Positions 1 through 64,000 of a DNA stretch of 64,000 nucleotides are shown piece after piece (position 1 is the stretch's first letter; every line of letters starts with the position of its first letter). The stretch comes from Octopus vulgaris (Eukaryota). The position numbers and the translations under genes were made by a program. Location of the stretch: the NCBI GenBank assembly GCA_951406725.2, contig OX597836.1, positions 38,812,001 to 38,876,000 of the forward strand, in the 5' to 3' direction. Below the pieces are notes generated by a model. It was not told the origin of the DNA. It searched no databases and saw only the letters and a program-made list of their open reading frames with translations.

Positions 1-23
1 TATATATATATATATATACATAT

Positions 24-190
24 ATACGACAGGCTTCTTTCAGTTTCCGTCTACCAAATCCACTCACAAGGCATTGGTCGGCCCGGGGCTATAGCAGAAG
101 CCACTTGCCCAAGATGCCACGCAGTGGGACTGAACCTGGAACCATGTGGCTGGTTACCAAGCTACTTACCACACAGCCACTCCTGCGCCT
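24..190 (-). mobile_element. tRNA-derived SINE family A, 5' half
   Basis: The reverse complement starts GGCGCAGGAGTGGCTGTGTGGTAAG with an A-box-like TGGCTGTGTGG and a B-box-like GGTTCAGTCCC. It is near-identical to many other copies in the window. Confidence 0.9.
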
Positions 191-440
191 ATATATAGCC
201 CATGCTTTCAATAAGATGATCCGGACCGAATTGTGGGTTTTACGAGTTATAGTTGGCACACTTTCCATCAAAGATTGTTCGAAGTAATGAGGCTACATTC
301 AAGTTTAATGGTTCAATTAACATCCACTATTGCACCTACTGGGGCGGGGGGGCTGAGAATCTGCATATTACAGAAGATCGTCATGTTAATTTACCAGGAG
401 TTATACTTTACTTCCTACTCGCTAACGGTATGGCTGCGTT

Positions 441-671
441 AAGGCGGCGAGCTGGCAGAAACGTTAGCGCGCCGGGCGAAATGCGTAGCCGTATTTCGTC
501 TGCCGTTACGTTCTAGGTTCAAATTCCGCCGAGGTCGAATTTGCCTTTCATCCTTTCGGGGTCGATAAATAAAGTACAGTTTCGCACTGGGGTCGATATA
601 ATCGACTTAATCCCTTTGTCTGTCTTTGTTTGTCCCCTCTGTGTTTAGCCCCTTGTGGATAGTAAAGAAAT
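441..671 (+). mobile_element. tRNA-derived SINE family B, monomer
   Basis: Head AAGGCGGCGAGCTGGCAGAAACG, B-box-like GGTTCAAATTCC, conserved core GCCTTTCATCCTTTCGGGGTCGATAAA and tail GTAAAGAAATA. More than 10 copies occur in the window. Confidence 0.9.
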
Positions 672-1040
672 ATATTATTTACCTAAGTTCTTAGCTATGT
701 CGTTACCAGTTCAATCCAGCTGCGCGTCATCTAGCACAGGTGTCTTCTGCCGTAAGCCTCAGACTGAATTATACTCTGCAAGTGAAATATGATGGACGTG
801 AACTGTAGAATTCTATCGTGGCTGGAATCAAGTTTCAGCAATTGCTGCGCTCATAATGTCTATTGAAGCAAAACATGTTTTCTGCAACTGTCCTCTTGTC
901 AGGGGTAAAAAAAAACTGTATTTTCCTTAATAGTATGTCAATTCCGAAAAATCCCTAATTCATGAGATGATCTTCCTTTCACATTCTTCATAGAATATAA
1001 TTAACGCCGAATCATTTTAGCACAGAGCACTGTCGCCATG

Positions 1041-1232
1041 ATAGCCACTACACACATTTTTTTCTCACCTTTTTTCTCTCCTTGTTTCCCTCCTTTTTTT
1101 TCTGTGTCTCTTTCTGTAGAAGAGCGTAGGCTCGAAACGTAAAAGACTTTTTCTATTCCTGAGCGTTATACTAATACATCTGCTTGTTTTGTACACCTCC
1201 TGTCTTCGTCTTTTGTTTTTTTCGTAAAATCT

Positions 1233-1277
<45 letters not shown>

Positions 1278-1442
1278 TTTTTTTCTCTCCTTGTTTTTTT
1301 CTGTGTCCCTTTCTGTAGAAGAGCATAGGCTCGAAACATAAAAGACTTTTTCTATTCCCTGAGCGTTATACTAATACATCTGCTTGTTTTGTACACCACC
1401 TGTCTTCGTCTTTTGGTTTTTTTTTTTTCGTAAAACTCTCCC
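1041..1442 (+). mobile_element. Head-to-tail dimer of a ~200 bp HHR-bearing repeat (Penelope pseudo-LTR or retrozyme-like)
   Basis: Two ~90% identical units are separated by (TA)n. Each contains CTTT-CTGTAGA-A-GAGC(loop)GCTC-GAAAC-RTA-AAAG. A decayed third copy lies at about 32395-32490. Confidence 0.65.
1110..1145 (+). ncRNA. Hammerhead-like motif, non-canonical core CUGUAGA
   Basis: Stem I CTTT/AAAG, stem II GAGC/GCTC, GAAA, palindromic ACGT stem III and a GUA triplet. A6 is replaced by U. The second copy at 1309-1344 has AUA. Confidence 0.45.
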
Positions 1443-2039
1443 CATGAATAAGCAATACCGTTTTTCTTTTCTATTTGTTTTTTTTTTTTTTTAAAGGGAG
1501 GCAAGCATACATTAAATGTTTGTTGCTAAACTAATGAGACAGCTGACTTCGATGCAATTTACAAATTTTATAGAGTCGCAGTTGATGGAATAATTGACAA
1601 AACTGTATGTAGTTCGGCTTCTAGTGATGATCGGCAATGTTTGTTTGTTTTTTTTTTTCGCTTTGTTGATATTCGCTAATGTCCACAACGCTAACATGCA
1701 TAAAAATATATGCTAGAAAAGAGTAGTAACGCTTTTAAAGCTTTTTCCTGCAGTCTCTGAATATTCCTTTTGTATCAATATCCAACAAGCGCCAAATCGA
1801 TAGTTCTGCAATTTATTTATTTATCTATTTATTTATTTATTTATTTACTTATTTTGCTGTTGTTGATTTCAACGAGATGTCACTGTATCCACTGTATCAT
1901 GTCAGCCAGTTGATATTGGCTCTGCAGCAGTGAGATTAATATATTATCACGAGAATTCACAAATGATGGCGTAGCAACATATTGAAGATTACTGACAGGA
2001 AGAGAAGGAAATATAGTAAATTTTTGCCAACAGAATTAA

Positions 2040-2248
2040 TGTATTTTCCGTCATATGAACCGAATTTTTCAGACCAAAATTTACAACCCCCACAAAAGGC
2101 AGGTCGACTTATACACTAAAACAACTTTAAAAGACCGAAAATTCCGTGTGAACTGCAGTAGAATTTGGAGAGATAGAGACGATGTGTGGACGTTTACGCT
2201 GCATGCTTACACTATATATTATGTCGACTTGTACGCCGAAAATGCGGC
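2040..2248. mobile_element. Degenerate Tc2/pogo-like MITE
   Basis: Imperfect terminal inverted repeats TGTATTTTCCGTCATATGAACCGA / TCGACTTGTACGCCGAAAATGCGG and an internal GTCGACTTATAC repeat. Confidence 0.45.
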
Positions 2249-2289
2249 AGATGTATATTGGTGGTGTCTTGTAGCCTTTCTGATTACTC

Positions 2290-2587
2290 TTTTACTCTTT
2301 TACTTGTTTCAGTTATTTGACTATGGCCATGCTGGAGCACTGCCTTTAGTCGAGCAAATCGAACCCAGGACTTATTCTTTGTAAGCCTTGTACTTATCTG
2401 TCAGACTCTTTTATTGAACCGCTAAGTTACGGGGACATATTGCTGAACCGCTATACGGGGACATATTGCTGAACCGCTAAATTGTGTGTGTGTGTGTGGG
2501 GGGGCATAGAGAAACCAACTCCGGTTGTCGAGCGGTGGTGGGAGATCAGCATAGACACAAATACACACACACGCATCTGCACAGATA

Positions 2588-2633
<46 letters not shown>

Positions 2634-2790
2634 CACGTACATATGACGGGCTTCTTTCAGTTTCCGCCTATCTAATCCACTCACAAGTCTTTAGTGGGCC
2701 CTAGGTTATAATAGAAGACACTTGCTCAAGGTGTCACTCTGTGGGACTGAACCCAGAACCATCTGATTGGGAAGCAAACTTCTTACCACT
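2290..2790 (-). mobile_element. SINE family A, near full length with internal (CA)n and a small tandem duplication
   Basis: Aligns by eye with the other family A copies. TACGGGGACATATTGCTGAACCGCTA is duplicated at about 2428-2479. Confidence 0.85.
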
Positions 2791-2794
2791 TCTT

Positions 2795-2990
2795 AGACGT
2801 CATTGATTAGTTAAAATTGCAGAAATTGAAGAAAAAACAACAACAAATATCTTACAAACTATAGAATTTTCTCAATAAAGCCAAGAGAAAAAGATGTTTT
2901 ATAAACACATTCTACCAGTATACGAAGTTTAAAAGTGTTTAGTTACGTGGAAATTATTTTAAAAAACTGCCGTTCAAACCGAAAAGATCC
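2795..2990 (-). mobile_element. Truncated copy of the GGATC-TIR MITE (one end only)
   Basis: Reverse complement of the first ~200 bp of the elements at 6451 and 14089, ending CTGCCGTTCAAACCGAAAAGATCC. Confidence 0.85.
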
Positions 2991-3737
2991 AATAGATGAT
3001 TATGATGATGATGACGATGACGACGACGACGACGACGATGGTGATGGTTTCGATGATATAAAAAGAAACCTCTTGCCGAAAGCTATTTAAAAAAAAAGAT
3101 AATTTTTCTGCGTGTATGTGTGTGTGTGTCTGTGTATGTGTGCGTTAAGAATTCTACACACGAGGGAGATCCATAAATTTTAATGTACACTAATAATCGA
3201 TGATGATTCCATTTCTTGTTGAACGCTATAAAACAAGAGCGCGAGAAGAGCTACTTGTGTGCTGAGTGAATGGCAGATTGGTTAGTCACGAAACAGCCCA
3301 CTAATTCAGCTCCCGGCTAAAAGACAATAGCACGTATCAATATCGTTGTGTAACGCTTTAAACAGAGCTATAGCTCTTCAGCTTAGTTTGTTAACGGGGG
3401 ACATAGTAATGGATTTCATACAGTTTTTTTTTTTCATTTTGTTCATCCGCTCTATTGATTTATATCAGTCAGTGAAGATAGGAACTTATTTCTCTGATAT
3501 CAGACCATAACAAGTAGAGATACTTTGATTTCTTATATTGGGAATATTGTAAGAATGATATCAAGCCATGTGATAAATCATAGCAAACTATGTGATACGT
3601 TTGGATGATTTGTTTTTTTAAAATCAATCTACTCTAGCTCTCCATCATTATGACCATCACTTCCCAATAAAGAAGTGAGCGTATTTAAGTATACACGCAC
3701 GCACGCTCGTACGCACGCACAAACACACACACACAGA

Positions 3738-3795
<58 letters not shown>

Positions 3796-3809
3796 GACAA
3801 AGAAATAAG

Positions 3810-4198
3810 AACCCACAGTATGATAGAAGACATAGCCACTCATAATGAAAAGGAATACTGGTGGAATGTCCCTGTGAAAACCCCAATAAAATGCAAGAAC
3901 AACTCATCTGAGATAATTATTTGAGATAGAGAAAAGAACATGCGTGCAGTTGTAGAAATTAGCCGTCCAGCGGATGTTAACATAAAGCTGAAGACGAGTA
4001 AAAAAAGGGAACACCCACGCTGAACTATTGAGAAATCTGCAGTCACTCTATCCAGATTACAAGTTCAGGTTTATACTTGTAATTATTGGGGCCCTGGGAT
4101 GTGTAACACACTGTCTAAATACCAATCTTGAGAAATTAGGCTTCTCAAAACCAGAATGGAGAAAGCTAATTCGAAGACAACAGATCCAATCCATCACC
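3810..4198 (+). pseudogene. Non-LTR retrotransposon fragment, restriction-like endonuclease C-terminus (R4/Dong-like)
   Basis: Translates as EYWWNVPVKTPIKCKNNSSEIII*DREKNMRAVVEISRPADVNIKLK, then after a frameshift LRNLQSLYPDYKFRFILVIIGALG. This matches the W..P..T....NRPD / E...P.D / IIGALG layout, with a stop, a frameshift and a decayed PD motif. Confidence 0.7.
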
Positions 4199-4202
4199 AA
4201 TC

Positions 4203-4204
<2 letters not shown>

Positions 4205-4237
<33 letters not shown>

Positions 4238-4248
4238 TATATATATAT

Positions 4249-4320
<72 letters not shown>

Positions 4321-4326
4321 ATATAA

Positions 4327-4419
<93 letters not shown>

Positions 4420-4496
4420 AACAACAACAACAACAACAACTATTACAATAACTGAACTTGTAATCTGGATAGAGTAACTGCAAAATAATACATAAA

Positions 4497-4530
<34 letters not shown>
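4205..4530. repeat. Compound microsatellite (TA)n-(TAA)n-(GAA)n-(CAA)n-(TA)n
   Basis: Directly visible. Confidence 0.95.
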
Positions 4531-4531
<1 letters not shown>

Positions 4532-4832
4532 GTTTATGTATTGTTTTGCATGATTCTTGATGTGGAATCATGTGGTGAAACAGTTTATTATATTTGGGAA
4601 AGGTTAATTTGTTATCATTTTTTTCGTTTTAGTTGCCAATAAACATACGCACCATTTATTCGATTGTCACATTATTATCAGAGTTATTATTAGAGAACAT
4701 CCTCTCTGGACTTGTCTATTCCATTTTGTCTTTTTTTGGTATGTAACCCTTTCGGCGCGATAGACCAGAGAGGAATAGAATCACAAGGAACAGAATGTCC
4801 TCGAGGAAGTCACAGAATGTGCGACAAAAGAA

Positions 4833-5062
4833 CTCTTTACTCTTTTACTTGCTTCAGTCATTTGACTGCGGCCATGCTGGAGCACCGCCTTTAGTCGAGC
4901 AAATCGACCCCAGGACTTATTCTTTGTAAGCCTAGTACTTATTCTATCGGTCTCTTTTGCCGAACCGCTAAGTGACGGGGACGTAAAACACACCAGCATC
5001 GGTTGTCAAGCGATGTTGTTGGGGAGGGGCACACACACAAACACACACACACACACACACAC

Positions 5063-5106
<44 letters not shown>

Positions 5107-5268
5107 CATACATATATACGACGGCCTTCTTTTAGTTTCCGTCTACCAAATCCACTCACAAGGTTTTGGTTGACCCGAGGCTACAGTAGAAGTCAGTTGC
5201 CCGAAGTGCCACGCAGTGGGACTGAACCTGGAAACATGTAGTTGGTAAACAAGCTACTTACCACACGG
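4833..5268 (-). mobile_element. SINE family A, near full length
   Basis: Tail CTCTTTTACTTG, body, internal (CA)(TA) microsatellite and tRNA-like head. Confidence 0.9.
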
Positions 5269-5361
5269 TCAATCTAATAAATCTAAAGGAAAGATCAAAT
5301 AAATTGTGCGTGTGCTTATTGACAAAAAAGAAAAACAAGTTAATGACCATCCTCAATAGAA

Positions 5362-5366
5362 CAATA

Positions 5367-5402
<36 letters not shown>

Positions 5403-6020
5403 TGTATGTATGTATATGTATGCGTGTGTGTATATATGTATGTATGTATATGTATGCGTGTGTGTATATATGTATGTATGTATGTATATGTATGCGTGTG
5501 TGTATGTATGTATGTATGTATGTATATGTATGCGTGTGTGTATATATGTATGTATGTATATGTATGCGTATGTGTATATATGTATGTATGTATATGTATG
5601 CGTGTGTGTATATATGTATGTGTGCATATGTATGTGTGTGTGTATATATGTACGTATGTATGTATATGTATGCGTGTGTGTATGTATGTATGTATGTATG
5701 TATATGTGTATGTATGTATGTATATGTATGCGTGTGTGTATGTATGTATGTATGTATGTATGTGTGTATGTATGTATGTATATGTATGCGTGTGTGTATA
5801 TATGTATGTATGTATATGTATATGTGTGTGTGTATATATGTACGTATGTATGTATGTATGTATGTATGTATATTATGCGTGTGTGTATATATGTATGTAT
5901 GTATGTATGTATATGTATGCGTGTGTGTATATATGTATGTATGTATATGTATGCGTGTGTGTGTGTGTATATATATGTATACACACACACATACATGCAC
6001 AAACACACACGCACATACGT
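5362..6020. repeat. (TATG)n-derived compound minisatellite with a ~30 bp higher-order unit
   Basis: The unit TATGTATGTATATGTATGCGTGTGTGTATA recurs throughout. Confidence 0.9.
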
Positions 6021-6450
6021 GCATTAGTATATATATTTTTTATTTAGACAGATTGCTTTTGCTGCTTTTGAAAGGAATTAAGCAAAAGTGCTAATCACGA
6101 AATCGAAACTGCGTTACGAACACAGAATTCCCAGAGCTAAGCACCTCTCGACATCACACGCTGATTTATGGTTCTCCAGATTTACCAATTCTCTTTCTGT
6201 TTTACACAGAAGACTTGTCCGACTCATTAAATGAACTTGGAGAAGTGTTAGGTTGTAGCAATGACATCAACGCACAAACTTCATCTACTTCAGCGGCATT
6301 TCGGTTCCGGGTTGAAATTCTGCTGAGGTTGGTTTTACCTTTCCTTATTACGACATCAATAACATAATTATCAATTGAGAACTCAAGTCGATGTAATTGT
6401 CTAGGCTTCTCTACTAAAATTTCAGATCGTGTGCCTATTGTAGAAGTGAT

Positions 6451-6918
6451 GGATCTTTTCGGTTTGACCGGCAGCTTTTTAAAATAATTTCCACGTAACT
6501 AAACACTTTAAAACTTCGTATACTGGTAGAATGTGTTTATAAAACATATTTTTCTCTTGGCTTTCTTGAGAAAATTCTATAGATTGTAAGATATTTGTTG
6601 TTTTTTCTTCTTCAATTTCTGCAATTTCAACCAATCAATGACGTCTATTGAGGTACAAAAACATTCTGTGCCGTATCAATGTGTCCCTCGTTTAAGAAAC
6701 AGATTGGGTTTATTTACATTTGTGAAGAAAAAAGATACCCTTCCCCCCACCCCTAACCCTAGCCCTACCCCTAACCCTAACTAACCCTAACTAATCCTAA
6801 CTCCAACCCTAAGCCTAAAACAGATTGAAATGCAATAGATCGAGACTAGGGTCATAATTATGGGTGACAATTTCATATGACACCGCTAGAAAAAACTGCC
6901 GGTCAAACCGAAAAATCC
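6451..6918. mobile_element. Non-autonomous DNA transposon (MITE) with ~30 bp TIRs, 9-bp TSD and internal CCCTAA repeats; Mutator-like by TSD length
   Basis: TIRs GGATCTTTTCGGTTTGACCGGCAG / CTGCCGGTCAAACCGAAAAATCC. Perfect TSD AGAAGTGAT at 6442-6450 and 6919-6927. Confidence 0.85.
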
Positions 6919-6940
6919 AGAAGTGATCACTAATACTAAA

Positions 6941-6972
<32 letters not shown>

Positions 6973-7328
6973 CACACACACATACACACATACACACACA
7001 CATACAAATAACAACAGATTCTAGGAGTAGTAGTTCGAGTTTAGAAACGATGGAAGAAGAATACAAAATAGTTATTAGAGTACTTTTATTTTTTGATTCT
7101 GAAATTGAGAGTCTTCAACAGAGAATAGTTGAATGGTGTTTCGACAAGTAATAACGCCGACTCTCAAGAGATTCTGGTACTGATGTTTTATGTTTTTCAC
7201 AAGAACACATGCGCACACAGTTTTTTGTTTCAAGATATTGGACCGTTCAGGAACTTTACTAATTATATCTTACAAAAGGTCAGAAGAAATGCCAGGGTTA
7301 TATCGCAGCAAAAACTATTTTAGAAAGC

Positions 7329-7380
<52 letters not shown>

Positions 7381-7411
7381 GCAGATAGATAAATGGATAG
7401 ATAGAAAGATA

Positions 7412-7474
<63 letters not shown>

Positions 7475-7488
7475 CTAGATAAATATAA

Positions 7489-7537
<49 letters not shown>

Positions 7538-7753
7538 GATAAATAGACAGATGGATAGAGGGATAGATAGAGGGATAGATAAGTAGATAGATAGATAGAT
7601 AAACAGACAGACAGACAGACAGACAGACAGATAGATAGATAGATAGACAGACAGATATATATATATATATATATATAGATAGATAGATAGATAGATAGAT
7701 AGACAGATAGATAAATGGATAGCTAGAAAGATAGACAGATAGATAAATAGAAG

Positions 7754-7794
<41 letters not shown>

Positions 7795-7830
7795 CTAGAT
7801 AAATATAAATAGATAGATAGATAGAGATAA

Positions 7831-7875
<45 letters not shown>

Positions 7876-7940
7876 GATAAATAGACAGATGGATAGAGGG
7901 ATAGATAGAGGGATAGATAAGTAGATAGATAGATAGATAA

Positions 7941-7977
<37 letters not shown>

Positions 7978-8055
7978 TAGATAGATAGATAGACAGACAG
8001 ATAGATATAGATAGATAGATAGACAAACAGATAATAGACAGACAGACAGAGAGAC

Positions 8056-8115
<60 letters not shown>
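7329..8115. repeat. (GATA)n/(GACA)n array with an internal block duplication
   Basis: The interrupted block ATAACTAGATAAATATAAAT...GGATAGAGGGATAGATAGAGGG...AAGTAG occurs at about 7471 and about 7791. Confidence 0.9.
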
Positions 8116-8361
8116 GCTATACATGTGGGAAGAGAAACATTGAAAGAGATCGTCCACCGAGCCAGCGAGTTTATACGAAATATGCTGCCTGAAATATAAA
8201 TTCTAACGGGAAGATTAGAGCAAGTGTTTGGTTGATTGACAGCTACACAAAAACATCCGGGAATCTAACAGAAAACGACAAAGGTGAAAATTATCATAGT
8301 AATCGAATTTCTTACATTTCAAAAGATCTCGAGACGATGCCGGGAAAATACAGATAAGTCT

Positions 8362-8850
8362 TTTAACTCTGTCTTCTACTGGTTTCAGCCGTTTAACTGC
8401 GGCCATGCTGGAGCACCGCCTTGAACGGTTTTAGTCGAACAAATCGATCTCAGGACTTTTTTTTTTTGAAAGCCTAGTGCTTATTCTATCAGTCTCTTTT
8501 GCCGAACCCGCTAAGTTACGGCCATTTGACTGCGGCCATGCTGGAGCACCGCCTCGAACGGTTTTAGTAGAACAAATCGATCCCAGGACATTTTAAAAAA
8601 AAAAGACTAGTACTTATTGTATCAATCTCTTTTGCCGAACCCGCTAAGTTACGGCCATTTGACTGCAGCCATGCTGGAGCACCGCCTCGAACGGTTTTAG
8701 TCGAACAAATCGGTCCCAGGACTTTTTAAAAAAAAAAGACTAGTACTTATTCTATCAGTTTCTTTTGCCGAACCCGCTAAGTTACGGGGACGTAAACACA
8801 CTAACACCGGTCATCAAGTGGTGATGGTGGGGAGGGATAAACACAAAGAC
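8362..8850 (-). mobile_element. SINE family A 3' part with a ~133 bp segment tandemly triplicated
   Basis: GCCATGCTGGAGCACCGCC...GCCGAACCCGCTAAGTTACGG occurs three times, with units starting at about 8392, 8526 and 8659. Confidence 0.9.
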
Positions 8851-9144
8851 ACAGCCAATATTGGTTTCAAATTTTGGCACAAGGCCAGCAGTTTAGGGGG
8901 AGAGGGACATCGACCCAAGTGCTCAGATGGTATTTATTCTATCGACTCCGAAAGGATGAAAAGCAAAGTTAATCTCGGCGGAAATTGAACATATAAGGTA
9001 AGGACAGACGAGGTCACCGCTTTAAAATACAATTACAATTAGATATTAATACTCTGCTGTTCTATATTTAAGAGATGAGGAATTATGTACATTATTTACA
9101 TTCTTTACGATTGACGGATATTTGTCCTCATCTTGCTTGTTGTT

Positions 9145-9190
9145 AACACAACGTTTCGGCTGATATACCCTCCAGGCTTCTTCAGGTGTC
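9145..9190 (-). ncRNA. Minimal type I hammerhead ribozyme motif
   Basis: Reverse complement GACAC-CTGAAGA-A-GCCTG(GAGGGTATAT)CAGCC-GAAAC-GTT-GTGTT. The core is intact, stem I is GACAC/GTGTT, stem III is the palindrome AACGTT, and stem II has one mismatch. Confidence 0.7.
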
Positions 9191-9248
9191 TTGGGGGAAA
9201 TTTCGAACCTGGGTTCTCATTCCTAAGATATTTTTCGATCTTCTTCGT

Positions 9249-9279
<31 letters not shown>

Positions 9280-9343
9280 TTATTATTATTCGTGTTGTTA
9301 TTGTTCAGATCACTGCTTGGAATCGAACTCGGAATATGCCCAC

Positions 9344-9417
9344 GGGCATATGGCGTAGTGGTTAAGGGCGCGGGCTACTAACCCCAAGATTCCGAGTTCG
9401 ATTCCAAGCAGTGACCT
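9344..9417 (+). promoter_or_regulatory. tRNA-derived Pol III internal promoter (SINE-type head, not a bona fide tRNA)
   Basis: A box TGGCGTAGTGG, anticodon-like arm GGG-CTACTAA-CCC and B box GAGTTCGATTC. The acceptor stem does not close well. Confidence 0.7.
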
Positions 9418-9436
9418 GGACAACAACAACAACAAC

Positions 9437-9468
<32 letters not shown>

Positions 9469-9517
9469 GATCGAAAACTATCTTAGGAATGAGAACCCAG
9501 GTTCGAAATTTCCTCAA

Positions 9518-9563
9518 GACACCCGAAGAAGGCTGCAGGGTCTATCAGCCGAAACGTTGTGTT
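9518..9563 (+). ncRNA. Minimal type I hammerhead ribozyme motif (U4C)
   Basis: GACAC-CCGAAGA-A-GGCTG(CAGGGTCTAT)CAGCC-GAAAC-GTT-GTGTT, with a perfect 5-bp stem II. Confidence 0.65.
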
Positions 9564-10335
9564 AACAACAAACAAGATGAAGACAAATATCTGTCAAATG
9601 TAAATAGTGTAAATAATGTTAATACTCTACTCTTGAGAACAATGCTAAATGTTGATTTCAAATTTTGGCACAAGGCCAGCAATTTTTGGAAAGGGGCAAG
9701 TCGATTATCACGACCACAGTGTTCAACAGGTACTTGTTTTATCGATCCTGAAAGGATGAAAGGCAAAATCGATCTCGGCGGAATTTGAACTCAGAACGTA
9801 AAGGCGGAAGATACAGCACAAAACATTGAAGTACAATGTGCTATACAGAAAAAAACCATACGAGTAATTACTATGCTAAGCTAGCTCGTGTCAATAACCT
9901 TGTATCAAACGTGGTAATAAAACAGTTGCGAAGATATATTTGGAAGAAAATATACAATGTATTAACAAAAGAAATTAGATTAAGCATAGAAATAAATGAA
10001 GATCTTGTGTTTTATTTAGGTAAGAATAAAACGTTAGAAAACTGGTGAAAACTGGTGAAAAAGGAAGAAAGAACCATTTTAAGAGGCAATCACAAGAAGA
10101 AAAAAGAAACAAAAGAAAAAGTGCCAAAATACTCTGATGCCAAGAATATGTTTCATCTATAAAAGCGTGAGTGAAGAAAATAAAGTAAATATAATTTGTA
10201 GACAAATTTGGTGCAGGTGCAACTGCGTGGGTAAGAAGGATTCCCGACCATGTGGCAAGCGTCTTTTACTATAGCTCCGGGTCGAATATAGCGTTTGGAG
10301 TGGATTTGACAGACGGAATCCGAAAAAAGCCCGTC

Positions 10336-10402
<67 letters not shown>

Positions 10403-10439
10403 CTTCATAGTCAGCCTATGAACTTTTCAGCCCACCATC

Positions 10440-10485
<46 letters not shown>

Positions 10486-10507
10486 ATGTGTGTGTGTGTG
10501 TGTGTGT

Positions 10508-10808
10508 GGAGGCACATGGCCTAGTGGTTAGAACAGCGGACTGCCGGTCGAGGGATCGCGGGTTCGAATTTCAGACTGGGCGATGTATGTGTTTATGAGC
10601 AAGATACCTAAGCTCCACGCGGCTCCGGCAGAAGGTAACGGCGAACTTCTGCTGACTCTTTCGCCACAACTTTTTCTCACTCTTTCCTCCTGCATCGTGC
10701 AGCTCACCTGCGACGGACTGGCGTCCCATCCAGGTGGGGAACCTATTCAAGGAAACCGGGAAACCGGCCCATATGAGCCAGGCATGGCTTGAGAAGGAAC
10801 AAACAAAC
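10508..10808 (+). mobile_element. tRNA-derived SINE family C (tail type 1)
   Basis: A box TGGCCTAGTGG and B box GGTTCGAATTT. Co-linear with 38173-38470. Confidence 0.85.
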
Positions 10809-10809
10809 A

Positions 10810-10844
<35 letters not shown>

Positions 10845-10918
10845 TCTCTCCTCTCTCTCTCTCTCCCCCTCTCTCTTTCTCCCCCCTCTCTCTCTGTCTT
10901 AAAAGTGGGTTTCGAGCT

Positions 10919-11466
10919 GTACCCGCAGTATAAGACTACCCCAGGTATTCGTGGAAAATAGTACGAGCGCCGAATGCGTGAGATTCATTACTGAAGGGGT
11001 TGGATAGCTGTAGCTTCCCCAGCGGTCCCTGAAGCCTCTACTTTTTTGGTGTTTCAATGGCATTTTAACTATGTTTCAATCTTTATTTTTCATTTTCTGT
11101 TCGTCAGCTGTTGCAAATGGCGTCTGGTGTCTGTCCGCTAAATTTGCTGTACTGCTATCTTAATATAAATCTTACTATTAATTTAGCTTCCCACACGTAC
11201 GTTTAAGTACCAGTAGAAAACAATGAGTTGTAGAACCATAGGATCTCTATGAGAATTTTGCCATGTCCTCCATCGATATGTGTTTGTACAAGTAGAAAAA
11301 AACTGCGCTGTAGAAGCATAGGCTCTATGCGAGTCCTTTATACACTGTTCTACATTGACAACAGTGCTAAGGTTCAGATTTCATACGGGGTGTATAAGAC
11401 GACCCCTAGCTCAGGGGTGATTTTGTAAAAATTCAAATTCCGTCCTGTACGCCGGTATATACAGTA
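10919..11466. mobile_element. Tc2/pogo-like non-autonomous DNA transposon remnant
   Basis: GTATAAGAC motifs at about 10928 and 11391. The right end CGTCCTGTACGCCGGTATATACAGTA is complementary to them and ends in TA. Confidence 0.45.
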
Positions 11467-11589
11467 TATATTTAGTCGGCCGAAACTTTGGAGTCACTGT
11501 CAAGAACTCTCTTGTGAACGAATTATGTATTTGTAAATGTAATTCGTATACAAGAGAGAAGTTTCGGCCGAGTAAATTACTGTCAGACT

Positions 11590-11765
11590 GAGTACCGTTA
11601 TGTTCTGAGTTCAAATTTCGCCGAGGTCGACTTTGCCTTTCATCCTTTCGGGGTCGATCAAATAAGTACCAGTTACGCACTGGGGTCGATGTAATCGACT
11701 TAATACCTATGTCTGTCCTTGTTTGTCCCCTCTGTGTTTAGCCCCTTGTGGGTAGTAAAGAAATA
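11590..11765 (+). mobile_element. SINE family B, 5'-truncated
   Basis: Core and tail match the other B copies. Confidence 0.85.
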
Positions 11766-12292
11766 GATTAATGTAAAATTGTTTTTATTATAAGTGAACA
11801 TAAAAACAAACACACAAAACACACATGTATGTATGTAAATACGTATGCACGTGCGCGTGCTTTTTGTTTTGTTTACGTCACCGTAAGCTAGCGGTTCAGC
11901 AAAAAGAAACCGATAGAATAAGTACCAGATTTGAAAATAAAAGTACTGGGGTCGATTTGTTTGACCTTCAAGTCAGTGCCCCAGTATGGCCTCATTCCAA
12001 TAACTGAAACAAGCAGAGGTTAAAAATGTAAACGCCGATATAATACTAAAATTAAATTCTGTTTGATTGTTTATATGTTCCTGGTTTTTAGAATAAACTA
12101 GGTATCATCACGATAAAATATTTCGATCTATGTACTTTTAAACATAAACCCTCTTGTTTGAAATAATCTGGCAAGAAGCCAACCCTTAGAATCTTGAAAA
12201 CAAGAATTTTGATCATAATGACTTTGACATACCTAGTTAAATTGTCGCCATTTCTGCCGGCAAAGAAAACGTAAAGAGTTCGCCGAACATAT

Positions 12293-12501
12293 TCTCTTTT
12301 TACTCTTTTGCTCTTTTACTTGTTTCAGTCATTTGACTGTGGCCATGCTGGAGCACCGCCTTTAGTCGAGCAAATCGATCCCAGGACTTATCCTTTGTAA
12401 TTCTATCGGTTTCTTTTACCGCTAAGTTACGGTGACGTAAACACACCAGCATCGGTTGTCAAGCGATTTGGAGGGAGAAACACAGACACACAAACACACA
12501 A

Positions 12502-12544
<43 letters not shown>

Positions 12545-12701
12545 CATATATAAGACGGGCTTCTTTCAGTTTCCATCTACCAAATCCACTCAGAAGGCTT
12601 TGGTCGGCCTGAGGCTATAGTAGAAGACATTTGCCCAAGGTGCCACGCAGTGGGACTGAACCCGGAACCATGTAGTTGGTAAGCAAGCTACTTACCACAC
12701 A
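12293..12701 (-). mobile_element. SINE family A
   Basis: Co-linear with the other A copies. Confidence 0.9.
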
Positions 12702-13037
12702 ACATATACATACAAATACACAGATATAGAGGAGACATTGATAAGGCACGTCCGTGTACACATACATACATACAAAGGCACACACATATATGCATACAAA
12801 GCTAACATACATGCACATGGACACACACGCCCGCATACATAAAATGTACGGACATTTGCACATATCCGGACACACGCACATTTGAAACCACGGTGTCGCG
12901 ATCGTGAGTACAAAACCTAAACCACTAGGCCACGTACCCTCACATACATGCATACACTTATATACATACATACATACATACATACATACATACATACATA
13001 CATACATACATACATACATACATACATACATACATAC

Positions 13038-13590
13038 ATGGTGGCTGCCCCCTCGTTATCGAGTATGGCCATTGCACGAAGCGTAATCAATGTTGTTATC
13101 GTGCAATGCCTGTGCAAGAAGATTTTTTTTTAAAGTGAGGAAAGGCTGTGCACTGAGTCAATCTCACTCGCTAAGCAACAGCAGCCATAATCCGAAAAGA
13201 AGAACAAGTCAACATCATCGGTAACCACTGAGTCGCAGGTTTTATGTCGGAGTTATCCCAGTTACCTGAGTTACCTTCTAGAAGGATGCCCTAACAAAGG
13301 CAAGAAGTCCTTCACTCCCAATGGTTTAACCGCGCGATCGGGTATTCAGTCCGATTATTTCTGTCCCCGCGCATGATACAGCCTTAAGACATTTATTGGA
13401 TGGCCGCTGACTCTCAAGAGTTCCTCCGCCCTTTGACGGGTTTTGTTTTTCATCCCGCAGGGTGTCCAATAAATACCCTCCTCACCAAGCAAGCTTGGTG
13501 GGGTTGCCGGTTTAGTCGCCGACGGCCAAACCATGCAACAGGTCGTACTGGGTTATATGTTACCAGTAGCTCTCAAAAGTGACCTGACAT
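13038..13590 (-). mobile_element. Non-autonomous RTE-like element (structured 5' UTR joined to a short 3' tail), inserted in (TACA)n
   Basis: Its first ~205 bp are homologous to 59958-60165, and (TACA)n flanks both sides. The RTE assignment is from recalled similarity, not a search. Confidence 0.5.
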
Positions 13591-13634
13591 AACATACATA
13601 CATACATGCATACATACATACATACATACATACA

Positions 13635-13667
<33 letters not shown>

Positions 13668-14088
13668 TTACATGTGCAAATCTGATGTAGTATGAATCAA
13701 TAATTTTAAATCTAGATAAGATCATACATATAGTCAACGCACTAATAGATTGGTTTAATAAACTCCATAATTAACTAAGTACTAAGCTTATGCAATTTGC
13801 TACCGGTGGCCAATATGTACTTATAACACCTCTGCTACTAACTAAAGCTATTGAAGTTCGGTAAATCGATTACTAATGTGGAGCAGTTTGAATTTGAAGT
13901 CATATATAGGCTACTAAAACGGTGATTAATTTTGAGTATTCGCTTTGGATCGAGAAAATATCTAGAATAGCTTTCGATGTAATAAGAGTACCAGTAATTC
14001 TGCCAAAGCCACTAATGTAATTGGTCTGTATCTGCAAAACTAACTGAAGAACAGGCAGTGGTGGTCTGTAATATGATGTGTGTAATTG

Positions 14089-14514
14089 GGATCTTTTCGG
14101 TTTGAACGGCAGTTTTTCAAAAATAATTTCCACGTAACACTTTTAAACTTATACTGGTAGAATGTGTTTATAAAACATCTTTTTCTCTTGGCTTTATAGA
14201 GAAAATTCTATAGTTTGTAAGATATTTGTTGTTTTTTTTTCTTCAATTTCTGCAATTTCAACCAATCAATGACGTCTATTGAGGTGAAAACATTCTGTAC
14301 CGTATGAATATGTCCTTCGTTTAAGAAACAGATTGGGTTTATTTACATTTGTGAAGAAAAAAAAGATACCCTTCCCCCACACCCACCCCTAACCCTAACT
14401 AACCCTAACCCTAAAACAGATTGAAATGCAATAGATCGATACTGGGGTCATAATTATGGGTGACAATTTCATATGACACCGCTAGAAAATCTGCCGTTCA
14501 AACCGAAAAGATCC
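14089..14514. mobile_element. Second full copy of the GGATC-TIR MITE with CCCTAA repeats
   Basis: TIRs GGATCTTTTCGGTTTGAACGGCAG / CTGCCGTTCAAACCGAAAAGATCC. Imperfect TSD TGTAATTG / TGTAAATTC. Confidence 0.85.
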
Positions 14515-14904
14515 TGTAAATTCTTACTAATTGTAAACTACACCCAACTGACGGAAGCAGGGCGTCCGTGTTTTTTAAAAACATAATTTGGTTTTATCCC
14601 TTAGTTAAGTCAATAACACGACAATAGATAGCATTTTAGAAGGAAACTTAAATGAAAAAACAATTATACTATTTCTGTCGGAAGCATAAAGAAGCTCTTA
14701 ACTATATAATTAAACTAATCACCAACAATCATATGTAGGATTCGTTAGAATATAGATATTCTAACATTGAGGACGCCGGCAATGGGTTGAGATTCATGTA
14801 TACGCACACATATCATGCATATGTATACATTTATATGTGTGCACACACACACACAGCTATTTTATATATATATATATATATATATGAATATATATATATA
14901 TATA

Positions 14905-15040
14905 TGAATAGCGATAGCGAAACCGGTCGATATATTAAAAATTATATTAAAACCATGTAAGTGTGCATATTTTCCTTTTTCAATTTGTTATGTGCATTAC
15001 AAGTCACCACGTGGGGACAACCGAAATTACTATTTTCTCT
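14905..15040 (+). mobile_element. Penelope pseudo-LTR-like remnant with the 3' half of an HHR
   Basis: GCGAAACCGGTC (GAAA, palindromic ACCGGT stem III, GUC) sits in a short island between (TA)n tracts. The CUGANGA half is absent. Confidence 0.45.
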
Positions 15041-15115
<75 letters not shown>

Positions 15116-15159
15116 GCATGCATATATACATACATATATATATACACATTATATATATG

Positions 15160-15211
<52 letters not shown>

Positions 15212-16139
15212 CATATATGTATATGCATATACATACATATATACATATACATACATATATACATATACATACACACACACACACATATATATATATATAC
15301 AAGTATAATCATACTCACTCACACACGCACAGACACACAGACGTAGTTTCCCGATCTAATGCAAGTTATAGATCCAACCTCGGAATGGTTCCAGGTGTGG
15401 TGTTCGAATAAAGAACACGAATAGAATTTACGAATTGTCTCTGACGCTAATATACAATCGTCAGTTAGATTCTATGTTGAATGTCCTTTTTTTTTTTAAA
15501 TTTTACATATCTTTGTTTCCAGGAAGTATTTTCGGCGCGAAGGCGCGTGGTTCAGTGGTTAGAGGCGGGCGGTGTTCGGCCCACAATCGTCAGGTAGCAA
15601 GCTCGATTCCCGGTGGCGCGCTGTGTCCCTTGAAAATGGACATTTTATTTCACGTTGTTCCAGTCTATTCAGTTGTCAAAAACGAGAAGTAATTGTAAAT
15701 CAAAGGGCCAACCCTGTCGCATTCTGTGCCACACTGAATCTCCCCGAGAACCGCATTAAGGATATCCGTGCTCAGCCACTTGCACGTCAATTTCACATGT
15801 ATGTGTGTATGTATGTATGAACGTATGTAGGTAGGTAGGTATGTATGAATGTATATAGGTATGTATGAATGAATGTATGTATATATATATAGGTATATAT
15901 GCATTGATGTATAAATGTATGTATATATGTATGTACGTATATATATATATGTGTGTGTGTGTGTGTATATGTATTAAGTCGAGTAAATCGACTCCAGGAC
16001 TTATTCGTTGGAAGTCTAGTACTTAGTCTATCAGTCTATTTTGCCGAACCGCTAAGTTACGGGGACGTAAACACACCAGCATCGGTTGTCAAGCGATGTT
16101 GGTGGGATACATACACATACACACATACATACATACATG

Positions 16140-16198
<59 letters not shown>

Positions 16199-16627
16199 GA
16201 CAGGCTGTTCCGTTGATCGGATCAGCTGGAATCCTCGTCGTCGTAACCGACGGAGCACCAGTTAATACATTTTCCTATCTGTTTTATTACGACAATTTAA
16301 GGTTATTGACACGAGCTGTTTTAACAGTGTAAAACTAAAATAATTTCTCTCTATAAGACGTTATATTTTTTATATTTCTTTATCTGCAGAGTAGAGCATT
16401 AATATTTATCTGTACTTTTCCGGAGTCTTCAACAGTTAATCGATTGCTATGATAATTCTTTTATGTTTTTAAGAAATTTATTTAAAGTTTTTCGTAGGTT
16501 CTAACATAACTGTCAAGCAACTAACCACTGCCACTCATCTTGTTCGTTAGATTTTAAATATCAAGTTACAAACACACACACACACACACACTTAAATACT
16601 ATGAAGCCTAACAATATTCATTTTTAT

Positions 16628-17022
16628 TCATTTACTTGTTTCAGTCATTTGACTGCGGTCATGCTGGAGCACCGCCTTTAGTCGAGGAAATCGACCCCAG
16701 CACTTATTCTTTGTAAGCCCAGTACTTATTCTATCAGTCTGTTTTGCCAAACCACTAAGTTACGGGGACGTAAACACACCATCATCGGTTGTCAAGCGAT
16801 GTTGGGGGAGGGGAGCAAACACAACACACAAACATACACACACATATATATATATATACGACGGGCTTCTTTCAGTTTCCGTCTACCAAATCCACTGACA
16901 AGGCTTTCGTCGGCCCGAGGCTATAGCAGAAGACACTTGCCCAAGGTGCCACGCAGTGGGACTGAACCCGGAACCATGTGGTTCGTAAGCAAGCTACTTA
17001 CCACACAGCCACTCCTACGCCT
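16628..17022 (-). mobile_element. SINE family A, full length
   Basis: Complete tail, body and head. Confidence 0.9.
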
Positions 17023-17420
17023 ATGTTAAAAATGCAAATATATTCTTTCCGTACAACTGGTATACAGAAAAGAAAAAAAGGAGAGAAACTCATCTTCTGT
17101 GCACCGTCTTTCAGTTTGTTGTCCGCTCCTCAAAGAAGAGCTCCTTCTGGCCCTTTTCCATAATCAAATGTGTAATGGTATAACGATAACATAGAAATAA
17201 TGTACATTATTTACATAATGCAAATAATGCACATAATTCCTCATCTCTTACATATAAAACTGCATTATAGAAATAATGTGTTTACGTTATAATTTAACCC
17301 GCAGAGAGGCTTTGCATTACCTAAAATTTATTCCAGTTCTCCTGATTTATGGTGCGCTGTGTGTTGTGACACATACAAGCATACATACATACATACATAC
17401 ATACATACATACATACATAC

Positions 17421-17771
17421 GTGGGAATGGCTGTGTGGTAAGTAGCTTGCTTACGAACCACATGGTTCCGGGTTCAGTCCCATTGCGTGGCACCTTGAGC
17501 AAGTATCTTCTACTATGGTCTCGTGCCAACCAAAGCCCTGTGAGTGGATTTGGTAGACGGAAACTAAAAGAAGCCCGTAATATATATGTATATACATATA
17601 TCTGTATGTGCGTGTGTATGCTTGTGTGTCTGTATTTGTCTCCCCCCAACATTGCTTGACAGCCGATGCTGGTGTGTTTACGTCCCCGTAACTTAGCGGT
17701 TCGGCAAAAAAGACTGATAGAATAAGTTCTAGGCTTCCAAAGAATAAGTCCTGGGGTCGATTTGCTCGACT
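17421..17771 (+). mobile_element. SINE family A in (TACA)n
   Basis: Co-linear with the other A copies and 3'-truncated. Confidence 0.9.
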
Positions 17772-17783
17772 TAATACATATAT

Positions 17784-17821
<38 letters not shown>

Positions 17822-18214
17822 ATACGTACATACATTAACACACACATATATGTGCATGCATACATATATACATACATACATACATACATACATACATACA
17901 TACATACATTCATACATACATACGTACTTACATACATACACACATACATACATGCACACGCATATTGTTAAGTCCTGTGTTGAAAAGCAAAACTTTTAAA
18001 TGCCAAAAAGATGAAAGACTCTGACGTGCTTCCGGAATTTTCATGTTCTTACCCTTTACTGAGAGTTTGGTTCGAAGTTAGTATTGACCAAGAGTGTATG
18101 AAGTATGAGTGTTACTAAGTAACTGATCCTCCTTACGTATCTATAAAAGATCAAATTCTGAAATTCATGGCATGACAATCACAAAAGATTTTTAAAGAGA
18201 CATCATATGGTGTG

Positions 18215-19185
<971 letters not shown>

Positions 19186-20114
19186 GTATGCGTGCAGATA
19201 TGTATGAATATAGAGAGAAAGAGAGAGAATTGGAGCGAGGAAGAGAGAGACAGAGAGAGCATATACATTTCCTTGGCTGATTGGAGCGTAGTTTATGGAG
19301 AATATTGATTTCTTAGAATTTTATTGGCTTCGTTTGCACCATAACTGTAAAACTCTGAGAGTGATCCGTTTGAAACTAAGTTCCATTATTGGTTTAAAAA
19401 TAGTTTCAAAGCAAGTAAGTTTTAAGTAACCTTTAAATAGTTTTGAAGATTTGGTAGAAAATGAGAAGAGAAAAAAAAAAAGGGGAGGGTTACGTGGGAG
19501 AGAAAAGATTCGTCAGAAAATGACTGCTGAACAATGGGAGAAATAGAAGAGAAAATTCAGAAGAAAATGAGAGAAGAATAAGGCTATAAAAAAAAAAAGG
19601 AAGATGTCGCGCGACTAGCATTCAAGATTATTTGTTAGTTGTGACAGTTAATTCTGAACCTATTGGAAGAGAGAGACAATATATTAAAGGAATGAAAGCT
19701 CAGATCATGTTGTGAATATGTAATTATGACAAGATAGATATCTATTATTTGTGATAGTATTGCTCGAGTAAAATCGATAGGTATTGAGGGGAAAAGGACG
19801 AACAAAATCGATTGTATATGATCAGATTCAGATCTGAGAATTATTGGTCTCGTGTGACTAGGCACCATGAGAAATTTTGAGAGAAAATGTGAAGAGATTT
19901 TGTGAGAAAAATGTAATAAAATCGCCCACACTTAATGTGATTCATGATGTAGAAGAGAAGAAGAAGTGACGTTCATGGTTTTAACAAAGGTATTAACAAA
20001 GGTATGTGCTGTCCCCTAGCGGATAGTTAACAGAAGGGAGATAAACGTTTCTTCGTAATAGTTGATGGAATTAGAAGTTCAAGTCTGAAATGAAGAAATA
20101 AGGAAGATACACAG

Positions 20115-20145
<31 letters not shown>

Positions 20146-20146
<1 letters not shown>

Positions 20147-20456
20147 TCACCGTGATCACCGTGACCGACCAGGCTACCAGATGTTGCTACACATCGCTGG
20201 TCACAATGCGCTTCGCATTATTTGAGCCTTAAAATGACGCCATCCCGCTGGCTAAGCGAGCAGGCCAACAGAAGAAAGAGTGAGAGAAAGTTGTGGCGAA
20301 AGAGTACAGCAGGGATCGCCACCACCCACTGCCGAAGCTTCGTGGAGCTTTAGGTGTTTTTGCTCAATAAACACTCACAACTCCTGGTCTGGGAATTGAA
20401 ACCGCGATCCTACGACCGCGAGTCCACTGCCCTAACCACTGGGCCATTCCACCTCC
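20146..20456 (-). mobile_element. SINE family C (tail type 2)
   Basis: Reverse complement of 46917-47230. Confidence 0.85.
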
Positions 20457-20861
20457 ACACCCACACACACACACACATACACACGCACACATATATATTG
20501 CTTACTCATTACAAAGGTCTTCACTCCTTAAGTGCAAAATTGGATTCCATGGTTATTCCAATAATGATATTAGATACCTATCCATAAAAAAGAAAACAGT
20601 TCGTATTTTGCAAGTCACGTTACCTCAATAAACTTAACATATCTCAACAGAAAATAGTTCCAAACACCATTTTTCAATAGAAAATGCATTGGTGTATAAA
20701 ACTGCTTTTCGCAGTTAAAGGTAATGAAATTTTAAGTGGATATATCTGATTTGTGCCGTAAAAAGATTAAAGTTTCTAGTCTTCGATATTCAACAGAACA
20801 ATTAACACAGTAAATGTATTAAATTGAAACAGATTTTGTTCATCGACTAATTATAATTTTT

Positions 20862-21437
20862 AAGACAGTGAGCTGGCAGAAACGTTAGCAGCCCGGGCAA
20901 AATGCCTTGCCTTATTTCGTCTGCCGTTACGTTCTGAGTTCAAATTCCACCGAGGTCGACTTTGCCTTTCATCCTTTCGGGGTCGATTAAAAAAATACCA
21001 GTTACGCACTGGAGTCGATATAAGCAACTTAATCCGTTTGTCTGTCCTTGTTTGTCCTCTCTGTGTTTAGCCCCTTGTGGATAGTAAAGAAATAGGTATT
21101 TCGTCTGCCGCTACGTTCTGAGTTCAAATTTCGCTAAGGTCGACTTTGCCTTTCATCCTTTCGGGGTCGATTAAATAAGTACCAGTTACGCACTAGAGTC
21201 GATATAATCGACTTAATCCGTTTGTCTGTCCCCTCTATGTTTAGCCCCTTGTGAGTAGTAAAGAAATAGGTATTTCGTCCGTCTTTACGTTCTGTGATCA
21301 AATTCCGTCGAGGTCGACTTTTCCTTTCATCCTTTCGATCTCGATAAATTAAGCACCAGCTGCGCACTGGTGTCGATCTACTTGATGACCCCTCCACAAA
21401 AATTTCGGGCCTTGTGCCTAGAGTAGAAAAGAATATA
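20862..21437 (+). mobile_element. SINE family B trimer; the last unit has an alternative tail
   Basis: One head followed by three core units joined at AAAGAAATAG/GTATTTCGTC. The final unit ends GGCCTTGTGCCTAGAGTAGAAAAG. Confidence 0.85.
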
Positions 21438-21722
21438 TTTATTCTGTAAGGCGGCGAGTTGGCAGAAACGTTAGAATTACCGGTACAATACGTTATATCT
21501 TTTATTGCTTCAATCATTCGACCGTGGCCATGCTGGAGCAATGCCTTGAAAAATTTTTAGTCGAACGAATCGACCCCATTTCTTTTTTTAAAGCCTTGCT
21601 TCATTGAACTGCAAACTTACATTTTATTTATTCTATCGGTCTCTTTTGTCGAACTGCTACGTTAATGGGCTATAAACAAACCAGCAACGGTTGTCAAGTG
21701 GTGGTGAAGAATATCAACAGAT

Positions 21723-21950
21723 CAGTGGTTCACAACCAACTTTTGCTTATGGACCCTTTTGATTCCTGTTTCATTCTACTGGGCCCTCATAGCTATTCAG
21801 TGTTTAAAAAATCCTGTAATATTTTTATAATTAAATATTAGGAATTGTTCAAAAAAGTTTTCAATATTCTGCGTTTTGTTGAAGTATAACCAATTTATTG
21901 CTCATAAACTTTAACAACAAAATCTTACTTAGACCCTGGTTGGGAACAAG
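21723..21950. mobile_element. hAT/Charlie-like MITE remnant
   Basis: Ends CAGTGGTTCACAACC ... GGTTGGGAAC. The internal sequence resembles 54428-54964 in reverse. Confidence 0.55.
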
Positions 21951-22192
21951 TAGATTGTATTTTCTTCTCCCACCCCACAAATATATACAAATGTTTCGTT
22001 AAATTTACCAAGCTGATAATATTTTTGAGACATACGCTGGTCTAACTTCCAGTCCTTTTAAATTCAATTTCAAAATCATACTCACCAAATTTAGAAACAC
22101 CAACAAAAGTAAGAAGACCAAAGTGTCCCACATTAACTGGAACTTAAGCAATTAAATTATAACTTAAAATGTAACATTTATCCATTTATAGT

Positions 22193-22513
22193 GAAGGCGC
22201 ATGGCTCCGTGGTTAGAGCGTCGAGCTTACGATCGTGAGGTTGTGAGTTCGAATCCCGGACCGGGCTGAGCAAGACACTTTATTTCACGTTGCTCCAGTT
22301 CACTCAGCTGTAGAAATGAGTTGCCACGTCACAGGTGCCAAGCTGTATCGGCTCCTTTGCCTTTCCCTTAAAATAACACTGGTGGCTTGGGGAAGGGAGG
22401 CCGGTATGCATGGGTGGCTACTGGTCTTCCATAAATAACCTTGCCCGGACTTGTGCCTGGGAGGGTAACTTTCTAGGTGCAATCGCACGGTCAGTCATGA
22501 CCGAAGGGGGTCT
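22193..22513 (+). mobile_element. tRNA-derived SINE family D
   Basis: A box TGGCTCCGTGG, B box GAGTTCGAATCC and core CCAGTTCACTCAGCTGTAGAAATGAG. Co-linear with 39563-39897. Confidence 0.85.
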
Positions 22514-23427
22514 CAGCTTTAATGTCAGAAATCAGTATAATGTTTACAGTATTAGCAACCTTCAAAAATATTTTGTTACAGTGATAACTAAGTTTCTTGA
22601 TAATGTTTCTGTACAAATCCTTTTCCCTTATAAAAAGTCCTACAAAACTTTGGTTTCCACCTTTTTCATTAACTTGAAACTAAAGGAAAATGGTGGGAAG
22701 AAAATTTTAAGATATTTCTAATTACTTGGTTAAAAGTAAGAAGAGAAAATTTCACTATTTAATTGCAAGAAAAAAAAAAGTTTAAATAAATTTGGTTTTT
22801 CTTATATTTCATTATGTAATTGCAAAAAATAAAACTAAAAATATAATTTAAAAAAAATATAAAAAATATAAAACACTTTTTAAAAGTTTTTTTTGTTCTT
22901 TTGAAATTTTAGAAAGAAAACTGAAAATTAACACAAGTTGCCAATTTTTTTCTCGATAACTATTTGATTAAATTTAAACAAACAACTTTAAGCATTCTTA
23001 CCTTTAGGCTAATATTTTTTCTTCTTTGTTCCTTTCTGACAAACTGTTAAAATAACATTTTTAAAATGATTAAAAGAAATAAGAATTGTCGAAGTTTAAA
23101 TAATAAATATCCAGAAGAAATATTCCTTAAGTTCGGTCTTTAAAAAATTTTTTCTTCCTTTGTTACCAAGAACTCTCTTAATTTTCCTTAGATTCCTCGG
23201 ATTCAATTTCATAATCGAAACCCAATATCCTAAATTACATCGAGATTTTTAACGGAATACTTCTCTGATCTTTCATGATTTCTTTTCTTTCAATCCGGAG
23301 AAAAAGAGAACTTGCAGAATTGGTAAAACAGCGGATTAAATGCCCTAAAGTATTCTGTTTCCTAGCATAGCTGCGCTCAAATCTTACGAGGTGTGTTTTT
23401 ACATTTCATTAATCAATGGGTAACAAA

Positions 23428-24006
23428 ATAATCCTTTCTACTATAGGCAAAAGCACCTAAAAATTTGGGGTAGGGTGTAGTTGGATACACCGACTCTAGT
23501 GCTCGACTGGTACTTATCCTATCGACCACGAAAGGAAGGAAGGTAAACTCAACATCGACGGAATCTGAACTCAGAACGATTCTGCCTGCTCGCTGCAATA
23601 TTTTATGGTATTTTGGCGATTCTGCCAACTCCATACCCATTTTTTTACTACCCTCAAGGGGCTAAACACAGAGTGGACAAACAAGGACAGACAAACGGAT
23701 TAAGTCGATTATATCGACCCAAGTGCGACCTCGGCGGAATTTGAACTCAGAACGTAACAGCAGACGAAATACCTATTTCTTTACTACCCAGAAGGGGCTA
23801 AACACAAAGGGGACAAACAAGGACAGACAAACGGATTAAGTCGATTACATCGACCCCAGTGCGTAACTGGTATTTAATTTATCGACCCCCGATAGGATGA
23901 AAGGCAAAGTCGAACTCGGCGGAATTTGAACGCAGAACGTAACAGCAGACGAAATACAGCTACGCATTTCGCCCAGCGTGCTAACACTTCTGCCAGCTCG
24001 CCGCCT
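23428..24006 (-). mobile_element. SINE family B multimer plus an older adjacent copy
   Basis: The head is at 24006 and the repeated core has the standard junction at about 23765. Confidence 0.8.
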
Positions 24007-24195
24007 TGTCTGTTGTGATCATGTCTACTAAGAGCTTCGCGCAAAAACAGCTAGACGAAAATCGAGGCTAAAATCTCTTTGCCGTTGAACTGTGCTTTTT
24101 TAATGACCTCTTTCAGAGCGTGAAATCGGAAACTTTTTGACTTTTATTCCCTTTGTTGTTTTGGATAACGAACAAGCAATGACGTGGTTAATCTT

Positions 24196-24315
24196 CAAGG
24201 TGATTCAAAAGTCACCATACATAGGAAAAAGTAAACTTTATAAGAAAAAAAAAACAAACTGTTTCTTAAAAAAAAATAAATTGTTCTTATGTATGACGAC
24301 TTTTGAATCACCCTG
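24196..24315. mobile_element. Tiny Tc1/mariner-like MITE
   Basis: TIRs CAAGGTGATTCAAAAGTCACCATACATAGG / CTTATGTATGACGACTTTTGAATCACCCTG, followed by TA. Confidence 0.65.
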
Positions 24316-24369
24316 TATTTTTATTCAATGATCTGTCAGAGGTTGCATATAAGTTTCCATTCTCTAGAC

Positions 24370-24531
24370 TTCGTAGGAGTGGCTGTGTGGTAAGTAGCAT
24401 GCGTACCAACCACATGGTTCCGGGTTCAGTCCCACTGCGTGGCACCTTGGGCAAGTGTCTTCTACTTTAGCCTCGGGCCGACCAAAGCCTTGTGAGAAGA
24501 TTTGGTAGAGGGAAACTGAAAGAAGCCCGTC

Positions 24532-24588
<57 letters not shown>

Positions 24589-24808
24589 CGTGTATATGTT
24601 TCTGTGTCTGTGTTTGTCCCCCCCAACATCGCTTGACAACCGATGCTGGTGTGTTTACGTCTCCGTAACTTAGCGGTTTGACAAAAAAAAAAAAAAACGA
24701 TAGAATAAGTACTAGGCTTACAAAGAATAAGTTCTGAGGCCGATTTGCTCGACTAAAGGCGGTGCCCCTGCATGGCCACAGTCAAATGACTGAAACAAGT
24801 AAATGAGT
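24370..24808 (+). mobile_element. SINE family A, full length
   Basis: Head, internal (TA)(TG) and tail. Confidence 0.9.
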
Positions 24809-24917
24809 GAGTTATTTCTTTTATTTAAAATCCCTGTCATTTCAAGTTATAATATCATAATGATAATACTATATAAGTATATAATACTACAATGATAATA
24901 ATAATAATAATAATATT

Positions 24918-25620
24918 GACTTCGAATTTTGGCACAAGGCCAGCAATTTCGAAGGAAGAGATAAGTCGATTACATCGATCCCAGTGCTCAACTGGTACTT
25001 ACTTTATCGACCCTGAAAGGATGAAAAACATAGCTGACCTTGGTGGAATTTGAACTCAGAAGTAACAGACACACGAAAGGCCGCTAATAATTTTTCCCGG
25101 CGTGCCAATGATTCTACCAGCTCATCGCTCTTACAATAACAACAACAACAACAACAACAATAATAATATTAATAATAATAATAATAATATTGATTTCAAA
25201 TTTTGGCACAAGGCCAGCAATTCCGAGGCAGGATGTAAGTCGATTACATTGACCCCCAAGTGCTCAACTTATTTTATCGACTCTGGAAGGTTAAAAGGTA
25301 AAGTTGACCTCAGAATGTAATTTGAACTCAGAATGTAAGAAGGGACGAAATGCCGCTACGCATTTCGCCTGGCGTGCTAACGATACTACCAGCTCACCGC
25401 CTTTGCAATAATCCTTTCTTTTATAAGCATAAGGCCTGAAATTTGGGAGGCGGGGATAAATCGATTACAGTACTCAATTGGTATTTATTTTATCGACTCC
25501 GAAAGGATGAAAGGCAAAGTCGACTCCGGCGGAATTTGAACTCAGAACGTAACGGCAGACGAAATGCTGCTAAACATTTCGCCTGGCGTGCTAGCGATAC
25601 TTCCAACTCCCTGCCTTTAC
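24918..25620 (-). mobile_element. Three consecutive older SINE B-related copies with alternative tails
   Basis: The core GAAAGGATGAAAGGCAAAGTCGAC...TTTGAACTCAGAA repeats three times. Tails read TTTTGGCACAAGGCCAGCAA, and two copies are preceded by (AAT)n. Confidence 0.75.
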
Positions 25621-25931
25621 AATAATAACAATATCATTATAATACTAATACTAGAGAGTACTCGTCACACGTCGGGTAAGTCTGGAAGTATACATTTGCT
25701 AACACGAATTATATCAGGAAATATACCATTCATAAAATAATTATTTAGCTTTTACGAAATTTCCTGGCGCTTTTACAAAAATGATGAAAAGATTACTAAT
25801 TTTCAAAGGAAAAAAACATTTATCACAATATATAAAAAACTAAATAAAACTAAATCAAATAAGACGAATTTTTCCTTTGTACATTTGCAATAAGTATGTA
25901 TTATTATTTTTCGAAATTTTAACCACATAAT

Positions 25932-26088
25932 AGGTGCGTCAGTGGCTGTGTGGTAAGAAGCTTGCTTCCCGAGCACATGGTTCCGGGTTTAATTCCACTG
26001 CGTGGCACCTTGGCCAAGTGTACTATATCTTCGGGCCAGCCAAAACCTTGTGAGTGAATTGGGTAGACGGAAACTGAAAAAAACCCGT

Positions 26089-26173
<85 letters not shown>

Positions 26174-26225
26174 CTGTGTTTGTCCCCCCCCCCCCATCGC
26201 TTGACAACCGATTTTTATGTCACCG
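25932..26225 (+). mobile_element. SINE family A, 3'-truncated
   Basis: Head and internal microsatellite. Confidence 0.85.
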
Positions 26226-27026
26226 TAGCCTATATATATATATATATATATATTATAGTCATACTCATTGTATATAACTATAGACTAGCGATTCGGTTCG
26301 ATTCGGGTACGCGATGTTGATAAACCAAAAAAAAATTGTGAAACATTGGTATCTATTACTGCTCAATGGGATTCGAGCGAGTTGTCTCACCTGTCAATTA
26401 CTTCAGGTGTTTTAACACCCAGCACTACGAGAGAGTCGTCCCCAAAGTGCTATGCAGCAGCGAATCGAAATAAAGAAAAAGACGAATCAATCCCAGTTCA
26501 GTATTGATACTTTATCGAACTCAAAACGGTGAGAGGCAAATTCGACTTCATCATGCTTTGAACTCAGAACAAAGCGAGTCGGAACGGTTAACTGCAGAGC
26601 AAGCTATATATTTCTTTACTACCCACAAGGGGCTAAACACAGAGGGGACAAACAAGGACAGATAAACGGATGAAGTCGATTACATCGATCCCACGACCCC
26701 GAAAGGATGAAAGGCAAAGTCTACATCGGCGGAATTTGAACCCAGACGAAATACGGCTACGCATTTCGCCCGGTGTGCTAACGTTTCTGCTAGCTCGCCA
26801 CCTTTTTTTTTTTAGTACAACAGGGGTCGCTACTACCTCCTGCCGGAGCCTCGTGGAGCGTTAGGTGTTTTCACTCAATAAACATACACAACGCCCGGTC
26901 TGGGAATCGAAACCGTGATCCAAAGCCCGCTGTCCTAACCACTGGGCCATTGCACCTCCACCTGCAGAGCAAGCTATATTTAAGTTTTTACTAGCACCTT
27001 CCCTGTAAATATTATGTTTATGATAA

Positions 27027-27409
27027 TCTCTCTCTATATAAACGGCAGTTTGTCTGTGCGTGTTTCTGTGTGTCTGTTTGCTTGTACCCTCACCCTGACC
27101 ACGGCTTTCAACCGATTCTGATGAAACTTGACACACACATAGCCCAATGTCATAATTCAAAACTAACGCAGCGAAAATTTTGAAAAGTTCCCCCAGTTCT
27201 GAAAAAAATCGATAAATTCGACATGGGGTCGAGAATCAGAAACACAAACCGCAAACTGTCTAGGGGACGCAACTCCACCTTTTTTAACTAAAAAAAAAAT
27301 TTACCATAATTTTTTTCCATCTTTTGGCTATTTTTTGGCTATAACTCTCTAAAAATGCTTTATAGTTATTTCCCTTACAAACCTGAGCAACGCCGGGCGA
27401 TACTGCTAG
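27027..27409 (+). mobile_element. Non-autonomous Helitron
   Basis: A|TC 5' end with a TATATA motif, subterminal GC-rich hairpin CCTGAGCAACGCCGGG, CTAG|T 3' end and no TSD. Confidence 0.75.
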
Positions 27410-28230
27410 TTCATATATAAAATTGAAGTCGAGTTGTGCTGACTACATGTATTGCTTTGTAAACAAATTATTGAGTGGGCTGTTTTAAATACACGATTCT
27501 TATTCAGTTGTCGAAAAGAAGTTCTCATATTTAAAATAATTCAGACAATAGCTATACAAACAAATAAAATCCCCTCTAATGTATTTCTGTGAAATTTCAG
27601 TAAGTTTATAATCTTCTGTCAGTGTCGTCGGTATAGAAGCAGTTGATCGCCTCTAGAGACGAAGATTGAATTCAATATGGCATACAATGCCAACATTGAG
27701 ATTAATTCAGTTTTTTTTTGTAAATTTGTTTTATTAGTTTCCTCCTATGATATCAAGTCACTGACTTGCATAATAATATGCAAAGATTTTACCAATGTCA
27801 AATTTTAACTTGACGTCATAGCAATATGTAAAGCCAGGTGAAATAAGGTGAACCACACTCGTTTGCTACACGTTCTTTCCACCCACACAGATATGTTTAT
27901 CTGACGAGCAGATCGTAGCTTGTATTTCTTCAAAGTTTGTTTTTCTAATGAATATCAATGCCGAACTATGCCTGCAGTACTCATAATATATTCATTAAAA
28001 CAAATAAAACAGAAACTCAATAACGTTGTTTAATTTTGTTTTTTGTGTATTTCTGTTTCATTTCTCTTTTCGTTTGTTTAATGTTATCTTAGCGATAATT
28101 GAAATGTATTTAGAAATACATGTAAATGAAAGAAATGGGACACTGGTTCTGATTCTGATTTCTTTTCTTTGGTTTGGTGTGGAGGAACGGACTGTGACCA
28201 CGGCCTTCACAGATTCACCGAGACTGGTGA

Positions 28231-28658
28231 GACGAAATACCTATTTCTTTACTACCCACAATGGGCTAAACACAGAAAGGACATACAAGGACAGACAAAC
28301 GGATTAAGTCGATTATATCCCCCCCCCCAGTGCGTAACTGGTACTAATTTAATCGACCCTGAAAGGATGAAAGGCAAAGTCGACCTCGGCGGAATTTGAA
28401 CTCAGAACGTAGCGGCGGGCGAAATACCTATTTCTTTACTACCCACAAGGGGCTAAATACAGAAAGGACAAACAAGGGCAGACAAATGGATTAAGTCGAT
28501 TATATCGACCCCACTGCGTAACTGGTACTTATTTAATCGACTTCGAAAGGATGAAAGGCAAAGTCGACCTCGGCAGAATTTGAACTCAGAACGTAGCGGC
28601 AGACGAAATACCGCTAAGCATTTCGCCCGGTGTGCTAACGCTTCTGCCAGCTCGCCGC
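28231..28658 (-). mobile_element. SINE family B dimer with TSD
   Basis: Two core units. The direct repeat TGGTGAGAC lies at 28225-28233 and 28660-28668. Confidence 0.9.
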
Positions 28659-28674
28659 ATGGTGAGACTGATAT

Positions 28675-30270
28675 CATGAACGTTCCGCTTAAACCGTTGC
28701 AATCCGTCAGCTGAAGGAAAGAACATTGTGCAGGAAGGGAATTCCAGAAGGCTGACCTTCTAGTAAGAAAGGACTGGGAGTTTTGGTTAGTGCGAGGTTT
28801 GGGAGATTGAACTCAATATGGTCGATGAAAGGAGGAGAGATGGGTATATCCCTAAAGAAAGGTGATTCGAGACCAGCCAGATCCAAGGAACAGAAACCGT
28901 TGTAGTTGCTTCAAAGACAGAGGAGACAGCCCGTCTGTGGAGCAGCGGTTAGAATGTCCTCATGAATGACATAATGCCATTCAGTCAAGTGGACTTCCTC
29001 CCGATACAGTCTAGCACTCAACCAAATATGGGAAAACTACTATATTGTAGGTCTTACCTGATCCTTCCAAACAGTTAATAATTATTGGTGAGTGGCTGAA
29101 ATATTTTCTGCATCTGAAGAGAAAAACCAATTTTTAAAATGCCGCCATTGCTATGTTAAGGATATATGTTTACCCGGAGACATCCTCAGCCATAATGAGC
29201 TTAGCATTTGAAGAGACCACGAAGGATCTGGCCTCATGCTGTTCGTGTTTCAGAGGAGCAAGATAGATGCAGTAATGCTTTCTTGATATGCGCAATGGTT
29301 ATAATTTTTCTTTACTTTTGAAGTGAAGACAGGCATGACACTTTGGCAAGAGATCAAAAGGACCTTCTTCAGTTTGGTAGGCAAGAAAGCTTGAGTGTTG
29401 TACGATGCCTGGATACATTTTATTCGTGACTGAGAAACTAGACTTGCTGTACTTTGGCAGGCGGGGAAGCTTGAGGGCTGTGCGAAACCCGGATGCATTC
29501 TTCGTGGATGGAAACTGGTCTTGCAGTAGCTGCAGTTTCATAAAATGTTTGTAGAATTGGGTAATTTTCTCTAAGTATTATAAAGCATTTTTTTTTTTCC
29601 TGATTTACTGCAGGTCAGCAATGAGTGAACCACCTATGGTAGAATGTTGTAAATTTAGATTGTATGTGGTAAATAGAGGGGCATGTCTAAGAGGAGGGTC
29701 TCACTCTACCACCTACTGTCTGTTGGGGTTAATGGTGATACACATGGTGCCAAGTATGGTTATTAAAGAATAAAGCGGCGAGCTGGCAGAAACGTTAGCA
29801 CGCCGGGCGAAATGCGTAGCCGTATTTCGTCTGGCATTACGTTCTGAGTTCAAATTCCGCCGAGGTCGACTTTGCCTTTCATCCTTTTGGGGTCTATAAA
29901 TTAAGTACCAGTTACGCACTGGGGTCGATGTAATCGACTTAATCCGTTTGTCTGTCCTTGTTTGTCCCCTCTGTGTTTAGCCCTTTGTGGGTAGTAAAGA
30001 AATAGGTTATTAAAGAACTGGTAAAGCTCAGACTGGTCAGCTAACTTGAAATGCTGTTAGTCCCAGACATGATGGGGGATGTGCTGCATGGTATATGGAT
30101 GTGTGGCGAATAATCACGGCTAGGTAGTTTGCTAGACGCCCCTGTATGTACAAAGACAGCTGTGGCTTGACGTAAGTTTGTCTTAATGGTTAGAAGCAGA
30201 TCAAGAGGATTTTTACAATGTCTGTATGTCGATCAAGGACGGGTAGAAGGGTGGAAAGTAGTTGAATTTA
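28675..30270 (-). pseudogene. Heavily decayed CR1/Jockey-group-like LINE
   Basis: The C-terminal remnant PKPRTNQNSQSFLTRRSAFWNSLP (about 28735-28805) resembles the SF..R....WNSLP end of CR1-like ORF2. There are many stops, and a SINE interrupts it. The upstream boundary is uncertain. Confidence 0.45.
29771..30004 (+). mobile_element. SINE family B monomer with 13-bp TSD
   Basis: GGTTATTAAAGAA at 29758-29770 and 30005-30017. Confidence 0.92.
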
Positions 30271-30874
30271 GAATTAACAACAAAGACTGCGCAGAAGAAA
30301 TACTATATTTGATTGGCAATGAGCTTCCTCTTGTTTCAACAACAACAGCAACAACGACAACAACAACAACAACAACAATATCAGATGCGACGACGACGAT
30401 GGCAGCTCCAGCAGCAACAACAATAACTCGGAAACAACAATAATATATCAAATCTCAATTTACAGTAAAAACAGAATGAAAACAATAACAAGTCAGACAT
30501 AAAAAGTGTTGATGTTTTTTGACTCTTGCGCCATTGTATTTCACTTTACTTTTATGATTTCCCGTGTGTTGTTATACATTTATGTCTTTATATATATAAA
30601 GTCTATGGTTTATATTATTGTTTAGGTTTTGTTTTTATGTTTTAGGTCCAGTAAAAGAATTCATTGAAAACATTTTTCATTATTAAAAGAATATTAGTCT
30701 GAAAACGGAACGGAGACAAAAATATTGAACAAAGGTTAGAAAGGTGAAGAATTTGTATACCCGCTCTTCACACGCACACCCCTGCACGCATGCGCGCGCG
30801 TGTGTGTGTTTCTGTGTAAGTGTCTACATGCACGTATATATGTATGTATGCATGTATGCTTGTATGTAATATGA

Positions 30875-30942
<68 letters not shown>

Positions 30943-31017
30943 GCATATAAATATATATATGTGTGTATATATATATATAATGATAAATCTCAGAGCGACA
31001 ACGACAACTATGATTGT

Positions 31018-31062
31018 CACACGCCGATGATAGGTAAATACCTTGAAACTCGAGTCCGTGTG
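31018..31062 (+). ncRNA. Type I hammerhead ribozyme motif (U4C), GUC site
   Basis: CACACG-CCGATGA-T-AGGT(AAAT)ACCT-T-GAAA-CTCGAG-TC-CGTGTG. Perfect 6-bp stem I extendable by ATGAT/ATCAT, and palindromic ACTCGAGT stem III. Confidence 0.75.
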
Positions 31063-31391
31063 TATCATAAGTTGAAGACGGGAAGGATGACTTCCCTTCA
31101 CAAATACTGATAGGGCACAGAAAGTGTGTCTATAGCCAGCTGGAGGAGGTATCTTCCTGGGGCTACAAACTACAGTAGCATCCACCCTTAGGGGTTAGCC
31201 ATATTCAAATGGCAAATATGCGTCACGATATATATATATATATATATATATATAAACACAGATATAACAATATATACATATATGTGAGTGTATACACATA
31301 TTGTATATATATGTAGTCACACGGCCTTTTATGTCGTATGTGTATGATTTATTTTGTCGTGCTTATTGTTTTGTTAGCTATTTCCAGTGAC

Positions 31392-31428
<37 letters not shown>

Positions 31429-31627
31429 TTACATATACATATATCTAGGTGCGTGTGTTTTTATGTCTGCGATTGTCCCCCTCTACCGCTTAACAACCGA
31501 TGTTGGTGTTTTAAGTACCCGTAACTTAGATGTTCAGCAAATAGAGACAAATAGAACACAACGCAACGCCCGGCCTGGGAATCGAACTCACGATCTCACA
31601 ATCGTGAGATGCAACACCCTAACCACT

Positions 31628-31669
31628 AACTGTCCGACAAACGGGGACGTGAAACTTTGAGTAACAGTT
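31628..31669 (+). ncRNA. Hammerhead motif, probably inactive (G8A); same family as 46344
   Basis: AACTGT-CCGACAA-ACG(GGGA)CGT-GAAA-CTTTGAG-TA-ACAGTT. Confidence 0.55.
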
Positions 31670-31702
31670 TTTATGATAATTTTACTACTTTTTAATAAAG
31701 TA

Positions 31703-32100
31703 TCGCAGGAGTGGCTGTGTGGTAAGTAGCTTGTTTACCAACCACATGGTTCCGGGTTCAGTCCCACTGCGTGGCACCTTGGGCAAGTGTCTTCTACTAT
31801 AGCCTCGGGCCGACCAAAGCCTTGTGAGTGGATTTGGTAGACGGAAACTGAAAGAAGCCCGTCGTATATATGTATATATATGTATGTGCGCGTATGTTTG
31901 TGTGTCTGTGTGTGTCCCCCTAGCATTGCTTGACAACCGATGCTGGCGTGTTTATGTCCCCGTAACTTAGAGGTTCGGCAAAAGAGACAGATAGAATAAG
32001 TACTGGGCTTACAAAGAATATGTCCCGGGGTCTAGTTGCTCGATTAAAGGCGGTGCTCCAGCATGGCCGCAGTCAAAATGACTGAAACAAGTAAAAAGCA
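31703..32100 (+). mobile_element. SINE family A, full length
   Basis: Co-linear with 36752-37155. Confidence 0.92.
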
Positions 32101-32114
32101 AAAGAGAGAGAAAG

Positions 32115-32148
<34 letters not shown>

Positions 32149-32565
32149 ATACATTTATTCATTTATTTATTTATAGTCATTTGACTGCAGCCATGCTGAA
32201 AGACCGCCTTTAGTCGAGAAAATCAACCCCAGGACTTATTCTTTGTAAGCTTAGTACTTATTCTATCGTTCTCTTTTGCCGAACCGCTAAGTTACCAGGA
32301 CGTAAACACAACTAACTTCGAGTTGCGCGGGTTATACCGAACTGGCTTGGTACCTCAATTTAAGTACCTAATTCAACTATATATATACGTATAATCGCTA
32401 GCCACTACACATTCTTAATTTTCTCTCCTTGTTTTTTCTGTGTTCGTTTCTGTGGAAGACCGTAGGCTTAAAAAGTTAAAGACTTTTTCATTATATATAT
32501 GCACACACACACGCATATATATATACATACATGCATATGTACATACATACACGCACATACACATA

Positions 32566-32822
32566 TATTAGTTTGGTGTATAATTATTGCGGCTTTTATT
32601 TTTTTTCCAATAAATTTTATTTACCCAAAACCATAAAAACATTTAACAAAAACGTCTTTAAGTGATTATTCCAACTGGCTGCCAAGTAAATGGGAAGCAG
32701 TAATAGAAGTAGATGATGAATATGCTCCGGAATAATCATTTAAAGACGTTTTTGTTAAATGTTGTTATTGTTTTTGTTGTATAAAATTCAGTGGAGAAAA
32801 ACCCGCAATAATTATGCACCAG

Positions 32823-32828
<6 letters not shown>
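32566..32828. mobile_element. Mariner-derived MITE
   Basis: TIRs TATTAGTTTGGTGTATAATTATTGCGG / CCGCAATAATTATGCACCAGTTAATA and an inner IR AACATTTAACAAAAACGTCTTTAA. The internal LPSKWEAVIEVDDEY resembles a mariner C-terminus. Confidence 0.75.
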
Positions 32829-33328
<500 letters not shown>

Positions 33329-34106
33329 GTAACTGTGCTGTCAGAGGTGTTTCTATATAAGCTGTAATCTCAAAGGAGTGAATGACATACGTACATTCAT
33401 AGATGTGCGTATATATTAGCTGCTCTGTCATCGATGTGTGTAGAGGCTGCGCAGTCGATGTTTATATAACAAAACAAAGCAAATATAAAAAGCAAAAATC
33501 AAGAAACGTCTGAGACACTTTCACAGTTGATATTATTAGGCTGTGAACGTCTCTTGGACATTTCTTTTTATATATATTGTTTTTTTTTTGTCTTTTTATA
33601 TGTATTTGTGTTGTTTTATTAACGCACGTTCTCGCCGATCTTCCATGTCTATGTAACCAATACTCTGGAGTACCTTAATTCTCGGATTATCTAACACCAT
33701 CGGATTACCATCTCGGATTACGTCGGTTTTTCACCTTTGAGTATATGTTTATTTCAGATGCACAGTCACAGTTATGTGTGCTATAACAGTAGAACAGATG
33801 CCCAGACAAAGGTGTGTGACTATCGATCGTGCTCTGAAAGCAAAACCGTCAATAGCGTACATACATATATACACACACACATACGCATTGTTCCAGCATT
33901 GCTACAGTTAAATGAATGAAACAAGTAAAAGAATTTGTGTGTGTGTGTGTATACGAGTGGCTTTGTGGCTAGGCTGTCGCACACACGATCTAGCAATCGT
34001 GGGTTTGATTTCCAAGCCGGGGGCGGGTTGTGTTCTTGTGCGAAACGCTTCATTTCGCATTTCTCCTGTTCCCCTTTTGATCAGTGGGAATGCTGGCCTG
34101 CTAGCC

Positions 34107-34162
<56 letters not shown>

Positions 34163-35461
34163 CACACATATAGACGACGGGGTTCTTTCAGTTTCCGTCT
34201 ACCAAATCAACACTCAATGTTTTAGTCGTCCTGGGCCTACAGTAGAAGACACTTGCCCCAAGGTGTCACAGAGTAGTACTGAACCCGGAACTATGAAGTT
34301 GAGAAGCAAGCATCTTACCACATAGCCACGGCTGCGCTTCTCAACACTGTCTATATATATACAGTAGCAAGCGATGTCTAGATGTCTACTATATAACTGT
34401 TGCATTGTCAAAAATATGTAAAGCAGCTGCGTTATGGAAAAGAAGCATGATTGAACCTGTCTACGGAGACATTATATTCATCGGCCATGTTACATGAGAA
34501 TAGCTTTTTTTTTTTTTCACTTTTTTTGTGTCATATTTTCTTTGAGAAGTCGTTTTCAAACAGAATATGTCTCAGTGTTCAGTAAGTCTCCGAAAATATC
34601 GTCAATAGACATTTTCTGTCGATGTGTTTGTTAGCACAGTCAATAGAAGATTTATTGACTGTGAAATATCAAATCAGAGAAGCTGCGATGTACTAAATAT
34701 AAGGCGAGGCAAAGGTTAAACAAGGAGATGGATGGCAAACAACAAACCAACTTTATTGATCAGAGAAATCTAAAGTTAAAGAAAGGTCTGCTATTTTTAT
34801 TATTTTCTCTGTCTTCTCTTACACATCCTGTTTACATGTTCCTTTATGAGCCAATGATGTGCTTGTGTGTAGATTATCCATCTGCTAGACATAATTAAAT
34901 TCCCTTCAAATCAGTTCCGGTGTCAGATATACTGTATCCTCGTTTGCTTTTTAATCCGTCTGAACAGCTGGCCCTCTGGTAACCCTTAGCTTAAGCATGT
35001 AAGAAGTGGTCTGTCTACCTCGTACCACCAGTCAGACTGAGCTTCTCTCTTCTCTCTCAAAGCGGTATTATTACGGAATAGCCTTGTTATGGAATGAGAT
35101 GGAGGTTCAAGATAACCTGGGTGTCCTTGCTACTCCATTCAACTACCCGTTAATGTTGGTCACCCATACTTGCATCACATACCCATACTGTTCAACAAAG
35201 ATGACGAAACGGCAAGACTCATCGCCAGTGTCGATATCTCTGGCCAATTAAAGCAAAAATATCTTTTTTGGACAAAAGGATTAGCAAAGAGTTCAATGAA
35301 AGTGGGTGAAAATCAGGTTTAGAGCAATAATATAACGATATACAAGTACAGATGAAATAAAGAAAAAATCGAAAATAAAATCCAAGTATTGTTAATCTTG
35401 GGGAATGGTCGTCTTTAACCAATTACATACACACACACTACTTATTTGATCTTTCCTTTGG

Positions 35462-35530
<69 letters not shown>

Positions 35531-35543
35531 CATTTATGGTTTT

Positions 35544-35627
35544 TCTTCTTCTTTCAAATTTGCTTCCATTTCTTGCCGAGTGTTTTCCCGACTCCTAGGG
35601 CAAAGAAACTCATAGTATACATTGGTA
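35544..35627 (-). mobile_element. 3' tip of an R4/Dong-like LINE in (TAA)n
   Basis: Homologous to 56530-56597 and to the 3' UTR end at about 57440-57520. Flanked by (TTA)n on both sides. Confidence 0.7.
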
Positions 35628-35683
<56 letters not shown>

Positions 35684-36751
35684 GTCTAGTTGCTTCTCTT
35701 TTGTCACACAGTCGAAATGCTTAGCGGTATTTCGTCTGCCGCTACGTTCTGAGTTCAAATTTCGCCGAGGTCGACTTTGCCTTTCATTCTTTCGGGGGTC
35801 GATAAATTAAGCACCAGTTACGCACTGGGGTTGATATAATCGACTTAATACGTTTGTCTGTCCTTGTTCGTCCTCTCTGTGTTTAGCCCCTTGTGGGTAG
35901 TAAAGAAATAATATTTAAGATGCCGAGCAATCGAATCGAACACGACGAGAACAGTTTCAAAGGTAGCTTTCTAAACCACATACGTAGTTATGCCTGCACA
36001 CACATTAGATTCACCTCTATTATCCACCTAAACAGAAGCTATGCAACATTAATAGATATAACAAAAGAAACCATTACTAAATCCAGTTGTTATTTTGTCA
36101 CATGTATTAAGACATAAACTAGATGCGGATGAACACAAGGGAGTGTAGAGCTTGACTTCTAGAACATCAACCGAGTATTTTGGCTTGTATTTATCTATAA
36201 TTCATCTGGGCGGTTCGATCGATTTTCAATGAGAGCGCCATTCGTTGTGCTTCAAATATTGAATTTTCTGGTTGGAATCTCCTATTCCATTGTGGATTCC
36301 TTTGTCTTTTCTCTCTCATTTATTTATTTTCATTATTTTTATTATTCCTGAAATAACAAACAGCCATTCTTAATATTCTAGCAACTAAGGAATCTCTCCG
36401 CTTCGCTTAACCAGTCTTCGTGTCTTGAGACACTTCCTGGCCAATAGTCCTACTGTCTGGTCATATACTAAATCTTCATGGGATTTTCAGTAATTAGTTT
36501 ATTTTCATAGTTAACTGCTCTGTTGGATTTCCACTTCAATTCATTTTGTTTGGAATGACCTCAATTCTGACAGAAAGTATAGGCTCCTTTATTGATTCTG
36601 GTAAATGATTTCGTTTTGCGTATATTATTAGTCACCATTTTGACCGCTGCGTAGTATATCTTTCTTGAATTTTGCAAATGTCCTTTCCTCCTTGGAGATT
36701 GGCTTAACTTTGACTCCTTCATCTGTTTTTTTTTTTCCATTTAAGTACATT

Positions 36752-37155
36752 AGGCACAGGAGTGGCTGTGTGGTAAGTAGCTTGCTAACCAACCACATGG
36801 TTCCGGGTTCAGTCCCACTGCGTGGCATCTTGGGCAAGTGTCTTCTACTATAGCCTCGGGCCGACCAATGCCTTGTGAGTGGATTTGGTAGACGGAAATT
36901 GAAAGAAGCCTGTCGTATATATGTATATATATATATATGTATGTGTGTATGTTTGTGTGTCTGTGTTTGTCCCCCTAGCATTGCTTGACAACCGATGCTG
37001 GTGTGTTTATGTCCCCGTAACTTAGCGGTTCGGCAAAAAGAGACCGATAGAATAAGTACTGGGCTTACAAAGAATAAGTCCCGGGGTCGATTTGCTCGAC
37101 TAAAGGCGGTGCTCCAGCATGGCCGCAGTCAAATGACTGAAACAAGTAAAAGAAA
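36752..37155 (+). mobile_element. SINE family A, full length
   Basis: Complete head, body and tail. Confidence 0.92.
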
Positions 37156-37619
37156 AGATAAAAGAAAAAAGAAAAGATTCAATTTAGGAGCTTCGTGGAA
37201 TGGAAAAACCATGAAAAATACCTGGATGAAACGTGAAAGAAAATATAAGATTATTTGAAAAATAATGTGTTCAGCTACTTGCTAATAATTTCTTATTTGA
37301 AGGGATTATATAATTCATCTAAGATCACTGAAATTATTTGTAAAAATAAACGAAGCCATCTTCTAGCTTGAATTATAACGTAACAATGAAACATATAAAT
37401 CCCAGAAGGCTTCAGTATAACGGAAGTATAATATATTTATGAACTTTGATGTATAGGAACATAAACTAAACCAGTTCTAAAAATTTATAAAATTGACTGG
37501 AAAAATGTAACGAAGAGAAAGTTTGTAGCAATAAGTTGAGGGTAACTGGAGACAAAATGGTCGATTTTCTATTATGGTCTCCACACAGTCTGCTGGCATT
37601 GCACTTCGCTTCTTTTTAT

Positions 37620-37678
<59 letters not shown>

Positions 37679-38172
37679 ACCACACACACACACACGCACA
37701 CGCACACACACACAGACATACACACACATACACACACACACACTCACACACGCACACACACACAAACGCACACACTCACACACACACACGCGCACACACA
37801 CACACACACACGCTCATATCAAACATATATACAAACTCATGTATAGGGATATATATTCAAACATGTATGTAAATATGTGTGTGGGTATGTGTATATATAT
37901 TAATATTTTTTCTTACAATATATCTATGTGCGTATGCGAATTAAGCAATTGTCTATTTATACCACTATACCATATATGTACATTCCCACATGACCCTACA
38001 GGACGTATGTCTGAATTACATATCTGTATCTTTAATCTTTAATCATTTCACTCATTAGACTAAGGTCACTTTGGAGCACCGCCTTAAAAGAATTTAGTCA
38101 AATAAATCGACGACAGTACATTTTTTTAAAGCTTGGTATTTATTCTATTGGTTTATATCCATCAAATATTGA

Positions 38173-38470
38173 GCAGGCACATGGCCTAGTGGTTAGAGCA
38201 GTGAACTCGCGGTTGAGGGATCGCGGGTTCGAATTTCAGACTGGGTGGTGTGTGTCTTTATGAGCGAATCACCTAAGCTCCACGCGGCTCCGGCAGAAGG
38301 TAATGGCGAACTTCTGCTGACTCTTTCGCAACAACTTTCTCTCACTCTTTCCTCCTGCATCTTGCAGCTCACATGCGATGAACGGGCGTCCCGTCCAGGT
38401 GGGGGACCTATACGACAAGGAAACCGGGAAACCGGCCCTTATGAGCCAATCGTGGCTTGAGAAGGAACAT
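38173..38470 (+). mobile_element. SINE family C (tail type 1)
   Basis: Co-linear with 10508-10808. Confidence 0.85.
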
Positions 38471-38818
38471 CCATCAAATATATACTCTTTCGTCCCCAAA
38501 AAAACTTACATTACCCCTCCATCAAAAATGTGACCCTCACCACAGAAAAAATCCTGCATTCCCTCCACGTAATATACACTGTTAACCCAGCAAAAAAAAC
38601 TACATTAACCCACCCCATCAAAAATATACATTATCACCAAAGCAATAACCTTCGTTACCCCTAACTGTATTTTCTTGCCGAACCGTTAAGTTTCAGGGAT
38701 GTAAACAAACCAACACAAGTTACCAGTGACTGGTGGGGGACAAACACAAGCCCAAAGACACATGCATATACGAAGTGTCCCAGAGCAGGCGAAACAACTC
38801 GTCTCAAAGCGATCGAAA

Positions 38819-38865
38819 ATGGTAGATACCGACATTTCGCCATTATTGCGGCTTATCAATACCAT
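38819..38865 (-). ncRNA. Type I hammerhead ribozyme motif with a U3-A8 core
   Basis: Reverse complement ATGGTA-TTGATAA-GCC(GCAATAAT)GGC-GAAA-TG(TCGG)TA-TC-TACCAT. All three stems close and the triplet is AUC. Confidence 0.65.
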
Positions 38866-39199
38866 GTACTCGGATCACCTCGCAACAAAATGAATTGCTG
38901 GTCGGGGACCTATATAAACTTAGGACTTATATAAATACCAAATACATCCAACAATTGAAACTTTAAGAATGACTGAACCTCTGCGTGTACATAAGTGTAT
39001 TAATGTATATATATATATATTTATAATTAAGGGTTAATTGCAACAAGTTGCTCAAAACCACATACCGAAAATATTAGAAATAGCAGCCAAAATTGATCAC
39101 TATTTCCTCTACTAATAAAAAGTCTCCACAAACAAACAGAATTTGTAACCTGTATATGGCAAAAAGGAAGAAAATAACGAAATCCCAGCCTATGGATTA

Positions 39200-39257
39200 A
39201 TTATAGACGAATCGTTTCTGGATTAGAACCGAACGTTCATTTCCTTGTCAATATAAT
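39200..39257 (-). ncRNA. Type I hammerhead ribozyme motif with a U3-A8 core, in a pseudo-LTR-like island (~39020-39550)
   Basis: Reverse complement ATTATA-TTGACAA-GGA.AAT.GAAC(GTTCG)GTTC.TAA.TCC-A-GAAA-CG(ATT)CG-TC-TATAAT, with a GUC triplet. Confidence 0.6.
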
Positions 39258-39562
39258 ATTTCCTATAAATCTAGAAATGCTAGGGGAAAAACTCACCCGT
39301 TACACCTGCACGACCAGCGACATCGAACGATCTAACGGAATGCTAGCATTCCTACACTTATACAGACATGCGAATTCATATCTCCCTCCAAAATTACCAC
39401 GTGAGCTACAAAAACATTACCAACGAAACGAAGTTTCGCAGCTTTATAATTATTATAACCCTTACCAAATATGGTCTTTTCCATACCGATAAATCTACTT
39501 GGTGAAATTTATTAATTTTATTAAATTAATTATATTCCACCCTTTTTTGCATATATATATAT

Positions 39563-39897
39563 GGCGCATGGCTGAGTGGTTAGAGCGTCGAGTTTACGAT
39601 CGTGAGGTTGTGAGCTCGAATTCCGGACCGGGCTGCGTGTTGTGTTCTTGAGCAAGACACTTTATTTCACGTTGCTCCAGTTCACTCAGCTGTAGAAATG
39701 AGTTGCAACGTCACAGGTGCCAAGCTGTATCGGCCCCTTTGCCTTTCTCTTGGACAACATCGGTGACGTGGAGAGGGGAGGCTGGTATGCATGGGCCACT
39801 GCTGGTCTTCCATAAAACCACCTTGCCCAGACTTGTGACTAGGAGGGTAACTTTCTAGGTGCAATCCCATGGTCAGTGTCGTGACCGAAGGGGGTCC
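39563..39897 (+). mobile_element. SINE family D
   Basis: Co-linear with 22193-22513. Confidence 0.88.
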
Positions 39898-39922
39898 CAG
39901 ATTCCCATATATATATATATAT

Positions 39923-40128
39923 ATAACATAAGGGACTAAAGCCATCTGAATATGGCTAGGGACAATTGGGGTGTTATAGCCCAGGCGAATATAGATAGGC
40001 TTGACCCGTGACGGTGTCAAGCCTATCTAGCGACGTCGATGTTCGCCTGGGCTAAATGCAACAGTAACACCCCCACCACCCTGCCCTGTCCCTAGCCATA
40101 TTCAGATGGCTTTAGTCCCTTATGTTAT
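39923..40128. repeat. Fold-back element with nested inverted repeats
   Basis: Perfect 42-bp outer arms, then GGGGTGTTA/TAACACCCC, TAGCCCAGGCGAA/TTCGCCTGGGCTA and TAGATAGGCTTGAC/GTCAAGCCTATCTA. Confidence 0.9.
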
Positions 40129-40552
40129 CGAGCAGTTACTGTCTATATCTCTTTTAGAGAATTATTATTGCTATATATATATATATATGCTATAGCTGTA
40201 CCGAAAAATGAAAATAAAGAGAGATACGATGAGTGACACTTTCAACTAACATGGCTGAACTTGTTTAATATTATTTAAACAAATTTTTAACGTGGAAAGT
40301 TCACTCAAACTAGTTAAACTAACATATGTTACGCCTGTAGAATGCTTCAACGAAGTAACCGCAGCACTAGCAGGCTCGGTAGTCAAAGGATGCTTGCAAT
40401 CAGAATCTGTGGTCGGAAAATATGTTATGCCGTATCAATGGACGCTATTCTTTATTATTATTTCAACGAATTTTTAGTGTTTATCCTAAGAAGGCACTGT
40501 GTCTCTTGAGTCCAATCACAGAAGAGCTTTATATTCTTTGGATTATATATAT

Positions 40553-40639
<87 letters not shown>

Positions 40640-41222
40640 TGTATGTATGTATGTATGTATGTGTATACATACATATACATATATATATATATATGTATAT
40701 ATGTGCAAAGTAACGCAGTTATACAAACGTTATGTTGTTCTTGATTCTACATCGACAGAGTTCTGTTACTCTGAAAAGACAGTCCTAGGCATGCACACAC
40801 ATCACATACACACACACACACATACACACACACACAAACACACCTACACATTTCACACATACACATATATGTTAACAAAGATACATATACATACGCACAC
40901 ACACACACATAGATGTGACTTACTGAAACTGAACTCAACTGAAAAGACTGCTTTTCCTTTCGCTGCTTCAGAAGAAAATACCAAAGATTCAGAGATTCTG
41001 TGAAATAGAAAAGGATAGAATGGGAAAGAAAACAGCAAGAAATACGGCTATTGATATTTAGTGATTGAATAGCTTCGTTATCGGAAAAAATCCATTGAAA
41101 TACCAAATACAACCAACAATTGAAACTTTAAGAATGACTGAACCTCTGCGTGTACATAAGTGTATATATGTATATATATATACATATATGTATATATATA
41201 TATATATACATATATGTATATA

Positions 41223-41277
<55 letters not shown>

Positions 41278-41292
41278 GTATATTTATGTATA

Positions 41293-41333
<41 letters not shown>

Positions 41334-41364
41334 GTATATATATATGTATATATATATATGTATA

Positions 41365-41438
<74 letters not shown>

Positions 41439-41653
41439 TGTATGTTTGTATGTATATGTATATATATATATATACTCCTATCAGAACCAGGATATTTTTG
41501 TACCATTCTTTGGAATCTGAAACAATTGTTCATAGAAATTGAAACCCACTTGACATCATTACCGAATTTGTTTCTGTTTCTGCAGATATTTTAAATTCAT
41601 AAGGATTCAGATGTGTTTCAGTTCATTTGTACTTTAAAGATTTATTTTTGCAT

Positions 41654-41805
<152 letters not shown>

Positions 41806-41825
41806 GCAACCATAAGCAACCATAG

Positions 41826-42250
41826 AAAGCAACCATACTCTGGGATATGCCAATACACACAGACAGAGAAATTAAGGCTAACAGACCAGATATAGTTGTC
41901 AGAGATCATGAAGAAAAAAATGCTTTCTAATTGATGTATCAATACCAGCAGATGACAACGTGTCTCTAAAAGAAATGGAGAAACTTTCAAAATACAAAGG
42001 CCTGGAAATAGAGGTAACCAGAATGTGGAATCTAAAAACAGAAACAATTCCTATCATAATAGGTGCATTAGGCATGATAAAAAAATATTCAGACAAATAC
42101 ATAACAAAAACACCAGGACTTACAAACACATATAACATACAGAAATTTGCACTACTAGGTACTGCACACATCCTACGCAGAACACTTTCCATACAGTAAC
42201 CATCAGAGCATCACAACAAATCATAGCACATACCTAAGGCACACAGACTT
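41826..42250 (+). pseudogene. 5'-truncated R4/Dong-like LINE: restriction-like endonuclease domain and 3' UTR
   Basis: KATILWDMPIHTDREIKANRPDIVVRDHEEK, a -1 frameshift, then CFLIDVSIPADDNVSLKEMEKLSKYKGLEIEVTRMWNLKTETIPIIIGALG...GTAHILRRTLSIQ*. The RPD..D..K..KY RLE motif is present, and the fragment directly follows (AAT)n. Confidence 0.85.
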
Positions 42251-42638
42251 GCAGCATTACCACAACTTTATAAACACACGCGACTCTAACAACATCAACC
42301 TTCGTGATTATACCGTCACACAAATATCCGATCTCATCACCAAACGCCTAAAATATAACGCTGTCACTGAACCACACCACATTTAGAAGTCGGACACATC
42401 ACCACACCATTATTGCGATAAGGCATTATACCATTATAACCATACTGCCACTGCATGATACCACGGAAATAAACGAGAGATCAATTATTACTGAATTGAA
42501 AATGACAAAGTATGAAAACCGTAAGTGAAAGTGCCCCGTTGTGAATATTAATATCAATATAGTTTACATATCTCATATGTACGCATCAATACTCGTATGT
42601 GGACATATGCACACAGTCAAATACACACCGAGCCAAGT

Positions 42639-42691
<53 letters not shown>

Positions 42692-42715
42692 AATATATAT
42701 ATACATAAATGTGTA

Positions 42716-42747
<32 letters not shown>

Positions 42748-42922
42748 ATGTATGTATGTACATGAATATATACATGCATACATATAGATACACACACAAA
42801 TATATATTATACATACATATTTATCCATATACTCATGTTCTCAGATGGACACATGATAACTTACATGTCCACATATGCAAATGTATATATTGCATATATA
42901 TTATAATACATATATATATTAG

Positions 42923-42959
<37 letters not shown>

Positions 42960-43021
42960 AGTTGCCTAATAGTATATTTATCTCGATTTCATATTTTTAT
43001 ATATATACGCATATATATATG

Positions 43022-43121
<100 letters not shown>

Positions 43122-43174
43122 TACATAGATATACATGTATATGCGTCAAGTATATATATATATGTGTGTATGTG

Positions 43175-43225
<51 letters not shown>

Positions 43226-43972
43226 ATATATATATATATATATATACATATATATATACGTATATCTATACACATGCACAAACACGCACACACACACGCA
43301 CATGCACGCACACACACACACTCATGATTGTATATATATATATATACATCCTTGTTCTAATGTGTATACATGCTCTTGCATCTATCTATCTCTATATCTC
43401 TCTTTCTGTCTACATTCTCTGTACGTACATAGTTCATATCATAGCGAGTTATCTCCCTTACTTTCCGAAGTACGTATCGTTTGATCTAGCTTAATGAGAA
43501 CGCCAGCTTTATACACATACACATATATATTATCGATATAGTCAACTGGCTTCTTTGGCACTTTAACTGAATTTACATATTTTCCCCATTTAGATTCCTA
43601 CATCAGCTATTGTTAATCACCGTGCCAACGATTTTCTCTACATATTCTTCCACCAGACTCGTACAAATTGTACCACCACCAACTTTAAAATGCCAAGTAT
43701 TTGAAGACTAACTCCGCTCCTGTTCTCTGATATCTTTTAACCATGAATACTTGTTCTCTCTCTCTCTCTCTCTCTCTGCTTGGTCGCATTAAATGAATAA
43801 GCCATGCGAATGAAAGTGAACGGTGAAAATTCCACAAAGTACAAATACGACGGAGGATAGATAGAAAGACAGAGAACGAATGAGCGGCGATGGGGGGGGA
43901 GAGAGAGAGAGAGAGAGAAAGCGAAAGCGAAAGAGGGAATTACAATACGCTTATATGCATAGGTGTCTGTGT

Positions 43973-44407
<435 letters not shown>

Positions 44408-44856
44408 GTATATGCACACCGCATACAAGAACTGGCATGTGAAGAGAGATGGAGAAAATCATTGTATGGAATTATTGACTAACTGTGAACCAGTCATTAT
44501 TTCTTGTTAAGATGGCCATCCTTCCCTTTCAAAGCTGCCAGCATAAGTAGTGTTTAATTGCGAACCTTTTGCAGTGTTCCTTGTTTCATGCACGCCAAGA
44601 ACTAGGTGCATTTTTATTGAGCAATTGTTGAGTGGCATAGATGCATTCTATTGAAGTTATTGGTTAATCTCAGGCAAATGAGAGAATGCTGCTTTTCAAT
44701 AACATCGGTCAAAAGACGACCATTGAACAACTATGTTTGTATGTTTTAAGTATTTAGGCAAAGGAATGCTGCTCACAAAATATGTTGGTTTCAGGTGGTT
44801 TCAGGATATCAAATGCTATTAGAGGGCAAATGGAACGGAAATAGAATATCTGTGGA

Positions 44857-44887
<31 letters not shown>

Positions 44888-44923
44888 ATCTGCTTCTTTC
44901 CCACTCTCTTCATATATGCACAC

Positions 44924-45001
<78 letters not shown>

Positions 45002-45019
45002 TTATCTATCTCTCTATCA

Positions 45020-45074
<55 letters not shown>

Positions 45075-45123
45075 AATCTATCTATCTATCAATCTATCTA
45101 TCTATCTGTTTGTCTGTCTGTCA

Positions 45124-45155
<32 letters not shown>

Positions 45156-45171
45156 ATATATATATATTCTT

Positions 45172-45539
45172 TTATTCTTTTATTTGCTTCAGTCATTTGA
45201 CTGCGGCCATGCTGGAGCACCATCTTCAGTCGAACAATTGCACCCCAGAACTTGTTCTTTTGTGAAGCTAGTACTTATTCCGTCGGTCGTTTTTGCCGAA
45301 CCGCTGGATTACGGTGATGTAAACACACCAACATCGGTTGACAAGCGATGGTGGGGAGACAAACACAGGCACAAACATATACATACGACGGGCTTCTTTC
45401 AGTTTCGGTCTACCAAATCGACTCACAAGACCCGTCGCTATACTAGAAGACACTTGTCCAAGGTGCCACGCAGTGGGACTGAACCCAGAACCTGGTGGTT
45501 GGTAACCAAGCTACTTACTACACCGCCATGCCTGCGCCT
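45172..45539 (-). mobile_element. SINE family A
   Basis: Co-linear with the other A copies. Confidence 0.85.
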
Positions 45540-45747
45540 ATATGATATATATAGGTGCAGGCATATGTATATGTGTTGTGTCTGGGGAGAGAAAAATACA
45601 GAAGGAAATAAGTGGAAACTTTACCGGTGAGTTTGTTAAATTATAAGGCACTAAAAGAGAATGACCCTCTCCCCAGAAATAACAGAATATGCCTCAACCA
45701 CACGAACTCACACAAAGAATCCAAATCCAAACACCAAATCCCAAAAC

Positions 45748-45790
<43 letters not shown>

Positions 45791-46102
45791 ATAAGACCGT
45801 TATTTAAAATAACGATCCTATCAAGTGGTGAGCATGGAAAAGAAAGAACTTATAGTTAATAATTATTATTAAAATTATAATTAAGGGTATCTAAGAGACA
45901 CCACCATACTTGAAATAGCAATTAAAACCTGATTCTAAAACCACATCGTGTATTCATACAGCACAAGTTGAAAAGATAGATAGACATATAAGCCAGTAAA
46001 ATATTACCGAATAATCCCAAATCCAGATTGCTGGCTCTGCATAAAAATATACTTTATCTTCTTCAGTGAGATATACAAAAAAATTGTGCATAATTACACA
46101 CG

Positions 46103-46177
<75 letters not shown>

Positions 46178-46248
46178 TCACACACACACATACACACACA
46201 CACACACATATATATGCACTTTATGAAAAAGCAGCAAAAAATCACAAA

Positions 46249-46290
46249 AACTGTTACTCAGAGTTTCACATTCCCGTTCGTCGGATAGTT
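46249..46290 (-). ncRNA. Minimal hammerhead motif (U4C)
   Basis: Reverse complement AACTAT-CCGACGA-ACG(GGAA)TGT-GAAA-CTCTGAG-TA-ACAGTT. Confidence 0.6.
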
Positions 46291-46343
46291 TTGTTTAGAA
46301 TAGTGAAAATCATTGTATAGAATTATTGACTAACTGTAAACAA

Positions 46344-46385
46344 AGCTGTCCGACGAACGGGAACGTGAAACTCTGAGTAACCGTT
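46344..46385 (+). ncRNA. Minimal hammerhead motif (U4C)
   Basis: AGCTGT-CCGACGA-ACG(GGAA)CGT-GAAA-CTCTGAG-TA-ACCGTT. Stem II is GNRA-capped, stem III ACTCTGAGT is near-palindromic and the triplet is GUA. Confidence 0.65.
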
Positions 46386-46486
46386 TTTGTGATATTTTTG
46401 CTGCTTCTTTAATAAAGCATATTACTCTACCTCTGGTATTCAAGTACTATTTTTTCCACCTTGTTTCGCATTTATCTGCTTACTCT

Positions 46487-46528
<42 letters not shown>

Positions 46529-46585
46529 TTTGTAATTACTTTGCCTTCTTCAGTGAGATATACAAAATATTGTACATAATTACAA

Positions 46586-46629
<44 letters not shown>

Positions 46630-46879
46630 TCGTGATTATGTACAATTTTTTGTGTATCTCCCTGAAGAAGGCAAAGTCTACTTTTATTCAGAACCAGAAA
46701 TTCGCATTTGGGATTATCAAGTAATTTTTTACTGGTTTATTTGTCTATTTATTTTGTCAATTTGTGCTGTATGAATACACGATGTGGTTTTAGAGTCAGG
46801 GTTTGACTGCTATTTCGAGCGTGGTGGTATCTCTTAGATACCTTAATAATAATTTTATACATACATACAAATATATATT

Positions 46880-46916
<37 letters not shown>

Positions 46917-46917
<1 letters not shown>

Positions 46918-47230
46918 GAGGCGCAATGGCACAGTGGTTAGGGCAGCAGACTCGCGGTCGTAAGAACGTGGTTTCGATTCCCAGAACGGGCGTTGTGAGT
47001 GTTTATTGAGCGAAAACACTTAAAGCTCCACGAAGCTCTGGCAGGGGGTGGTGGCGACCCCTGCTGTACTCTTTCGCCGCACCTTTCGCCGCACCTTTCT
47101 CTCACTCTTTCTTCTGTTGGCCTGCTCGCTTAGCCAGCTGGTTAGCATCATTTGAAGGCTAAAACAATGCAAAGCGCATTGTGACCAGCGATGTGTAGCA
47201 ACATTTGATAGCCTGGTCGGTCACGATGAT
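46917..47230 (+). mobile_element. SINE family C (tail type 2)
   Basis: A and B boxes are present. Reverse complement of 20146-20456. Confidence 0.85.
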
Positions 47231-47619
47231 ACATATATATATATTATGGAACACATGCTCAACACGTTTGTTCAGCGATAGGCTGCATATAGCGCAGTGG
47301 TGATAACTCCCGTAAAGAGCTTTTGTCAAAACACCTGAAGGTCAATAAGAGGCGAGGCAACTCGTTCCAACACGCAAGTGTGCGTACATGCGTATGTGTT
47401 TGTGTGTGCGTGCGTGTGCGCACATACATGTGTGTATGTACGTGTGTATGTGTGCGTATGTATGTGTGTATAAAGTTATATCGCTGAATGCTTTCGCGTA
47501 TTATTTCGTACATGATAATTCTACGAAGAAAATGAAATCTCTATATCTTTCGCAATGTATCAATATGCTATATATAACGTTATATTTCCGGCTTACAGCA
47601 TTTCATAACTCTGAATCTT

Positions 47620-48900
47620 AAGTAGTTTTCATGGGAAATCGTCAGGGTTGATTAAAGGATACTTTTCTAGTTCATCTTTATCACGTACAGGATGGAACTT
47701 TACAGGATTCTGGTTGATCGGATTTTCCGGTTAATCTTGCTTATCAGCAGTTAGAAGTATTACTCATCGTTACAGAAGCCACAGTGATTTTTAAAAGTGA
47801 AATATTAGTAGCTGAAGTACAGTAGGCCGTTGGAGGATATTAAAGTTGTTCCTTTTCTATATGTGTCTAGAGATGTTCTTATGGTTTATGCACTGACTTT
47901 TAAAGGTTCCCTCGCACATTCCGAAGTATGCTCCAAGAAGTTTTATATATCTTGGGACTGATACTGTTGTTCAAAGAATTAGAAATTCGGGTTTACAAAA
48001 ATTGCAAAAGCGTCATAACTCTTTCTTTTGAAGCTTCCAGTCATCTTCCCTGTCACGTACAGACAACACTCATGCAGTTGATTTCTGATTCCTTGAGCAT
48101 ATTAAGTGATTTTTGATGCCTATTTGTTTCCATAATGCCCCATTTTCGTCATGCAAATATAACTTACCTTTATGTTTTGCATATTAAAAGTTCGAAATCT
48201 TTGCGCCTTGTAGAAAATGTTTCACACAAAGTACAGATATTTCTTGTTTGCTGATCAGATTTTAGAAGTTCTTCCTAAAACCTGATCCAAAAGTTCTTGG
48301 CAATATTTGATGTCACATAAAATTCAAATGGATTACATAACAGTAAAGAGTTTGTGGATTTTCATTTTACTAACCGTGGTTAGTTCCAAGTTTGGGTGTA
48401 AGCTCATTTCTTCTCTAGATCTAGAGTTTCTAGCTTTTTAATTTCTGTAGTAGCCGGTCGTTATATCAATTATTCAATCACCTGAAAAGATACTGGAAAT
48501 CTTTTTGCGAAAATTGCTGAAAAGATTCTTAACAGTAATGATAGTAGGTGAATATTTATTGATTAAATGTATGGTGTTGAGACGTCTTGAAACATAAGGT
48601 AACGTATAGGAATTATGATTGTAGTAAAAATGATATCGCACCCTAAGCCATTAAATGTACTAATTGAGTCTTCTTTTACTTTAACTAAATGCTGTCCTTT
48701 CATGTTGTTCCAAATAGGTGGATCATCGTCTCTGTAGAACTCTATCGTTAATGATCTAGATCTAGATTTATGCTTTTCTAGAATGAAGGCTTTAACTAGA
48801 TTGAGATCTATAGTCTTTTGATACTGCTTATCGCTATATCAAAGGGATCAGTAGCGTCTTTCATCCATACATAATCTCCGTCAAAAAGCAGTAACAAGTA
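47620..48900 (-). pseudogene. Decayed Penelope-like element (reverse transcriptase remnant)
   Basis: About 48760-48605 reads SLTIEFYRDDDPPIWNNMKGQHLVKVKEDSISTFNGLGCDIIF, resembling the YRDDG..........K..I...F...G..I pattern of Penelope-type RTs. The rest is broken by stops and frameshifts, and the boundaries are approximate. Confidence 0.45.
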
Positions 48901-49020
48901 GGAGAATATAATTATATTGGCACCACTTAATTCCCGATCGCAATGCGTCGTTACAAATTACAAAATTACAGAGGTCTTAGTGAGAAAGAGTTTGAAAACT
49001 GCTGGATAGAATGCGACAAT

Positions 49021-49438
49021 AAAGGTGGCGAGCTGGCAGAAATGTTAGCACGCCGGGCGAAATGCTTAGCGTTATTTCGTCTGCCGTTACGTTCTGAGTT
49101 CGAATTCCGCCGAGGTCAACTTTGCCTTTCATCCTTTTGGGGTCGATAAATTAAGTACCAGTTACGCACTGGGGTCGATATAATCGACTTGATCCGTTTG
49201 TCTGTCCCTGTTTGTCTCCTCTGTGTTTAGCCCCTTGTGGGTAGTAAAGAAAAATGTATTTCGTCTGCCGCTACGTTCTGAGTTCAAATTCCGCCGAGGT
49301 CGACTTTGCCTTTCATCCTTTCGGGGTCGATTAAATAAGTACCAGTTACACACTGGGGTCGATATAATCGACTTAATCCGTTTGTCTGTCCTTGTTTGTC
49401 CTCTCTGTGTTTAACCCCTTGTGGGTAATAAAGAAATA
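49021..49438 (+). mobile_element. SINE family B dimer with TSD
   Basis: Two core units. The flanking repeat is AGAATGCGACAATA (49008-49021) / AGAATGTAACAATA (49439-49452). Confidence 0.9.
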
Positions 49439-50309
49439 AGAATGTAACAATATCGAACAGATATTTCGCAAATATTGCGAAATCTGTTCACTACTACGGT
49501 ATTGGTACTACTCCATTTTCCTATTTTGAAGATATTTCTAATCTTATTGTCAACGCGGTTTGATAAGTCGTTTCTGACCACACCTAGGGCTGCAGTTTTC
49601 CCTTCTTTAGCCCGTCCTTCAGAGAACCTTGTACTCTGAAATTCCTCCCTGCACCTATTTTTGTTTCCTGTAGTCACCAACTTGAAGTTTTCAACGAGAA
49701 AATTGACCATGCTGGGGTTAATAGTTTCGGAGGGCTCGGGATGTCCATAGGTATACATTCTTCCTCCATTAGCACTAAAAAAAAATTAAAAATATTAAAA
49801 AACAAACAAACAAACAAATAAATTAATAGACAAATAACGAATAAAAAAAATCTGCTGTATTGATAAAGTATTGTTACGTATAAGATAGTAAACGTCGGAG
49901 GCAAGTTTTCCATTTTGAATCTATTGATAAACTATCAAGGTATGTTTGTTTGTTTTATAGCTCAGGCATTGCCAAAATATATATTGATATCAAAATATGG
50001 AGAACAAGAAAAATATTAGTAATAAACGAGCGGCTGTACTTAGAGCAGTAGACAAGTAAAACACGGTGAGGTGGAATATCCTGCTTTATACCATGTACTA
50101 AATCTCACTAAAGTGCCAACAAATGAAAACCTATCTACTAAAGTGTTCTGCTTGTTGTTATAAAACAATAAACTATCGTTCCATAAAATGATTGCTTTGT
50201 GTGAAATTGGAATCTTTAACGAATTACTGAGTGATTTGACCAGTTAGAGTTTGGTGAATATTTCAGCTTGGTTTTAAATCAGCGAAGGAAGTTTTGATGG
50301 CTGAGTGAG

Positions 50310-51360
50310 TTTAGAGAGAGAGAGAGGGGGGGGGGATGGGAGAGAAGGAGGGAGAAAGAGGGAGAGAGAGGGAGAGAGAGGGGGAAAGAGGGAGAGAGAG
50401 GGGGAAAGAGGGAGAGAGAGAGGGGAGAGAGAAGGAGGGAGAAAGAGGGAGAAAGAGGGAGAGAGAGAGGGAGAGAGAGAACGAGGGAGAGACAGAGAGA
50501 GAGAAAGAGAAAGAGAGAGAGAGGGAGAGACAGAGAGAGAAAGAGAAAGAGAGAGAGGGTGAGAGAGGGAGAGTGTGTGTGTGTGTGTGTGTGAGTGAAT
50601 TAATGTGAGTGAGGGATGAATGTATGTGGTGTGTATGTGAGTGTATGCACATGTGTGTGTGTGTGTGTGTGAATGAATGTGTGTATAAGTGAGTGAGAAT
50701 TTATTTATGTGTGTACGTGTGCATGATGCGTGTAAATGTGTGTGAGTGAGAGTTTTTGTTTCTATATATGTGCATATATGAGTGAGAGTTTGTGTATGTG
50801 TGTGTGTGTGTGTGTGTATGCGTGTGTTTGTGTGTATGCGTGTGTGAGTGAATGACTGCGCATGTCAGCAGGTGTGAGTTTGTGCGTGTGTGTGTGTATG
50901 TGTGTATATATGTATGTATATGTGTGCATGCGTGTATATGTATGTGTATGAGTACGTGTATATGCGTGTCTGCGAATGAATGTATTTCTGAGAAAGAATT
51001 TGTTAGTGTGTATGTGTGTGAATATACGTGTGTGTATGTGTGTGCGTGTATGTATGTATGTATATGTGTTTGTGTATGTGTGTGTGTGTGCGTGCGTGTG
51101 TATACGTCTGTATGTGTGTGTATATATATATGAGCGTGTGTGCCTGTGTTTGTGTGTGTGCAGTGAAGAACGAGAGAACATGAAACATTGAGAACGAAAT
51201 AGACTGAAGCAGGGAGGAAACTTGGCAACAAGAAACAGAGAGAGAGAGAGAGAGAAAGAAAGAAAGAGAGAGAGAGAGAGAAAGAGAGAGCGAGAAACAC
51301 AGAAGGACGTACTGAGAGAGAAAGATAGTGAGAAGGAAGAAGAGACAGTGATGTAGACAG
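50310..51360. repeat. (GA)-rich polypurine tract, degenerate (TG)n and (GA)n
   Basis: Directly visible. Confidence 0.9.
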
Positions 51361-52027
51361 AATAAAAGAATAAAGGAATTTGAGAATATTAAAAAAAAAA
51401 CCGCGAAAATATATTGACGTATAAATCAAATGAAAATATTTCACACTTCATATATTTCTAAAATTCCATAACATTTCCTTCAAACCTTATTTTCTTTGCG
51501 AATTTTCTTCAAAAGATAGCTTTTCTAATCGAAATGAATTCAATTCGTTTACGAACATTTGTGAAGAAACCGTTTCCAGGAACTGGAAATCTCCTGGAAT
51601 TGATGGACGACTTTCAAAATGATTTTCACTCTAAAAATAGCAAAACAGTTTTTCGGTAAATGCGCATAAATAATAGGGTACATTAAACTCGTTTTCCGCT
51701 AGGATTCCTCCTATCTAGACTGCATTACACTACACACCACGGCTCTAAGTGGACTTCCGGTAGCTGCAGAATATTGCATGGACAAATTGTTGTTTTGACA
51801 AATAGAAGCAGAACGCAAAAGAACAAATTAACAAATCTTGGAAGAATTATTCAACGTTTTACTTGATATACAATTCAAATGATTTCAAAAGATATTTTTA
51901 GAAACAAAAACGAAAAAAACAGAAGTAAAGTCGACTGCAATTTCCGACACACAAAGTTTCATAAATAAAGAGGAATACAGACAGATTTTGTGGCGTTTGT
52001 GACGTTCACATAAAGAGTGTAGAGAAA

Positions 52028-52420
52028 TCTTTATATATAAAAGTGAAGTTGTGTGTCTGTCTCCTACGATTTAGATTCCTAACTACTCCCACATTTTGCG
52101 GTGCAGTGTAACCAAAAGCGGGTATCTTATAGTAGTGATTCATATCGAGTCCTTCTGGGTATTAGCGCGAGTCTACGATGACTCTACGATTTTTTAAAAA
52201 TTTACCATAATTTTTTCCCATTTTTAATGCATTTTTTGCTATTATATAAGGGAAGTAACTCTCTAAAAATGTATTATTAAATCTCAGAACGTAAAAAGCT
52301 ACAGTAACACACCCCTTTGTGGTTTGCCATATTGAGATGGCTATTATACTTTACATCTCTAAAAATGCTTATATAGTTATTTCCCTTACAAATCCGAGCA
52401 ACGCCGGGCGATACTGCTAG
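52028..52420 (+). mobile_element. Non-autonomous Helitron
   Basis: A|TC start, CCGAGCAACGCCGG hairpin and CTAG|T end. The last ~65 bp are shared with 27027-27409. Confidence 0.75.
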
Positions 52421-52453
52421 TAAAATATATAAATGATTGAAGGTTTCAAAGGC

Positions 52454-53048
52454 TGTCATAGCCGGGAGTGGTAGTGGGGATAAGCTCCCATTGCCTACAA
52501 ACTGCTCCCACGGCGTGCGTCTCAAATAGCCTCTGACAGTCAAATCCAACTCCTGGCCTTCCCGCGGCGAAACTGTTCCCACTGAGAGGAAAAGGGGCAA
52601 AGGCGAGTCACTGGCGCCTTAAAACCAGTTGCTTTGGGTAGTTGGGACTCGATAGCCTTGACTGGCAGCCGAACTAGGAGAAGGAAACTGTTCCCACTGA
52701 CAGGAGAAGGAGCAAAGGCGAGTCACTGGCGCCTTAAAACCAGTTGCTTCGGGTAGTTGGGACTCGATAGCCTTGACTGGCAGCCCAACTAGAAGAGGGA
52801 AACTCCGATTTCAAACCTCCGCTGCCTTGCGGCAAGACCCCACCTCCTGGGGAAGGCTAAGGGAGTAAATTCCCGACAGAAAATCCAGAGCTGGAGTCCC
52901 TAAGGCGGCCTGACACAACACGTCATCACCGGCAACTCCTGCGACGCATCTGGTACCAAGCTGCATCGACCCGTCGTTCCCTTGGAGCCACCAGCTGGGT
53001 GGAGAGGGGGGGGATCAAACTGCATGGGCAACAGCTGATCCCTCATAC
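52454..53048 (+). mobile_element. GC-rich RTE-like LINE 5' UTR with a 115-bp tandem duplication
   Basis: Units start GAAACTGTTCCCACTGA at 52569 and 52684. The RTE assignment is from recalled similarity to RTE-clade 5' UTRs, not verified. Confidence 0.5.
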
Positions 53049-53094
53049 AGACGTACAAACATATACACACACATCCATATACATGTATACATAT

Positions 53095-53256
53095 ATACGA
53101 CGGGCTTCTTTTCAGTTTCCGTCTACCATATTCACTCACAAGGCTTTGGTCGGCCCGAGGCTATAGTAGAAGATACTTGCTCAAGGTGCTACGCAGTGGG
53201 ACTGAACCCGGAACCATGTGGTTGGTAAGCAAGCTACTTGCCACACTCCTGCGCCT
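53095..53256 (-). mobile_element. SINE family A 5' half
   Basis: Head sequence as in the other copies. Confidence 0.88.
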
Positions 53257-54427
53257 ATTGTAGAATTGTAGAATTTTGATAGCTTTCTTTTTGTTTATTT
53301 GGACCAAATTTGAAATATGCTTGTTTAAATGCGTGTTTGGAACCTTTGCCGTCGAAAAAAAAGATAAGACAGTACTTTCTGCTTGATCTTAATTTTTCGC
53401 ATTTTAGATGCTGTTGTTTTGATTTTTGCTGACACTGAATCAGTTTCGCAGACTGACAGGTGACGGTCGTTTAGAAAATGCGCGGGCTAAGACTACGCGC
53501 CTTCACTAGTTAGGTAAGGTGAGACAGTGTCACGTGACAACTTGCTGGGGCTGGCTGCTGGAGCCTAGCAGCAGGTATTTAAAGGGAAAATTTGACAAGT
53601 CAGTCAGTCACTGGCTGACACTCGCTGACGATAAATCGAAGAGGCCAGGGAACAGAAGAAAGAAGAAGAAAGAAGACATGCACCCAACACCAGAGCTGAA
53701 GACAGCTCCGAAAGTGGGGTGGGCTCCCACGTCAAAACGGTAGAGGAGTAGGGGCTAAAACCGGACGTGGTTCCTCCTGATGATGTCTTGAGCTAACTGG
53801 ATCCTATAAAGGAGCTGTTGTGGTAGCAGACCACGAAATACGTTTGCTATTGTTCCAGTTTTATCATGTACTATTCTTTTTCTGGAGTTTTGTAATCTTT
53901 GATCGCTTTTGATAGCCTTTGATCATCTAATGAGCATTTTCCAGACTTTGAAAATATTTTCATAAAGAATTCATATTTCATATTCCGCTTCGAGCACATT
54001 TGTAGCAACAGCCGTTCTCTGGCATTGTTTGTATGTCTTGGCAAAAACGTTTCTTCATGATGAAAAAAAAAAAGTAAAAACAAAATCGTTTATCCAGCAT
54101 TGAAACTGTGTCTGTCTCGTTTAATTTTCTGCTGGATGATGTTCAAGTTTTGTTTATCCAATATATTTATCCACTTTTAAGAGACGCTTGGATAATATTT
54201 GAAAACAAAAATTGGTGAGAATTTCTTTCATGCTAAACGCACACGTCGTGGTTTCTTCGTTCAGCCGTTACTTTTGTTTTGCTCGACCATCAAAGACAAA
54301 TACAAAGAAGTAAATTACAAGTCAGCAACCCATCCCCACCCAAACACCGAATATAAAAGAACGTAAATGAAGCGGCGAATTAGATATAACTTAGCGAAAA
54401 GAGGGCAAGTTGGCAGATGTTTTAGAG

Positions 54428-54964
54428 CAGTTGTTCTCAACCGGGGTCCATGTGGCCCTTGGGAATCCACATAAGAGTTTGTTGTTAAAATTCATGTGCA
54501 ATATACCGGTTATACTTCTACAATACACAGAATATTTTTAACAATTTTTTTTAATACAAATCCTAATAGTATTTAATTATAAGAATATTAGTGGAGGCGC
54601 GTGGCTTAGTGGTGAGGGTGTCAGCATCATGGTCGTAAGATTGTGGTTTCGATTCCTGGCCCGGGCGACGCGTTGTGTTCTTGAGCAAAACACTTCATTT
54701 CACGTTGCTCTAGTCCACTCAGCTGGCAAAAATGAGTAACGCTGCGATGGACTGGCATCTCATCCAGCTGGGGAACATATACGCCATTGAAAGCGGGAAA
54801 CCGGGTCCATGAGCCTGGCTAGGCTTTAAGAGGGAGCATTTATTAATTTTTTATTTTATAAGAATATAACAGGGTTTTTTAAACACCGAATAATTTGAGG
54901 GTCCATCCGAGTAAAATAGAAGTCACAGGGGTGCACAGAAAAAAAAAATGGTTGAGAACCACTG
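54428..54964. mobile_element. hAT/Charlie-like MITE containing a SINE insertion
   Basis: TIRs CAGTTGTTCTCAACC / GGTTGAGAACCACTG. The 8-bp flanks match only partly (TTTTAGAG / TGAAAGAG). Confidence 0.7.
54591..54850 (+). mobile_element. SINE with a family D-like core and a family C-like tail, 12-bp TSD
   Basis: TSD TTATAAGAATAT at 54577-54588 and 54856-54867. The tail GGGAAACCGGGTCCATGAGCC resembles the family C tail at about 10755-10790. Confidence 0.8.
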
Positions 54965-55419
54965 TGAAAGAGCGTCAGAAAAAATGCCTGGTGTTCTGAG
55001 TTCAAAGGGCATCGTGGATAACGTTTCCTTACATCCTTCTGGGGTCGATAAATAAATTACTAGAATTGAGCAGTGACCTAACAGAAATGTTAGAGCGTTA
55101 GAAAAAATTGCCTTTCAGTATTTATTCCGCCTCTTTGCATTCTGAGTTCAAATAGCATCGAGTGCATTTCCTTTCATCCTTTCGGGGTCATTCAATAACC
55201 TTCCAGGCTGGAGCTGTGAAATGGTAGAAATGTTACAGCGTCCTACACGATGCCTTACCGTATTTATTCCAGCACCTTGCATTCTGGGTTCAAAGAACAT
55301 CGAGGGCAACATTTCGTTTCATCCGTTCGGAATCATAAAGCATTTAGACTAGACCAGTGAACTGGTAGAAATATTTGTGTCGGAAAAATGAATATTTAGT
55401 ACTCCCCTCCGGTCACTTT

Positions 55420-55441
55420 CTCTCACTCTCTTGCTCTCTCT

Positions 55442-55480
<39 letters not shown>

Positions 55481-55780
55481 ACATACACACGTTCATATGC
55501 GCACACACACACATACGGTGTCATGTACACACACGCTCTCTCTTTCTCTTTCACATACACAAACATTCATACGCATGCACACGCATCACACTCTAACAGG
55601 CACTCTCACACATACGGTCTCACGTGCGCACATACACACACACACCACACTCTCACATGCACTCTTACACATACGGCTTCAGACACACACACACATACAG
55701 ACAGACATTCTCTCTCTCTCTCCCTCTCTCTCACACACACAACAAACACACAACACACGCACACACGCACACACACACAA

Positions 55781-55813
<33 letters not shown>

Positions 55814-55849
55814 CACACACACAACACACACACACACACACACACACAA

Positions 55850-55892
<43 letters not shown>

Positions 55893-55975
55893 CAAACACA
55901 CACAAAACACACACACACACACACACACACACTCACGCACACAACAAACAACACACAACACACACACACACACAA

Positions 55976-56070
<95 letters not shown>

Positions 56071-56075
56071 TCACA
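55420..56075. repeat. (CT)n and (CA)n array with recurring ACAACAAAC interruptions
   Basis: Directly visible. Confidence 0.92.
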
Positions 56076-56453
56076 TGAAGATAATCTACAAACCATGAAA
56101 CCGTAAACAAGTCCTGTTCACTGCAATATGGCGGAGGTGTCTTCTTTCAAAATATTTTTCTAAACAAGAAACCATGTTTTGCTGATCTTTGAACTAATAA
56201 TACTGGATATTAGTGTTTCACCAACGGCAGCCGCCTCTTCCACCGCCGCCGCTGCCGCAGCAGCAGCAGAAGCGGCAGCAGCAACAACAACAACATCAAC
56301 TGCTGCTGCTGTTACTGTTGTTGTTATTGCTGCAGGTGCTATTGTCGTTGATGTAGTCGCTGTTACTGATGAACCTGTAATAGTTGTTGTTGTTATAATA
56401 TTACTGTTGATGTTGTTGTTGCCTTCACCCTCGTGTAACTGTAGTAGAAACAC

Positions 56454-56508
<55 letters not shown>

Positions 56509-56596
56509 TTTTTATTATTTTTTTTTTTTTTCTTCTTTCAAATTTGCTTCCATTTCTTGCCGAGTGTCTTCCCGACTCCTAGGGCAAAGAAACTCA

Positions 56597-56723
<127 letters not shown>

Positions 56724-57275
56724 GAGTGAGAGAGAGCAGTGCATGCCATCAAAGTGACACTGGGGTAAAATATACGAAGCCCAGTATACCCATCATGACT
56801 ACCCGTCTGATAAGGGTACACCAGGCACATCCACCACAACCATATGTGCACGACATGGTGATCTCATATCTAGATAAACAGCGCATGACCTTGCAGGTGG
56901 GACTCAGAATTTTCTTCTGGTCAAGTAGCCCATCCCGCTCAAAAGGTTCCTGAATAAGGATTGTTTAAGGATGTTGAACGAAACACCCATGTTTCCAAAG
57001 GTGAATTATCCAAACCCCAAAGAATCCTTCTCAACACATGGCTATGATGCTCTCCCACTACTTCTGCTCGTGATCAGAGATGCACATATCGTCAGCCACT
57101 AAGGGAGATGGTCAACTGATTAAGGTCAAACAACTGACAAGCAAATCTGTGGTACTGAGCAGAATATTTGCTGTAGCCCATCTTTTATACCAAGACAAAA
57201 CAATGTACATGATAACACTTCCAATCAGTTAAGATCAGAAGCCATGAGAGCCACTGCCTGGTACTGGATCAGGGC

Positions 57276-57276
<1 letters not shown>
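56724..57276 (-). mobile_element. ~550 bp repeat inserted in (TAA)n, copy 1 (probable LINE 3' UTR or dependent element)
   Basis: Highly similar to 58036-58559. Both share the same left end GAGTGAGAGAGCAG, differ at the right end, and are flanked by (TTA)n. The strand is inferred from that pattern. Confidence 0.65.
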
Positions 57277-57351
<75 letters not shown>

Positions 57352-57439
57352 GTTATTGTTGTTGTTATTGTTGTCGTTATTGTTATTGTTGTTGTTGTTG
57401 TTTTTATTATTATTATTATTATTATTATTTTCATTATCA

Positions 57440-57949
57440 TCTTCTTTCAGTTATTTCCATTTCTTGCCGAGTGTCTTCCTGACAACTAGGGCAGACAAAC
57501 GCACTGTATACATTGGTAAGGTCATTAAAATGAACTCTCCCGCTTGTTCCTTTACAAAGTCATGTGATAGAGAAAAAGGAAAAAAATATAAAATATAAAA
57601 GTAAACAAAAATGGTGGTGCCCCAGCGTGGCCACAACTTATGAGCTGAAACTGGTTCAATTCAATTCAAAGAAAATTCATACTCTTCTCAGAACGTGTGA
57701 CGTACCATTTAAGACAATCTTTTGCACTTCCTGCAAGGATGGTAAGCAAGGGATCATTCTTGAATACGTCTCCGTTCCCTTTTTGACCATTCCAAGTGCT
57801 CCTACAACCGTCTTGAGATGCTACACCTTTTCGATTTCGAGTAGCAAGTCTTTATATTTTCTGAGCTTATCAAATTCTTTAGCTGAGATATTATGGTCAC
57901 AAGGTACGCGCATGTCAATTAATAAACAGACCTTATTGTTTTGGTCTTT
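57440..57949 (-). pseudogene. 5'-truncated R4/Dong-like LINE: RLE C-terminus and 3' UTR
   Basis: The minus strand reads KDQNNKVCLLIDMRVPCDHNISAKEFDKLRKYKDLLLEIEKV*HLKTVVGALGMVKKG...GTSHVLRRV*. It is homologous to the 41826 fragment and flanked by (TTA)n. Confidence 0.8.
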
Positions 57950-57963
57950 CTTGTTTTGTTTTG

Positions 57964-58035
<72 letters not shown>

Positions 58036-58557
58036 GAGTGAGAGAGCAGTTCATGCCATCAAAGTGACACTGGGGTAAAATATACGAAGCCCAATATACC
58101 CATCATGACTACCCGTCTGATAAGGGTACACCAGGCACATGCATCACAACCATATGTGCGCGACATGGTGATCTCATATCAAGATAAACAGCACATGACC
58201 TTGCAGGTGGGGCCCAGTTAGAATTTTCTTCAGGTTGAGTAGCCCATCCCGCTCAAAAGGTCCCTGAATAAGGGTTGTTTAAGGATGTTGAAAGAACCAC
58301 CCATGTTTCCAGAGGTGAATTATTCAAACCCCAAAGAATCCCTCTCAACACATGGCTATGATGCTCCCCCACTACTTCTGCTCGTGATCAGAGATGCACA
58401 TATCGTCAGCCACTAAGGGAGATGGTCAACTGGTTAAGGTCAAACAACTGACAAGCAAATCTGTGGTATTGAGCAGAATATTTGCTGTAGCCCATCTTTT
58501 ATACCAAGACAAAACAACGTACATGATAACACTTCCAATCAGTTAAGATCAGAAGCC

Positions 58558-58559
<2 letters not shown>
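58036..58559 (-). mobile_element. ~525 bp repeat inserted in (TAA)n, copy 2
   Basis: See 56724-57276. Confidence 0.65.
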
Positions 58560-58621
<62 letters not shown>

Positions 58622-59176
58622 CTATGTTTGACTTTTGCTTTACATTTGCACAAGCTGGCTCCAAGTCTATCCAAGTAGTGATGGTATTAGCAGCAGCCGT
58701 TGTTGTTCATGTTGTGTAATAGTATTGCAGGAGTAAAACTGTACAAAGCGACGGCGGAAAGATAATCTGATAAATTTTGTTTTATTGAACAAATAAATAA
58801 ATAGTTAAATAAATAAATAAACAAGTAAACTAACAAATAAATAAATAAAAATTAAAAAACTAAAAAAAAACAGAAAACGGAAAATAAAACGCATTGGAAA
58901 AACGAGTTAAAGTAAAGATTCTTTTTTTTTTAATTTAATGGCTTTGTGAGAGGAAATTAAGACTCGTGGCACAGTGGTTACGGTTGTTGGACTCCTGATT
59001 GATCAGTCCTGAGTCTCAGATCTGTCGTTGGGTTTCAGGCATTTGGTTTTTTATGTTGTTTTAGTCGACTTGGTTGAAAATAAAAATGAAACTGTAGCTT
59101 GGTGTGCATAACACAGCGACAGACTAGTGTCTTGTTTAGAAAAAGCGGGGTCGTATTCCTTGGCGTATATATATAT

Positions 59177-59400
59177 ATCAAAATAAGCAACAAGGATATC
59201 CAAGGTCATGTAGTACAATTGTTCCATGCTACTTCATTTTATTAAACACTGTAAGTATTACATCAGTTTTAAATTCTATATGTGGCTGAAGATTGCTCGA
59301 CATTATAAAACTGATGTAATACTTACAGTTCTTAATAAAATGAAGTAGCATGAAACAATTGTACTACATGACCTTGGATATCCTTGTTGCTTATTTTGAT
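59177..59400. repeat. Fold-back element, ~95 bp arms with a 34-bp spacer and half-HHR
   Basis: 59177-59271 is the near-perfect reverse complement of 59306-59400. The right arm carries GAAACAATTGTA (palindromic ACAATTGT, GUA) and runs on ~100 bp to (TA)n. Confidence 0.85.
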
Positions 59401-59497
59401 TATAATCACCCCATTTGATTTATATGGATAATACCATACAAAACTCTGGTGCCTTTAACTTAAGTACCATACTCATCTGAATCTAAATTTTGCTGAA

Positions 59498-59557
<60 letters not shown>

Positions 59558-59766
59558 AATTAAATTAGAGGCAAATCAAACAGTGAAAAACATAAACCAA
59601 AACATAAAAATAAAAATAATTAATATAATATACAAAATATATAAAATATAAAATTAAAAAATTTAAATTATTTAAATTTAAAATTATTAATTTATATTTA
59701 AATTTTTTTAAATATATATGACTATCAAAAAGTATTAAAAAGTTTAATATAAGATAAAAAGTAAAA

Positions 59767-59863
59767 CCACTACGCACGTTTCATGCCCATAACCTAATTC
59801 GAATTACTATAATTTAAATTCAGTTAATAATTCGAATTATGGTTATAGTCAATCCTCAGGTTA
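59767..59863 (-). ncRNA. Hammerhead motif with a very long stem II
   Basis: Reverse complement TAAC-CTGAGGA-[~70 nt hairpin]-GAAAC-GTGC-GTA-GTGG. The core is intact but stem I is weak. Confidence 0.5.
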
Positions 59864-59957
59864 ATGATAATAGTTAAATAAATAAGCAAATATATTTAAA
59901 CAATATTTTAAAGAAATAAATAAAATAATAATTTTTCTTATAAAAATATATATGTAT

Positions 59958-60165
59958 AATGTCAGGTTGCTCTTGAGTGCTACTTGTAACGTATAATCCA
60001 GTACTACCTGTTGTTGCATGGTCGGGTAGTCGGCAACTAAACTGGCAACCCCACCAGGCTTGCTTGGTGAGGAGGGAGATTGTTGAACACCCTGAGGGAT
60101 GAAAAGTAAGATCCGTTGAAGGACGGGGGAATTCATGAGTAGTCAACGGCCATCCAACAAATATA
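59958..60165 (+). mobile_element. Second copy of the RTE-like 5' region seen at 13385-13590
   Basis: Shared GGCAACCCCACCARGCTTGCTTGGTGAGGAGGG and GGCCATCCAA. Confidence 0.6.
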
Positions 60166-60696
60166 GTAGCATATTCATTTGACCATAATTTCATCTACAG
60201 CCATGTAAAATGAGAACGTATCTTCTTCCTGTCTGTACTTATTTCCCACAGACATGAAGACGATCCGGTTAGTTCTACTTTATTGAGAAATGACTGGAAA
60301 AAGATGTATTTACGCCTATCTGTCACAACATTAGTTTCTCTTATTATGTTATAGTTGCGTGGGTTGCAAGAAATCGGATACTGCAGGAAGTTGTATGAAG
60401 CAAGTGATGAAGAAACTTTGTGAAATAGAAGGAAATGAACATACGTAAATAGTGAGAGCAGATAGATTTAAGTCTGAGGTTTATTAAAATTGTCAGGCGA
60501 TAATTTCTCGGTGGTCTAACTTGACACACGACGTCAATGATGAAAAAACATTGCTCAAATTATTCAGTGACATTAAATCAAACACAACTTTATTCAACGT
60601 ATATTTTTCCTTCATTTCATTTTCTGATAATGACTGCTTTGACATTGATAATTATAAACTCGTTGTATGATAGCTTTAACAGAGCAATGGAATAGT

Positions 60697-61325
60697 ATTG
60701 TGTTAGGTCAAAAGTTTTGCCATGTTTTGGTAAGTTGTTTGCCGTACAAGTTACAACAAAAGCAACATAGCATTCAAAGTAGAGGCCATTGTGTTGCACC
60801 ATCTGAAGCCACCATTCTACCAGTTCTTTGTTCTTAATCTGACACCAGTTATTGTCCCTTGATGAAAAGGACTCCTTCACTGAAGCTTCTACCTTCTCTT
60901 GGTTGACGAAGTGTCGCAATCGCAGAAGTGAGCCACGGCTCGGAACAAGTAATAACCTGAAGGAGCTAGGTCCGGGCTGTATGTTGAGTGCGGCACAAGT
61001 CCGATTCCCTCCTGTTCCTGGAGTTTATTTCGGGTCGTTCGATCGGTATGAGGTCTTGCTGCAGAAGCGCTCGCCTTCTGTTGACCAATGTCGGGCGTGT
61101 TTTGCCTCACAATGGCATACGTCCGCTTCATTTGTTCGAGGTACAAATTTGAATAGATCGTTCGATCGTCTTGAATGAACTCGAAGTGAATTATTCCTTC
61201 ATAATCCATCAGACGCAGAGCTTCACCTTGTTTTCGAAGCGCCCATGTTTGGTGTTAGTTTCCGGAATCTGGCCCTTTCTTAACCACTGCTTATGCATAT
61301 TAGTATTGAGGGAAAACATCTCCAA
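60697..61325 (-). pseudogene. Mariner transposase remnant (catalytic-domain C-terminal half and 3' end)
   Basis: KQWLRKGQIP...KVKLCV*W / DYEGIIHFEF...ARPHT...PHSTYSPDLAPSGYYLFR / FVNQEKVEASVKESF...WLQMVQHNGLYFE. The YSPDLAP motif is diagnostic of mariner. The sequence is frameshifted. Confidence 0.9.
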
Positions 61326-61702
61326 TCCATGGCTTACTTACTGCGCTCATGATGCTCCATCAACCAAGAGGAGGAACTGAACCCGGAACCATGTGTTTGG
61401 GAAGCGACCCTCTTACCTCACAGTCACGCCTGCGTCTATAGTATCGTAATATGATATTTGTAGATAATGTGATAGAGTTCATGGTATAGTTGTATGATTG
61501 TTGTTGGTAGGGCAGTAGTTGCTGACAAGGGGCAGCGTAGTAGTTGCTTTTCAGCGGTTTCAACGTCAACGATAAAAGAAGGACCTTTTTTTAAAACATC
61601 ATGTAGAAATCAGGGTATCACCAAACAAATGTGATAACATGTAGGTTTATTATAACAATGTAACAATGTAGCTTTATAACATGTAAGGTTATAATAAAAA
61701 TC

Positions 61703-61922
61703 TACGAGGGATGCTGAGAAGTTCCTGGCTTTAAGGGCATCGCAAAAGACCTTGTTGAAAGCTCAATCTTACGATTTCTTTTATAGGGCTTACAAAATCT
61801 GAAGGACCACTGCAATAAGTGCGTGAACCTGAGAAGGGAATATGTTGAATAAAATCATAATTAATTGATCCTCTTGTATTTTCTTTTACCCAAAGCTAGG
61901 AACTTTTCAGCAGCCTCTCGTA
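61703..61922. mobile_element. Mariner-derived MITE with TA TSD
   Basis: TA-CGAGGGATGCTGAGAAGTTCCTGGCTT / AAGCTAGGAACTTTTCAGCAGCCTCTCG-TA. The internal GLQNLKDHCNKCVNLRREYVE* resembles a mariner C-terminus. Confidence 0.8.
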
Positions 61923-62099
61923 ATAACGTAATAACGGTCATTATAGCAATGTAGTACGTAGGTTTATCATATATAACATCATAATATGTATGTTCATTTT
62001 AAGACAGCAAGCTGATAGAATCGTTAGCACGCCGGGAGAAAGGCTTAATAGCATTTCATCTGTCTGTACGTTCTGAGTTCAAATTCCACCGGGCTAGAC

Positions 62100-62145
<46 letters not shown>

Positions 62146-62336
62146 CAACAAAGTAAGTTCATCGTATTAATGTAATAACATGTAGTGTCTTCAGCAAGAC
62201 ACTGCAACGACCATCATGGTAACGCAATATAAGGCAGGACTGCTATTTATTTATTATTAGGAATTCAAAAGAATTTGGTTGAAAAAGTTCATTTGGTAAA
62301 AGATGAGTCTGGGAGAGTGTGCGTGTATGTGAAAGA

Positions 62337-62377
<41 letters not shown>

Positions 62378-62759
62378 TGTGTGTGTGTGTATGTGTGAGA
62401 GAGAGAAAGGGTGAAGGAGAAAGTGCGCCGAATGTCTCAATCGGAGGATCTTACAGTTTTTGTTTCAAGATACATTACGCAGATGTTCTGAAATGCCTCA
62501 TCAATAATGTTTCTGGGGTCCCAAGGGATGTCAGTTCTTTCAAAAGCAGATCCCCTCACCCAGTTGACCCAGCAGGGCTTCATCAAACCCCAGCTTGCAT
62601 CTCAGTTACAGCAAATCACTACTCTGCTCTCTTTATCCAAAGCCATCACTGATAGAATTTATAACCCTCCTCTTTGCTGCGCCAATAACCCCAAGCCCAG
62701 TCAAAGCTTAGAAAAGAAAGAAAATCGTAGTCCATCAGTTATGAGGGTTATGACGTCAA

Positions 62760-63048
62760 GGGTTCCAGTTGACCCGATGAACGGAATAGTTGGCCTGTCA
62801 AATTAACATGCGAGTGGCTGAGCACTCCACAGACATGTGTACCTTTAACGCAGTTCTAAGGGAGATTCAGCGTGCAGAATGTGACAAGGCCGACCCTTTG
62901 AAATATAGGTACTACTTACTTTTCCAGTTGAGTAAGCTGGAGCAACGTGAAATAAAGTGACTTGCTCAAGTACTCAACGCGCCGCCGAGAATCGAACTCA
63001 CGCCCTTACGGTCTTGAGCCGAATATCCTAACCATTTAGCCAGGCGCC
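62760..63048 (-). mobile_element. tRNA-derived SINE related to family D, different tail
   Basis: The reverse complement head is AAGGCGCCTGGCTAAATGG...GAGTTCGATTCTC and the core is TTTATTTCACGTTGCTCCAG. Confidence 0.75.
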
Positions 63049-63484
63049 TTTATTAGTTAAAGATTGGCAGAATGAACGCCACACAAACCTACACTTGTTT
63101 TGGGCGGTAGATACAATCCATCACCGAGTTTAATTCCACTATCACGTGGTCTTTGGGCGCCATTAGCTTAAACCACTGTGTTGCGATCATTTGAACTTAG
63201 TTTCAGGTTTAAGGATAACTTGATTTATGGCCTCCTACTTCAGCAAATCCTCACTTTTGATTACTTCCCCTTTTTTTGTCTCCCGCCAGTCTCGCAGGTC
63301 ATGCAGAGGTCATGAAAGTTACGTTTTCTCCTCTGACCAAGACAGAATATCAGGCTTGCATAAAAAAAAGGAGTTAATCAAATATTATTCGGCTGGATAT
63401 ACCTCATAATATCCTTCTTTCCTTCCTTACTCCCGCTCTCTTCCTTCTTTTCTTCTATTCTTTGTTTTCTCCTCCGTCTCTTTC

Positions 63485-63540
<56 letters not shown>

Positions 63541-64000
63541 GTTCGTTCGTTCCTTCTTTCTAACTTCCTTCCTTACTTACTTTCTGTCACGGAATCCCTA
63601 TAAGCGCGCCATGGACACTGCCTTCCCTCCTGGTTAAAAGATAAAAAGAAAAAAATAAATAAATAAACCCCCAGGGAGAAATTCCACATCAATTAAAAAA
63701 TGATTTTCCTCTTTAGATTTACTATTTTTAGGCAGTTAAGCTTCTTAAGCCAATGTCATACTGATCTACAATCAATTTGATTTCACTTTCCAAATGGACA
63801 CATCTGGATATTCTACCTCTTCAAACATTCCTTAAGATATATCGACAAACGTCTTAAGCCGATTCTTTCATTTAAGCAGATTATATAAAAACTTTACAAT
63901 TCCTTACATAGAATCTATAGTAACACTTCTATTTATCTTCGCCCTTCTTGCTTTTAGTTCAATTTGGCGGAAGTCTAGGGGCAGTAATACCTGTATCAAA

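Follow-up and report, generated by a model that had tools for sequence, protein, structure and literature searches.

Locally copied DNA between the two arms of a Penelope-like retrotransposon insertion in Octopus vulgaris

Within a 64,000-nt stretch of Octopus vulgaris DNA (hereafter the window; assembly GCA_951406725.2, contig OX597836.1, positions 38,812,001 to 38,876,000), a two-armed Penelope-like insertion carries between its arms a filler copied from flanking DNA, and this filler was probably (roughly 70%) laid down by break-repair synthesis while the arms were being joined. The filler is likely a repair scar because 14 other insertions of the same family show the same local capture, and likely a dead-end one, with no sign of spread or function. 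Fillers of local origin are already known from LINEs; new here are the kilobase range and the orientation bias across one family, and the addition made is a family-level test of donors with their distance, orientation, and side. Coordinates are collected in Table 1.

Table 1. Features of the insertion, its donor, and related sequence in the window
Feature	Position in window	Strand	Remark
Short arm, inverted 5'-truncated pLTR	46213..46301	-	Outer end AATAAAG, adjoins (CA)n/(TA)n run
Letters belonging to neither arm nor donor (3)	46302..46304	.	Between short arm and filler
Locally templated filler	46305..46337	+	Copy of 44454-44486
Donor of filler	44454..44486	+	Both sides without Penelope-family sequence
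Direct arm, 5'-truncated pLTR	46337..46421	+	Both pLTRs of intact element L289 match it at 84%
Minimal type I hammerhead motif	46346..46383	+	Sequence motif
Tail, ~70 nt	46422..46490	+	Second fixed end, adjoining (TA)n
Host pair, older and inverted, from a second repeat family	45781..46857	.	Insertion sits in its central microsatellite
Single truncated family arm without tail	31628..31703	+	Starts AACTGT, lies between SINE pieces

Filler and donor agree at 32 of 33 bases in the same orientation on sequence comparison within the window, as the initial annotation had reported, and the match extends to 35/37 by adding AAC past one mismatch. The donor had also been described as non-repetitive, and a pattern search of the 2.8-Gb genome for the 33-mer, allowing at most two mismatches and leaving the one differing letter open, returned two sites only, the filler and the donor. 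The locus itself was checked against a 95-nt contig of run X2 (study P2, a study other than that of run X1), which covers 46274-46368 with one other letter and outside the filler consists of the two arms. Since the 33-mer has only these two sites and a contig from a different study crosses the joint, the duplication is real and specific; an assembly artefact was ruled out by the same contig, and a constant part of the element or a common repeat by the genome count together with the survey of other copies described below. The filler does end in AACTGT (46332-46337), yet the proposal that the arm is joined at this hexamer did not hold: the stem I strand of the direct arm itself reads AGCTGT (46344-46349), and AACTGT is not shared junction sequence because six more letters (AAACAA) intervene. 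Exact overlap at the right junction amounts to one letter, the T at 46337 common to filler and direct arm, where TAAAC resembles the donor's TGAAC. No exact overlap is present at the left junction; ATGGA precedes the donor and the short arm would also continue as ATGGA, possibly a decayed microhomology. This weak overlap counts against microhomology-primed repair copying at the discovery locus.

Judged by sequence, the arms are the 3' end (a pLTR with a minimal hammerhead, followed by the tail) of a Hydra-clade Penelope-like retrotransposon, an assignment made by motifs, pLTR plan, and (TA)n target. Two young elements, L289 (C31:10144001-10149000) and L290 (C6:85260001-85265000), hold uninterrupted 727-codon frames between two direct repeats that are 83-84% like 46342-46485 (arm plus tail). 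The encoded motifs are RWK, DKT, YRDD, a CxCX5C linker, CxxC, and CxH, which in L289 take the forms RWK, DKT, CNCKNESSC, CRLC, and CRH; a Pfam search of the intact ORF matched no family, so the RT and endonuclease domain calls rest on motifs. Several more long open frames were found. Members of the family follow one plan, in which an inverted short arm running to AATAAAG is followed by a direct arm and a tail of ~70 nt, with outer ends at TA/CA runs (134/161 scored ends on the short-arm side and 152/163 on the tail side), and a (TA)n target is accordingly a feature of the family. The tail runs on toward the ORF start in intact elements. Longer single copies extend upstream through ~1 kb of non-coding sequence to the end of an ORF, and 11 of 30 ORF-end loci have an arm downstream on the same strand; single copies end at either of two fixed outer places. 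A decayed family copy is itself interrupted: in L258 (C2:60844301-60850300) the intruder is another Penelope-type RT with a long frame and a GIPKIHK motif, and in L208 it is a LINE.

An inverted truncated copy with a tail is the typical Penelope footprint (PMC8557442, PMC3846280), and the Hydra clade of EN+ Penelope-like elements is characterized by this motif set together with hammerhead pLTRs (Craig et al. 2021, PMC8557442). Both features of EN+ elements are present in the octopus family, namely an inverted 5'-truncated copy with a one-armed tail and an ORF, with RT and C-terminal endonuclease assigned by motif, flanked by arm-like pLTRs. The likeness to the published clade extends to a single ORF with RWK/DKT/CxCX5C/CxxC/CxH, hammerhead pLTRs, (TA)n targets, and the inverted 5'-truncated copy plus tail (PMC8557442). 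In contrast, the tail is ~70 nt here and 30-40 nt in the published elements, older subfamilies here carry a CCGACGA core that differs from theirs, and local fillers, present here, find no mention in the available text of that report (PMC8557442).

The direct-arm motif consists of stem I CTGT/ACCG (one mismatch), core CCGACGA, stem II ACG-GGAA-CGT, GAAA, a palindromic CTCTGAG, and TA, in keeping with the minimal type I hammerhead with palindromic loop 3 described for pLTRs (PMC4209133). The minus-strand hammerhead of the short arm is decayed, and each arm at the locus combines one stem I mismatch with the CCGACGA core. The arms share 65/70 positions, more than either shares with any of 194 other copies; this closeness fits their origin in one event. 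An Rfam search of the window gave no hammerhead among the 150 matches listed of 196, those listed being microsatellite-driven or chance. Measured against the reference core CUGANGA...GAAA...UH, 292 parsed arms have CCGACGA in 136, CTGATGA in 57, and CCGATGA in 35, with stem I CTGT/ACAG in 222/292 and CTC-N-GAG in 274/292; intact young copies carry the canonical CTGATGA. Single arms are not predicted to fold as hammerheads by energy alone. The variant-core subfamilies have nonetheless made hundreds of insertions. Among the matches listed, both arms very often end 10-15 nt before the hammerhead core, the search pattern having required the core and so sampled only arms that contain it. These ends fall on or next to short palindromes (CTAG, TTAA), which yields hairpins with zero loop.

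Two-armed tailed copies are numerous, pattern counts being 562 (gaps 44-144), 77 (76-160), 204 (55-75), 94 (60-75), 29 (161-260), and 296 in the young subfamily. The sequence between the arms (the apex) was parsed at 191 different loci, among which long and foreign-looking gaps are over-represented. Element sequence with no foreign piece of at least 12 nt was found at 155/191; letters absent from real element copies numbered at least 12 in 36/191 and at least 16 in 28/191. In apices without foreign pieces, two arms truncated at different points form a hairpin, and some of these apices repeat bits of the element. Arm lengths vary, so that constant arms with locus-specific spacers, once suggested as the family's rule, are not supported. 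Head-to-head joins of 0-1 nt made up 6 of 17 parsed apices in a rough survey of 19 rows, and such joins would fit two-end joining better than a fold-back. Locally mapped fillers amount to ~1-3% family-wide by a rough hand count.

Own-flank enrichment of the spacers was measured on 91 loci for which 10 kb of flank was available: the insertion in the window, 59 loci picked by eye from their first 80 letters (one duplicate removed), 10 long-gap loci, 20 long-gap loci taken without picking for foreign look, and one young copy. Microsatellites were masked in the apices and family sequence in the flanks, and every apex was then scored against the full set of 91 flanks. In 16/91 an apex matched its own flank better than any other, against an expectation of 0.61 and a maximum of 3 in 300 permutations, which bears out the expectation that spacers would match DNA near their own insertion; without the discovery locus and L204 the count is 14/89, and an earlier version of the test gave 15/42 residuals against 65 flanks. 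Frequencies are rough because a majority of these loci had been chosen by eye for apices that looked foreign. One locus, L204 (= L171), was dropped as a tandem array, leaving 15 cases, and L157 matched locally only until its microsatellite was masked. Tandem repetition, flank included, of whole two-armed insertions or of single arms was seen at L119 (C7:67571393-67572367), L204, and L113/L114, in units of ~400 and ~180 nt, one duplicated 11 kb apart; L198 and L200 carry extra duplications of arm plus flank.

The 15 matches span 16-130 nt at 81-100% identity. Their donors lie 137-2505 nt away (median 863), none falling at 2.55-5 kb (P 2.6e-5 under uniform spread); orientation is the same in 14/15 (P 0.001), and the donor is on the short-arm side in 12/15 (P 0.035). 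One case, L355, belongs to the young subfamily with intact ORFs and was chosen before its flank was inspected. About half of the filler junctions have an exact 2-6-nt overlap, and two-step fillers occur at L115, L135, and L159; overlaps were read by eye because automatic lengths tolerate mismatches and come out too long. Marginal matches account for three of the 15 (L116, 39 versus 36; L135, 18 versus 16; L141, 18 versus 17), the long fillers L108, L121, L177, L188, and L191 have no convincing donor within 15 kb, and the SINE fillers L109 and L203 have ambiguous donors. The unplaced long fillers and the marginal matches count against the repair reading. Thus the pick-up of neighboring DNA proposed in the initial annotation stands, as does the commonness of short overlaps, while AACTGT as the guide does not.

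The sequence of events that we favor is as follows. The element's enzyme would cut both strands within a TA repeat and copy its own RNA from two fixed start points, one per side; both copies would break off soon after the hammerhead, so that two loose ends face each other head to head. These would usually be joined directly or via bits copied from the element, and in a few percent of insertions one end would first pair with flank 0.1-2.5 kb off through a few matching letters, copy 16-130 letters of it, and then be joined. Fixed but different outer ends, together with single copies ending at either of them, fit two primings, one per strand, as we infer by reference to the Poseidon element PAc, whose tail is delimited in vitro by two sites of RT initiation (Frangieh et al. 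2024, PMC11167929). The apex would then be the joint between two loose cDNA ends. Overlaps of 2-6 letters and two-step fillers fit microhomology-primed copying in rounds, and the same-orientation bias would fit either invasion of the duplex flank or copying from the strand exposed on the opposite side; same-orientation copies are what results when one end is extended along the other end's exposed strand (PMC7165422).

A bolder version, which we regard as doubtful, has an asymmetric intermediate in which flank on the short-arm side would be open for up to ~2.5 kb and the telomerase-like enzyme, not a host polymerase, would jump onto it, so that insertions would routinely make short local duplications of fixed polarity. 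That the filler was instead added after insertion, when the fold-back broke at its center and host repair patched it with local DNA, is unlikely. The arms are predicted to form a very stable hairpin, and mapped fillers seem commoner in older subfamilies (~9/279 by hand count versus 1/100 first-listed young copies), an excess that is not significant (P 0.47). Pooled divergence is equal between filler and donor (34/589, 5.8%) and between arms (51/911, 5.6%), as would suit capture during insertion or close to it. This agreement does not extend to single loci: the two divergences show no per-locus correlation, as later patching would allow. Against such patching, the young L355 already bears a filler, and old near-perfect fold-backs without filler persist in hundreds.

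We give rather little credence to a jump of the element's RT onto a nascent host transcript and back, or to its own copying of exposed flanking DNA. Penelope enzymes can act in trans on host RNAs, host DNA spacers occur in rotifer Pen1 (PMC3846280), and copies of 16-130 nt from kilobase range are atypical of polymerase theta (PMC11541566). An RNA template predicts either orientation, however, and the strong bias observed speaks against it, albeit not against an enzyme copying DNA. A dedicated system, in which constant ribozyme arms would capture host sequence and display it in a hairpin RNA, is highly improbable: local capture recurs across the family and the read-through RNA is predicted to be a long hairpin with the filler near its loop, yet most apices lack a foreign piece, arm lengths vary, none of the 15 fillers recurs among 195 apices, and the motifs of both arms are decayed. 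The display imagined in the initial annotation also fares poorly in the predicted fold, a single hairpin of -114.8 kcal/mol in which both hammerhead sequences pair with each other. Because the motifs are decayed, capture is rare, and fillers do not spread, a display role is unsupported, and the filler is better regarded as a by-product of insertion than as a new functional RNA system.

The proposed break-repair synthesis during joining of the arms shares features with several described processes. Extra nucleotides at LINE 5' ends include filler whose source is DNA close to the site (Yamaguchi, Kajikawa, Okada 2014, PMC4245944), and L1 has templated insertions from flanking DNA (PMC11702581; bioRxiv 10.1101/2024.08.27.596794); these are alike in being retrotransposon-junction filler copied from nearby DNA, whereas here the filler lies between two cDNA arms and comes from 0.14-2.5 kb, L1 templates being typically within 15 bp (bioRxiv 10.1101/2024.08.27.596794). 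Polymerase theta insertions likewise involve short overlaps, direct and inverse classes, and repeated rounds (PMC7165422, PMC11541566), but their templates peak within ~20 bp of the break in human cells (PMC11541566), their tracts are mostly short (<10-30 bp; PMC7165422), and direct and inverse classes are about equally used, in contrast to the single orientation that prevails here. In TMEJ terms, flank-copied inserts with short overlaps are seen in this family and templates within tens of bases are not, while the pieces of element sequence present at many apices are in keeping with a short range. Penelopes of Adineta vaga similarly have inverted pLTRs, palindromic joints, and host DNA captured by pLTRs, with spacers of 0.9-1.5 kb or whole genes and no local donors traced in the available text (Arkhipova et al. 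2013, PMC3846280). With PAc the family would share cutting and extension of both strands and a tail set by two RT start sites, the main template there being uncleaved RNA; that in vitro work, as available, includes no joining of the two cDNA ends (PMC11167929). A literature search for locally templated fillers in Penelope insertions, with supplements and subscription papers outside its scope, found none. As in vitro Penelope work ends at priming, the fillers bear on how insertion finishes; they can be read and mapped exactly because a two-armed copy has an arm to either side of the joint. Any mechanism must account for the numbers obtained from the 15 donors on distance, orientation, and side (break-type repair, ~2.5 kb reach, polarity), and the intact young elements in the genome make a cell assay possible.

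The host pair comprises 45781-46097 and 46630-46857 (84% alike) and an extra 47-nt copy of the inner end at 46538-46584; it is longer by ~90 nt on one side, and the repeat forms hairpin centers elsewhere (L215, L288). In appearance the pair is a further two-armed insertion of Penelope type, a resemblance in arrangement that involves no ORF link. The family copy at 31628, offered as a second case of local capture, does not qualify: the adjacent SINE-head piece lacks a close source nearby, since its best match in the window reaches 78-80% and the most similar of the fetched loci, at 92%, lies on another chromosome, and the SINE can supply at most one letter of AACTGT at that joint. At 31441-31629, two different SINE pieces in opposite orientation are joined at a common AGAA before the single arm, and this joint may be junction filler from a distant SINE.
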